Source: Pristiophorus japonicus
Lineage: Eukaryota
Assembly: GCF_044704955.1 (NCBI RefSeq)
Contig: NC_091984.1
Coordinates: 148,242,001-148,306,000 of the forward strand
Direction of reading: 5' to 3'
Length of the DNA stretch: 64,000 nt
Shown: in pieces, positions 1-64,000 of the stretch
How positions within the stretch are numbered: position 1 is the first letter of the stretch
Layout of the letters: each line of letters starts with the position of its first letter
Translations under genes and position numbers: made by a program
Notes under the pieces: generated by a model
Told to the model about the DNA's origin: nothing
Seen by the model: the letters and a program-made list of their open reading frames with translations, nothing else
Databases searched by the model: none

Positions 1-309
1 CCCGAGATGTCTGTGCTCCTCCAATTCTGCCCTCCTGAGCATCCCTGATTGTAATCGCTCAACTATTCGTGGCCGTGCCTTCTGTTGCCGAGACCCCAGC
101 TCTGGAACTCCCTTCCCTAAACCTCTCCGCCTCTCTACCTCTCTTTCCTCCTTGAAGACACTCCTTAAAACATCCCTCTTTGCTCACCTACACTAATTTC
201 TTCTTATGTGACTCGGTGTCAAATTTTGTATCTCATAATACTCCTGGGAAGTGCCTTGGGACGTTTCACTATGTTAAAGGCGCTATATAAATACAGGTTG
301 TTGTTGTTG
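1..309 (+). mobile_element. 3' end of an L2-type LINE/SINE fragment
   Basis: Ends in ...aaaggcgctatataaatacagg(ttg)n, a typical L2-family 3' terminus and tail. Confidence 0.5.
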
Positions 310-372
310 AATTGAGGCAAAATCTGGTATTCTGGATGTCGCCGCTCCTTTTAACGCTCTCTCCAAAGCACG

Positions 373-1760
373 CACAGCAAATGTAACGCCCCTATTTAAA
401 AAAGGAGGCAGACAGAAAGCAGGAAACTATAGACCAGTTAGCCTAACATCTGTCATTGGGAAAATGCTGGAGTCCATTATTAAGGAAGCAATAGCAGGAC
501 ATTTGGAAAAGCATAGTTCAATCAAGCAGAGTCAGCATGGTTTTATGAAAGGGAAATCATGTTTGACAAATTTACTGGAATTCTTTGAGGATGTAACGAG
601 CAGGGTGGATAAAGGGGAACCAGTGGATGTGGTGTATTTGGATTTCCAGAAGGCATTCAATAAGGTGCCACATAAAAGGCATAAGATAAAAGTTCACGGG
701 GTTGGGGATAATATATTCGCATGGATAGAGGATTGGCTAACTAACAGAAAACAGAGAGTCAGGATAAATGGGTTATGTTCCCGTTGCCAAACGATAACTT
801 GTGGGGTGACACAGGGATCGGTGCTGGGGTCTCAATTATTTACAATCTATATTAATGACGAAGGGACCGAGTGTAAAGTAACCAAGTTTGCTGGGAGGAC
901 AGAGGCACCAACATTAGCGTCCTCGACCAGGCCAACATCCCCAGCATTGAAGCACTGACCACACTTGATCAGCTCCACTGGGCAGGCCACATTGTCCGCA
1001 TGCCAGACACGAGACTCCCAAAGCAAACGCTCGACTCGGAACTCCTTCACGGCAAACGAGCCAAAGGTGGGCAGAGGAACGTTACAAGGACACACTCAAA
1101 GCCTCCCTGATAAAGTGCAACTTCCCCACTGACACCTGGGAGTCCCTGGCCAAAGACCGCACTCAGTGGAGGAAGTGTATCCGGGAGGGCGCTGAGCTCC
1201 TCGAGTCTCATCGCCGAGAGCATGCAGAAATCAAGTGCAGGCAGCGGAAGGAACGCGCGTCAAACCTGTCTCACCCTCCCTTACCCTCAACAACTATCTG
1301 ACCCACCTGTGGCAGGGACTGTGGTTCTCGTATTGGACTGTTCAGCCACCTAACGACTCATTCTCAGAGTAGAAGCAAGTCTTCCTCGATTCCGAGGGAC
1401 TGCCTATGATGATGGGTGGGAAAGCACATTGTGAGCAGGACAGAAAAAATCTGCAAAGGGATATAGACAGGCTCAGTGAGTGGACAAAATGTTGGGAGAT
1501 GGAGTATAATGTGGGAAAATGTGATGTAATCCACTTTGGCATAAAGAATAGGAAAGCAGTTTATTTTTTAAATGGAGAAAAAATTGCAAACTGTTGCAGT
1601 AGAGAGGCACCTGGGGGTCCTTGTGCATGAAACACAAAAAGTTAGTATGCAGGTACAGCAAGTGATCAGGAAGGCAAAGGGAATGTTGCCCTTTATTGCA
1701 AGGGGGATGGAGTATAAAAGCAGAGAAGTCCTGCTACAGGGTATTGGTAAGACCCCCTGA
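373..1760 (+). mobile_element. Decayed CR1 LINE RT fragment, interrupted by an RTE piece
   Basis: ORF 464-958 contains SQHGFMKGKSCLTNLLEFFE..VDVVYLDFQKAF..QGSVLG; RT resumes at 1415 (DIDRLSEW..YNVGKC). Confidence 0.85.
893..1414 (+). mobile_element. RTE-clade LINE 3' fragment inserted in CR1
   Basis: Encodes the QLxWAGHIVRMPDTRLPKQ-like RTE C-terminus, ends in an (ATG)n tail, and interrupts the CR1 at its KFADD codons. Confidence 0.7.
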
Positions 1761-1931
1761 GAACCCCCACACCCGATCGCCCAGGTTCCCCCCCCCCCCC
1801 AGTTCCCACAAGGTCAGCCCCTGATCACTCCCCCTGGTCTCCCCTCCACCCACCCCCCAGCCCACTAATGACCCCCGACTCCCCCAGGAGCTGGAGCATC
1901 ACTGCGGAGCTCTCCTCAGGCCGACATAACC

Positions 1932-2205
1932 GTGCTGGGTAACATTCACACACACACAGACACACCTACAGTCAGTGCTGGGTTACAGTCTCACACACAC
2001 ACACACCTACAGACGGTGCTGGGTAACAAACACACACATGCACACACCTACAGTCAGTGTTGGATAACAATCACACACACACACACCGACAGGCGGTACT
2101 GGGTAACCGACACACACACACCTACAGTCAGTGCTGGGTAACAGTCACACACACACACACACACACACACATCTACAGGCAGTGCTGGGTAAGCCACACT
2201 AACAC
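1932..2205. repeat. Compound (CA)n / cctacagtcagtgctgggta minisatellite
   Basis: About 6 imperfect units of (ca)n-cctacag..gtgctgggtaac. Confidence 0.8.
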
Positions 2206-2793
2206 TCAGGGACATGTACACGGTGATACACTGACTGCTCCTCTCCCGAAGCTGAGGCCTCACTCGGTACAGTTTTGTGCTGCTGCCACGAGCCACACGT
2301 TAAGGAGAGAGAATGCAACATTGTGACTGTGGCCTCCTGCCCCCAGATTGCCCCCAGCAGTCAGCACAGAGTGCACAGTGCGATCCCACCATCGGGGGCT
2401 GCCCCAACAACCCCAGTGTGCAGAGTGAGAGCCAATGCTCAGACTGGGAGGGTTTAATCCCAGCAGCTTTCAGTGTCTCTGTGTTTAATCTTGTGCACTC
2501 CAGGGGTTCGAGGTCAAATTGATCGTTTTAAAATGATTGATAATTGCCTTTGAATCAAATCTCCTGCTGACCTGCCATTGATTAACAGTCCACCCAGCCA
2601 ATCAGGACAGACACTTACTGAAATGCAGCCAATCCAGCTGAGGGCGAGGTGGGACATTTCCAAAACATCTGCCAGACACAGACTGAATATTCTTCACGTT
2701 TATTGCCTTTTACAGATTCACATTTACAGAAACAAGACTTGAATAAACAGCCCAGCGAGAGCGAGCTGGAGACATTCACAGGGAGAATGCAGC

Positions 2794-2799
2794 TTTATT
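2794..2799 (-). terminator. Candidate polyadenylation signal of the Ig light-chain transcript
   Basis: First AATAAA on the minus strand, ~420 nt downstream of the C stop codon. Confidence 0.55.
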
Positions 2800-3219
2800 A
2801 AAACAGTTGTGGGGATTTTCTCCACACCGTGAGAATCCTGTCCCTTTAAACGGGGACAAAACCTTGAATTGTAACAGCAGGGTGAGCAGGGAGGGGGTCT
2901 GCTTACTGAAGTGGCACTTTGCAGTTTAACATTAGTTTTACTCTGCTGACTGTCTTCAGCATCTTCGAGAGGTTTTACGAGTGAACACTGTCCCATCAAA
3001 TCCCCCCAGGGCAGGTACAGCACGGGTTAGATACAGAGTAAAGCTCCCTCGACACTGCCCCAATAACGTGCCTTACCCCCTGACCCTCAGATGCTTTCTC
3101 TGACCCAGTCCCGAGAAGGAAGAGAGTAGAAATGCAGTGCTGACAATGACCTTTGTCCTCCCGGCTCACCCCCTGTTCTATTTAAAGTTGCGTCTCCCCC
3201 GCGGACTGTCCCTGACACA

Positions 3220-3548
3220 CTACGCACATTCTGCTCTCCTGATGCCCTTGCTGAGGGGAGAGGAGAGGCTCTCGTGGGTGAGGCTGCAGGAGAAGCTGGC
3301 GTTGGACTCCCAGTCGGAGCCAGAGAGGGTCAGCAGGCTGCTGACACTGTAGGTGTTGTCCGAAGCTCGCAGGTAGTCGCTGGTCTGGACCCCGGCCGAA
3401 ATGGTCGCCCCGTCCTTCTTCCACTCCACCTCCACCGCATCGGGGTAGAAGTGATCGGCGAGGCACACCAGGGTGGCAGTGCCCTTGGTCGTGACCTCCT
3501 CCGGGGAGGGGGGCAGCAGGGTCAGCGTGGGTGGTGTCTTCCCTCTGC
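3220..3548 (-). CDS. IGKC: Ig kappa-type light-chain constant exon (intact)
   Basis: Acceptor tccctttcag|GC. In phase with J it reads (S)RGKTPPTLTLLPPSPEEVTTKGTATLVCLADHFYPDAVEVEWKKDG..YSVSSLLTLSGSDWESNASFSCSLTHESLSSPLSKGIRRAECA*, with C1-set Cys/Trp/Cys and the penultimate interchain Cys. Confidence 0.97.
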
Positions 3549-4604
3549 CTGAAAGGGAGGAGAAGGATGTTTAATAGGTGTATATTAGTCTGTGTGTGTG
3601 TGTGTGTGTGTGTCACTGTGGGTGTTTCCGTGTGGGGATAATTCACATCTGATAACGGAGACCTGGGTTAATGAACTCCTGGCTGGTGATTAACCATTAG
3701 AGGCGAGCAACATTAATTCTTAATCTTCTTTGCCTCGCTTGATAAGTTTAATCTAAATATAAATGCGTTTAATGTTAAGGTGTAGAATTTACCAATATTT
3801 CGCAAAGATTCCTGGTACCTTTCCCCTGCAGAGGAGAAGAATCCCTTTCTGGACTTTTAAAATGAGTTTAAAGGGGCAGACGGCGTCTGCAGTGGATAAA
3901 AGGGGATGCATTCATGGAGACCTCCCCCGTGTTTGGACTTTTTGAAAAGAGAATTCAAAATGGACCTAAATTACAGAAGCCTGAGATCCCCTAAACATCT
4001 ATGGGAAGGAGCATATCAATTTTAAGATTATACAACATTTTGGCTGCGAAAAAGAGTTACCGAATACAGGAGGTGGGGCTAACTTCTGTGAAGCAAATTC
4101 GTGTATTAAGGATCCCAGACTGTCTGGGGGAACTATTCACCCGCTAAGAGATAATCGAATTACCCAATCAAGCACAATGGCAATCATGGTCAGGAAACTG
4201 GACAATCCTAAAACAATGCAAAACCAGTGATAGCACATTCTCACACCCTAATTGAGTTACTGCTGACAAAGGAGATATTTGAAAATCAATAGATAGAACA
4301 GTTTAAACAGAGCCCAAGAGATTTGATGGGAGATAACAGAGCCTTTTTTTGGGATATATCTATCCCCCAGTTTTACAAGGAAAAACTAACAGAACACAGA
4401 CTGGAACTCGCACAGACTCGAACAAGGACACAGACTGGAACACAGACACAGACAAGCAGCCTGCTTGCTCTACAGTGAAGAAATGGAATAGTGAAGGAAA
4501 CTACCAGAACTGATCAGGAACTGACCGAGCACGAGGCCCACGAAACGGAAGGTTGTCAGCAACCAAATTGACAACCACTCTACAATCGACTTCTGAACGA
4601 AAGG

Positions 4605-4800
4605 CCTGCATTTATATAGCGCCATTTACGCCTCAGGATGTCCCAAAGTGCTTCACAGCCAATGAAATACATTTTTGAAGTGCAGTCACTGTCGTAATTT
4701 GGGAAACACGGCAACTAATTTGTGCACAGCAAGCTCCCACACACAGCAATGAGGTAAATGAGCATTTTAAGCGATGTAGGTTGAGGGATAAATATCGGCC
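4605..4800 (-). mobile_element. SINE fragment (Deu-domain/SacSINE-like)
   Basis: gcatttatatagcgcc..cccaaagtgcttcacagcc..tttgaagtgcagtcactg..gcacagcaagctcccac motif string. Confidence 0.55.
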
Positions 4801-5329
4801 TGAACTCGAGCCACAGAAACAGCAACTGAGAGTCTCCCCACAACCCTGGAGCACTGCAGCCGCCGGATTGCGAGCCCTGCTGCCCCTGTTTGTGATCAGA
4901 AGTTGGACAGGAGGTGAGCGGGGGCTGGACAGATCAGAGTTGGAGCTGGGGGAGGTGGGACCTCGGGAGTGTCAGTGTGCTGAGGCTGAGCTCAGTTATA
5001 TCAGAGACTGTGACAGGAGCACAGACTGCCCCCAGCGAGCTCACTCACTCACACCCACACTCTGCCCGTGTCTCACACACCGTGTCTGTCACACTGAGAC
5101 AGGCAGGAGGCTCGGGAGCGATTTCCGGGGATGGTGCAGGGATGGGACCGCAGTGTGCCAACGTCCAGATCTCCTCCACACGGTGGGTAACAGTTCGTTA
5201 CTTATACTTTGCTGGGTGAAGGTGGAGTGTGGGTAAAGGAATACAGCCGGGCTCCCTGTCATACACAGCACTCTTCAATTAACCCTTTCATTCACCGCAG
5301 CTCCCCACCATATTATATAACCCATACAC

Positions 5330-5755
5330 AGGCACTGGAGAGGGTGCAGAGAAGGTTTACAAGGATGGGACCAGAAATGCGAGGGTGTACATATCAGGAA
5401 AGGATGAACAGGCTGGGGCTCTTTTCTCTTGAGGCTGAGGGGTGACCTGATAGAGGTCTTTAACATTCGGAAAGGTTTTGATAGAGTGGATACAGAGAGA
5501 GTGTTTCCACTTGTGGGGAAGAGCAGAACTAGAGGCCATCAATATAAGATAGTCAGCAAGAAATCCAATCGGGAATTCAGGAGAAAATTCTTTACCCGGC
5601 AAGCGGTGAGAATGTGGAACTGGCTACCACAGGGAGTGATTGAAGTGAATAGTATCGATGTAATTAAGGGGAGGCTAGACAGGGATATGAGGGAGAAGGG
5701 AATAGAGGGCTATGCTGATAGATTTAGATGAGGAAAGACGGGAGGATCGCGTGTA
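5330..5755 (+). mobile_element. CR1 LINE 3' fragment in the J-C intron
   Basis: ALERVQRRFTRM..LRGDLIEVF..RTRGHQYKI..WN C-terminal CR1 motifs. Confidence 0.85.
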
Positions 5756-5852
5756 ATCATATGTAAACTAACACCTTCGCATATTCAGCATTTGTGTCTT
5801 AGAAAGATTCAGTATTTAAAGTGTTAATAACGGAGCATTGGGGTTTACTTAC

Positions 5853-5887
5853 TCAGTCTGAGCTTGGTTCCTTTACCGAACGTGAGC
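5853..5887 (-). CDS. IGKJ: Ig kappa-type J segment (germline, unjoined)
   Basis: G CTC ACG TTC GGT AAA GGA ACC AAG CTC AGA CTG A|gtaagt = LTFGKGTKLRL, FGxG motif, phase-1 donor matching the C acceptor. Confidence 0.97.
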
Positions 5888-5926
5888 CACAGTGACAGCT
5901 TCCAGTGCAGCGGCTGTACAATATCC
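5888..5926 (+). promoter_or_regulatory. 23-bp-spacer recombination signal sequence of J
   Basis: CACAGTG (5888-5894), 23-nt spacer, ACAATATCC (5918-5926; 2 mismatches to ACAAAAACC). Confidence 0.9.
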
Positions 5927-5939
5927 TCCGTCCCTGGCT

Positions 5940-6245
5940 CACTCAGTCTCTCTCCTCCTCTCTCTGTCTGTGTATGCGTGTGTCTCACTCACTCTGTTTC
6001 TCGTACTCTCGAGCTCTCTCTCACAGTTTCGCTGACTCTGTTTCTCCCACCCTCTCACACTCTCTCTCTTTCCCTCACTCCCTCTTCCTCCCTCCCTCTC
6101 TGCCGCTCCCTCTCCCTTAATCTGTCTCCCTCCTTCTCCCTCCCACACTCACTCAATCTCTCTCCCATTACAATCACGCTCTCTCGTGCTCTCTCTCTCT
6201 CTCACTCCCTCCCTCTCCCTCTCTCCCTCCCTCACTCTCTCTGTC
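5940..6245. repeat. CT-rich polypyrimidine tract next to J
   Basis: Low-complexity (ct/ccct)n; mirrored as a GA-rich tract at 63740-64000. Confidence 0.85.
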
Positions 6246-6299
6246 CGAGTTGCCTGTGGCAGTGCCTGTGAATGTTGGGGATCCGACGTGTTTGGGACA

Positions 6300-7090
6300 A
6301 ATCTCCCAGCTGCCCTTCCCGCCCCATCAGACGGTAACCCTGGTGCCACGGAATTGCTGGAGAATGAAAGTCCCCATCACACAGGGCTCACCTCTTTGTG
6401 CCCCTTGAACAACGGGCTCCGTCTGCAAGCGAGATTTTTGTGTTGCTGACACAGGCCTTCCTCGGGGATCATTATAAAATAACGAGTTTCAGGGGCTTTA
6501 GAAACCTGTTTCCTCAGTCCGTGAACCGTGTGTACGTGGAGTGTGAGAGGATGCAGCCCCTCTTCCACTATTTGAAGGGGCTGCTCCTCGATTTCTGGCT
6601 CCACTTCAGTCCCACGCTCCTGGGCCTGGTCACCCGGTGCGGGGGGAGTGGGCAGGTCGGAGGGCCTCCCTGTGGGCCTGCTCCTGGGCCTGGCCACCCG
6701 GTGCAGGGAGAGTGGACAGGTCGGAGGGCCTCCCCATGGGGCTGCTCCTGGGCCTGGTCACCCGGTGCAGGGAGAGCGGGCAGGTCAGAGCGCCTCCCCG
6801 TGGGCCTGCCCATGGTGGCCATCCACAGGTCCCAGTTGGACGGGGCTCATGGGGTGGTTGCGCTGCCTGCCTGCCTCCCTTCGGGGGCCATGTCCACATC
6901 AGGATGACCCTGGGGATGGAGCCCAGGGTAGGCCTGAGGCCTTCTGCGACGAGTGGGCACCGCACGGCCTGGAGTGTGGGGTGGGCAGGGAAAGAGCACG
7001 ACCATTTCACTTGTTCACTTTCCTTTCATGTTTATGCCTTGGGTTTTATTAGTTGTGGCCCTCTCAATAGTGGGGGGTTTGTGAGATTAT
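6300..7090 (+). mobile_element. Tx1/L1-clade LINE 3' fragment between V and J, with a 3x64-bp internal tandem
   Basis: SVNRVYVECERMQPLFHYLKGLLLDFWLHFSPTLL (post-RT zinc-finger region), shared with 31470-31590; 64-bp units start at 6617, 6681 and 6745. Confidence 0.6.
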
Positions 7091-7369
7091 TTGTATTGAG
7101 GACACAGGGACCACCCAGTGTCTCCGTGCTGTCTGAATGTACAGAGTAGAGCTGTGAGATTGTCAGTGACGAAGACACAGCCCCAACTCGTCTCTGACCC
7201 ACTCCATCCTTTCCCAATTCACTGCAGCTTCCAGCTGAATGTTCCTGCCATCGAGCTGTGTGTCAGTCATGTGTAAAACCGTACAGGAGGTGGGGCTGTG
7301 TGTCCATTATTATATATTATATATAACTGTGGGATGAGTCAGTACAGGAGGTGGGGCTGTGTATATTGA

Positions 7370-7397
7370 GGTTTTTGTATAGCTGTGTATCACAGTG
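7370..7397 (-). promoter_or_regulatory. 12-bp-spacer RSS of V1
   Basis: Minus strand CACTGTG + 12 nt (atacacagctat) + ACAAAAACC. Confidence 0.95.
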
Positions 7398-7696
7398 TAG
7401 AGGGGAGCTATACTCTTGCTGACAGTAATAGTCTGCGACATCCTCGCTCTGCACGTTGCCGATGCTCAGGGTGAACGTGTTGGACTGGTAACTGCCGGTG
7501 AAGCGATCAGAGGTTCCAGTGAAACGATTTGTTGCGTCATAGATCAGCAGAGTGGGTTTCTGCCCGGCTTTCTGCTGGTACCAAGCAACATCATTGCTAA
7601 CGGATGCACTGGCGGTACAGGTGATGGTTGCAGTCTGTCCCTCACTCACTGACAGCACCGGGGGAGACTGGGTCATGATGATGTCCCCACTGATAC
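7398..7696 (-). CDS. IGKV: Ig kappa-type V exon (V1, intact)
   Basis: Acceptor ccctcag|GT; [78 protein letters not shown]. Confidence 0.97.
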
Positions 7697-7883
7697 CTGA
7701 GGGGGAAATGGGGAAAGAAAGTGAAGTAAGCACTGTCACAGAAAGACACTGTGAAATGAGAGATTGCTCGAGACACTGAGCTCTCCTCTAGTGTCAGCAT
7801 TTGCCCTTCAATCACTGGTCAGTAGAGTTGGACAGAAATCGACAGCAGGGAGATATTAAACGTGGAAGGAGAGAGATTGGTAC

Positions 7884-7932
7884 CTGCGACGCAGAATGCC
7901 AGAGGCCAGACCAGCTGGATGGGTGAAATCAT
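7884..7932 (-). CDS. IGKV: Leader exon of V1
   Basis: 49-nt exon MISPIQLVWPLAFCVA(G) followed by a gtacc donor; phase matches the V exon. Confidence 0.93.
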
Positions 7933-7991
7933 GGTGTCTGCTCCTGTCCCTGTGCCTGCTTACTGATAAACTGCCCTTCACTGGGCTCTGC

Positions 7992-8045
7992 TTTATAAAC
8001 CTGCAGCCTGTGAGAGTCTCACTGCCCATCCCTCAGTATGTAAAT
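7992..8045 (-). promoter_or_regulatory. V1 promoter: TATA box and variant octamer
   Basis: TATAAA at 7992-7997 and ATTTACAT at 8038-8045 (minus strand); both conserved at V2. Confidence 0.8.
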
Positions 8046-8337
8046 GTCTTCACACAGAGAAAGCCACGTCAGCACATTTCACTTCCTCTTCTTCTATCCC
8101 TCCCTCCCACCATCACCCTCTCCCTTCCTCTCTTTGTCTGTCACCATCTGTTGCTCTTTCGCGATCGCACCATCTCCATCTCCCCCTCTAACCTTCTCCC
8201 CGTTCTCTCCCCCCTTCCCTTCTCGCCGTTCCTCACCTTCTCTCCCCCATCACCTTCTCCCCCCTCCCCTCCCCTCCTACGCCCCCCTCCCCTCCATCCT
8301 CCTCCCCTGCTCACACCAAGTGCTGATCCAAAATGAC

Positions 8338-8450
8338 CCCTGAACTCACTGACCTGCAGCCCCTGACCTCACTGACCTACTGCCCCTGACCTCACTGACC
8401 GACTGCCCCTGACCTCACTGACCTACTGCTCCTGACCTCACTGACCTACT
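8338..8450. repeat. ~21-bp tandem (ctgacctcactgacctactgccc)
   Basis: About 5 units; the reverse-complement array is at 59710-59999 and 60816-60895. Confidence 0.85.
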
Positions 8451-8768
8451 CATCATCCTCATCGACGGACCCTCGAACGAGGATGACTTGCTTGCACATG
8501 AGTTCAGAGATGTTTCAATGAAGGACCCGATGTTCCAGTCCTGAACTCCAATTGAAGAGGTTGAAGATGCCTGTGCATGGATTGTTTTAATGTGTGGTGA
8601 CTGTTGCATATCAGCCACTACACAGGCTTGACAGAGCTAGGCCTTTATCCAGTGGCAAGGGTTAACCAGGACGACTGGAGACCTGCTCTACTGCATGGGC
8701 CTAGTGCGCACACATATCGCAGTGTAGCCTGGCCTATGCTGCTCCTGGGCCCTCGGCTCTTCTGGTGC
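8451..8768 (-). mobile_element. RTE-tailed SINE-like repeat, split by the young CR1 (probably continues 13515-13820)
   Basis: Begins with a (cat)n tail plus ccctcgaacgaggatgacttgctt resembling the RTE 3' end at 1370-1414; a homologous copy in the opposite orientation is at ~28255-28480. Confidence 0.55.
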
Positions 8769-9315
8769 CGAGGAGGCGGGAGCTCGGAGCAGCGTGAGTC
8801 CGGGGTCGGCGAGAGGCCTATAAAGGCCAGCGGGAGCTCGGAGCAGTCAGTCGAGGAGGCGGGAGCTCGGAGCAGCGCGAGTCCGGGGTCGGCGAGAGGC
8901 CTATAAAGGCCAGCGGGAGCTCGGAGCAGTCAGTCGAGGAGGCGGGAGCTCGGAGCAGCGCGAGTCCGGGGTCGGCGAGAGGCCTATAAAGGCCAGCGGG
9001 AGCTCGGAGCAGTCAGTCGAGGAGGCGGGAGCTCGGAGCAGCGCGAGTCCGGGGTCGGCGAGAGGCCTATAAAGGCCAGCGGGAGCTCGGAGCAGTCAGT
9101 CGAGGAGGCGGGAGCTCGGAGCAGCGCGAGTCCGGGGTCGGCGAGAGGCCTATAAAGGCCAGCGGGAGCTCGGAGCAGTCAGTCGAGGAGGCGGGAGCTC
9201 GGAGCAGCGCGAGTCCGGGTTCGGCGAGAGGCCTATAAAGGCCAGCGGGAGCTCGGAGCAGTCAGTCGAGGAGGCGGGAGCTCGGAGCAGCGCGAGTCCG
9301 GGTTCGGCGAGAGGC
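8769..9315 (+). repeat. 83-bp CpG-rich tandem array (~6.6 copies) forming the CR1 5' end
   Basis: TATAAA recurs at 8819, 8902, 8985, 9068, 9151 and 9234 (period 83); units near-identical. Confidence 0.95.
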
Positions 9316-9482
9316 GTACCGGTGCAGCTACAGGGAGAAGGCAAAAAAACAAAGGTGACGTCACAGCCTAGGGGGTAAGTGATTGGCTGGTGATTGGTGA
9401 GTAGTTTTTCTTTTTCTTCTTATATTGGTCAGTAACTTTTAACATTGTTATTACCAGTTTAAGTGTATCTAAGGGTTAAGAC

Positions 9483-10430
9483 ATGGCAGGAGAGCTCGGT
9501 CGGGTGTTATGCTCCTCCTGTACCATGTGGGAACTCAGGGACGCTTCCGGTGTCCCTGACGACTATGTGTGCGGGAAGTGTATCCGCCTCCAGCTCCTGA
9601 CGGTCCGCGTTACGGAATTGGAGCTGAAGGTGGATTCACTCTGGAGCATCCACGATGCTGAGAATGACGTGAGTATCACGTGTAGTGAGTTGGTCTTACC
9701 GCAGGGAAAGGGTCCACAGCCAGATAGGGAATGGAAGACCAGCAGGAAGAGTAGAGCAAGGAAGGTAGTGCAGGGGTCCCCTGCGGTCATCCCCCTGCAA
9801 AACAGATACACCGCTTTGGGTACTGTTGAGGGGAATGACTCATCAGGGGAGGGCAGCAGCAGCCAAGTTCATGGCACCGTGGCTGGCTCTGCTGCACAGG
9901 AGGGCAAGAAAAAGAGTGGGAGAGCGATAGTGATAGGGGATTCAATTGTGAGGGGAATAGATAGGCGTTTCTGCGGCCGCAACCGAGACTCCAGGATGGT
10001 ATGTTGCCTCCCTGGTGCAAGGGTCAAGGATGTCTCGGAGCGGGTGCAGGACATTCTGAAATGGGAGGGAGAACAGCCAGTTGTCGTGGTGCACATTGGT
10101 ACCAACGACATAGGCAAAAAAAGGGATGAGGTCCTACGAAACGAATTTAAGGAGCTAGGAGCTAAATTAAAAAGTAGGACCTCAAAAGTAGTAATCTCGG
10201 GATTGCTACCAGTGCCACGTGATAGTCAGAGTAGGAATCGCAGGATAGCACAGATGAATACGTGGCTTGAGCAGTGGTGCAGCAGGGAGGGATTCAAATT
10301 CCTGGGGCATTGGGACCGGTTCTGGGGGAGGTGGGACCAGTACAAACCGGACGGTCTGCACCTGGGCAGGACTGGAACCAATGTCCTCGGGGGAGTGTTT
10401 GCTAGTGCTGTTGGGGAGGATTTAAACTAA
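9483..10430 (+). CDS. CR1 ORF1p: zinc finger + coiled coil + SGNH esterase-like domain
   Basis: CSSC..CGKC, leucine heptads, then SGNH blocks IVIGDSI, CLPGA, HIGTND, DGLHL. Confidence 0.92.
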   Translation: MAGELGRVLCSSCTMWELRDASGVPDDYVCGKCIRLQLLTVRVTELELKVDSLWSIHDAENDVSITCSELVLPQGKGPQPDREWKTSRKSRARKVVQGSPAVIPLQNRYTALGTVEGNDSSGEGSSSQVHGTVAGSAAQEGKKKSGRAIVIGDSIVRGIDRRFCGRNRDSRMVCCLPGARVKDVSERVQDILKWEGEQPVVVVHIGTNDIGKKRDEVLRNEFKELGAKLKSRTSKVVISGLLPVPRDSQSRNRRIAQMNTWLEQWCSREGFKFLGHWDRFWGRWDQYKPDGLHLGRTGTNVLGGVFASAVGEDLN

Positions 10431-10507
10431 TATGGCAGGGGGATGGGAACCAATGCAGGGAGACAGAGGGAAACAAAAAGGAGCCAAAAGCAAAAGACAG
10501 AAAGGAG

Positions 10508-13414
10508 ATGAGGAAAAGTGTAGGGCAGAGAAACCCAAGGCAAAGAACAAAAAGGGCCACTGTACAGCAAAATTCTAAAAGGACAAAGGGTGTTAATAAA
10601 ACAAGCCTGAAGGCTTTGTGTCTTAATGCAAGGAGTATCCGCAATAAGGTGGATGAATTAATTGTGCAAATAGATGTTAACAAATATGATGTGATTGGGA
10701 TTACGGAGACGTGGCTCCAGGATGATCAGGGCTGGGAACTCAACATTCAGGGGTATTCAACATTCAGGAAGGATAGAATAAAAGGAAAAGGAGGTGGGGT
10801 AGCATTGCTGGTTAAAGAGGAGATTAATGCAATAGTTAGGAAAGACATTAGCTTGGATGATGTGGAATCTATATGGGTAGAGCTGCAGAACACCAAAGGG
10901 CAAAAAACGTTAGTAGGAGTTGTGTACAGACCTCCAAACAGTAATAGGGATGTTGGGGAGGGCATCAAACAGGAAATTAGGGGTGCATGCAATAAAGGTG
11001 TAGCAGTTATAATGGGTGACTTTAATATGCACATAGATTGGGCTAGCCAAACTGGAAGCAATACGGTGGAGGAGGATTTCCTGGAGTGCATAAGGGATGG
11101 TTTTCTAGACCAATATGTTGAGGAACCAACTAGGGGGGAGGCCATCTTAGACTGGGTGTTGTGTAATGAGAGAGGATTAATTAGCAATCTCATTGTGCGA
11201 GGCCCCTTGGGGAAGAGTGACCATAATATGGTGGAATTCTGCATTAGGATGGAGAATGAAACAGTAAATTCAGAGACCATGGTCCAGAACTTAAAGAAGG
11301 GTAACTTTGAAGGTATGAGGCGAGAATTGGCTAGGATAGATTGGCGAATGATACTTAGGGGGTTGACTGTGGATGGGCAATGGCAGACATTTAGAGACCG
11401 CATGGATGAAGTACAACAATTGTACATTCCTGTCTGGCGTAAAAATAAAAAGGGGAAGGTGGCTCAACCGTGGCTATCTAGGGAAATCAGGGATAGTATT
11501 AAAGCCAAGGAAGTGGCATACAAATTGGCCAGAAATAGCAGCGAACCTGGGGACTGGGAGAAATTTAGAACTCAGCAGAGGAGGACAAAGGGTTTGATTA
11601 GGACAGGGAAAATGGAGTACGAGAAGAAGCTTGCAGGGAACATTAAGGCGGATTGCAAAAGTTTCTATAGGTATGTAAAGAGAAAAAGGTTGGTGAAGAC
11701 AAACGTAGGTCCCCTGCAGTCAGAATCAGGGGAAGTCATAACGGGGAACAAAGAAATGGCGGATCAATTGAACAAGTACTTTGGTTCGGTATTCACTAAG
11801 GAGGATACAAACAACCTTCCGGATATAAAAGGGGTCAGAGGGTCTAGTAAGGAAGAGGAACTGAGGGAAATCTTTATTAGTCGGGAAATTGTGTTGGGGA
11901 AATTGATGGGATTGAAGGCAGATAAATCCCCAGGGCCTGATGGCCTGCATCCTAGAGTACTTAAGGAGGTGGCCTTGGAAATAGCGGATGCATTGACAGT
12001 CATTTTCCAACATTCCATTGACTCTGGATCAGTTCCTATGGAGTGGAGGGTAGCCAATGTAACCCCACTTTTTAAAAAAGGAGGGAGAGAGAAAACAGGG
12101 AATTGTAGACCGGTCAGCCTGACCTCAGTAGTGGGTAAAATGATGGAATCAATTATTAAGGATGTCATAGCAGTGCATCTGGAAAATGGTGACATGATAG
12201 GTCCAAGTCAGCATGGATTTGTGAAAGGGAAATCATGCTTGACAAATCTTCTGGAATTTTTTGAGGATGTTTCCAGTAAAGTGGACAAAGGAGAACCAGT
12301 TGATGTGGTATATTTGGACTTTCAGAAGGCTTTCGACAAGGTCCCACACAAGAGATTAATGTGCAAAGTTAAAGCACATGGGATTGGGGGTAGTGTGCTG
12401 ACGTGGATTGAGAACTGGTTGTCAGACAGGAAGCAAAGAGTAGGAGTAAACGGGTACTTTTCAGAATGGCAGGCAGTGACTAGTGGAGTGCCGCAAGGTT
12501 CTGTGCTGGGGCCCCAGCTGTTTACATTGTACATTAATGATTTAGACGAGGGGATTAAATGCAGTATCTCCAAATTTGCGGATGATACTAAGTTGGGTGG
12601 CAGTGTGAGCTGCGAGGAGGATGCTATTAGGCTGCAGAGTGACTTGGATAGGTTAGGTGAGTGGGCAAATGCATGGCAGATGAAGTATAATGTGGATAAA
12701 TGTGAGGTTATCCACTTTGGTGGTAAAAACAGAGAGACAGACTATTATCTGAATGGTGACAGATTAGGAAAAGGGAAGGTGCAACGAGACCTGGGTGTCA
12801 TGGTACATCAGTCATTGAAGGTTGGCATACAGGTACAGCAGGCGGTTAAGAAAGCAAATGGCATGTTGGCCTTCATAGCGAGGGGATTTGAATACAGGGG
12901 CAGGGAGGTGTTGCTACAGTTGTACAGGGCCTTGGTGAGGCCACACCTGGAGTATTGTGTACAGTTTTGGTCTCCTAACTTGAGGAAGGACATTCTTGCT
13001 ATTGAGGGAGTGCAGCGAAGGTTCACCAGACTGATTCCCGGGATGGCGGGACTGACCTATCAAGAAAGATTGGATCAATTGGGCTTGTATTCACTGGAGT
13101 TCAGAAGAATGAGAGGGGACCTCATAGAAACGTTTAAAATTCTGACGGGTTTAGACAGGTTAGATGCAGAAAGAATGTTCCCAATGTTGGGGAAGTCCAG
13201 AACCAGGGGTCACAGTCTGAGGATAAGGGGTAAGCCATTTAGGACCGAGATGAGGAGAAACTTCTTCACCCAGAGAGTGGTGAACCTGTGGAATTCTCTA
13301 CCACAGAAAGTAGTTGAGGCCAATTCACTAAATATATTCAAAAGGGAGTTAGATGAAGTCCTTACTACTCGGGGGATCAAGGGTTATGGCGAGAAAGCAG
13401 GAAGGGGGTACTGA
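10508..13414 (+). CDS. CR1 ORF2p: APE endonuclease + reverse transcriptase
   Basis: NARSI, ITETW, MGDFN and SDH endonuclease motifs; PGPDG, LDFQKAFDKV, PQGSVLGP and KFADD RT motifs; 968 aa with no stops. Confidence 0.96.
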   Translation: MRKSVGQRNPRQRTKRATVQQNSKRTKGVNKTSLKALCLNARSIRNKVDELIVQIDVNKYDVIGITETWLQDDQGWELNIQGYSTFRKDRIKGKGGGVALLVKEEINAIVRKDISLDDVESIWVELQNTKGQKTLVGVVYRPPNSNRDVGEGIKQEIRGACNKGVAVIMGDFNMHIDWASQTGSNTVEEDFLECIRDGFLDQYVEEPTRGEAILDWVLCNERGLISNLIVRGPLGKSDHNMVEFCIRMENETVNSETMVQNLKKGNFEGMRRELARIDWRMILRGLTVDGQWQTFRDRMDEVQQLYIPVWRKNKKGKVAQPWLSREIRDSIKAKEVAYKLARNSSEPGDWEKFRTQQRRTKGLIRTGKMEYEKKLAGNIKADCKSFYRYVKRKRLVKTNVGPLQSESGEVITGNKEMADQLNKYFGSVFTKEDTNNLPDIKGVRGSSKEEELREIFISREIVLGKLMGLKADKSPGPDGLHPRVLKEVALEIADALTVIFQHSIDSGSVPMEWRVANVTPLFKKGGREKTGNCRPVSLTSVVGKMMESIIKDVIAVHLENGDMIGPSQHGFVKGKSCLTNLLEFFEDVSSKVDKGEPVDVVYLDFQKAFDKVPHKRLMCKVKAHGIGGSVLTWIENWLSDRKQRVGVNGYFSEWQAVTSGVPQGSVLGPQLFTLYINDLDEGIKCSISKFADDTKLGGSVSCEEDAIRLQSDLDRLGEWANAWQMKYNVDKCEVIHFGGKNRETDYYLNGDRLGKGKVQRDLGVMVHQSLKVGIQVQQAVKKANGMLAFIARGFEYRGREVLLQLYRALVRPHLEYCVQFWSPNLRKDILAIEGVQRRFTRLIPGMAGLTYQERLDQLGLYSLEFRRMRGDLIETFKILTGLDRLDAERMFPMLGKSRTRGHSLRIRGKPFRTEMRRNFFTQRVVNLWNSLPQKVVEANSLNIFKRELDEVLTTRGIKGYGEKAGRGY

Positions 13415-13839
13415 AGTTTCATGTTCAGCCATGAACTCATTGAATGGCGGTGCGGGCTAGAGGGGCTGAATGGCCTGCTCCTGCACCTATTTTCTATGTT
13501 TCTATGTTTCTATGAATCCTCATTTACCGCACCTCCACCATGATCCCTCACCAAATCTCCGCCACGATCCCTCACCGCTCCTCCGCACCAAACATTGGCT
13601 GGAACTCCGCCATGACCACTCAGCAAATCTCAGCCACGATCCCTCATCGCTCCTCCCCTCGATCACTCGCCACACCTCCCCGTGACCTTCCCGCTTCTCT
13701 GCTTTACCTAGGCTCAGCCGATGCTCCTGCCCACGCTCCAAATGGCGACCTGGGTCCTGATGACATCACCCAATCGCCCACCTCGAAGCCGTCGCTCACT
13801 TGGAGCAGCTCGCGCTGGGAGTTGTCGTGGTATGACTTG

Positions 13840-16800
13840 TAATGGGTGATTTTAACCTCCATATTGATGGGACAAATCAAATTGGTCAGGGTAGCGTTGA
13901 AGAAGAGTTCATAGAGTGCATAAGGGATGGGTTCCTTGAGCAGTCTGTAACGGACCCAACTATGGGGCAGGCTATCTTAGATCTGGTCCTGTGTAATGAG
14001 GCAGGATTAATAAATAATCTCCCAGTAAAGGATCCCCTTGCAATGAGTGATCATAGCATGGTTGAATTTCAAGTTCAGATGCAGAGTGAGAAAGATGAAT
14101 TTCTAACCAGCGTACTAAGCTTAAATAATGGAGACTACAAAGGTATGAGGGCAGAGTTGACTAAAGTGGACTGGGAAAATAGATTAAAGTGTGGGATGGT
14201 GGATGAACAGTGGTGTACATTTAAGGAGGTATTTCACAACTCTTGAAAAATATATTCCAGTGAGGAGGAAAGGGTGTGAAAGAAAAGATAGCCATCCGTC
14301 TCTAACTAAAGAAATAAAGGATGATATCTAATTAAAAACAAGGGCATACAACGTGACCAAAACTCATGGAAGGACAAAAGATTGTGAAGCTTTTAAAAGC
14401 CAGCAAAGAATGACCAAAAAAATAAACAAGAAAGGAAAGATGAAAGTAAGCTAGCACAAAATTTAAAAACAGTTAGCAAGAGTTTCTCCAGGTATATAAA
14501 AAGGAAAAGAGTGGCTAAAATAAATGTTGGCCTCTTCGAGGATGAGACCGGGGAATTAGTGATGGAGAACATGGAGATGGCAGAAACTCTGAACAAATAT
14601 TTTGTAGCAGTCTTTACGGTAGAGGACACTGACAATATTCCTACAGTGGATAGTCAGTGGATAGTGGGGGGAGGAACTGAACACAATCACAATCACTAAG
14701 GAGGTGGTACTCAGTAAGATAATGTGACAAAAGGCGGATAAATCCCCTGGACCTGATGGCTTGCATCCTAGGGTCTTCAGAGAAGTAGCGAAAGCGATAG
14801 TGGATGCATTGGTTGTAATTTACCAAAATTCCTGGGGAGTTCTGGGGAGATCCCAGCAGATTCAAAAACTGCAAGTGTAATGCCTCTAATTATAAAAAGG
14901 ATGCAGACAAAAATCAGGAAACTATAGACCAGTTAGCCTAACATCTGGAGATGGGGAAATGTTGGAGTCCATTATTAAAGAAGCAGTAGCAGGATATTTG
15001 GAAAAACATAATTCAGTCAGGCAGAGTCAGAATGGATTTATGAAGGACTTCTTTGAGGATGTAACAAGCAGGGTGGATAAAGGGGAACCAGTGGATATAG
15101 AAACATAGAAACATAGAAAATGGGTGCAGGAGCAGGCCATTCAGCCCTTCTAGCCTGCACTGCCATTCAATGAGTTCATGGCTGAACATGAAACTTCAGT
15201 ACCCTCTTCCTGCTTTCTCGCCATACCCCTTGATCCCCCGAGTAGTAAGGACTTCATCTAACTCCCTTTTGAATATATTTAGTGAATTGGCCCCAACCAC
15301 TTTCTGTGGCAGAGAATTCCACAGGTTCACCACTCTCTGGGTGAAGAAGTCTCTCCTCATCTCGGTCCTAAATGGCTTACCCCTTATCCTTAGACTGTGA
15401 CCCCTGGTTCTGGACTTCCCCAACATTGGGAACATTCTTCCTGCATCTAACCTGTCTAAACCCGTCAGAATTTTGAACGTTTCTATGAGGTCCCCTCTCA
15501 TTCTTCTGAACTCCAGTGAATACAAGCCCAGTTGATCCAGTCTTTCTTGATAGGTCAGTCCCACCATCCCGGGAATCAGTCTGGTGAATCTTCGCTGCAC
15601 TCCCTCAATGGCAAGAATGTCCTTCCTCAAGTTAGGAGACCAAAATTGTACACAATACTCCAGGTGTGGCCTCACCAAGGCCCTGTACAACTGTAGCAAC
15701 ACCTCCCTGCCTCTGTACTCAAATCCCCTCGCTATGAAGGCCAACATGCCATTTGCTTTCTTAACCGCCTGCTGTACCTGCATGCCAACCTTCAATGACT
15801 GATGTACCATGACACCCAGGTCTCGTTGCACCTCCCCTTTTCCTAATCTGTCACCATTCAGATAATAGACTGTCTCTCTGTTTTTACCACCAAAGTGGAT
15901 AACCTCACATTTATCCACATTATACTTCATCTGCCATGCATTTGCCCACTCACCTCACCTATCAAAGTCACTCTGCAGCCTCATAGCATCCTCCTCACAG
16001 CTCACTCTGCCACCCAACCGCAAATTTGGAGATACTACATTTAATTCCCTCGTCTAAATCATTAATGTACAATATACATATGGTGTATTTGGATTTCCAG
16101 AAGGCATTTTACAAGGTGCCACATAAAAGGCACAAGATAAAAGTTCATGAGGGAGAGGGGGGTAATATATTAGCAGGATAGAGGATTGACTAACTAACAG
16201 AAAACAGAGAGTCGGGATAAATCGTTCATTCTCGAGTTCGCTAACTGTAATCAGTGCTGGGACCCCAACTATTTACAATCTATATTAATGACTTGGAAGA
16301 AAGGACTAATTGTAATATAGCCAAGTTTGCTGATGATACAAAGATAGGAGGAAAAGCAATGTGTGAGGAGGACACAAAAATCCTGCAAAAGGACATAAAC
16401 AGGCTAAGTGAGTGGGCAAAATTTGGCAGATGGTGTATAATGTTGGAAAGTATAAAGTTACGCACTTTGGCAGAAATAAATGGAAGAGCAAGTTATTATT
16501 TAAATAGAGAAAAATTACAAAGTGCTGCAGTACACAGTGGGACCTGGGGGTCCTGGTGCATGAAACACAAAAGGTTAGTGTGCAGGTACAGGATCAGGAA
16601 GGCCAATGGAATCTTGGCCATTATTGCAAAAGGGATGGAGTATAAAAGCAGGGAAGTCTTGCTACAGTTATACAGGGTATTGGTCAGGACACATTTGGAA
16701 TACGGCATACAGTTTTGGTTTACATATTTACGAAAGGATATACTTGGTTTGGAGGCAGTTCAGAGAAGGTTCACTTGGTTGATTCTGGAGATGAGGGGGT

Positions 16801-17232
16801 TGACTTATGAGGAAAGGTTGTGTAGGTTTGGCCTCTACTCTTTGGAATTCAGAAGAATGAAAGGTGATCTTCTCAAAACGTATAAAATTATGAGGGGGCT
16901 TGACAAGGTGGATGCAGAGAGGATATTTCCACTGATGGGGGAGACTAGAACAGATGTCATAATCTTAGAATAAAGGGCCACCCATTTAAAACTGAGTTGA
17001 GGAGGAATTTCTTCTCTCAGAGGGTTGTAAATCTGTGGAATTTGCTGCCTCAGAGAGCTGTGGAAGCTGGTTCATTGAATAAATTTAAGACAGAGATAGA
17101 CAGTTTCTTAACCGACAAGGGAATAAGGGGTTAGGGGAGCGGGCGGGGAAGTGGATCTGAATCCATAATCGGATCAGCCACGATCATATTAAATGGCGGA
17201 GCAGGCTCGAGGGGCCGTATGGCCGACTCCTA
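13840..17232 (+). mobile_element. Older decayed CR1 LINE (frameshifted ORF2), host of a nested young copy
   Basis: MGDFN..SDH at 13842, RT pieces to 16973, 3' UTR and ttcttatgttct tail at ~17220-17232. Confidence 0.88.
15097..16073 (-). mobile_element. 5'-truncated copy of the young CR1 family
   Basis: ORF 15196-15930 is almost identical to the C-terminal 244 aa of ORF2 10508-13414; (catagaaa)n tail at 15097. Confidence 0.93.
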
Positions 17233-17489
17233 CTCCAATTTCTTATGTTCTAATCCTTCCCCCTCTCCAGCGCTCTCTCCTCCATCAAACACCATCCTTT
17301 CACCCAGGCCTTCAATCACCCTTCCTAAAGCCCCCTGAACCCACGCTCCCCCAGTTCTTACAGCAGTGATGTGAAGCATCTTGAGACCTTTGGCATGTTA
17401 AAGGCACCAGATCAATGCACGCTGTGTGTGGATTTTGGGTGAGGACAGTGCTGGTCACAGTGGTGAGGCCTCCTGCAGTCGGATATCCT

Positions 17490-19148
17490 GCTGAGAGGGT
17501 CCAGACTTACACATCTGGGATGGGGAAGTGGGTGAAGTCGGAACGTGCTGTCGGGCCCATGGAACTGGACCCCAGCATGAAGCCTTCCTCAGGAGAGGAG
17601 AGGGAATGTTCAGAGCCCTGGGCTCTATTTCCCATACCAGGCATTTCCTGTCCCAGTGAATGAATGAGATGCTAATGTTGTGCCCAGGTTAGGGGCAGTC
17701 TAGTGCTGTGGGCCCAGGTCTGCAAGAGGGAATTGGATATATACTTGAAAAGGAACAATTTGCTGGGTTACGGGGAAAGAGAGGGGAAGTGGGACTAATT
17801 AGGTAATTCTTTCAAAGAGCTGGCACAGGCACGATGGGCCGAATGGCCTCATTCTGTGCTGTAAGATTCTCGGCTGTGAGCGCGGTTCACAGTTTTCTCC
17901 CGCGTCATTAACAAACGTACAGCTGTGACAACCTCCCTCTTTCACTTCCTCTGTGGGTGAAGTTTCATTCTTCCGATCTGTCAGTCTCTTCAGTTATTTT
18001 TTGCATGGGGGATTTCTGCTGTGGTCTGAGTCTCTAATATTAACCATCCAATCAGGCAGAATAACAGCAGCTCGGACCGGCTAGGACAGTGAACCCAGAC
18101 TCAGTGCTGACCCTGCAACGTCCTCCTCACCAACATCTGGGGACTTGTGTCAAAAGTGGGAGAGCTGCCCCACAGACTCGTCAAGCACCAGCCTGACATA
18201 GTCCTACTCACAGAATCAGACCTTTCAGCCAATGTCCCAGACTCCTCCATCACCCGAGGTGGCAGCTCAGTGGTATACAGTCGGGAGGGAGTGGCCTTGG
18301 GAGTCCTCAACATTGACTCCGGACCCCATGAAGTCTCATGGCATCAGGTCAAACACGGGCAATGAAACCTCCTGCTGATTACCACCTCCCGCCCTCCCTC
18401 AGCTGATGAATCAGTACTCCTCCATGTTGAACACCACTTGGAAGAAACACTGAGAGTAGCAAGGGCACAGAATGTACTCTGGGTGGGGGACTTCACTGTC
18501 CATCACCAAGAGTGTCTCGGTAGCACCACTACTGGCCGAGCTGGCCGAGAGGGGCGATGCTGACATTGCAATCCCAGGTACCGGAGGACTGGAGGACTGC
18601 AAACGTGGTACCTTTGTTTAAAAATGGAGCAAGGGATAGATCGAGTCACTACAGGTCAGTCAGCCTAACCTCGGGGGTGGGATAGGAGGAATCTTCATTT
18701 AACAAAACACGGATTAATCAAGGACAGTCAGCTTGGATTTGAAAAACTTGATTGAATTTTTTGAGGAGGTAACCAGGAGAATCGATGAGGGCAGTGTGTA
18801 TGATGTAGTGTATATGGATTTTAATAAGGCTTTTGATAAGGTCCCACATAGAAGATTGGTCATGAAAATAAAAGCCCATGGAATCCAGGGCAAAGTAACA
18901 AGTTGGATCCAAAATTGGCTCAGAGGCAGGAAGCAAAGGGTAATGTGTGACAGGTGTTTTTGTGACTGGAAGGATGTTTCCAGTGGGGTTCTGCAGGGCT
19001 CAGTGCTGGGTCCCTTGCTTTTTGTGGTATTTATCAGTGATTTAGACATGAATGTAGGAAGTATGATTAAGAAGATTGCAGATGATACTAAAATCGGCTG
19101 TGTGGTTGATAATGAAGATTAAAGCTGTAGACTGCAGGAAGATATCAA
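17490..19148 (+). repeat. Inner part of the left arm of the inverted segmental duplication (mirror of 56368-59510)
   Basis: Unique sequence and chimeric LINE junctions (e.g. gggtgggataggagg-aatcttcatttaacaaaacacgg) recur reverse-complemented; ORFs 18147-18365 and 57052-57270 differ by one residue. Confidence 0.9.
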
Positions 19149-19164
19149 TGAACTGTACTGCAGC

Positions 19165-19398
19165 TGTCATGTATCCTACATGGCCACTGTTGGTACTCTA
19201 TCAAGATGTACCATCAGAGGGCACAGCAGTGGGAGACTCGTAGGTTACCTGTACAGGCGTGCCTGACATAGTGTAAAAGGCAGGCCACCAGGTGTGATCC
19301 TTACTCTGGAGTTAACTAATAAAGGCCTAAGGTCACTCCAGTTCAAGCACAACACACTGCCTCGTGGAGTCATTGTTAGCGCATCTAAGCACACAACA
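19165..19398 (+). mobile_element. Solo LTR (Gypsy-type, 234 bp)
   Basis: TGTCA..CAACA ends, internal AATAAA, 5-bp TSD GCAGC (19160-19164 / 19399-19403). Confidence 0.85.
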
Positions 19399-20369
19399 GC
19401 AGCATTTTGTAATCTCTGCCCATTTAAATAATAATCTGCGTTTTTATTTTTCACATTATACTCCATCTGCCAAATCTTTGTCCACTCACTTAGCCTGTCT
19501 ATATCCATTTGCAGAATCTTTGCGTCCTCCTCACAACTTGCTTTCTCACCTATCTTTGTACATCAACAAATTTGGTTACATTACACTCAGTCCCTTCATC
19601 CAACTCATTTATATTGACTGTAAATAGTTGGGGCCCCAGCACTGATCCCTGCGGCACCCCACTAGTTACAGATTGCCAACCTGAAAATGACCCATTTATC
19701 CCGACTCTCTGTTTGCTGTTAGTTATCCAATCCTCTATCCATGCTAATATATTACCCCCAGCCCTATGAGCTCTTATCTTGGGCAGTAACCTTTTATGTG
19801 GCAAGGACGGCAGGTTTCCTTCCCTAAAGGATGTCACTGAACCAATTGGGCTTTTGTGACAATTTGACAGCTTTGTGGTCACTTTTACTGAGACCAGCTT
19901 TTTATTTCTAGAATTTAAAAAAGAGCTGAATTGAAATAGTCAAAGGGCCATGGTGAGATTGTGGGGATTATTAGTGCAGGCCTGTGGAGTGCTCTGCAGC
20001 AACATAACCACAACACGACTGTACCCACAAGAGGTGTGTGTGCTGCTGGTGCCCGCGATCACAGGGCAATCATCGGCAAAGCAGCCCTGATAACATTCAG
20101 CTTTGGCTTTACATTGATCATTGTCCTGGATTGGTGCTGGGCACATCTCCTTGGGTTCTGTCCTCGGGTCTGGTGCTCACATTGTGCATACTATGGGGAG
20201 GTTGTGAGTGCATGATGTCACAATCAATGTTTACAATGTTCCTGTCTTGATACATTGAGTATTCCCACCACTTCAAAGTTCTTGCCTTCAGTGTTTAGTT
20301 AACAGTACGATTTATTCAGATGAGACATGAAACCGAGGGTGCAGAGGAGATTCACGATGGTGTTGCCTG

Positions 20370-23300
20370 TGTTATGCATGTAAACCTGTAAATACCATGT
20401 CTAAACAGCAGAGGGCTCATCCTCTGGAGTTCCAAGGGATCCCACAATCCCTTGGGAGCACCTGCATATAAAGAGGCCTCACAGGCTGGAGAGGCACTCT
20501 GAGATCTGTAATAAAGGACGACAGTCACACCTTACTTTGAGCTTGCAGTATCTAGTCTGACTCTTTATTCAAGACACAACAATTGGTGACGAGATACAGA
20601 TGACAACGCAGAGAAGCGTGGGCATCCTGGAGGAATTTTCAGAGGGAGATAATTGGGAAATCTTCGTGGAGCGACTCGACCAATACTTCATGGCCAATGA
20701 GCTGGAAAGAGAAGCGAACACTGCCAAACGAAGGGCGATCCTCCTCACTGTTTGCGGGGCACCAACGTATGGCCTCATGAAAGATCTGCTCGCTCCAGCG
20801 AAACCCACAGACATGTCGTACGATGAGTTGTGCACACTGGTCCGCGAGCAACTAAACCTGAAGTCAAGCGTTCTGATGGCGAGGTATCGGTTCTACACGT
20901 ACAAGGCCAGGAAGTGGCAAGCTACGTCACCGAGCTCAGGCGCCTTGCAGGACATTGCAAATTTGAAGGACACTTGGAGCACATGCTCAGGGACTTCTTT
21001 GTATTTGACATTGGCCATGAAGTAATACTTCACAAACTTTTGAATGTAGAGACCCCAAACTTGAGTAAATCCATAGCGATATCCCAGGTGTTTATCGCTA
21101 CCAATGACAATACCAAACAAATCTCTCAGCACACTAGTGCTGCTCCAAGTACTGTGAACAAAGTAATGTTGTTTTCGAATCGAACTGTACATGGCAGGAC
21201 TTACACACCTGCAGCTGCACGTCTGCCATTGAATCAGAGTCCACCATTAAGGGTGGTGAATATAAGGCCATTAACAACTTGTTGGCGCTGCGGGGGTGAT
21301 CATCGTTTCCATTCATGTCACTTCAAAGGATACGTTTGCAAGGGCTGTGGAACAATGGGACACCTCCAACACATGTGCAGGCGAGCGGCAAACCCTGCTA
21401 ATCCTGCAAACCACCATGTTGCAGAGGAGGACAGATCCACAGTGGATCACGAAGAAACAGAGCCTCTGGCCAAGTAGGCAGATGTATATGGGGTGCACAC
21501 ATTTACCAAAAAGTTTTCCCCGATAATGCTGAAGGTTGACTTAAATGGACTCCCGGTGTCCATGGAGCTGGACATGGGCGCAAGCCAGTCCATAATGAGT
21601 AAAAAGACTTTCGATAAATTGTGGTGCAACAAGGCTTCAAAGCCAGTCCTGACTCCCATTCGTACTAAACTGAGAACTTACACAAAGGAACTGATTCCCG
21701 TAATTGTCAGTGCTACCGTAAAGGTCTCCTACGATGGAGCAGTGCATGATTTACCACTCTGGGTGGTACCGGGCAATGGCCCCATGCCATTCGGTCGGAG
21801 CTGGCTGGGAAAGATACGCTGAAACTGCGACGACGTCCGAGTGCTTTCTGTCCTTCGACGACACCTCATGTGCCCAGGTCCTAAACAAGTTCCCCTCGCT
21901 GTTCCCCAGGCATCGGGAAGTTCCAAGGAGCAAAAGTGCAGATCCATTTGATTCTGGGGGTGCGAACCATCTATCACAAGGTGAGAGCAGTACCTTACAT
22001 GATTAGAGAGAGGGTGGAGATCGAGCTGGACAGGCTGCAACGAGAGGGCATCATTTCGCCGATCGAATTCAAGCAGTGGGCCAGTCCAATTGTTCCAGTC
22101 CTCAATGGAGATGGAACCGTCAGAATCTGTGGCGATTACAAAGGAACTATCAATCGTTTCTCACGACAGGATCAATACCCATTACCAAAGGAAGATGACC
22201 TATTTGCGACACTGGCGGGAGGGAAACCGTTCAGGAAGCAGGAATTGACCTCGGCCGACATGACGCAGGAGCTGGAGAAATCATCGAAAGGCCTCACCTG
22301 CATCAACATGCACAAAGGTCTGTTCATTTACAACAGATGCCCGTTTGGGATTCGATCGGTCGTGGTTGATACGTCCTTACTATACAGTATAAATGCACAC
22401 GAGGCCCATGCTTGAGAGAAGGTCAGTCTGTGACCTGTCCTTTATTCCTTCACACTCAAGTGATGAATATGGGTGGAGCTTCCCCTTTTATACCTGAAGG
22501 TCCAGGTTAGGAGTGTCTCCCACCTTGTGGTCATTGTTCTCACAGTGTACAACTTAGGTCAGATTATACATGGGTTACAATGCTGGTTGACATCACCGCT
22601 CCCGCAAAGTCTTATTGGGATCACAGGTTGAGTCTCTCTGGTGGTTTACGCTCTCTGGTAGAGCGCCTGAGTTGGGGCTCTGGTTGTTGGGCGCTGGCCT
22701 GAGTGTCTGCTGTTTGCGGTGCCTCAGGCCTAACCAGACTGCCCACAGTGATTGGGCTCTCCTCCTTTTGGTTCCGGTGTTCGGTCACTTGTGGTGGAGT
22801 GAACTCTACATCGTGTTCTTCCTCTGCTTCTTCTATGGGGTTGCTGAACCTCCTTTTTGTTTGATCCACGTGTTTGTGGCAGATTTTTCCATTGGTAAAT
22901 TTAACTACCAGAATCCTAATTCCCTCTTTGGCAATCACAGTGCCTGTGAGCCATTTGGGCCCTGCAGCGTAGTTGAGGACAAAAACAGGATCATTTACAT
23001 CAATACATCGCGCCCTCGCATTCCTGTCATGGTAGTCATTTTGTGGCTGGCGCCTGCTCTCGACAATTTCTTTCATGGTGGGGTGAAAAAGGGATAGCCG
23101 GGTTTTGAGCGTCCTTTTCATTAGCAGCTCTGCGGGTGGAACCCCTATGAGCGAGTGTGGTCGGGATCTATAGGCCAACAGGAGGCATGATAAGCGGGTT
23201 TGTAGGGAAGCCCCTTGGATTCTGAGCATCCCCTGTTTGATTATCTGCACTGCTCGTTCTGCCTGGCCGTTTGAGGCCGGCTTGAACGGTGCCGTTCTGA

Positions 23301-26300
23301 CATGGTTAATTCCATTACCTGCCATGAAGTCCTGGAATTCAGTGCTTGTGAAGCACGGGCCATTGTCGCTGACCAAGACGTCCGGTAGACCGTGGGCGGC
23401 GAGCATTGCCCATAGACTTTCTACCGTGGCAGAGGCTGTGCTTGAATTTAAAATGACACATTCGATCCATTTGGAGTAGGCGTCTACTACAACCAAAAAC
23501 CTTTTTCCCATGAAAGGACCTGCGTAGTCCACATGGATGCGTGACCAAGGCTTGGCGGGCCATTGCCAGGGGCTAAGGGGGGCTTCCCTGGGCACATTGC
23601 CCAGCTGGGCACACGTGTTGCATCTGCGAACACAAAGTTCCAGATCTGCGTCTATCCCTGGCCACCAAACGTGTGACCTGGCAATTGCCTTCATCATGAC
23701 AATGCCCGGGTGCTCATTGTGGAGTTCTCTGATGAACACCTCTCTGCCCATCTGGGGCATGACTATGCAGTTTCCCCACAGTAGGCAATCGGCCTGAATC
23801 GAGAGTTCATCCTTGCGCCTGTGAAATGGTTTAAATTCCTCAGGGCATGCCCTGTACGTGGCTGCCCAGTCCCCATTCAGGACACATTTCTTGACGAGTG
23901 ACAATAGCGGGTCTCTATTTGTCCAGACTTTAATCTGATGGGCTGTCACGGGTGAGCCTTCATTTCCGAAAGCTTTAACAGCCATGACCATCTCAGCAGC
24001 ATGCTCAGTAGCCCCCTCAGTGGTGGCTCGTGGGAGCCTGCTGAGTGCATCGGCGCAGTTTTCGGTGCCCGGTCTGTGCCGAATTGTATAGTCATAGGCG
24101 GCTAACGTGAGTGCCCACCTCTGTATGCGGGCCGATGCGTTTGCATTTATGGCCTTGTTGTCGGCCAAACGGGACGTTAGGGGTTTGTGATCTGTCTCCA
24201 GCTCAAATTTCCTGCCAAACAGGTACTGATGCATTTTCTTTACAGCATATAAACATGCGAGCGTCTCCTTTTCTACCATCCCATAACCCCTTTCTGCTGG
24301 GACAGAATCCTGGAGGCATAAACTACCGGCTGTAACTGACCCTTGACATTGACATGCTGCAACACACACCCGACACCTTAGGACGACGCATCGCACGTTA
24401 ACACAAGTTTCTTACATGGGTCGTATAGTGTTAACAGAGTGTTGGAACATAACAAATTGCGTGCTCTATTAAAAGCCCTTTCCTGGCTGTCCCCCCAGAC
24501 CCACTCGCGACCTTTGCATAGGACACGCGTAGCGGCTCTAGCAGCGTGCTCAATTTGGGAAGAAAGTTACCAAAATAGTTCAGGAGCCCCAGGAACGAAC
24601 GCAGCTCCATCGTGTTACGGGGTCTGGGTGCTCTCTGGATCAGTTCCATCTTGGACGCAGTAGGGCTGATCCCGTCTGCTGCTACCCTCATCCCCAGGAA
24701 TTCTACCTCTGGAGCTAGAAAGACGCACTTCACCTTTTTCAGTCGCAGCCCTACCCGGTCCAGTCTGCGTAGCACCTCTTCCAGGTTGTGGAGGTGTTCT
24801 TCAGTATCGTAACCCGTGATGAGGATGTCGTCCTGAAAAACCACCGTCCCTGGAATCGACTAGAGGAGGCTTTCCATATTTCGTTGGAAGATCGCGGCGG
24901 CCGAGCGAATCCCGAACGGACATCTGTTGTACTCAAACAACCCCTTGTGTGTCATGATGGTGGTCAGCTTCTTCGACTCACTCACCAGCTCCTGGGTCAT
25001 GTAAGCTGAGGTCAGGTCCAAGTTTGAAAAAAGTTTGCCACCGGATAGCGTCGCAAAGAGGTCCTCCGCTCTCGGTAGCGGGTACTGGTCTTGGAGTGAC
25101 ACCCGATTGATGGTGGCCTTGTAATCACCACATATCCTGACCGACCCATCCACCTTGACCACCGGCATGATCGGTCTCGCCCAGTCACTGAATTCGACTG
25201 GCAAGATGGTGCCTTCCCTCAGCAGGCGGTCCAATTCGCCTTCTATCTTTTCCCGCATCACATACGGCACCGCTCTGGCCTTGTGGTGTACTGGCGTCCG
25301 AGTTTATATGAATCACTACCTTGGCCCCCATGAAAGTGCTGATGCCGGGTTGAAATAATGAGTCAAATTTTTCCAGGATCTGTGAGCATGATACTCGCTC
25401 CACAGAGGAAATTGCATTGACATCGCCCCATTTCCAGTTCATGACAGCAAACCAACTCCTCCCCAGTAGTGCGGGACCATCCCCTGGGACAATCCAGAGT
25501 GGCAACCTGTTCTCCGAATCTTTGTGGGTCACGACTACCATGGCGCTGCCGAGCACCGGAATGATCTGCTTTGTTTAAGTTCGCAGCTGTGCGTCAATCG
25601 CCGATAATTCTGGCCTCCTGGCCTTGGACGCCCACAACTTTTCGAACTGTTTGATACCCATCAGGGACTGGCTGGCCCCCGTGTCTAGCTCCATTGATAC
25701 TGGGATGCCATTGAGGAGCACTTTCATCATTATCGGTGGCGTCCTGGTGTATGAACTGTATACGTGCTCCACATGAACTCGCTGAACTTCAGCTTCCAGC
25801 GATTTCTCCCAGCATTCACTTCTGCAACTTCTGCAGGTATTTTGCTCATCTCTGCAAACTCCGGCTGAGTGTGTGTCTCCACACATCCAACATGAGCTGT
25901 TGTTTGAAACAAAAGGTCCCTTGTCAGTCGATCGTCCCTGACTGCCCCTGTGACTGTCCTTGAATGCGCCATTAACAGGTGTTGATGGCCCCATTACTGG
26001 CCGCATTGTCCCTTGCAATGGCGTGAATCGCCGTTCAGCTTGCCTCTGTCGAACTCCCCCTCTGGGTTTGACTACATGTTGGGGCATGCCCGATTGCCCT
26101 TGTCTGCCTGGAGAACTGTGTGCTGCTTTAACAATGTTGAATCTCTGTCCCAACCATTCCTTAACACAGTACCTCTCGTCTGTTCTGCTAGTGGCCATGC
26201 TCGCGTGGTTTAAATCCCAGTTTCTCGTCGCCATTGATACGTCCGTACTATACAGTATAAATGCACACGAGGCCCATGCTTGAGAGAAGGTCAGTCTGTG

Positions 26301-28002
26301 ACCTGTCCTTTATTCCTTAGCACTCAACTGATGAATGTGGGTGGAGCTTCCCCTTTTATACCTGAAGGTCCAGGTTAGGAGTGTCTCCCACCTAGTGGCC
26401 ATTGTTCTCACAGTGTACAACTTAGGTCAGATTATACATGGGTTACAATGCTGGTTGAATACATGACAGTGGTGATATTCCAGAGGAACATGGAAAACTT
26501 GTTGAAGTCGGTCCGGCGCACCATGGTCTTCCAGGACGATAGCTTGGTTACAGGTCAGGACACCTTCAAGCACCTGCAGAACCTGGAGGAGTTTCTTAGT
26601 CGGCTTAACCGTGTGGGGCTCAGGCTAAAATGCTCGAAGTGCATTTTCCTGGCGCCTGAAGTGGAGTTCCTGGAGAGAAGAATCGCAGCGAACGGCATCA
26701 GGCCCACTGATTCGAAGACGGAGGCAATCAAGAATGCACCGAGACCACAGAAAGTGACGGAGCTGTGGTCGTTTCTCGGACTCCTGAACTATTTTGGTAA
26801 CTTCTTACCAGTTCTTAGCACATTGTTAGAACCCCTGCACTCTTTACTGAGTAAAGGAGATGAATGTGTATGGGGTAAAAGCCAAGAAAATGCCTTTGTA
26901 AATGCTAGAAAATTGTTAGACTCAAACAAATTGCTTGTGTTGTATGATCCATGTAAGTGTTTGATACTAGCATGTGATGCATCGTCGTATGCCGTGCTTT
27001 ACCAGTGCCGAGTTCAAGGAGTTCATGACCCGCAATGGGTTCAAACATGTCACACCTGCCCCATTCAAACCAGCATCCAACGGTCAGGCAGAACGAACAG
27101 TTCAAACAATCAAGCAGAGCTTGAAAATGGTAACTGAAGGCTCACTGTAGACGCACCTATCCCGAGTCCTGCTTAGTTACCGCAGAAGACCCCACTTGCT
27201 CACTGAGGTCCCTTCCGCTGAACTGCTCATAAAAAGGGCACTTAAGGCAAGACTCTCATTTGTCCACCCTGATCTACATGAATAGGTAGAGAGCAGGCGG
27301 CTTCAACAGAATACATATCATCCTCACGCAAATGTGTCACGCGAAATTGAGATAAATGATCCTGTATTTGTGTTGAACTATGGACAAGGTCCCAAGTGGC
27401 TTCCTGGTACTATTTTGGCCAAAGAGGGGAGTAGAGTGTTTGTAGTCAAACTCTCAAATGGACTCACCTGCAGGAAACACTTAGACCAAACCAAACTCAG
27501 ATTTACGGACTATCCAGAACAACCCACAATAGACTCTACTTTTTTCGACCCTCCAACACACACACAAGTGGCAACCGATCCAGCGGTTGACCACGAAGCA
27601 GCACCCATCACCCGCAGCAGCCCAGCAGGACTCCCCACCCCCAGCAGCCCAGCAAGGCCAACTGTGCAGCAGCCCAGCGAGGGTCCAAAAATGACTCACT
27701 AAAACCAACATTTGCACCGAGATGATCTACCAGGGAAAGGAAGGCCTCAGATCGACTCACATTGTAAATAGTTACACTATTGACTTTTGCGGGGAACGGC
27801 GGGTGGGGAGTGTTGTTGTGTATGTAACCCTGTAATTACCATGTATAACCACCAGAGGGCTCATCCCCTGGAGTCCCAAGGGTTCCCACGATAGGAGTCC
27901 TCACAGGCTGGAGAGGCACTCTGAGATCTGTAATAAAGGACTACGGTCACACTTACTTTGAGCTTGCAGTATCTACTCTGATTCTTTATTCAAGACATAA
28001 CA
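20370..28002 (+). mobile_element. Gypsy LTR retrotransposon A (decayed, internally deleted)
   Basis: LTRs 20370-20581 and 27814-28002, TSD GCCTG, PBS tggtgacgag, gag with two CCHC-like knuckles, PR (LDMGA), RT and IN pieces, purine tract before the 3' LTR. Confidence 0.92.
22367..26468 (-). mobile_element. Gypsy LTR retrotransposon B nested in A
   Basis: LTRs 22367-22592 and 26235-26468, TSD GTGGT, PBS TGGCGACGAG (26224-26233), PR LDTGA, RT FQDD, RNase H-integrase ORF 22621-24396; gag internally deleted. Confidence 0.94.
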
Positions 28003-28489
28003 GCCTGGACTGGAGAATTTTAACGATGAGGAAAGATTGGATAGACTGGGTTTGTTTTCTTTGGAACAGAGATGGCTGAGGGGAAACCTTATTGAGGTGT
28101 ATAAAATTATGAGGGGTCTAGATAGAGTTGGTAGGATGGATTTATTTCTATCAGCCAGAGAGATCAACACCAGGAGGTATAGATTTAAAGTAATTGGGGG
28201 GAGGTTTAGAGGGGACTTGAGAGGAAATTTCTTCACCCAGAGGGTTGTGGGGGTGTGGCCAAGGCCCCAGGGGCAGCACGGGCCAGCCCACACTGCGATA
28301 TGTGTGCACACGCGGTCTGTGCAGTAGAGCAGGTCTCCAGTCGTCTTGGGTAATTCTTGCCACTGGACCAAGACCAAGCTCTATCAGGCCCGTGTGGTGA
28401 CCATACGTTAAACAAATCCATGCACAGGCATCTTCCACCCTTCAGGATGTAGTTCGGGATCTGGAATATCAGGTCCTTTATTAGTAGAG

Positions 28490-29885
28490 GCAGAAACCCT
28501 CACCATACTTAAAAAGTACTTTGATGTGCACTTGAAGTTCCGTAACCTGCAGAGTTATGGACCCAGAGCTGGAAAGTGGGATTAGGCTGGATAGCTCTTT
28601 GTTGGGCGGCGCAGACATGATGGCCTGAAATGGCCTCCTTCTGTGCTGTAAACCTCTGTGATTCTATAATTCTATGACATATCTGCCAGACTGGGCCCAG
28701 AGCAGGTGGGGAGAGAACCAACACGAGGGAAAAACCTACTTAACCTCGTCCTCATCAATCTACCTGTTGTGGATAGAATCATCGAAATTTACAGCCATTT
28801 CAGCCCATCGTGTCCACGCCGACCAAGAGCTAGCCAGTCTCATCCCACTTTCCAGCTCTTCATCCCTAGCCCTGTAACCTTTGCATCCTCTGCACCCTTT
28901 CCAGTGCAATCACATCTTTCCTGTAATGTGGTGACCAGAACTGCATGCAGTACTCTAGCTGTGGCCTAACCAGTGTTTCATACAGTTAGAGCATAACATC
29001 CTTGCTCTTGTATTCCATGCCTCGACTAATAAAGGTAAGTATCCCATATGCCTTCTTAACCATCTTATCTACCTGGCCTGCTACCATTAGGGATCTGTGG
29101 ACCTGCACTCCAAGGTCCCTTTGTTTCTCTGCACTTTACAGTGTCGTACCATTTAATGTGTATTCCCTTGCCTTGTTAGCCCTCCCCAAATGTATTACCT
29201 CACACTTATCTGGATTAGATTCCATTTGTCACTGTTCTGCCCACCTGACCAGTACATTGATAACTTCCTGCAGTCCGCAACTTTCTTCTTCATTATCAAC
29301 CACATAGCCAATTTTAGTTTCATCTGCAAACTTCTTAATCATACCCCCAACATTCAAGTCCAGTTCATTGATATATACCACAATAAACAAGGGACCCAGC
29401 ACTGAGCCCTGCGGAACCCCACTGGATACAGCCTTCCATTCACAAAAACACCCATCAACTATTACCCTTTGTTTCCTTCCTCTGAGCCAATTTTGGATCC
29501 AACTTGCCACTTTGCCCTGGATCCCAGGGGTTTTACTTTCATGATCAGTCTGCGATGTGGGACCTTATCAAAAGCTTTGCTAAAATACATATACACAACA
29601 TTATACGCACTGCCCTCATCGATCCTCCTGGTTACCTCCTCAAAAAATTCAATCAAGTTAGTCAAACACGACTTTCCCTTAACAAATCCTTGCTGACTGT
29701 CCTTGATTAATCCATGTCTTTCCAAATGAAGATTTATCCCTCAGGATTTTTTCCAATAATTTTCCCACCACTGAGGTTAGGCTGACTGACCTGTAATTAC
29801 TCGGTCTATCCCTTTCTCCCTTTTTAAACAAAGGTACAACATTAGCAGTCCTCCAGTCCTCCGGCACCACACCTGTAGCCAGAGA
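28490..29885 (-). mobile_element. Mosaic of decayed CR1 fragments (mostly minus strand)
   Basis: ORFs 29229-29510 and 29462-29725 carry CR1 RT motifs. Confidence 0.75.
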
Positions 29886-29959
29886 GGCTCTGCACGCTTT
29901 TGGGTTCGGGACGCATTTCGCCGCCCGGATCTGACTTTTGTAAGTTGCCGCGGATTGTC

Positions 29960-31590
29960 TGATTAAGGTCTTTGACAGCACCCCTTCGCTTTGGGAGAGA
30001 GGTGCGCCAGGGATGCCCCATCTCCGGCCAGTTATATGCCATATGGCTGGAGCCTGTCCTGCGCCACTTGTGGAAGAGGTTAATGGGATTGGCTCTGCAA
30101 GGATCGGGCGTGGTGGCCGTCCTCTCGGCTTATTGACCCCATTGACCTGTGGAGGATGCGTGAGTGCCACGAGATTTATTCGGCCACATCCTCCGCCAGG
30201 ATCAACTGGGAGAAATGTTCTGGACTCCTGGTGGGTCAGTGGTGGGTGGACTCCCTGCCGAAGGAGCTCAGGCCTTTTGCCTGGAGAACAACCCATCTCC
30301 TCTATCTGGGAGTCTACCGTAGCCCTGATGAGGAAGCCTGGCCGGTGAACTGGCAAGAACTGGAGGCCCAAGTCACAGCTCGCCTAGTGCATTGGACAGG
30401 AATGCTCTGAGTGCTGTCCTACAGTAGTCGAGCGCTAGTCATAAACCAGCTGGTGGCCGCTATGCTGTGGTACCGGTTGGTCACTTTGGCAAGATACAGA
30501 AGAAGCTGCTGAACTTCTTCTGGAACAACAGGAAGCACTGGCTCTCTGCTGTGGTTCTGAATCTCCTGCTTAGCGAGGGCGGTCAGGCGTCGGTGTGCGT
30601 TAGTACTCAGCATGCGACTTTCCGTCTTCAGATCGTGCAGAGATACCTGTACGTTGAGCCCCCTCCTAGGTGGTGTGCGCTGGCGACGTATTTCTTCCGC
30701 CAGCAGTATGACACGCAGTTCCTGTTTGTGAGCCTGGGAGGCGTCAGGACCACCATGCGGGGGCTGCCCCATCTTTTACCAGGTACTCATCAGGGTCTGG
30801 AACAGAGTCGCCACCAAGCATAGTTCTTCCCCATCTGGAGTGGCGGCTGTCCTTCGGGAGCCGCGGTTCAGGAATCCATACATCAATGACCGCGGTTTTA
30901 GGTGGCAGGCAGACGAGAGGGATGTAGCTGGCGAGGTGACCAGGGTCAGGGACCGGCTTTATGGTGGAGGAGCGGGCTGGATGGCGCCAGAGGAGCTGGC
31001 ACGGCGCCTATCCTGGGCCGACATCCAGCGCGTGGCCAATGCCATCGCATCGGTAAAAACAGCATTGGGCTCTGACTCCGTTAGGTGTGTCGAGGAAACT
31101 CAAGCAGGTGGGGCGATCCCGTCCGAACTGACCCCCAATACCTCGCTTGGGAGCTGGCGCCTCACAACTTGAGCCTCCTCCAGGAAATCTCCTCCATGCC
31201 TTTGAGTTCTGCGTGGAGGGGCTTCCTGTACGGGCTGCTCCTGCACACTATCCACCTTGCCATCCTCGTCTGCCATCTGGACATGCAATGGTGCACCATC
31301 TTGCTGTCTGGAGGAGGCGGGGGTCCCCAGTGGAGTGCACTCTACGTGGGAGTCATCCCTCTATATATTGGGGACTTGGCCTGGAGGGTGGTGCACGGAG
31401 CAGTCCCGTGCAATAAATTTTTAAGTCAGTTCACAGTCTCCTAGGCCTCCTGTAATTTCTGCGGTCTAGATGAGTCCGTATTCCATGGTTGTATAGAGTG
31501 TGCGAGGTTGCAGGCCCTATTCCATTATTGAAGGGGCTGCTCCTCAAATTCTGGTTGCACTTCAGTCCCACACTCCTGATCTTTGGGCAC
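29960..31590 (+). mobile_element. Decayed Tx1/L1-clade LINE ORF2 fragment
   Basis: GVRQGCP-like motif, SSARINWEK, YLGV, KKLLNFFW..HWL..EGGQ, DLAWRVVHGAVPCN, CxFC; probable 3' end resumes at ~35530. Confidence 0.7.
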
Positions 31591-34500
31591 CCTGCTCCCC
31601 TCTTTGGCCATAATAGTGCCGGGAAGCCACTTGGGACCTTGTCCACAATTCAACACAAATACAGGATTGTTGATTTCAATTTTGCGTGACACATTTGCGC
31701 TATCATGGTATGCACTTTGTTGAAGCTGCCTGCTCTCTACCTGTTCATGGAGATCAGGGTGAACTAACGAGAGCCTTGTCTTAAGTGCCTTTTTCATGAG
31801 CAGTTCAGCAGTGAGCAAGTGGGGTCTCGTGCGGTAGCGAGTCTGCAGTGAGCCTTCAGTTACCCTCTTCAATCCCTGCTTCATAGTTTGCACTGCTCTC
31901 TCTGCCTGACCATTGGATGCTGGTTTGAATGGGGCAGATGTAACATATTTGATCCCATTACAGGTCATGAACACTTTGAACTCAGCACTGGTGAAATATG
32001 GCCCATTGTCGCTCACAAGGACATCAGGCAGTCTGTGCATGGCAAATATGGCCCGCAGGCTTTCTGTGGTGGCAGCAGACATGCTTGCCGACATTATTTC
32101 ACAATCAATCCATTTGGAGTACGCATCTACAACCACAAGGAACATTTTACCCAAAAACGGGCCTGCATAGTCGACATGGACGATGGACAGCGGTTTGGAG
32201 GGCCAAGATCATAAACTTAGTGGCGCCTCCCTGGGTGCATTGCTTAACTGCGAGCATGTGTTACATTTGTGCATGTGGGACTCTAAGTCCGCATCGATAC
32301 TGGGCCACCACACATGGGATCTGGCTATCGCTTTCATCATTATGATGCCTGGGTGACTACCGTGGAGGTCACGGATAAAAGTGTCCCTGCCCTTCTTTGG
32401 GACCACTACCCGATTACCCCAGAGAAGGCAGTCTGCCTGTATAGACATTTCATCTTTGTGCCGCTGGTATGGCTTTATCTCTTCCTGCATTTCCACTGGG
32501 ACACTGGACCAGCTCCCGTGAAGCACACATTTTTTACGAGGGACAGTAAGGGGTCCTGGCTCATCCAGGTTCTAATCTGTCGGGCTGTGACGGATGATTG
32601 TTCACTCCCGAATGCTTCCATAACCATGACTAAATCTGCATGCTATGCCATTTCCACCCTCATGGTGGACAATGGCAGCCTACTGAGAGCATCGGCACAG
32701 TTTTCTGTGCCTGGCCTGTGGCGGATGGCGTAGTTGTATGCGGACAACGTGAGCGCCCATCTCTGGATGCGGGCCCATGCATTCGTATTTATCCCCTTAC
32801 TTTCGGAAAAATGGGATATCAGTGGCTTACGGTCAGTTTCCAATTCAAATTTGAGCCCAAACAGATATTGATACATTTTCTTTACCGCATAAACACACGC
32901 TAATGCTTCTTTTTCAATCATGCTCGAGGCTCTCAGTCTTACACAGACTTCTGGATGCATAAGCAACCAGTTGCAATTTCCCAGATGCATTAGCTTGTTG
33001 CAATACACACCCGATGCCGTACAACGACGCATCACATGCTAGTACCAAACGCTTACATGGATCATACAACACAAGCAATTTGTTTGAGCATAACCATTTT
33101 CTAGCTTTTACAAAGGCATTTTCTTGGCTTTTTCCCCATATCCAGTCATCTCCTTTACACAGTAAAGCATGCGGTGGTTCTAAAAGTGTGCTGAGACCCG
33201 GTAAGAAGTTACCAAAGTAGTTCAGGAGTCCTAGGAATGACCGCAGCTCCGTCACGTTCTGTGGTCTCGGTGCGTTCTCGATTGCCTCCATCTTTGAATC
33301 GGTGGCCCTGATGCCAGCCGCCGCGATTCTTCTCCCCAGTAACTCCACTTCAGGCACCAGGAAAACGCACTTCGAGCATTTTAACCTGAGCCCCAAGTGA
33401 TTGCATCGACTAAGAACCTCCTCCAGGTTCTGCAGATGCTCGACTGTGTCCCAACCTGTAACTAAGATGTCGTCCTAGAAGACCACTGTGCGTGGGACCA
33501 ACTTCAGTAAGCTTTCCATGTTTCTCTGGAATATCACCGTGGCTGATCGAATTCCAAACAGGCATCTGTTATAAATGAAGAGACCTTTGTGCGTGTTGAT
33601 GCAGGTGAGGCCCTTCGATGATTCCTCCAGCTCCTGCGTCATGTAGGCTGAAATCAAATCTAGGTTCGAGAACGTCTTTCCTCCCGCCATGTAGCAAAAA
33701 GGTCATCAGCCTTTGGTAGTGGATATTGTTCCTGCAGGGAGAAACGATTGATAGCTACTTTGTAATCACCACAGATTCTGAGGGTGCCGTCTCCCTTGAG
33801 GACTGGAAAAATCGGACAGGCCCACTCGTTGAATTCGATTGCCGAAATGATGCACTCTCGTCGCAGCCAGTCTAGCTCGATCTCTACCCTTTCTCTCAGC
33901 AGAGACGGTACCGCTCTCGCCTTGTGATGAATGGGTCGCGCCCCCGGAATTAGGTGGATCTGCACTTTTGCTCCTTGGAACTTCCCGATGCCTGGTTCGA
34001 ACAGCGAAGGGAAATTGTTTAAGACCTGGGCACGTGAAGTGTCATCAGCGGACGAGAGCGCTCGGACGTTGTCCCAGTTCCAGTGTATCTTTCCCTGCCA
34101 GCTCCTGCTGAGCAGCTTGGGACCATCGCCCTGTACCACCCAAAGTGTAGCTTGTGCACCGCTCAATCGTAGGAGACCTTTACAATAGCACTGCCGATTA
34201 CGGGAATCAGTTCTTTTGTGTAAGTTCTCAGTTTAGTACGAATGGGAGTCAGGACTTGAAGCCTTGTTGCACCACAATTTATCAAAAGTCTTCTTACTCA
34301 TTATGGACTGGCTTGTGCCAGTGTCCAGCTCCATTGACACTCGGAGTCCATTTAATTCAACCTTCAGCATTATCAGGGGACACTTTGTTGTAAATGTGTG
34401 CACCCCATATACCTCTGCCTCCTCGGCCTGAGGCTCTGGTTCATCGTGATCTGCCGTGGATCTGTCCTCCTCTGCAGCATGGTGGCTTGCAGGACTAGCA

Positions 34501-35525
34501 GAGTTTGCAGCTCGCCTGCACATACATTGGAAGTGTCCCACAGCCCTTGCAAACGTACCCTTTGAAGCAGCATGAATGGAAATGATGATCACCCCCACAG
34601 CGCCAACAAAGATGTTACTGGCCCTGCATTCATCAATCTTGATAGTGGACTCTGAGACATCTACGGATGTGCAACTTCAGGCATGTGGGGCCTGCCCTGT
34701 ATGTTGCGATTTGAAAACAACATCACTTTGTTCACAGTACCCATGTGCTGAGAGATTTGCAGGGTATTGTCATTGGTGGCCATGAACGCCTGGGCTATCG
34801 CTACGGCTTTACTCAAGGTTGGGGTCACTACAGTCAAAAGTTTGCGAAGTATCACTTCATGGCCAATGCCAAGTACGAAAAAGTCTCTGAGCATGTGCTC
34901 CAAATGTCCTTCAAATTCGCAATGTCCTGCAAGGCATCTTAGCTCGGCAACATAACTCGCCATTTCCTGGCCTTCAGACCTTTTGTATGTGTAGAACCGG
35001 TACTTCGCCATCAGAACGCTTTCCTTCCCGTTCAGATGCTCCCGGACCAGTGTGCACAAATCATCACATGATTTCTCTGTGGGTTTCGCTGGAGGAAGCA
35101 GATTTTTCATGAGGTCATACGTTGGTGCCCCGCAGATAGTGAGGAGAATCACCCTTCGTTTGGCAGCATTTGCTTCTCCTTCCAGCTCGTTGGCCAGGAT
35201 GTATTGGTCGAGTCACTCCACAAAGGTTTCTCAATCATTTCCCTTCGAGAATTTCTCCAGGATGCCCACTGTTCTCTGCATTGTTGGGTTCATCATCTGT
35301 ATCTCGTCGCCAGTTGTTATGTATCAATAATGAGTCTGACTGGATCCTGTGAGCTCAAAGTAAAGTGTGACCTTAGTCTTTTATTGCAGGTCTCCATAGT
35401 GCCTCTCCGGCCTGTGAGGCCACCTTAAGTATCTGTGCTCCAAGGAATTGTGGAATCCCTTGGGACTCCAGGGGATGAGCTCTCTGGCGGCTATAAAAAG
35501 TATATAAAAGTTTATATATAATAAA
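31591..35525 (-). mobile_element. Gypsy LTR retrotransposon C (same family as A, 3'-truncated)
   Basis: 5' LTR ~35315-35525, PBS TGGCGACGAG (35303-35312), frameshifted gag-PR-RT-RH-IN; ends abruptly within the IN C-terminus. Confidence 0.9.
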
Positions 35526-35599
35526 AAAACCAAGGGGGCACTTGAAAATTTTTTGAAGTGTGCCCCCCTCTTCCTTAATCAGGGGGCATTTGTTTAATG

Positions 35600-38500
35600 T
35601 TCACAACTAAAATAGTTCTGTGAGGCTGGCACCAGTTAAATCTGGCCTGCACCTCTTAATGGACAGGTGAAATGTGTCTGGAGCAGTTGCTGGAAGTGGC
35701 TGTGGAAGACATTTTGACCTGGACCAAGACGTACTGATGACACAACAGGGGAGAGAGCCGGCTCCAAGATCCTCCAGCACTGCACTGGAGGCCTTGGGGG
35801 AGTAGGTGCAGAGGGGGAGAAATGTTCTCTATCCACATGGGGTGAGGAGGCTCCACCAGACAAACGTTTCAAAGGCAGTGAGACCAGGACCCGAGCACCG
35901 GGATGCTGTGCCGTCAAACATTCAATGACCTCACGAGTGTGGTCAAGGTCGGTGAATTCATCTTCAAATGCCATGTCCCACCAACTGCTCCACTAGTCTC
36001 ACACACTACTCAATGCACCACACCCCCATCACCTACCTACCAACCATCTCTAGCAATCAGGACTCATTACACAAGAACATAAGGGATAGGAGCAGGAATG
36101 GAACATACAGCCCCTCGAGCTGGTCCACCATTCAATAAGATCATGGCTGATTTGATCTTGGCCTCAACTCCACTTCGCCGCCCGCTCCCTATAACCCGTG
36201 ACTCTCCTGTAGTTCAAGAATCTGTCTATCTCAGCCTTGTTTATATTCAATGACCCAGCCTCCACAGCTCTCTGGGGTAGAGAATTCCAAAGATTCACGA
36301 CCTACTGAGAGAAGAAATTCCTCCTCATCTCCGTCTTAAATGGACGACCCCTTATTCTGAATCTATGCCCCCTAGTTCCAGATTTCCCCACGAGGGGAAA
36401 CATCCACATTCACAGCTTCACCTCACCCTCACACACTTAGATTCTGCTGCAAGCCTCACGCCCACATCTCACAGCTTGCACACACTGCCAGCTCTTCAAC
36501 CATGACAGCCACATCACAGAAACACTTGGCACAACACTCACCGATACACTTCCCTCTCTTGCAGAGCAAGGTGGCCCAGAACCCGAGGCAGCAGGAGCTC
36601 AGTGGCGGGGGGCAGGCGCGTCCGGATGTCCTTATCCCCGTGGAGCAGACGGTGCTCGCCATCATTGGCGTGCCCATCGCTGAGCTCGTGGCCAGTGGCG
36701 GGGCAGAACCACAGAAGATGATGGTATGGCCTACCTAATCCTCCTTCTCACATCCCACGTCCCCCTCAGCCCACAATCCCTTCTGATTTACAAGCTGCAG
36801 ATGGTGTAAAGCATGCCCCTCTTACATCGACCCCCCCCGCAACCACCCTCCTGGCACTGCAACCCTCCCCTTGTACCTTTCTCCTTTCACATACCCAGGA
36901 ACTGCCACTTGGCCAGGCAGTGTTGGAAGAGCAAGAGGTGGAAAAGACAGAAGACATGATGGTGAAGACACACCGTCCCTCCATTTCACACTCACAGCCA
37001 CCAGCTCAGATACTGACACTGCGTGTAATGTAGAGGGTAGTGTAGAGGCGGGATCGGCACGTGGTGAGACACCAGGCACGAGGGGCATGCAGCCAGGGCA
37101 GGGGGCAAGGATGGCGCAGGTTCCAGCTCGCCGGAGGGTGAGGTCACACACGGGTTCTGGTGTAGAGGACTCAGATGAGGATTTCGATGGGTGGGCTACA
37201 GAAGAAGGCTGATGGGTATGTACAATGAAATGCTTGGTGCATTGGGAAGCCTGTCAGAAAGCCTGCGCTCAATGTCAAGGAGCACGGAGGAGTCAGGCAC
37301 CAGCTTGGCACAGGGCTTTGTGCAGAGCTTGGAGCCCATCTTTTCCAGCATGGAATGGTGGCCCACTCCATTAGGGTTCTTGTGGACCCGGCCATGATGC
37401 AGCGTCTGATGGTCGATGTCTCGGCTTCCATTGCAGCACAAGCAGCAGCCACCCAACGCCATGCAAGCTCAGATTGCTGCCATCATGGCTGCAGATTCCA
37501 GTGTTCAAAGGGGCTCGCAGGGTGTCACAGCAGTCCAGCAATCTGCCCTCCAGCAATGATGCCCCACCTTCCCCCTGGGAGTGGCAGTGGCTCCGTGGAG
37601 CACAAACCTACTGCCCTCTCTCAGAATGACAGCATTCCTTCAGACACCACTGCCACTCCACCAGTGTCGATGCTGTTGCCTGTCAGCCAGCCAGCCCAGA
37701 CTGCTGCCGCCAAGGCCGAGGTGGTGCAGTCCGCAGCCGGGCCTTCTAGGCCCAGAGCTGCTCGAGGTCGCCCTCCAAGACCATCTCCAGTCTCCCCAAC
37801 TGAAAGTCAGCAGCCTTCCAGCAGCCCTGCTGCAGCCCCTGGGGTAGCACTGCGTGACATCAGTGCGATAGGCAAAGACACACACAAGTCAGTGACTAAT
37901 GGCGATCAATTGATTTTTTGATGTAGTGTTGGATGCAGATATGGATAAAGTTGGATTGGAAAGTTTGCTTTGTGGGGGGCTTTTATTTCAGCATTGTGGC
38001 CAAGAGGACACTGTGATGGTCAGTAACAGAGGGATGGTAAGGTGTGTGACTAATGTTGAAAGGGGATTGGAGATGTCGTCACTCGGACCGCAGGCGGATG
38101 ATTCGATTCCGGATATCCCGGCCAGAAAGCGACTGTCTGGGTTGCCTCCTTCCTTCCATTTCCTCCTCCTCCCTTTGCGAGCAAAAGCTGGAAATCTGAA
38201 ATAAAGGCAATAAATGTAGGAAATACTCAGCAGGTCAGGCAGCATCTTGAGCTGAAATGTTAACTCTGTCTCTCTCCATGGATGCTGCCTGACCTACTGA
38301 GTATTTCCAGCATTCCCAGTCTTTCCAGGGACCTTCCTTTACCACCAGAAGCCTTGCACGTGTCCAGCAGCACCCCTTGCATTCCCTGCACACTGAAAAA
38401 ACATTGAGCATTTATTGCACCAAGCCATTACTTCCACAAAATATATTGTTTAAAACAGTCCCGAGCTTAAATGCAAACATACCTGAAAGATGTATGGCCC

Positions 38501-38792
38501 ATTAAGAAGCACCAACAGCGTCTGTGCAGGGCTGCTTCACGCCTGCTTTTCTGTGCGTACTTAGGGCAGGACGATATGGTGAGCGCAAACGCCCCAATTA
38601 GCCGTCGTGGCTCGAGTCAGGCATTGGTGTCACCATCTGACAATTCATATTTTGAGGTGTGTGCTGCCAACGACAGCGGTAAGGCCCTTACCAAAATGTG
38701 GATGACGTGTCCCGGGCTGCAAGCAAGGCGGCCACGATTATTTCAACAAAACCCTCTCAATGGCTGGTGCTACACCCTGGAAATTCTAGGCC
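35600..38792 (+). mobile_element. Decayed PIF/Harbinger DNA transposon with an intron-containing Myb/SANT-like gene
   Basis: Exon-like pieces RExAPRxSxxALEAL..VLYP..CRQTFNDLTSVVK|gt (35750-35950) and ag|SKVAQNPRQQELSGGG..VEQTVLAIIG (36564-36725); possible TIR end ggaaattctaggcc at ~38780-38792; CR1 piece in the intron. Confidence 0.6.
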
Positions 38793-38799
38793 AAAGAAT

Positions 38800-40790
38800 C
38801 ATAAGAACAAAAGAAATAGGAGCAGGACTAGGCCATTTGGCCCCTCGAGCCTGCTCCGCCATTCAATAAGATCATGGCTGATCTGATCCTGGGCTCAGCT
38901 CCATTTCCCTACCCGCTGCCCATAACCCTTTACTGCCTTATCGTTCAAAAATCTGTCTATCTCCACCTTAAATACATTCAATGACCCAGTCTCCACAGCT
39001 CTCTTGGGCAGAGAATTCCACAGATTTACAACCCTCTGAGAGAAGAAATTCCTCCTCATCTCAATTCTAAATGGGCGACCCCTTATCCTTTAACTCTGCC
39101 CCCTAGTTCTTCATTCTCCTATGACTGGAAACATCCTCTCTGCATCTGCCTTGTCGAGCCCCCTCAGAATCTTATATGTTTCAACAAGTTCATCTCTCAT
39201 TCTTCTAAACTCCAAAGAGTATACGTGGAGTGGGCGTGGAAGTGGAGCTGAGTCCATGATCAGATCAGCCATGACCTTATTGAATGGTGGAGGGGCCGTA
39301 TGGCCTACTCCTGTTCCTATTTCTTATGTTCTGATTAACCTGCTCAACCTTTATTCATAAGTCAGCCCCTTCATCTCAGGCAGGAATCAACCTCGTGAAC
39401 CTTATCTGAACTGCCTCCAGTGCAAATAAATCTCTCCTTATAATAAGGAGACCAAAACTGTACACAGTTCTCTCGGTGTGGTCTCACCAATACCTTGTAC
39501 AGATGTAGCAGAACTTCCCTGCTTTTATACTCTATCCCCCTTGCAATTAAGGCCAACATTCCATTTGCCTTCCTGAGTATTTGCTGTACCTGCATACTAA
39601 CTTTTTGTGTTTCATGCGCAAGGAACCCCAGGTCCTGCTGTACTACAGCATTTTGTAATCTCTCTTCATTTAAATAATAATTTGCTCTTTGATTTTTTAC
39701 ACTCGGTCCCTTCATCCAAGTTATTACCATAAATTGTAAATAGTTGAGGCCCCAACACCGATCCCTGTGAAACCCCACTAGTTACCGTTTGCTGACTCCC
39801 CGTTTTCTGTTAGTTAGCCAATCCTCTATCCATGCTAATATATTAGCACCAACCCCGTGTTCTCTTATTCCCACAGTGCTGTTATAGAGGGAGTTCCAGG
39901 GTTTTGCCCCTGTGATGATGAAGGAACGGACTATATTTTTCCAAGTCAGGATGGTGTGTGACTTGGAGGAGAACTTACAGGTGATGGTGTTCCCATGCAC
40001 CTGCTGCCCTTGTCCTTCTAAGTGGTAGAGGTCGTGGGTTTGGGAGGTGCTGCCGAAGAAGCCTTGGTGAGTTACTGCAGTGCATCTTGTACATAGTACA
40101 CACTGCAGCCACGGTGCGCCGGTGGTGGAGGGAGTGAGTGTTGAAGGTGGTGGATCAAGCGGGCTCCTTTGTCCTGGATGGTGTCGAGCTTCTTGAGAAT
40201 TGTTGGAGCTGCCCTCATCCAGGCAAGTGGAGAGGTTCCATCAAACTCCTGACTTGTGCCTTGTAGATGGTGGAAAGGCTTTGGGGAGTCAGGAGGTGAG
40301 ACACTCGCCACAGAATACCCAGCCTCTGACCTGCTCTTGTAGCCACAGTATTTATGTGGCTGGTCCAGTTAAGTTTCTGGTCAATGGTGACCCCCAGGAT
40401 GTTGATGGTGGGAGGTTTGGTGATGGTAATGCCGTTGAATGTCAAGGGGCAGTGGTTAGATTCTCTCTTGTTGGGAGAATGGTCATTGCCTGACACTTGT
40501 GTGGCATGAATGTTACTTGCCACTTATTAACCCAAGCCTGAATGTCTTCCAGGTCTTGCTGCATGCGGGCACAGATTGCTTCATTATCTGAGGAGGATTA
40601 ATGAAGGAAAGCCAACACGGATTTATTAAAGGCAAATTGTGTTCAACTAAATTGATTGAGTTTTTTGATGAGGTAACAGAGAGGGTTGATGAGGACAATG
40701 CAGTTGACGTATTCCAAAAGGCGTTTGATAAAGTGCCATATAATAGGCCTGCCAGCAAAGTTGAAGCCCATGGAATGGGGAATGGAAGCA
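38800..40790. mobile_element. Mixed decayed CR1/CR1-group LINE fragments
   Basis: CR1 3' end on the minus strand at 38800-39860; RT C-terminal fragment at 39870-40585; plus-strand RT piece from 40590. Confidence 0.7.
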
Positions 40791-40969
40791 TAGTGGTAAT
40801 GTTACTGGGCTAATAATTCAGAAAAGTAAAACAATAATCCTACAGACATGAGTTCAAATCCCATCACAGCAGCTGGGAAATATATGTTCAATTAAATAAA
40901 TCTGGAATAAAAAAGCTTGTGTTAATAATGGTGATCATGTGGTTAACACTTAATGGCCCAGTGAGTCAC

Positions 40970-42566
40970 TGTAAGATGTGTGGATTTACCCCTCACACCG
41001 TCCAACAGTTTATAGAGTTCGGACCTGTGGAACAGACAGCTCAAGACAAAAATTTCTGGAATAAGTTCTCTTTACTTAAAATCACCAAGAGGTTACAAGT
41101 AAGTCTCTAATAGTACTGTTACACTCAGTAATCCCGGGTTATAAACAAGCCTCTAATACTAATTTTGAAGCTCTTTTTACACTACAAAACTAGGAGTAAT
41201 GGGCAGTCCCTCAGTGTGTCTGTGTCGCATTCGATGGGAGTAATGGGCAGTCACTCAGTGTGTCCGTGTCCCATTCGATGGGAGTAATGGGCAGTCCCTC
41301 AGTGTGTCCATGTCCCATTCGATGGGAGTAATGGGCAGTCTCTCAGTGTGTCCGTGTCCCATTCGATGGCAGTAATGGGCAGTCCCTCAGTGTGTCCATG
41401 TCCCATTCGATGGGAGTAATGGGCAGTTCCTCAGTGTGGCTGTGTCTCATTCAATGGGAGTAATGGGCAGTCCCTTAGTGTGTCCATGTCCCATTCAATG
41501 GGAGTAATGGGCAGTCCCTCAGTGTGGCTGTGTCTCATTCAATGGGAGTAATGGGCAGTCCCTTAGTGTGTCCATGTCCCATTCAATGGGAGTAATGGGC
41601 AGTCCCTCAGTGTGGCTGTGTCTCATTCAATGGGAGTAATGGGCAGTCCCTTAGTGTGTCCATGTCCCATTCAATGGGAGTAATGGGCAGTCCCTCAGTG
41701 TGTCCATGTCCCATTCGCTGGGAGTAATGGGCAGTCCCTCAGTGTGTCCGTGTCCCATTCGCTGGGAGTAATGGGCAGTCCCTCAGTGTGTCCGTGTCCT
41801 ATTCGATGGGCGTAATGGGCAGTCCCTCAGTGTGTCCGTGTCCCATTCGCTGGGAGTAATGGGCAGTCCCTCAGTGTGTCCATGTCCCATTCGATGGGAG
41901 TAATGTGCAGTCCCTCAGTGTGTTCTTGTCCCACTCAATGGGAGTAATGGGCAGTCCCTCAGTGTGTCCATGTTCCATTTGATGGGAGTAATGGGCAGTC
42001 CCTCAGTGTGTCCGTGTCCCATTCGATGGGAGTAATGGGCAGTCCCTCAGTGTGTCCGTGTCCCATTCGATGGGAGTAATGGGCAGTCCCTCAGTGTGTC
42101 CGTGTCCCATTCGATGGGAGTAATGGGCAGTCCCTCAGTGTGTCCATGTCCCATTCGATGGGAGTAATGGGCAGTCCCTCAGTGTGTCCGTGTCCCATTC
42201 GATGGGAGTAATGGGCAGTCCCTCAGTGTGTCCATGTCTCATTCGATGGGAGGAATGGCCGTAGATGTTCTTCTCCTCTCCTGATCAACCAGCTAGACAG
42301 TTAATCAGTCGAATGCAAAACTGGAGACTTCTTGTGTGCTGATGTTCCTGTTTCTGAGTCTGTTCTCGCAAAGTTCTCACGGTCTGAAGGCCACTATTTC
42401 CCTTACCTGTGAAACACAGCTTTCGAAGTAGCTCAACCACAGGACAGCTTGCAGCGTTCAGCAGCTTTAATGGACATTTGTGCAGCAGAAAGTCCTGTTG
42501 GCCTCGCGAGGCATGCTGGTACATAAAATCTGGTCAAGTTACAGCAAACTTGTACAAAATCTTACC
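40970..42566 (-). mobile_element. LTR-like insertion carrying the 44-bp minisatellite, inside a SINE
   Basis: Inverted termini tGTAAGAT..ATCTTACc, imperfect 4-bp TSD tcac/ccac; flanking SINE-like sequence joins across it. Confidence 0.55.
41193..42258. repeat. 44-bp minisatellite, 24 copies
   Basis: Unit gggagtaatgggcagtccctcagtgtgtccgtgtcccattcgat; exact period 44 from 41195 to 42251. Confidence 0.97.
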
Positions 42567-42709
42567 CCACTCAGTTGTACCAAACTGCTATTAAAAAAAG
42601 GAACAGCGGTTCTTCTCAAGGGCAATTAGGGATGGGCAATAAATGCTGGCCTTTCCGGTGATGCCCACATCGCAGGAACAAATAAAAAAAATAAACGGGA
42701 CAGTGGCAG

Positions 42710-43169
42710 TGTCGAGGAAATTTCTAAGTTAATTAACTCAGGCGGAGGCTTCAGAATCGTGCTTCGAGAGAATTTTATTTTAAAAAGCGAAATATCTCGG
42801 AGAGCCTGCTTGGACCATACCAAGGCAGAAAACTCTCCTGTACAAGCAAATTGTCCCTATCTTTATACAGAAATAGAATACAGAAATAGAAAAGGAATCT
42901 TATTCATTAGTTCCGTGAGTACAAAGGTCGTCTCGGGAGGCACACACTCTATCTGTCCTTGCATAGTTTCTCCCTGTTCACAGTCTGATAAGCAGAGTAT
43001 CAGGAGACTCCCTGTTAATACCGGATAGTCATTTAATTACATTTCTAAGTTTTAAGGCTAAAAAGTGTGGGTGTTGTTCTAGTCCTATTATTTCTTCAAA
43101 TATAGCAAAAACAGAATTCAACCCTTCCCTTTACCATAAGCCATGGATTCATAGATTCTTTCTTCCACA
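42710..43169 (-). repeat. ERV 3' LTR (460 bp)
   Basis: 8 substitutions + 1 indel versus the 5' LTR by manual alignment; preceded on the minus strand by PPT aagaagggaat (43170-43180). Confidence 0.96.
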
Positions 43170-45282
43170 ATTCCCTTCTTGTTGATTTTTTTTTCAGATC
43201 AACACAATTTCCTATATTCTCTTCTTGCGCAAAAGGGGGTTCATACCCTTCAGGATAGGGTCGCATTTTGAGATATTCGTCTTCATCAACCTTTTCCTCT
43301 AAGCAACTTAACCTTCCTTTCATGCACACACTTTTCCTTTCTATTTCGGAGATCAGGCCTATTACTTGACTAATTACATTTTTTTATTTTATCCACATTC
43401 CGCAAAGGATTATTAATAATACAAGCATAACCACACCTACGATTACTATGGGGTGTATAGCAAGCTTCAGTACTGCTGTAGCTTTTGGGGACCATCCGGT
43501 AAACACATCCCACCAGTGGTGTACTGTCAAAGAGGTGACTTCGTCTACAATTCTTACTAGTTGCCCCTTCTTGTAACTCATTTCGACTCTAAATTGGTGG
43601 ATGTTTCTGCCTTGCTTTGACAGAGCTTCCTCAATTTTCTTGTCATTCCGTATCAAATTGTGCAGTCTGGTCAGATTAATTACGGGGGGTAAGGGTTCAA
43701 TCTTGTGCATAGACAGATATTTTTCTACATTTTGCCATTGCCCAAAGGTATAAGTTGTTTTTACTTCAGGGTCATACAGGGAGTAGACTCTTCTCACGCA
43801 TTTATTAATGGGGGGTTTATACAAAATTCCATCCAGAGAGACAGGTTTATTTCCTGTCACACAGACCTCATTCTGTCCTATTTCCGTAATATCAGTGTCA
43901 TTTGTTGGCTTTAATTCCCATTTACATACTCCAATGGAGTGCTGCAGTGAGCATGGTTCGTATATGGCGGTCTGATAGGGACATACCATTCCGAATGGCC
44001 ACCTAGCATCTGGTGATGTGTCATATTCTTCTCATCGACCCAATCTCCTTTAAATTCTGGGTACCAGAATTTCTGTCCAAACAGTTGGGGCATTACTTGG
44101 AACTGACACCAAATTTATTTTCGTGTCTTACTTACTATCTCCACAGTAACTTTACATCCTTTTGAATTACAACTGGTATATCTTTTTTTTGAGGGTTAAT
44201 GGTTAAATTAAGAAGCTTATCCCTTTTGTTAATTTCCAGCAACCTTTCCCATGTGTTAGCATGGAAGGATAATATTTTCCTTTCTAACTCGGCTCTTAAT
44301 AGCTGTCTGATCATTTCTTTAAACAGGCAATGGGTGTACTTGTTACTCCCTGTTGTTCCTTTATTAGGTTCTCTATTTCCTTCTCTACCCTTTCATTCTG
44401 TTGCCAGGTCATTTCATTTAGGACGTAACCTGATATCTGTAATTGCTGTAATCCTTCATCCCAGGCATTTCTGATTTTTATATCTTCCCCTACCAGTCCT
44501 CCGACGGCCTGGATTTTATTTTGTAGGGTCTCAATATCCATGGAGTTCAATGCTCCTATTCCTGCTCCCACTCCACCTAACACAGTCTCTAATACATCCC
44601 GTTTCTTTCTTTGGGGTCTTTCTTTTTCAAAAGATACCTTAACACTGGTTGTGTGGCAACCATCTTCTTTCTTTGGGGGATATTTAATTCGTATTGTTAG
44701 ATTTAATACACCTGGGGATCTTACCACTGGGATGCAAGTGGTCAGTATCCTTTTTAGATGTCCCGGGTCCCGGTCTTCTGGGTGGCCAGATTATTTTACT
44801 GACCATTTTACCACGAATGGGTCTCCTCCATTCACCGGGGTGTTATTCATGCACAACATCCGCTGCCCTTCTACCATACTTGTAAATGAATAAAGGAGGA
44901 AGTCTTTTCTCTCGTCCGGCCCTCCTATGTACCCCCATCTCTTGTTTTTCCCCGTGCTGTGGGTACACTTCATCCACACATCGGCCTGGTATTCTATGAA
45001 CAACTGATACCCTTTCCCCAATATAAACTGGAATTCCCCTCTTTCTTCTTTCATTCCACACGCCTCACATCGTGTCGTAAAGTTCCCTACTTTACAACTT
45101 TGGCCTACTGTGCATATAAAATTGCCTTGTTGCCTTGCACTATTACTTCTTTCCCATACCATATTTCCCTTCCATACTCTTCCTTCTTTTAGAACTTCTT
45201 CCTCCTGCCGGGAGTTCCCTGTCGCTAAAATGATCAGTATACCTAACGTCCATTTATAATTTTTCCAAGAGTCCCTTCCCAT
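43096..45282 (-). pseudogene. env: ERV envelope gene (disrupted by about 3 stops and 2 frameshifts)
   Basis: Signal peptide MGRDSWKNYKWTLGILIILA, furin site RKKR, fusion peptide DVLETVLGGVGAGIGAL, membrane anchor IVIVGVVMLVLLIILCGMW; the tail continues in frame after the TAA at 43384. Confidence 0.9.
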
Positions 45283-45409
45283 CTTCCCTTTCTTGTTTGT
45301 TTCTATACCACTCTTGAATTAAGTCGTTACAATAACAACACGTCCACACGATAGTAACAGTGGCCCAAATAATAAAGGCCCAAACTGGCACACAAATGAG
45401 CTCTGACAT
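45254..45409 (-). CDS. Putative ERV accessory single-pass membrane protein (51 aa)
   Basis: Manual translation MSELICVPVWAFIIWATVTIVWTCCYCNDLIQEWYRNKQEREDGKGLLEKL*; lies between the pol stop and env, overlapping the env ATG by 29 nt. Confidence 0.6.
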   Translation of the reverse strand: MSELICVPVWAFIIWATVTIVWTCCYCNDLIQEWYRNKQEREDGKGLLEKL

Positions 45410-45507
45410 CCGTTCCTGAACTTTTGGGCAGTACTTTCAAGTCCAAATATTTAATTTAATGCAAGAGCAGGTACAGTTCTTCAGCGAGAAGATGGCCTTT
45501 TTCTTAG

Positions 45508-48500
45508 TCAGGCAATCGTAGTACGTCCTGGTTCGATGCCTTTTCTTTTGGCTGTATTTCGTCGGGAAAATAATTTACAATGGGTTGCATGCACCCAATT
45601 TGGATGCTTTTCCAACTTCCGCGCAGTTCGTGTTGTGAGAATTATCTGATATGGTCCTTTCCACCGAGGAGAAAAGGATTCTTTGTTTAATGTTTTTACC
45701 AGCAGTTGATCTCCAGGCCTGAAAGGGTGCATATTTCCTTCCGACGGGGGCACCTGTGTCTGCTTTATTTGTTCATGCAGACTCCTTGCTATTTCACACA
45801 TGGCCTGAGCATACTTTAGTGATTTTTCATCATTCCAAATTAATGCTATTTTTTCAGCTGCCAGTGGTGGTTTTACGCCAGTAGGCATTGGTCTTCCCAA
45901 TAAGGCTTCATGTGGTGTCAAACCAGTGTTTCGGTTTTTCTGGTTTCTCATTGTATACAATACCAATGGTAAGGCATCTGGCCACTTTAGTCCAGTCTCC
46001 TGGCATACCTTGGTAAGGGTAGATTTTATTATCCCATTTACTCTTTCTACCATTCCCGAGGACTGTGGCTGATATGGTATATGTAACTTCCACTGGAAAC
46101 CTAACGCTTCTGCAAGGTTTTGCACTATTTTTCCGGTGAAGTGTGTTCCCCTGTCACTGTTGATTCCCATAGGTATCCCATATCTTGGTACTGTTTCTTT
46201 AAATAGAATTTTTACTACTATTCGGACATCGTCTCTCCTCGTGGCGTACGCTTCTACCCACCTTGTGAACATGTCTATTATGACTAATAGGTACTTAAGA
46301 CCTGATACTGGAGGCGTGTGGATAAAATCAATTTGCAAATTTTCAAAGGGCATACTTGGCTGGGGTAGATGATCATATTCAGCAGGTGTTTTACCTTTGT
46401 TATTTTGTTGACAAATTTGGCATGTTCTCGCAACTTTCTCAATTACTACTGTTATTCCTGGTGCATACCACTGTGCATTAATAGCATGTATCATCCCTCC
46501 TTTGCCCATTTGAGCCTGACCATGTGCTAGGCGAGACAGGGGCAAAAATAGAGATTTAGGGCAAACAGTTCGCCCATCAGGGTGACACCAGATGTCGTTC
46601 TTGAGAAAACAACCCTGGTTTTCCCAAGTTCTTCCTTCCTGCATGGTAACTTGTTGTTGGGCTGTTTTAAGTTGTTGGATGTCAAGTACCTGTGGAGGGG
46701 AGACTGAGACTGCTTGAAGGCAGTCTGCCTGTGCCGAAGTGGCCTGTTTGGCTGCCTCGTCAGCCCTCCTATTTCCTACTGATACTTCATCCTCACCGGT
46801 TGTGTGAGCTGCACATTTGATGACGGCTACCTTACTTGGCAACTGAATGGCATCTAATAGATTAAGTACCAGTTGAGAGTGCTTAATATGCTTTCCATCA
46901 GAGGTGATAAAGCCTCTGTTTTTCCACAGTTGTCCAAAATCATGGACCACACCAAATGCATATCTGGAATCAGTATAGATATTAGCAGTATGATCTTTAG
47001 CTATTATACAAGCTCTAGTGAGGGCAAACAATTCAGCAGCCTGAGCCGAGGTTCCGGGAGGCAGGGCGAATGCTTCAACAGTTTCGTGGGGATTTACAAT
47101 AGCATAGCCTGCCAACAGCAAGTCATCCGACGGCCTATGTGATGATCCATCCGTATAGAGAATAAGATCAGGATTGTCCATGGGCTCTGTGAGCAAATCT
47201 GGTCTTGGTAAGGTGGCTATTTCCACTGTTAACAGACAATCATGCTGGTCTGGATCCTCTATTCTTTAGTAGGAAGAAAGGTGGCTGGGTTTACTACCGG
47301 TGCGCGTCGAAAGGTATAGTTAGGGTGTGACAGCAGTAATACTTCATAACCTGTTCTTCTAGACGCTGTAAAGTGTTGTGTGGCAGCTGAATTCAAAAGT
47401 AATAACACAGCATGGGCTGTAATGACAGCACATAGATAATCCAAAACAATAGGTACCGACTTCTCCACCATGACTGCAGTAGCAGCTACAGCACGTAGAC
47501 ATGCTGGCATTCCCCTTACTACTGGAGGCAGCAAAATCGAATAATAAGCAACTGGTCTATTTCCCCCACCATGTTCGTGGGTTAGTACTGCGGTTGCAAA
47601 TCCTTCTTTCTCATTCACATACATCTGAAAAGGTTTACCATAATTCGGAAGTCCCAACGCCGGAGCATTAGTAATGGCCTCCTTTAACTGTTTAAAAGCC
47701 TCCTCTCTCTCTGGGGTCCACTCCACCTTGGGTGGGGCATCATTTAGGGCAGCTGATCTTAGGACCGCATCCCATTCTCGATAATCGGGGATCCATTGTC
47801 TACAGTACCCAACCATCCCCAAAAATGACAAGATATCCTTCTTTGTCTTTGGTATGGGGGCACTTTGAATTGTCTGAATTCTTTCTGGTCCTAGCTGCCT
47901 CTGCCCTTGAGATATGTGAAAACCCAGGTACTGGACTTGAGTCTGACAAAATTGTAACTTTGGTAACGACACTCGGTGCCCTCTTTCACATAGGTTCTGT
48001 AACAGTTTTAGGGAGTCTTGTACGCACCTGTATCCGTGGCTAGAAGCCACAAGCAAATCGTCCGCATACTGCAACAGCACAGACTGGTCTGATAATGAAC
48101 AGTCGTCAAGGTCTCTTTTTACTGCTGCTGCATATACTGCGGGGCTTTCGGTGTATCCTTGGGGCAATCTGGTCCATGTGTACTGCTGCTTCTTGTGGGT
48201 GAAAGCAAACAGATACTGACTTTCTTGATTTAAGGGATGGAGAAAAAAGCTGAACACAGGTCTATCACAGTAAAGACAGTTGCTGTTGGTGGTATAGCAG
48301 ATAGTATAATGTTGGTGTCCGGTACCACAGGGATGATAGGGACTACTATCTTATTAATAGCTCTCAGATCTTGCACAAATCTCCATTCATTCGGCCTATT
48401 AACCTTTGGTATGGGCAGTATCGGAGTGTTACACGGGCTCTGTGTCTTTTTTAAAACTCCTTGTTCCAACAATGCAGAAATGACTGGCTCTATCCCATTT

Positions 48501-49663
48501 TCTGCCTCTGGAGGCAGTCTGTACTGTCTAATGCTTGGTAACACGGCGTTCTTTATCAATTGTACCCGATGGGGTACTGCAGAATGTACTTGCCCAACAT
48601 GATTCTTATGCTTTGCCCAAAGTTCAGAAGATACTTGATTCAATGTCATTGGCAGCTTTGGGCTTGGTTGTTCCGGGGGTTGCTGTTTTTCAAAAGTGGA
48701 GGCGTGATTTTTACCTTTCCACTGGAGAATCCCCCTGTTGTGGGTGATAAAGTCTATCTGAACATTTTGCAGTTTTATTACTGCCCAAGGTTGATAGCCT
48801 TGTTGCTGTTTTTCTTTTTCTATTCCTACAATCATCGGACCCATATCTTTTGTTTTCGCTGGCGGTTTTGTAGCCAATGTCAGATGGGGTGTCGAGTTCG
48901 CTTCTCTATACCGCTGCTGCTGTAAGGGTGTCAAATCCATGGCTACCCCCAATCCTTCTGGTCCAAAATAAATGTGGGGCGTAGCTTCTACTATTTCTTC
49001 TTTTTTTAAAAAGGATTGTACCAAACACTGGTAAGTTTCAGCTTTTTGTCGAGTGTACCAGGCTGTACAATGAAGCTGAACTGCCTGAATGCTTGTCAAA
49101 ATTATATACATCAATTCTTCAGTATTAGGGTCGATTTTAGCTTTTAAATTTTGTATAACTTCATGTATCAAAGGGGAGTAGAAGTTGCCATTCAATTGCC
49201 AACAATAGAGGGCAGCCTTTTCTTTGTTATCCTCCCTTTTCTCTTCTTTAATCCCATTAAACAACTGATGAATTTTATTTGGAGGGAGCTCCATGTACAT
49301 TCCTTCCTTTGTGCAATAAATTGTGGCTCCTAGTTTGCACAAAGTCTGTCTTCCCAATAAAGGGAGAGGTGTTGTTTTAGAGACTATCAAAGTCTCATCA
49401 TTAACTGGTTGTCCTTCAATTATCAATTTGGTAGGTTCAGATAAAAATTCTTTCATGGGAATACCGGCCACACCCATACTTAAGACGGTGGTGTTGCTTA
49501 CAGGTAATCCCACAGAGGATGGTACAGAAGACATAGTAGCACCGGTATCCACCAGGAATTTCACATAAGTGTCTCCTACTTTTACTACTGCCAAAGGGTT
49601 TTCTTCTATGTCTGCTGATAAGTGGAGGGCTGCCGCCTGTACCACTAAGCCTCCAGGGCATCC
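45508..49663 (-). pseudogene. pol: ERV pro-pol: protease, 2H-like insert, RT, RNase H, integrase (2 frameshifts)
   Basis: FLVDTGA; WRFVQDLR, LPQG, QYADDLL; YTDGS/AQAAEL/YTDSRY; CQIC, LQIDF, SDRGTHF, GMVER, WKGPY; frameshifts near 48240 and 47260. Confidence 0.95.
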
Positions 49664-51307
49664 CTATGCTGATTGGTGCGGGTTGGGGTTAGAGAACGAA
49701 AACTGAGGGGCCAATGAAGGTGGAGGTTTGGGGAAATCCCCTTGTAACCCTCCATCCTGTTTCGGGGGGCATCTGCAATCGCGAGCCCAATGCCCTTTCC
49801 TTCCACAATTTCTACACTCATCTTGGGAGCGGTCTCGTTGGGGCCACTGTCCTCTCCCTCTTCCTCGTCCTCGTCCCCCAAACCCTCCTCTATTATTCTG
49901 TGCCTGTCCTCTTCCCTTTTGCTGATAGTACTGACCTGCTGTTTTAGCCTTATTTTCCTTATAGGTGAATAGTCCCTCCCTATCCATGTTGGCCAAGACT
50001 GTAATTGTTTCCTTCCAGCTTTTTCTTTGCCAGTCCAAAACCTTAATTTTATAGGTTCTCACGTGTTGCGGCAACATATAATTTAACAAGGTTTGCACTG
50101 CCAAAGGTTCATTTTGATCCATTGGTATTGCTGCATGCTCGTCTCAACTATTTTTCCATCTGCCTGCAAAATCTATTATTGATTCTTCTGCTTTCTGCAG
50201 ACAGCGCGTGACTTCCCCTATATCTCCATGCTTTTTAGCTCCCTTTAGTATGGCATCCTTGCCCCTGTGCTGCAACCAATGTTCGCGGGACTCATTTTCT
50301 TCTACCTCATTATCTTCCCGCCAATCTCCGTTTTCGCCGGCGGGTATAGGGAACATATCTTTTACCCCCTGCCAAGAGGACCCATATGCTGCCTGCAGTA
50401 ATAATTTCACATCTCCGGGGAGGGGGTTATAAATGGTACAGGTTTGCTCAAGCCAGTTATGAAAGGCTACTGGCTTCTTAACAGGATTAGGGGTGGCTGA
50501 TATCATATCCCGAGCTTCCAGGGCTTTAGGACAGCCGTGGTTCCAATCATTACACGGGGGGCTTGTGTCGTGGGGGTAGTGGTGGAATCGGCCTGTCTTA
50601 TGGTATTCCTGGTATTCATTCCAGGGTCAGGGTTGGGGTTTTCGCCTTCGGCTCCTCCACTTGCCCCTCCTTCCCCGTTTTCATCCTCTGGTGGGTTCTG
50701 GGGTCGTGGTTGCATTCGTCGCCAAGAGGCCTGATCTAGCTGGGCAGCCACTATTTCTATGATCTCCTGCCAATCATCCGGCTTGGTGGTTGGAAGACGG
50801 GGATATAAGCCGACAGGGGAAGCGGTCATAACTGGGGCTCTCGGGGGGGCTGTAAGAGGGAGGGGGCTTCTCCTTACCCTCCTCCTCTTTCTTTTTATTT
50901 TTAGGGGGCTGGTGCCTTTTTGCCACCTCTGTCCATTTTTTAAAACAATTCTCCATATAATCTTTATCCCAAGTGGGGTCCCCCGCCCCATCTTTGGTGG
51001 TCTGTCTCCATTCCTCAATTAAGGACAATTTAAAACTTCCTCCATATGGCCAATCCCCATCATACCAACCGTACAAATCGCTACTAAACGTTACCGCGTA
51101 TCTGTCGTCTCCTGTTTCTTTAATTACAGTGTCTGCCGGCGAGCCGGGCGGCACAATAGGATCTCCTACCTTCTCTTGTTGCTTTACTACCTTACTGATT
51201 TTTTTCTCAGTCTTAGGATGTACTTTCATTCTTTCAGTTGAGAGGTCGTCTTTCTTTCCTTTTCTAGGAGCTGGGCGCGATCTTTTCTGAAATGAGAGTT
51301 GGGACAA
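49664..51307 (-). pseudogene. gag: ERV gag (2 frameshifts, 1 premature stop)
   Basis: Single CCHC knuckle CRNCGRKGHWARDC, RG-rich NC, MHR-like CLQKAEESIIDFAGR, PPSY and YPRL motifs; ends in a TAG in frame with pro. Confidence 0.9.
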
Positions 51308-51554
51308 TCCTACAAAATATACAATAATTTACAAAGCGCTCAGCTCGGGGTCTCCTTTTGCCTTTTTGTTATTTTAGCTTCTTTGCGGTAGCTACCTTAA
51401 ATTATGCCTCACCCTCCAGGGGATCTCGGCAGCTCGTCCCCCTTTCAGCTAGGACGGCCGAGGCACCTTCCTCCTTTCAGCTAGGAAGGTCCTTAAAATT
51501 CCTCTTTACTCTTTAAAAGTTAAATTTAGTTCTTTTGGATCTCGTTTTTTAGAG

Positions 51555-51573
51555 ATCCTGCCGGACTACGCCA
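51555..51573 (-). other. ERV primer-binding site, tRNA-Ser
   Basis: TGGCGTAGTCCGGCAGGAT = complement of the vertebrate tRNA-Ser 3' end (..AUCCUGCCGACUACGCCA) with one extra C, 5 nt from the LTR. Confidence 0.85.
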
Positions 51574-51578
51574 GAATC

Positions 51579-52039
51579 TGTCGAGGAAATTTCTCAGTTA
51601 ATTAACTCAGGCGGAGGCTTTCAGAGTCGTGCTTCGAGAGAATTTTATTTAAAAAAGCGAAATATCTCGGAGAGCCTGCTTGGACCGTACCAAGGCAGAA
51701 AACTCTCCTGTACAAGCAAAATGTCCCTATCTTTATACAGAAATAGAATACAGAAATAGAAAAGGAATCTTATTCATTAGTTCCGTGAGTACAAAGGTCG
51801 TCTCGGGAGGCACACACTCTATCTGTCCTTGCATAGTTTCTCCCTGTTCACAGTCTGATAAGCAGAATATCAGGAGACTCCCTTTTAATACCGGATAGTC
51901 ATTTAATTACATTTCTAAGTTTTAAGGCTAAAAAGTGTGGGTGTTGTTCTAGTCCTATTATTTCTTCAAATATAGCAAAAACAGAATTTAACCCTTCCCT
52001 TTACCATAAGCCATGGATTCATAGATTCTTTCTTCCACA
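51579..52039 (-). repeat. ERV 5' LTR (461 bp)
   Basis: Direct repeat of 42710-43169; TATAAA and AATAAA on the minus strand. Confidence 0.96.
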
Positions 52040-53435
52040 GGCAGCAAGGATACAAAATTGGCCAAGTGACAGAAAACGGAGAGTAGTGGTGAACAGTTGT
52101 CTTTCGGACTGGAGGAAGGTATACAGTGATTCCCCAGGGGTCGGTACTGGGACCACTTCTTTTCTTGGTGTATATTAATGACTTGGATGTGAGTACACAG
52201 GGCACAATTTTAAAATTTGCAGATGAGACAAAACTTGGAAGTACAGGTTGTACCTCCCTTATCCAGAAATCCCTTATCCGGAACCACCTCTCGTCCAGAA
52301 CCATTCCCAACCACTACGACATGAACAAATTGAAGTCCTTCTTCGCTGCCGACTCCCGCAATCGCTGGCCTGACCCCGTGATCCACCGCCCCCCGCTGCC
52401 CCCAATGGTCTCTCTGCTGCACTCCCAGCCCCAAGCCAGGCAGCCCCGATATCCCCTTGCTCAGTACCTGTACCATCCAATTTAACGTGACCACCCCTCA
52501 TCCAGAAAAATCCCTTATCCAGAACAGGCCCGTTCCCGAGAGTTCCGGATAAGGGAGGTTCAACCTGTACAGTGATCAGTGAGGAGGATAGTGATAGGCT
52601 TCAAAATATAGACAGGCTGGTGGAATGGGCGTAGACTTGGCAGATGAAATTTAACGCAAAAAAGTGCAAAGTGATACATTTTGGCAGAAAGAATGATGAG
52701 AGGAAATATAAACTAAAGATTACAATCCTAAAGTGGGTGCATGAACATAGAGAACTGGGGGTATATGTGCACAAATCGTTGTAGGTGGTAGGGCAGCTTG
52801 AGAAAATGCTTTCAAGAAAGCATACGGGATCCTGGGCTTCATAAGTAGAGGCATAGAGTACAAAAGTGTGGAAATTATGATGAACCTGTATAAAACACTG
52901 GTTTGGCCTCAAATGGAGTATTGTGTCCAAGGATGTGAAAGCCTTAGAGAGGGTGCAGAGGGAATCTACAAGAATGGTTCCAGGGATGAGGGACTTCAGT
53001 TACGTGGATAGACTGGAGAAGCTGGGGTTGTTCTCCTTGGAGCAGAGAAGATTGAGAGGAGATTTGACCAAGGTGTTCAAAATCATGAGGGGTCTGGACA
53101 GAGTAGATAGAGAGAAACTGTTCCCATTGGCGGAAGGGTCGAGAACCAGAGGACACAGATTTAAGGTGATTGGCAGAAGAACCAAAGGCGACATGCGGGA
53201 AAACGTTTTACGCAGCGAGTGGCTCGGATCTGGAATGCTCTGCCTGAAAGGGTGGTGGAGGCAGACTCAATCGTGGCTTTCAAAAGGGAATTGGATAAGT
53301 ACCTGAAGGTAAACAATTTGCAGGGCTACGGGGAAAGGGTGGGAGAGTGGGACTTGCTGAAGTGCTCTTGCAGAGAGCCGGAACGGGCTCGATGGGCCGA
53401 ATGGCCTCCTCCTGTGTTGTAACCATTCTCTGATT
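52040..53435 (+). mobile_element. Decayed CR1 3' half (host of the ERV and MITE)
   Basis: PQGSVLGP, KFADETK, ALERVQR, RTRGH motifs and 3' UTR. Confidence 0.85.
52244..52567. mobile_element. Tc1/mariner (Tigger/pogo-like) MITE, 324 bp
   Basis: 25-bp TIRs CAGGTTGWACCTCCCTTATCCRGAA (23/25 match), TA target duplication, no ORF. Confidence 0.88.
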
Positions 53436-54265
53436 CAGTGAGTTGTGAATGGAACTGAACACTGTGCAGTCATCAGTGAACATCCCCACTTCTGACCTTA
53501 TGTTGGAGGGAAGGTCATTGATGAAACAGCTGAAGATGGTTGGGCCTAGGACACTGCCCTAAGGAACTCCTGCAGCGATGTCCTGGGGCTAAGATGATTG
53601 ACCTCCAACAACCACAACCATCTTCCTTTGTGCTAGGTATGACTCCAGCCAGTGGAGTGTTTTCCCCCTGATTCCCATTGACTTCAGGTTTAATGGGCTC
53701 CTTGATGCTACACTCGGTCAAATGCTGCCTTGATGTCAAGGGCAGTCACTCTCACCTCACCTCTGGAATTCAGCTGTTTTGTCCATGCTTGGACCAAGGC
53801 TGTAGTGAGGTCTGGAGCCGAGTGTTCCTGGCAGAACCCAAACTGAGCATCTGTGAGCAGGTTATTGGTGAGTAAGTGGCATTTGATAGCACTGTTGATG
53901 ACACCTTCCATCACTTTGCTGATGATTGAGAGTCCACTGATGGGACGGGAATTGGCCGGATTGGATTTGTCCTTCTTTTTGTGGACAGGACATACCTGGG
54001 CAGTTTTCCACATTGTCGGATAGATGCCAGTGTTGTCGCTGTACAGGAACAGCTTGGCTCGAGGCGCGGATAATTCTGGAGCACAAATTTTCAGCACGAC
54101 AGCCAGGATGTTGTCGGGCCCCATAGCCTTTGCTTTATCCAGTGTGCTCAGCCACTTCTTGATATCACGTGGAGTGAATCGAATTGGCTGAAGACTGGCT
54201 TCTGAGATGGTGGGGACTCAGGAGGAGGCCAATATGGATCATCCACTCGGCACTTCTCGCTGATT
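53436..54265 (-). mobile_element. Decayed LINE RT fragment (CR1/L2 group)
   Basis: GPDNI..WKTAQVCPVHKK..RPIS..QFGF..LDIKAAFDRV. Confidence 0.8.
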
Positions 54266-54279
54266 GCTAGGAGAGAGAT

Positions 54280-56367
54280 TAAAAAGCAGTACCTCAAAGG
54301 GAGTAATCTCCAGGTTTCTGCCATTGCCACGTGCTACAGAGTACAGAAATAGGAGGAGAGACTATTAATGCGTGGCTGGAGAGATGGTGCAGGTGGGAGG
54401 GCTTTAGATTCCTGAGGCATTGGGACCATTTCTGGGGGAGGTGGGACCTCTACAAACCGGACAGGTTACATGTCAACAGAGCCGGGACCAGTATCCTCAT
54501 GGAGGGGTTTGCTAATGCTGTTGGGGAGGGTTTAAACTAGCTTGGCAGGGGGATGGGAACCGGAGAATAGATTCAGTGGGGAGAGAAGCAAAGCTGGAAT
54601 TGGGCAGCAGAGAAGTAGAAAGTGAATTTGGAAGACAGAGGAAACAAGGGCTGGAAAATAGACTACAAGGCAGTTTGGCAGTGCTAACTGGTATATACTT
54701 CAATGCAAGGAGTATAGGGAATAAGGCAAATGAGCTGATAGCACAGATAGACACTTGGGAGTACGATATTATAGCTATTACTGAGACATGGCTGAAAGAA
54801 AGGCAGGTATGGCAGCTCAACATTCCTGGTTACAGGGTTTTCAGATGGGATAGGGAGGGGGATAAAAAAGGAGGGGGTCGCAGTATTAATTAAAGAAACA
54901 AATACAGCTGTGAGAAGGGGTGATACGTTAGAGGGGTCATCAAACGAGGCCATATGGTTTGAATTGAAGAATATAAAAGGGGCGATCACACTACTGGGAG
55001 TGTACTATCGATCCTCAAACAATCAGAAGGAGATATAAGAACAAATAATTGGGCAAATAGCTGCGAAGTCCAAAAACTATAGAAAAAGTAGCGTGAATGG
55101 TACAGGAATTCCTGAAATGCATTCAGGAGAACTTCTTTAGCCTGTATGTAACAATCCACCAGACAGCAGGTGGTTGAGGGGGTCGTTCAGCCCGACTGCC
55201 TGCCTTTTTTCCTTGGTGATATTCGAGCCAGGGTGTCCCTAGAGATGGAGCACTCGGCATCCACCGGTACGCTCGCGGCCTTCCGCGAGAGGTGGGCGCC
55301 GGAGGGACTGGAGTGTATCATCACCCTCGGCAACCAAATTTTAATTTGATCCTTTTAATGTCAAAATTGTATTTGTTTAATGTGTCAGTTTTAGTGCACC
55401 TTTAAGAAGGGGGCACTTAATTCATCGTTTCACCAAAATAATTGTAACAAGTCCAACAAGGGAGGGGACGGTTCAGACTTTGTTTTGGGGAATGAAGATG
55501 GGCAGGTGGAAGGGGTATCAGTGGGAGAGCATTTTGATGCCAGAGATCATAATTCAGTTAGATTAAGGGTAGTTATGGAAAAGGACAAAGGTGGACCTGG
55601 AACAAAATTTCTCAACTGGGGTAAAGCCAATTTTGCTGAGCTGAATAGGGATTTGGCCAAAGTGGAATGGAAACAGCGACTTGATGGTAAATCAGTGTTA
55701 GAGCAGTGGGAGGCATTCAAGGAGGAGATCCTGAGGGTAAAGAGCAAGTATGTTCCCTTAAAGAAAAAGGTTGAGCTAACAAATCTAGAGCTCCTGGATG
55801 TCAAGGGACATACAGGGATAGATAAAGAAAAAAAGGGAAGGTTTTGACAGAAACAGAGAACTCAATACTGCTTAAACTCTCGAGGTGTATAATGCAGGGG
55901 TACAATTAAAAGTATATATCAATAAAGCAAAGAGAGAGCATGAAAGAATGTTGGCAAGTAAAATCAGGGAAAACCCAAAGATGTTTAAAAATATATTAAG
56001 ATCAATGGGATTACTGGGGAAAGAGTGGGGCCTATTAGAGACCACAAAGGAAATCTGTGGGTGGAGGCAGAAGACGTGGGTATGGTTCTTAATGAATACT
56101 TTGCATCTGTTTTCACAAAAGAGAGGGGCGATGCAGACATTGCAATCAGGGAGGAGGAGTATGAAATATTAGAGGAGATAAATATTGTGAGAGAGGAGGT
56201 ATTAAGGGGCTCAGCAGCTTTGAAAGTAGATAAATCCCCAGGCCTGGATGAAATGGATCCCAGGTTGTTAAGAGAAGCAAAAGAGGAAATAGCAGAGACT
56301 CTGACCATCATTTTCCAACCCTCCCTGGCTCCAGGTGTAGTGCCAGAGGATTGGAGGACTGCGAAAG
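54280..56367 (+). mobile_element. Decayed CR1 (ORF1 end to RT start), with a Tx1-like 3' piece at ~55165-55445
   Basis: GFRFLRHWDHFWGRWDLYKPD, FNARSI, ITETW, DKSPGLD motifs. Confidence 0.8.
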
Positions 56368-59300
56368 TTGATATCTTCCTGCAGGCGTTGGCTTTCTTCT
56401 TCATTATCAACCACACGGCCGATTTTAGTTTCATCTGCAATCGTCTTAATCATACTCCCTACAGTCAAGTCTAAATCATTGATGTATACCCACAAAAAGC
56501 AAAGGGCCCAGCACTGAGCCCTGCAGAACCCAACTGGATACAGCTTCCAGTCACAAAAACAACCATTAACCATTACCCTTTGACTCATTACCCTTAGAGC
56601 TCATTACCTCATCGACCCTCCTTGTTATGTCCTCAAAAAATTCAATCAAGTTATTCAGACATGACCTTCCCTTAACAAATCCATGCTGACTGTCATTGAT
56701 TGATCCGTGTTTTGTTAAATGAAGATTCCTCCTATCCCACCCCCGAGGTTAGGCTGACTGACCTGTAGTGACTCGATCTATCCCTTGCTCCCTTTTTAAA
56801 CAAAGGTACCACGTTTGCAGTCCTCCAGTCCTCCGGTACCTGGGATTGCAATGTCAGCATCGCCCCTCTCGGCCAGCTCGGTCAGTAATGGTGCTACCGA
56901 GACACTCTTGGTGATGGACAGTGAAGTCCCCCACCCAGAGTACATTCTGTGCCCTTGCTACTCTCAGTGCTTCTTCCAAGTGGTGTTCAACATGGAGGAG
57001 TATTGATTCATCAGCTGAGGGAGGGCGGGAGGTGGTAATCAGCAGGAGGTTTCATTGCCCGTGTTTGACCTGATGCCATGAGACTTCATGGGGTCCGGAG
57101 TCAATGTTGAGGACTCCCAGGGCCACTCCCTCCCGACTGTATACCACTGAGCTGCCACCTCGGGTGATGGAGGAGTCTGGGACATTGGCTGAAAGGTCTG
57201 ATTCTGTGAGTAGGACTATGTCAGGCTGGTGTTTGACTAGTCTGTGGGGCAGCTCTCCCACTTTTGGCACAAGTCCCCAGATGTTGGTGAGGAGGATGTT
57301 GCAGGGTCAGCACTGAGCTTGAGTTCACTGTACTAGCCGATCCGAGCTGCTGTTATTCTGCCTGATTGGACAGTTATTATTAGAGACTCAGACCACAGCA
57401 GAAATCCCCTGTGCAAAAAATAACTGAAGAGATTGTCAGATCGGAAGAATGAAACTTCACCCACAGAGGAAGTGAAAGAGGGAGGTTGTCACAGCTGTAC
57501 GTTTGTTAATGACACGGGAGAAAACTGTGAACCGCGCTCACAGCCTCGAATCTTACAGCACAGAAGGAGGCCATTCGGCCCATCGGCCTGTGCCAGCTCT
57601 TTGAAAGAATTACCCAATTAGTCCCACTCCTCCTCACTTTAAGAACATAAGAAATAGGAGTAGGACTGGGCCACACGGCCCCTCGAGCCTGCTCCGCCAT
57701 TTAATACGATCGTGGCTGATCTGATCATGGATTCAGGACCACTTCCCTCCCCGCTCCCCATTATCCCTTATTCTCTTGTTGGTTAAGAAACTGTCGATCT
57801 CTTAATTAAATTTATTCAATGACCCAGCTTCTACAGCTCTCTGAGGCAGTGCATTCCACAGATTTTCAACCCTCAGGGAGAAGAAATTCCTCATCATCTG
57901 TTTTAAATGGGAGGCCCCTTATTCTAAGACTGTGCCCTCTAGTTCTATTCTCCCCCATCAGTGGAAACATCCTCTCTGCATCCACTTTGTCAAGCCCCCT
58001 CATAATCTTATACGTTTCGATAAGATCATCTCTCATTCTTCTGAATTCCAATGAGTAGAGGCCCAACCTACTCAACCTTTCCTCATAAATCAACCACCTC
58101 ATCTCCTGAATCAACCTAATGAACCTTCTCTGACCTGCCTCCAAAGCAAGTATATCCTTTCTTAAATATGGAATCCAAAATTAGTGTGTCCACACCAATA
58201 CCCTGTATAACTGTAGCAAGACTTCCCTGCTTTTGCACTCCGTCCCCTTTGCAATAAAGGCCAAGATTCCATTGGCCTTCCTGATCACTTACTGTATCTG
58301 CATACTAACATTTTGTGTTTCATGCACAAGTACCCGCTGCACCACAGCACTTTGCAATCTTTCTCCATTTAAATAATAACTTGCTCTTTGATTTTTTTCT
58401 GCCAAAGTGCATGACCTCACACTTTCCAAAATGATACTCCATTTGCCAAATTTTTGCCCACTCACTTAGCAAGCCTACGTCCTTTTGCAAGTTTTTTGTG
58501 TCCTCCTCACACATTGCTTTTCCTCCCATCTTTCTATCATCAGAAAACTTGGCTACATTATATTCGGTTACATCATCCAAGTCGTTAATATATATTGTAA
58601 ATAGTTGGGGTCCCAGCACTGATCCCTGCGGCACCCCACTAGTTACTGATTCCCAACCCGAGAATGACCATTTTTGCAGACTCTCTGTTTTCTGTTAGTT
58701 AGCCAATCGTCTATCCATGCTAACATATTACCCCCAACCCTGTGAATTTTTACCTTGTGCAGTAACCTCTTATGTGGCATCTTGTCAAATGCCTTCTGGT
58801 GGTCCAAATACACCACATCCACTGGTTCCCCTTGATCCACCCTGCTCGTTACATCCTCAAATAATTCTGCAAATTTATCAAACATGACTTTCCTTTCATA
58901 AATCCATGCTTACTCTGCCTGACTGAATTATGCTTTTCCAAATGTCCTGCTACTGCTTCTTTAATAATGGACTCCAACATTTTCCCAATCACAGATGTAA
59001 GGTTAACTGGTCTATAGATTCCTGCTTTTTGTCTGCTTCCTTTTGTAAATAGGGGCATTACATTTGCAGTTTTACAATCTGCTGGGACCTCCCAAGAATA
59101 CAGGGAATTTTGGTAAATTACAACCATCAGATCCAGGGGATTTATCCGTCTTTATTCCCATTATCTTACTGAGTACCACCTCCTTACTGATTGTGACTAT
59201 GTTAAGTTCCTCGACCCGTAACCCAGCAAATTGTTCCTTTTCAAGTATATATCCAATTCCCTCTTGCAGACCTGGGCCCACAGCACTAGACTGCCCCTAA

Positions 59301-59510
59301 CCTGGGCACAACATTGGCATCTCATTCATTCACTGGGACAGGAAATGCCTGGTGTGGGAAATGGAGCCCAGGGCTCTGAACATTCCCTCTCCTCTCCTGA
59401 GGAAGGCTTGGGATCCAGTTCCATGGGTCCCGACAGCACGTTCCGACCTTACCCACTTCCCCATTCAACATATGTAAGCCTGGACCCTCTCAGCACTGTC
59501 CTCACCCGAG
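56368..59510 (-). repeat. Inner part of the right arm of the inverted duplication
   Basis: Reverse complement of 17490-19148, split by an arm-specific CR1 insertion. Confidence 0.9.
57641..59212 (-). mobile_element. 5'-truncated CR1 inserted only in the right arm
   Basis: aagaacataagaa tail at 57641; the empty site is contiguous in the left arm (17750-17820). Confidence 0.85.
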
Positions 59511-59999
59511 ATGTCTGAAGGCTCTGCCATCAATGGTGGGATGAAGGAAGGAGCGATGGGCAGGAAGCCAGAGTGAGGAGACCAAAGGGTCCGGGGGCGG
59601 GGAGTGGGGTGTAGCTCAGCGGGACGCAGAGGTACGGTGGAGCGAGGCCATGGAGGGAATCGGAGACAAGGCTTTCAAACTTGTTGCGTTGGGGGATGAG
59701 GGAGGCAGCGTAGGTCAGTGAGGTCATGGGTAGAAGGTCAGTGAGGTCAGGGGCAGTAGGTCAAGGGTCAGGGGTATTCGGTCTGGGGTAGTAGGTCAGT
59801 GGCAGTAGGTCAGTGAGGTCAGTAGCAGTAGGTCAGTGAGGTTAGGGGTAGTATGTCAGTGAGCTCAGGGTTGTCGGTCAGTGAGGTCAGGGGTAGTAGG
59901 TCAGTGAGGTTAGGAGTAGTCGGTCATTGAGGTCAGGGGCAGTAGGTCAGTGAGGTCGGGGTAGTAGCTCAAAAGTCAGGGGTAGTAGGTCAGTGAGGT

Positions 60000-60815
60000 G
60001 GTAAGATTTACACATTTCATGATCGAAGCTCAGCAAGAGGCCACGGACTGAAATGGTTTAAAAGAAACCTTTAGGACTGTTGGGCGGGAGAAAGAGCACC
60101 AGCCTGGGGCAGGTGGTGACTGATCACTGATTAATGCGTTTTCTGGGGTCAGGAGTGAGACCCGATTAACATCGAGACAAAGGGTTTGATACAATCAAGC
60201 AGAGGAGCCCGTGGATTAATTGGCCGGAAGGGAAAACCAGTTCCCTCTGGAGACTCCAAGTCTGCGAAAACCCAGGACAACAAAGGATCCCACAAGGTGT
60301 GCACTTTTGGATAACGGGGCACAAAAGATAAGGAGTTATCTTTTGCCCTGTCAATTCTGTGTGTGAATTGTGGCCATCCGAACATATCCAGACCCATCAT
60401 CACAGCCATCGAGACTCATCCAGATACATTATCTGAAAGGCAGCCCAGCAGGAGATGTGTATAATCGAATGGATATATCTGTAAGAGCTGAGAATAAGAA
60501 CTCAGAGAGAGGAACAAGAGGTCGAACAAACACTTCAGACCAGCAGGTCAATGAACAACGGCCACGAAGCAGCAGCGAGGATCCAACACCTTCCCTCGCT
60601 CCACGAGCCGACAATCGACAACAGCAGCAACTGGCTGGATGGGCGACTGTATGTCTTCGGTCAATCTCTAAGAAGTCTTGTTGCATAATGTTTAGTTGTT
60701 TTTTGTGTAATAAGCTAACAGTTGGGGTTAAGCCTAAACTTTGCGTTACATGGAGTCCTTCCTGTAATTCCCGAGGTCTATGAGTCAGAGTAGAGTGGGA
60801 AACCAACACCCTACA
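60000..60815 (+). mobile_element. Probable solo LTR (816 bp) inserted in the 21-bp tandem array
   Basis: gGTAAG..cCTACA ends, imperfect 4-bp TSD aggt/agat; the tandem array resumes on both sides. Confidence 0.6.
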
Positions 60816-61126
60816 AGATCAGGGGTAGTAGGTCAATGAGGTCAGGATAGTAGGTCAGTGAGGTCAGGTGTAGTAGGTCAGTGAGGTCAGGGGTCATATT
60901 GGAACAGCACTTGGTGTGAGACAAGGTATGGACACTGCATTTTGGAAAGTTGTGGTTTATGGAGAGCGGATGAAGGAAGCCAGGAGGGGACATCGGAATA
61001 ATCGAGTTTGGCGATGAGACAAACAGGGTTAAGGGATTTTTCCATCAAGGGGCTGATGTAGGGCGGTGATGGGCAATGTTGGAGGCCGATGTAATAGAGA
61101 GGGTGTGGGGTTCGAAGTTCAATCTT

Positions 61127-61468
61127 TGGAGGACCAATAAGAAGGAGCCATATTTCCTGGACCCTATTGGAGAACCAATAGGAAGCAGCCATGTTTCCTG
61201 GGCCCTATTGGAGGTCCAATAGGAAGGAGCTATATTTCCTATTCCCTATTGGAGGACCAATAGGGAAGGATCCATATTTCCTGGTCCCTATTGGGGGACC
61301 AATAGGAAGGAGCCATGTTTCCTGGTCCCTATTGGGGGACCAATAGGAAGGAGCCAGGTTTCCTGTTCACTATTGGAGGACCAATAGGAAAGATCCATGT
61401 TTTCTGGTCACTGTTGGGGGACCAATAGGAAGGAGCCAGGTTTCCTGGGCCCTATTGGAGGACCAGTG
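61127..61468. repeat. 41-bp palindromic minisatellite (~8 copies)
   Basis: ccaata at 61134, 61175, 61216, 61257, 61299, 61340, 61381 and 61422; unit contains CCTATTGG-n4-CCAATAGG. Confidence 0.92.
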
Positions 61469-62059
61469 GGACATGGAGTCCATTGTTGATATGGAGTGCA
61501 GACCCTTCCTGTTGTAAATTTGGGATCGTCGGCACCTGATCGAAGTAAAAACACCCTGACCCGGAGCAGGGCCATGGAAGGGGAAGGAGAGGGGAAGGGA
61601 TTCGAAGATGTTCTGAGCGGACAGGATGGGGCAGTGGGTCAGAACCTGTCCTGTCGCTCCAGCTCACACTGATGGGGTGAGGATCTCCTCCCTCTGCGGG
61701 GCCTTCATGAAATTAGCTTTCTGTCCAAAGTGGTCCCCACTGAGAATAGGCACACAGCACAGAACGGCCATTAATTGGGCAATAAACAGCCAGTGTACTG
61801 AGAGAGGCCACGGGATGGTCACTGTGGGGAATGGGGCCTTACTCCAGGAGAAGGCATGCTCTGGGGTCAAGGGTTAACTTCCATTGGTAGGACAGGGCAC
61901 AGGGAGGTTTACTCTGCATTTCAGTGTGCTGCACCTGGGAGTCTGTGGAGAAGAGAGAGGGAGGGATGGAGAGAGAGAGGAAGGGAGAGGGAGGTGAAGA
62001 GGGAGGGAGAGAAGAAGAGGAATTGAAATGTGCTGATGTAGCTTTCTCTGGGTGAAGAC

Positions 62060-62113
62060 ATTTACATACTGAGGGATGGGCAGTGAGACTCTCTCAGGCT
62101 GCAGGTTTATAAA
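62060..62113 (+). promoter_or_regulatory. V2 promoter: variant octamer and TATA box
   Basis: ATTTACAT at 62060-62067, TATAAA at 62108-62113. Confidence 0.8.
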
Positions 62114-62172
62114 GCAGAGCCCAGTGAGGGGCAGTTTATCAGTAAGCAGGCACAGGGACAGGAGCAGACACC

Positions 62173-62221
62173 ATGATTTCACCCATCCAGCTGATCTGGC
62201 CTCTGGCATTCTGCGTCGCAG
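62173..62221 (+). CDS. IGKV: Leader exon of V2
   Basis: MISPIQLIWPLAFCVA(G)|gtacc. Confidence 0.93.
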
Positions 62222-62408
62222 GTACCAATCTCTCTCCTTCCACGTTTAATATCTCCCTGCTGTTGATTTCTGTCCAACTCTACTGACCAGTGATTGAAGG
62301 GCAAATGCTGACACGAGAGGAGAGCTCAGTGTCTCGAGCAATCTCTCATTTTACAGCGTCTTTCTGTGACAGTGCTTACTTCACTTTCTTTCCCCATTTC
62401 CCCCTCAG

Positions 62409-62707
62409 GTATCAGTGGGGACATCATCATGACCCAGTCTCCCCCGGTGCTGTCAGTGAGTGAGGGACAGACTGCAACCATCACCTGTACCGCCAGTGCA
62501 TCCGTTAGCGATGATGTTAATTGGTACCAGCAGAAAGCCGGGCAGAAACCCACTCTGCTGATCTATGCGGCAACATCTCGTTTCACTGGAACCTCCAATC
62601 GCTTCACCGGCAGTTACCAGTCCAACACGTTCACCCTGAGCATCAGCAACGTGCAGAGCGAGGATGTCGTAGTCTATTACTGTCAGCAATATTACAGCTA
62701 CCCTCTA
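62409..62707 (+). CDS. IGKV: Ig kappa-type V exon (V2, intact)
   Basis: [50 protein letters not shown]; 299 nt, same length as V1. Confidence 0.97.
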
Positions 62708-62735
62708 CACTGTGATACACAGCCGTACAAAAACC
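62708..62735 (+). promoter_or_regulatory. 12-bp-spacer RSS of V2
   Basis: CACTGTG + atacacagccgt + ACAAAAACC. Confidence 0.95.
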
Positions 62736-64000
62736 TCAATATACACAGTGCCACCTCCTGTACTGACTCACCCCACAGTTATATATAATATATAATAATG
62801 GACACACAGCCCACCTCCTGTACGGTTTTACACATGACTGACACAGAGCTAAATGGGAGTGACGGCAGGAATATTCAGCTGGAAGCTGCAGTGAATTGGG
62901 AAAGGATGGAGTGGGTCAGAGAGGAGTTGGGGCTGTGTCTTCATCACTGAGAATCTCACAGCTCTACTCGATACATTCAGACAGCATGGAGACACTGGGT
63001 GGTCCCTGTGTCCTCAATCCAAATAATCTCACAAACCCCCCACTATCGAGAGGGCCACAACTAATAAAACCCAAAGCATAAACATGAAAGGAAAGTGAAC
63101 AAGTGAAATGGTCGTGCTTTTTCCCTGCCCACCCCACACTCCAGGCCCTGCGGTGCCCATCTGTCGCAGATGCCTCAGGCCTACACTGGGCTCTGTCCCC
63201 AGGGCCACCTGGATGTGGACAAAGGCCCAGAAGGGAGGGAGACAGGCAGTGCGGCCACCCCAAGGGCCCCATCCAACTGGGCCCTGTGGATGACCACCTT
63301 GAGCAGACCCACGGGGAGGCCCTCCGAGCAGCCCATTCCCCCCCGCACCGGGTGGCCAGGCTGAGGAGCGTGGGACTGAAGTGGAGCCAGAAATCGAGGA
63401 GCAGCCCCTTCAAATAGTGGAAGAGGGGCTGCATCCTCTCACACTCCACGTACACACGGGTCACAGACTGAGGAAACAGGTTTCTAAAGTCCCTGAAACT
63501 CGTTATTTTATAATGATCCCCGAGGAAGGCCTGTGTCAGCAACACAAACATCTCGCTTGCAGACGGAGCCCGTTGTTCAAGGGGCCCAAAGAGGTGAGCC
63601 CTGTGTGACGGGGACTTTCATTCTCCAGCAATTCCGTGGCCCCAGGGTTACCGTCTGATGGGGTGGGAAGGGCAGCTGGGAGATTTGTCCCAAACACGTT
63701 GGATCCCCAACTCTCCTGGGTACTGCCACAGGAAACTCGTCACAGAGAGAGAGGGAGGGAGGGAGAGGTTGAGTGAGGGAGTGAGTGAGGGAGGGAGGGA
63801 GAGTGTGAGTGAGGGAAAGGGAGAGAGAGAGTGAGTGAGGGGGAGAGGGAGTGAGGGTGGGAGAAGGAGAAAAAGTGAGGGGGAACGAGAGTGAGAGGCA
63901 GTGAGAGAGAGAGAAGCAGACTGAGAGAGACACAGTGTGAGAGCAACAGATAGAGTGATACGCTGAGAAAGAGACACACAGACAGAGAGAGGGGGAGAGA
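62736..64000 (+). repeat. V-J interval of the second cluster (mirror of 5940-7369), including the Tx1 fragment and GA tract
   Basis: Reverse-complement match throughout; J2 predicted shortly beyond 64000. Confidence 0.9.

Follow-up and report, generated by a model that had tools for sequence, protein, structure and literature searches.

Does the short interval between pol and env of an endogenous retrovirus in Pristiophorus japonicus hold a gene of its own, and if so, what might its product do? The question is raised by one provirus within a 64,000-nt stretch of contig NC_091984.1 (the window, analysed over its whole length), for which a first-pass annotation had proposed a small membrane protein encoded across the start of env.

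The provirus and the ORF at its pol-env border

The locus belongs to a provirus of about 9.3 kb on the minus strand, bounded by LTRs and a 5-bp target-site duplication. The window copy is defective, as gag, pol, and env carry stops and frameshifts and both splice signals are impaired. Its parts are the following.

51579-52039, minus strand: 5' LTR, 461 nt, identical to the 3' LTR at 452 of 460 aligned bases
51555-51573, minus strand: primer-binding site, which we take to be of the tRNA-Ser type
49664-51229, minus strand: gag, with one CCHC knuckle, broken here
45508-49660, minus strand: pro-pol, class I (MLV-like RT, RNase H, MLVIN_C integrase end), broken here
43096-45282, minus strand: env, with a signal peptide, a beta-rich SU, RKKR at 44610-44599, and a long F-like TM subunit, broken by stops and frameshifts
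42710-43169, minus strand: 3' LTR, 460 nt, paired with the 5' LTR

Judged by its best matches, pol is class I. Among solved structures, those of MLV/XMRV are nearest to RT and RNase H (RT E 2e-72, versus 1e-24 for foamy RT), the RT is much nearer to MLV than to the foamy or Ty3 enzymes, and Pfam assigns the C-terminal end of integrase to MLVIN_C. Window positions 48660-49250 on the minus strand, which separate protease from RT, encode an additional segment of about 190 aa containing two HxT-like motifs. Its Atlas neighbours are 2H phosphodiesterases, with scores of 0.82-0.84 that provide a lead only; a 2H domain occurs in fish epsilon-like pol genes.

Env appears to be of a different kind. For 35 Env relatives, Pfam returned no family at all, the gamma type (TLV_coat-type TM subunit) included. 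AlphaFold was applied to the env frame of a single natural copy (L015, 594 residues; mean pLDDT 69), and Foldseek matched the model to the F proteins of RSV, hPIV3, measles, and hMPV, with 29 matches at E <= 0.001. The best match, RSV F, combines E 3.4e-6 and probability 1.0 with a TM-score of only about 0.25. Together with the signal peptide, RxKR site, and coiled coil, the model points to a pneumovirus/paramyxovirus F-like fold. The nearest named relatives come from Pristiophorus (83%) and Heterodontus (40%), and others occur in sharks, frogs, a caecilian, a turtle, echidna, koala, and birds. A weak match (E = 1e-5) links the sequence to the 873-aa chicken LOC422926 protein, probably Ovex1 ORF3 (PMC2717909). 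This Env clade may deserve a study of its own. A long cytoplasmic-tail region with Tyr/Pro motifs (window 43096-43383, minus strand) runs into the 3' LTR. Elsewhere in the window, tandem arrays lie at 41058-42413, 8686-9432, and 61085-61511, with units of 44, 83, and 41 nt.

In the window copy, most of the pol-env gap is occupied by a 51-codon ORF. Its start lies 98 nt beyond the end of pol at 45508, and its last 29 nt cover the env ATG (45282) in another frame. Position and sequence are as the first-pass annotation, which gave no strand, had stated them, and the three elements it had pointed out in the product (an N-terminal hydrophobic segment, CCYC, and DGKGLL) are all present.

45254-45409, minus strand: 51-codon accessory ORF, predicted single-pass membrane protein, weak start context
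45332-45400, minus strand: hydrophobic segment, residues ~4-26, predicted single transmembrane helix, KD19 2.2-2.45 in five copies
45329-45340, minus strand: juxtamembrane Cys cluster CCYC, residues 24-27, at least two Cys in 141 of 143 copies
45266-45283, minus strand: [DE]xxxLL motif DGKGLL, residues 43-48, within the env overlap, DxxxLL in 136 of 143 copies

Taken over 19 residues, the Kyte-Doolittle score of the ORF peaks at 2.2, in the segment that begins at residue 4. Since 4 of the 122 ATG-opened ORFs of 45-65 aa in the 64-kb window reach a KD19 of 2.0 or more, a single copy is only moderately unusual and proves little; it is conservation across subfamilies that raises the ORF above chance. 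An AlphaFold model adds little, giving one long helix with pLDDT of about 90 over residues 11-30 and pTM 0.41 (five sequences). Residue 3 is acidic and basic residues lie about ten beyond the helix, charges from which we infer an N-out/C-in topology. The Cys cluster is a candidate for palmitoylation. Conservation of DxxxLL is partly confounded because the motif sits in the env overlap and its D codon contains the env start codon. On inspection, the tail tyrosines do not fit a YxxPhi sorting motif.

Database searches placed the ORF in no known family. Pfam returned none at E <= 1, and the best Atlas score was 0.79, below chance level. A protein database search with the single ORF protein and a five-copy alignment, covering lengths of 28-90 aa only, found no homologue; conservation is therefore shown in one genome only. 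Integrase, used as the query against viral contigs, brought up no relative.

Retention and selection across the family

The genome holds 660-680 candidate places for the provirus region. Among the 30 copies nearest by DNA, including the window copy, 27 carry the 51-codon ORF as a frame separate from env; two of the others have premature stops, and one reads into env through a private indel. Two doubts attached to the original proposal, namely that the ORF might be missing from the family consensus or might simply be a frameshifted N-terminus of Env, are answered by these counts. That the ORF is the true Env N-terminus, split by a frameshift here or joined by programmed frameshifting, is largely refuted and can be regarded as highly improbable. 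Single copies (L014, L057) do run into the env frame by private indels, and subfamily A has an A-run within the overlap. However, that run is interrupted in a subfamily C copy, the frames stay apart in the 27 copies above, and Env begins with a signal peptide of its own, read from a strong ATG.

Searches with a Heterodontus Env and a diverged ORF recovered three further subfamilies, C, D, and E, whose ORFs share about 70%, 78%, and 73% amino acid identity with that of the window, a member of subfamily A. The ORF ATG, its stop, and the 127-nt offset to the env ATG are kept in all four subfamilies. Retention was counted in copies picked by env; those picked by ORF similarity were left out, as selection bias prevents their retention from counting as evidence. 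In 20 of 31 env-picked copies, the ORF opens with ATG and spans 50-51 codons, 7 of which are replaced in one copy. The remaining 11 comprise seven deletions of the start or the whole ORF, one ORF cut to 40 codons, one lost ATG, and two early stops, and some ORF-removing deletions are common to several copies. Since these 11 have no intact ORF, spread of a copy does not depend on having it in cis, and the gene is an accessory one in the narrow meaning of the word.

Several other patterns accompany these counts. In L091 and L096, a shared deletion removes the ORF ATG and tail and leaves the hydrophobic part in frame with env. Several lineages among L031-L069 and L145-L158 have internal env deletions in common (13, 65, 148, 226 nt, and larger) yet multiplied, hence env-defective copies also spread. 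The integrase ends of L091-L094 are 92-94% identical to that of the window, whereas the N-terminal halves of their Env are 55-75% identical to subfamily A, a pattern that suggests fast SU evolution or recombination near the pol-env border.

The same genome harbors a second family (B; L071-L090 and L108) with the same Env type (~33% identity) and a different pol, including a short integrase of ~30% identity. None of its 21 loci has an ORF match, and env begins 12-42 nt past the pol stop in the 14 of 21 loci with the pol end located. The occurrence of one Env type on two unrelated pol backbones in this genome indicates env exchange between backbones.

Selection was assessed in natural copies only (143 grouped: A 78, C 30, D 21, E 14; 10 with indels or partial ORFs and 2 duplicates dropped), over codons 2-42 (41 codons), outside the env overlap. 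Pairwise dN/dS in the ORF frame is 0.27-0.66 in all six subfamily pairs. The other sense frames give 0.59-1.81 (+1) and 0.56-1.77 (+2) between subfamilies, and in the A-C pair the +1 frame (0.59) falls below the ORF frame (0.66). Within subfamily A, dN/dS is 1.01, as expected of post-insertion decay. Codon models were fitted to five random samples of 7-15 distinct sequences, with 10 further copies bearing local indels or replacements excluded and subfamily A drawn from the DNA-picked set. Omega in the ORF frame is about 0.5-0.65, with an interval below 1 in four of five samples and likelihood-ratio p values of 0.034, 0.035, 0.010, 0.113, and 0.009; these count as one result, since the samples have internal branches in common. 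The other two sense frames yield omega values of 1.0-2.3. With a sample of 21, the ORF frame reached p = 0.016 and the +2 frame p = 0.044, the latter a frame with omega of 1 or above in the five-sample models.

Additional lines of evidence concern the reading frame itself. Third-position bias is specific to the ORF frame, and mean stops per copy amount to 0-0.04 there versus 0.6-6 in the five other frames. Nucleotide identity between subfamilies is 78-89% in the ORF and 68-83% in the first 120 nt of env beyond it. In the 90 nt before the ORF, it is 58-65% with 3-5 gap blocks in five of six subfamily pairs, and 91% in D-E. This comparison used six copies per group, and the gap-free state of the ORF is partly by construction. 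Within residues 4-22, all eight variable hydrophobic positions stay hydrophobic, against an expectation of about 44% for single changes. Most C-D and C-E differences within the env overlap leave the ORF protein unchanged but alter Env, while those between A and the other subfamilies are mixed. The dN/dS comparison that the first-pass annotation had called for thus yields purifying selection that appears detectable but modest (omega about 0.5 in the ORF frame), and borderline over 41 codons. Taken together, the ORF is probably a real accessory gene under selection.

The frame could instead be a relic or by-product, either the stub (signal anchor) of an older env displaced when recombination introduced the F-type env or an RNA element that keeps the frame open by chance. 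Evidence for env swaps, the several lineages that deleted the ORF and still spread, and the borderline selection signal are all compatible with such an origin. Even so, it would have to account for the near absence of stops and for third-position bias in this frame only, which makes it improbable.

Transcript and start codons

Three public runs of one study (X1-X3; kind unrecorded) contain the provirus family, and no run recorded as RNA was listed with it. One contig of run X2 passes from the leader (window ~51338) directly into position 45664, within the 3' end of integrase, and the loose ends of two contigs represent a variant of the same leader at the same integrase place. The joints listed for X1 and X3 include no leader-integrase joint. 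Whether searched for exactly or with one mismatch allowed, the joined form turns up nowhere in the genome, while the unjoined donor occurs at 364 places. As the joined form is absent from the genome, the joint is best read as splicing.

51330-51345, minus strand: leader splice donor position, from the X2 junction; the window copy is without the donor-bearing segment of other copies
45664-45666, minus strand: env splice-acceptor position inside the integrase 3' end, from the X2 junction, exon 2 from 45664; degenerate in the window copy
45504-45590, minus strand: short uORF with the only other ATG between the acceptor and the ORF, weak context, 28 codons here

Genomic copies carry a canonical donor at the leader position. 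A pyrimidine tract and canonical acceptor end are found in 114 of 130 anchored copies (13 of the 143 lack the anchor). From the acceptor to the ORF ATG, the distance is about 255 nt in the window and about 250-277 nt in most copies. The proposal would have fallen with an env acceptor downstream of the ORF start; the acceptor observed, in one of the three runs, lies upstream on the viral sense strand, and the ORF is therefore carried on an env-type mRNA. Candidate acceptors inside the ORF are weaker, with 7-9 of 14 pyrimidines versus 11 for the observed site, and an env-only mRNA from one of these may also be possible. A second candidate, 65-90 nt upstream of the ORF, would give an mRNA that also includes it.

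Between the acceptor and the env ATG, the window has two ATGs in 382 nt versus about eight expected from pol (P = 0.014). In most copies of subfamilies A, D, and E, the short upstream uORF is 19 codons long. Position -3 of the ORF ATG is a pyrimidine in 123 of 130 copies, a weak context, and all 130 have A at -3 of the env start, a strong one. These contexts are consistent with leaky scanning past the ORF ATG to the env ATG.

The same arrangement could serve regulation alone. As an overlapping uORF, it would divert initiating ribosomes past the env start and set the level of Env, and the peptide would be irrelevant. An ATG and out-of-frame overlap fixed in four subfamilies, within a leader otherwise poor in ATGs, would suit that role, and so would an omega of only about 0.5. 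Nevertheless, a regulatory uORF has no need to retain hydrophobicity over 23 residues, a cluster of Cys, and a dileucine motif, nor would its substitutions have to be conservative and frame-specific, and we rate it as quite unlikely. The relic discussed above meets a further difficulty here, in that an unused ATG opening a frame across the env start should presumably vanish from an ATG-depleted leader.

A putative sorting adaptor and its relation to known systems

The mechanism we propose starts from a singly spliced mRNA, running from the leader donor to the acceptor in the integrase end, that would carry both the ORF and env. Some ribosomes would initiate at the weak ORF ATG, and others would scan on to the strong env ATG. 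The product would be an uncleaved single-pass membrane protein with a probably luminal N-terminus of three residues, a Cys cluster that is probably palmitoylated, and a short cytosolic tail. Its transmembrane helix may bind a host surface protein, either an entry receptor or a restriction factor, and the acidic dileucine motif could pass the bound protein to clathrin adaptors for removal from the cell surface. Such a product would act as a Vpu-like sorting adaptor without an E3-recruiting motif of the Vpu type. This reading is favoured because the membrane helix, Cys cluster, and acidic dileucine motif are what is conserved, and by analogy with Vpu we hold it tentatively, at somewhat less than even confidence.

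Action in virus assembly is unlikely but deserves weighing, whether as an oligomeric SH-type viroporin or as a partner that escorts or retains the F-type Env. A single helix with Thr residues and a Cys cluster, expression of the ORF and Env from one mRNA, and the predicted pneumovirus/paramyxovirus F-like fold of Env would all agree with it. Pneumoviruses and paramyxoviruses encode SH proteins near their glycoprotein genes. A weak Atlas neighbour cluster, with PF03579 SHP in 20% of its members, scores 0.75, below chance level. On the other hand, a pore does not explain the conserved dileucine motif, the ORF has no Pfam match, and family B shows that this Env type does not need the ORF.

As regards the sorting adaptor, HIV-1/SIVcpz Vpu provides the closest analogy. 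In the portions of PMC8402909 available, Vpu is a small membrane protein with an N-terminal helix and an acidic dileucine in its tail, encoded just 5' of env on a bicistronic env mRNA and reached through leaky scanning, which for the present ORF is our own deduction. The differences are also clear. The ORF encodes 51 aa rather than 81 and has a Cys cluster; sequence similarity to Vpu is undetected (Pfam), DSG of the DSGxxS beta-TrCP motif occurs in none of the 143 copies, and the virus combines a class I Pol with an F-like Env, is not a lentivirus, and has a shark as its host. Without homology or DSGxxS, the ORF is not a member of the Vpu family, described in those portions of PMC8402909 for HIV-1 and some SIVs only. 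Of the convergent Vpu-like protein first proposed, what stands is a probable gene, kept in four subfamilies with a modest selection signal and carried on an env mRNA; the beta-TrCP motif is missing, and the window provirus itself is defective. The full claim, that a class I fish retrovirus with an F-like Env independently evolved the whole vpu/env design, with a leaky-scanned, palmitoylated dileucine adaptor that removes a host antiviral or receptor protein from the cell surface, in hosts distant from mammals, is doubtful at present.

The literature searched, outside which most subscription papers and preprint supplements fall, yielded no published description of such an ORF, and the available parts of PMC12690878 and PMC8672886 contained nothing relevant to it. 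For fish and amphibian epsilon-related ERVs with a gamma-type Env, the main part of a survey (bioRxiv 2021.11.23.469661) reported no accessory genes, and its supplements might bear on this point. The accessible sections on lokiretrovirus (PMC7947760) and Ovex1 (PMC2717909) make no mention of a small membrane ORF before env. Lokiretrovirus resembles the present virus in its F-like Env (Mononegavirales F) but, according to the same sections of PMC7947760, has an RT that branches as sister to those of all other retroviruses, in contrast to the MLV-like RT of the present virus.

Teleost ERVs offer further parallels. Foamy-like DrFV-2, PpERV-1, and AcERV carry pol-env accessory ORFs under purifying selection, as summarized in the available text of PMC5210030. 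In contrast to the present ORF, the two that are sized there measure 1263 and 1335 nt, the viruses are foamy-like rather than class I, and the authors found no transmembrane motifs in the AcERV-type accessory genes. The comparison most liable to reduce novelty is ORF1 of the snakehead retrovirus, likewise a fish retrovirus, with a predicted accessory ORF of 52 residues carried on subgenomic mRNA and with a long Env tail (PMC12193657, in part). It was compared by the description in that source only, and the RT here is MLV-like.

The present ORF suggests that ORF-length cut-offs may hide accessory genes in ERV catalogues. If the product is an antagonist, it could help to identify antiviral factors at the cell surface of cartilaginous fish. 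And if a class I fish retrovirus does encode a selected small membrane protein on its env mRNA, the vpu/env layout would have arisen twice.

Follow-up and report, generated by a model that had tools for sequence, protein, structure and literature searches.

Organization of the provirus

The window, by which we mean the whole stretch of 64,000 nucleotides analysed, contains an endogenous retrovirus (ERV) at positions 42710-52039, with all of its parts on the minus strand (-). It is bounded by a 5' LTR (TG...CA, 51579-52039) and a 3' LTR (42710-43169) which differ from each other by 8 mismatches in 460 positions, and a 5-bp target-site duplication, CTGCC, is present both before the 5' LTR and after the 3' LTR. 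Five bases past the 5' LTR, at ~51555-51573, lies a primer-binding-site-like sequence, which resembles the 3' end of tRNA-Ser. Walleye viruses prime with tRNA-His, and no tRNA genes were found within the 64-kb window.

Gag pieces with a single CCHC zinc knuckle (49667-51328; open reading frames and Pfam) are followed by a TAG stop codon (49664-49666) that is in frame with pro-pol. The same in-frame stop is present in the aligned copies, and it is likely a read-through junction. The pol open reading frame (48230-49663, 477 aa) holds a retroviral aspartyl protease (49313-49600, ORF residues 20-115; Pfam RVP, E 7e-10) and the start of the reverse transcriptase (RT), with the Pfam RVT_1 match beginning at residue 418. 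RT, RNase H and integrase occupy 45508-48622 (open reading frames and Pfam), in this copy as separate frames with breaks near 48230 and 47260. Three pieces at 43384-45318 appear, from their position, to be env-like, and the search of this region against Pfam yielded no match of note. An MLV-type RT, RNase H, the single CCHC knuckle and the in-frame gag stop are epsilon-like features, and on these sequence characters the provirus would be an epsilon-like shark retrovirus. Its earlier description as a shark ERV agrees with the closest protein on record, which is 92% identical and bears the UniRef name Pristiophorus japonicus, a sawshark.

Several features of the locus and of the host genome may be mentioned here. 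Gag, pol and env of this provirus are all broken, despite the small number of LTR mismatches. A 44-nt tandem repeat of ~30 units lies just past the 3' LTR, at 41058-42413 of the window. Two other copies, L001 (C8:148.549 Mb) and L003 (C1231), match the window provirus at 99-100% identity across the domain described below and share its 477-aa frame; they likely represent a segmental duplication or an alternate haplotype. At C3:232,761,870-232,920,470 of the host genome more than 20 copies of a piece of this ERV are arranged head-to-tail with a period of ~5.35 kb, and smaller arrays were observed on host contigs C10 and C11.

A 2H domain between protease and RT

From the end of the protease (CKLG, 49339) to the beginning of RT (LWAKH, 48622) the pol frame continues through a segment of ~235 aa, open as the earlier note had reported but somewhat longer than the ~200 aa given there. 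Two HxT motifs are present in it, in frame and 62 residues apart: motif 1, L-H-C-T-A (49061-49075, His codon CAT at 49070-49072), and motif 2, P-H-L-T-L (48875-48889, His codon CAT at 48884-48886). The motifs, first recorded as LHCTA and PHLTLA, their His codons and their spacing were found exactly as previously described. In alignment A2, the rows of which are 16-31% identical to the query except for one close shark protein, the His of motif 1 is present in 74/74 rows and that of motif 2 in 72/74.

Of 20,000 shuffles of 166 aa of the segment, 2.3% contained two loosely defined Hx[TS] motifs at a distance of 55-100 residues and 0.03% contained a pair that also had the hydrophobic context; a chance origin of the motif pair was dismissed because the conservation of both His residues settles the question. 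A third Hx[ST] triplet (HAS, 48704-48706) was set aside as a motif, and is not kept across subfamilies.

The extent of the domain, about 48704-49234 (20 kDa), was set by aligning residues 12-188 of its model to mouse CNPase (2xmi), and we annotate it as a putative CNPase-type 2H phosphoesterase domain inside Pol. It begins with an N-terminal strand, A-L-Y-C-W (49199-49213), in which Tyr is conserved in 66/69 rows and Trp in 69/69, and a helix is predicted past motif 2 (48800-48853; residues 139-156 of the window model and 136-147 of the homologue's). Between the protease and the domain there is a candidate protease cleavage site (49259-49273), with Gln at P2.

Predicted fold

Direct comparisons of sequence gave little. 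The window segment alone yielded no 2H family match in Pfam or, by phmmer, among PDB sequences, and against PF05881, with its cut-off of 25 bits, the window protein gave no match and the homologue P0016 reached 15.7 bits. A region search of 140 candidate proteins (799-2280 aa) likewise gave no match, and in a profile built from alignment A2 columns from RT and protease predominated. A profile of relatives run against PDB sequences placed gRICH first (E 0.0013) and CNPase next (E 0.006).

Structure models were examined for the window domain, at modest confidence (pLDDT 65), and for the teleost homologue P0032 (pLDDT 92.6). In the structural search, the window model was aligned with mouse CNPase 2xmi at Z 14.3 (rmsd 3.7, 171 residues aligned), followed by Acb1 (Z 8.0), ns2 (7.4), VP3 (6.8) and the pox cGAMP PDE (5.8). 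The P0032 model matched CNPase at Z 16.9 (rmsd 3.8, 168 aligned), with a next best score of 8.5; over both models the values were 7.4-7.5 for ns2, 6.4-6.8 for VP3, 7.7-8.0 for Acb1 and 5.8-6.4 for the pox PDE. The top 21 VIA structure matches are taken to be 2H proteins, some of them by their titles.

Among the matches listed by Foldseek against the PDB only CNPase/gRICH appeared (best E 1.2e-5, TM ~0.57). Against viral models its top three were Q9WHI8 of WEHV-1, A4GTG3 of WDSV, and Q2VF30 (E 5e-7 to 7e-7), and the homologue model matched the same three entries (E 2e-16 to 5e-8). We take Q2VF30 to be salmon swim bladder sarcoma virus; Q9WHI8 and A4GTG3 are labelled 'Envelope polyprotein' in the structure library and are assumed here to be Pol. 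Both motifs sit on strands of the window model (E66-72 and E128-133), and the 171 residues aligned with CNPase imply that the two His would point at each other within a single cleft. The best feature match in the ESM Atlas was to tRNA-ligase CPD clusters (0.95, 193/256 features shared).

We conclude that the domain is almost certainly a 2H domain of the fish-retrovirus kind and that it is predicted, from the models, to have a CNPase-type fold. The 2H fold proposed in the earlier note is upheld, with CNPase the top PDB match of both models. It has been stated that a fish retrovirus and WDSV possess 2H domains (PMC9503650, citing Mazumder 2002) and that epsilon-like ERVs of ray-finned fish can encode CNPase (PMC4977317, citing Basta 2009); this agrees with the previous remark that such domains had been noted in fish retroviruses, their function being unsettled. 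The existence of the domain in fish retroviruses is already known, and the shark copy adds a carrier. No functional study of a retroviral 2H domain was found in the literature searched, subscription papers lying largely outside it; the accessible portion of PMC4422223 contains no mention of such a domain, and those of PMC3185748, PMC6307210 and PMC8535693 contain nothing on it.

The shark domain shares its place and its motifs with the 2H domains of fish retroviruses and epsilon-like teleost ERVs such as WDSV and WEHV-1, as seen in ~160 fish ERV proteins. It differs from the teleost forms in coming from a cartilaginous-fish host with OAS genes, in its low identity to them (16-31%) and in an extra predicted helix ahead of motif 1. 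With CNPase and gRICH (2xmi, 1woj, 2i3e; PF05881) it has in common the fold, the H-C-T of motif 1, an aromatic residue at His1+5, a Gly at His2+15 and the helix past motif 2. Unlike them, the retroviral domain is part of a viral polyprotein, has a protease upstream in place of the PNK-like N-domain, falls below the PF05881 cut-off, is only 13-18% identical, and has a motif spacing of ~62 as against 79 in CNPase. The tRNA-healing CPDases of fungal Trl1 and the lancelet (PF08302) resemble it in being the best ESM Atlas match and in the chemistry proposed below; in contrast to these it has no adjoining kinase or ligase domain, and no sequence-level match is shown. MHV ns2, rotavirus VP3-CTD, Acb1 and the penguinpox cGAMP PDE also belong to the 2H superfamily, carry two Hx(T/S) motifs and are of viral origin, but score Z 5.8-8.0, about half the CNPase value, and represent other branches, without alpha7 (PMC5283653).

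Conservation and selection

A phmmer search over 1.84 billion representatives returned 15 matches, one of which, the repeat protein P0008, was spurious and was dropped; 13 distant relatives were found at E 5e-6 to 8e-4. Profile searches returned 97 and 104 proteins. Of the 210 proteins collected, 209 match the core profile, 170 span both motif regions and 160 carry both motifs. These 160 were classed, by our own assignment from names, as teleost (91), cartilaginous fish (3) or none/other (66), so that teleosts account for 91 of the 94 two-motif homologues with fish names. The order protease-2H-RT was seen in 72/72 Pol proteins scorable for both flanking motifs. RT and 2H distances were correlated (Mantel r 0.86, on the 37 rows left after thinning 65). 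In the RT tree, midpoint-rooted and with long rows, the main teleost branch is separate from a group that unites the shark families with a skate ERV (100/100). The wide conservation, the fixed order and the correlated distances together indicate that the domain is old and travels with RT. P0042, a protein assigned by name to the electric ray Narcine bancroftii, carries a 2H domain of teleost type (profile score 199, versus 95 for the sawshark protein), either by a host jump or by contamination.

The family is very numerous in the host genome, where 1261 candidate places for the domain were found; the best 150 of the 1261 were scored, and all are 90-100% identical. Among 30 host copies picked by RT, the His-Cys-Thr of motif 1 is intact in 28 and the second His in 29; one of the misses, L086, has a ~64-base deletion inside the domain and is therefore not scorable. 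With a teleost-like query, one subfamily (70-81% identical) and a second family (~34%) were recovered, and all 30 loci taken with this query keep both motifs at the same spacing.

To estimate selection, 17 copies from the subfamily of the window provirus were compared pairwise with 13 from the 70-81% subfamily. The RT-picked set was used for this purpose in place of a first set, picked by similarity to the domain, which is biased. Between the subfamilies dN/dS was 0.20 for the 2H core (codon bootstrap 0.12-0.32, the bootstrap intervals being too narrow because the pairs are not independent), 0.27 for the whole 2H domain, 0.22 for the protease and 0.14 for the RT start. Among young copies it was 0.49 (0.33-0.75) for the core and 0.63 for the protease, and this rise, alike in both, is attributed to decay after insertion, as predicted. 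These results show that the 2H domain is under purifying selection, like the protease. Conservation of the HxT motifs across ERV copies, which the earlier note had proposed as a check, was observed among homologues (160/170) and host copies (28/30 and 29/30) and is accompanied by the dN/dS of 0.20. Since selection is as strong as on the protease, in teleost and shark retroviruses alike, the domain has a genuine job to do.

Comparison with the CNPase active site

In CNPase, Phe235 and Val321 hold the base and Tyr168 the ribose; His230 donates a proton to the departing 3'-O, with a 2'-phosphate as the product (PMC4643303). In the retroviral domain a Tyr at motif-1 His+5 stands where CNPase has Phe235, and an aromatic residue is found at this position in 158/160 homologues (Tyr 153, Phe 5). 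In the second shark family (~34% identity) it is a Cys, not an aromatic residue, in 3/3 copies looked at. The Tyr of the A-L-Y-C-W strand is, from its position, likely the equivalent of Tyr168; an upstream Tyr/Phe-Trp strand is present in 151/160 homologues. Gly occurs at His2+15 in 155/160.

Past motif 2, both models begin the predicted helix at His2+11/12, and the stretch after His2 aligns without gaps to the host CNP (probability 57%, E 1e-4). As modelled, the helix at 48800-48853 is likely the equivalent of CNPase alpha7, which is said to be unique to CNPase among 2H proteins and to block the side where the viral enzymes bind 2-5A (PMC5283653); a counterpart of the beta5-alpha7 loop is likewise predicted. 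The place of Val321, at His2+12, is taken by Lys or Arg in 146/160 homologues and that of Arg307 by Ala, Val or Thr, not Arg, in the same 160 proteins; because of these two differences the substrate may differ from that of CNPase.

Proposed role in RNA-end healing

A shared fold by itself shows no function, and enzymatic activity is here a prediction from the models. On that basis the domain would probably act as a 2',3'-cyclic-phosphate 3'-phosphodiesterase leaving a 2'-phosphate and a 3'-OH. That its role is the healing of RNA ends is suggested by analogy and put forward tentatively, with slightly less than an even chance of being correct. The explanation as a whole, in which the conserved CNPase-type 2H domain in Pol is a virion-borne enzyme of this kind that heals RNA ends, is one we consider evenly balanced.

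Gag-Pol products are packaged in virions. Read-through of the in-frame gag stop would make the domain, which would then be packaged with Gag-Pol; stop suppression has been predicted for WDSV. The viral protease would free the N-terminal side of the domain at IHQLF, the Gln-P2 site noted above; a cut there is probable because the Gln is kept in 57/68 rows of alignment A2 and WDSV protease sites have Gln at P2 (PMC3185560). At the 2H/RT junction no conserved Gln-P2 site was evident in homologues or shark copies, so the domain may stay on RT, and would remain with or near it in the core. There it would open 2',3'-cyclic phosphates left by metal-independent RNases, yielding 2'-phosphate/3'-OH ends. 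The target would most plausibly be the tRNA primer in the virion or genomic RNA that has been nicked, the 3'-OH then serving in priming or repair. Among the uses considered, RNA-end healing is the likeliest because RT needs a 3'-OH and relatives of CNPase are tRNA-healing enzymes (PMC5434554). Healing of RNA or tRNA-primer ends had been raised as an option in the earlier note, and the CNPase-type fold lends it support at the tentative level given above.

The fixed protease-2H-RT order and the RT-correlated distances are what one would expect of a central component of replication that is passed on together with RT. The presence of the conserved motifs in the second, ~34% identical shark family was counted in favor of an active domain. 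As the window copy is broken, the activity would have belonged to the replicating virus. The healing step in the core is the weakest part of the mechanism. Against it counts the fact that most retroviruses prime without such a domain; in addition, the neighbouring 2'-phosphate may hinder extension by RT. Moreover, only a tiny share of the tRNA in human cells under stress is cleaved at its CCA end, and for vertebrate CNPase no role on tRNA is established (PMC8920990).

Alternative explanations

The domain might instead destroy a cyclic dinucleotide such as 2'3'-cGAMP, either within virions or when made on entry, and so blunt cGAS-STING sensing of reverse-transcribed DNA. Such a target could exist in both teleosts and sharks, as the cGAS-STING module is described as ancient (bioRxiv 693333) and the host has Mab-21-family genes, none of them identified as cGAS. 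The next structural match after CNPase is Acb1 (Z 8.0 and 7.7), and the residue replacing Val321 is basic in the 146 homologues noted above. The Acb1 score is nevertheless half that of CNPase and the pox cGAMP PDE scores still lower (5.8-6.4), and an alpha7-like helix would shut the cleft on one side and keep out any nucleophile bigger than water (PMC5283653). Pol products are also scarce, which would make them a poor source of a scavenger. We consider this use unlikely.

Substrates could also be small molecules, such as mononucleotides or ADPr>p, which are known in vitro substrates of CNPase-type enzymes. Teleost ERVs also captured macro domains (PMC4977317), and a role in ADP-ribose conflicts has been assigned to viral 2H and Macro domains (PMC9503650). 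However, Pfam revealed no macro domain in the provirus, and the fixed place beside RT and the inheritance with RT suit a core role better; small substrates are accordingly a rather unlikely answer.

It is improbable, in our estimation, that the domain chiefly binds RNA or Gag, with catalysis secondary, as would a decoy against the host CNP, the interferon-induced Gag binder that blocks retroviral assembly. CNPase does inhibit lentivirus assembly via Gag (PMC5434554) and CNP is an interferon-stimulated gene (PMC3832489), and the host has a CNP gene; yet the catalytic His and Thr/Ser are the best-kept positions of the domain, as expected for an active enzyme.

The lead reading of the earlier note, an immune antagonist resembling ns2, VP3 or Acb1, is not borne out: the fold is CNPase-type (Z 14.3 versus at most 8.0), an alpha7-like helix is predicted, and the carriers are largely teleost. 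In its 2-5A form, a phosphodiesterase directed against OAS-RNase L like those of coronavirus ns2 and rotavirus VP3, it is very improbable. Its merits are that these enzymes are of the same superfamily (ns2 Z 7.4-7.5, VP3 6.4-6.8) and that the host genome has OAS genes, with 16 exon-level matches, 15 of them in one cluster on contig C8. Because of these OAS genes, a shark-specific use of 2-5A or cGAMP is conceivable. A loose search for RNase L in the host genome found none, and the three KEN-domain matches from a loose search would, by their motif, be IRE1-like and not RNase L. The closest fold is not in the ns2/VP3/AKAP7 branch (Z 6.4-7.5 versus 14.3-16.9 for CNPase), and in CNPase the 2-5A side is blocked by alpha7 (PMC5283653), an equivalent of which is predicted in both models. 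OAS and RNase L are reported lost in teleosts (bioRxiv 10.1101/693333), the source of 91 of the 94 named two-motif homologues, in which the motifs are still kept; as most carriers infect hosts without OAS/RNase L, 2-5A cannot be the shared target. The region C8:218.42-218.60 Mb of the host holds a cluster of several OAS-like genes.

A neutral spacer or decayed captured gene with chance motifs, for which the loose motif pair in 2.3% of shuffles and the core dN/dS of 0.49 (0.33-0.75) among young copies could be cited, is refuted by the predicted CNPase-type fold, by motifs kept at 20-30% identity, by the dN/dS of 0.20 between subfamilies, by the protease-2H-RT order in 72/72 proteins and by the similar rise of the protease (0.63) among young copies, as from decay after insertion.

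Implications

The evidence narrows the job of the domain to CNPase-type chemistry, as predicted, with 2-5A not the shared target. A broader and rather speculative possibility, which we hold to be less probable than the healing role itself, is that an entire aquatic retrovirus clade has, as its fourth enzyme in Pol, a CNPase that was captured and sits N-terminally on RT; it would heal cyclic-phosphate ends of the tRNA primer or viral RNA, provide RT with a 3'-OH and counter RNase-based defence, with or without host OAS. Should the domain prove active, the set of retroviral Pol enzymes would grow by one, and the result would have a bearing on the targets of CNPase itself. If RNA-end healing is true, it would constitute the first RNA-repair step within retroviral reverse transcription and would provide a lead on the natural substrate of vertebrate CNPase.
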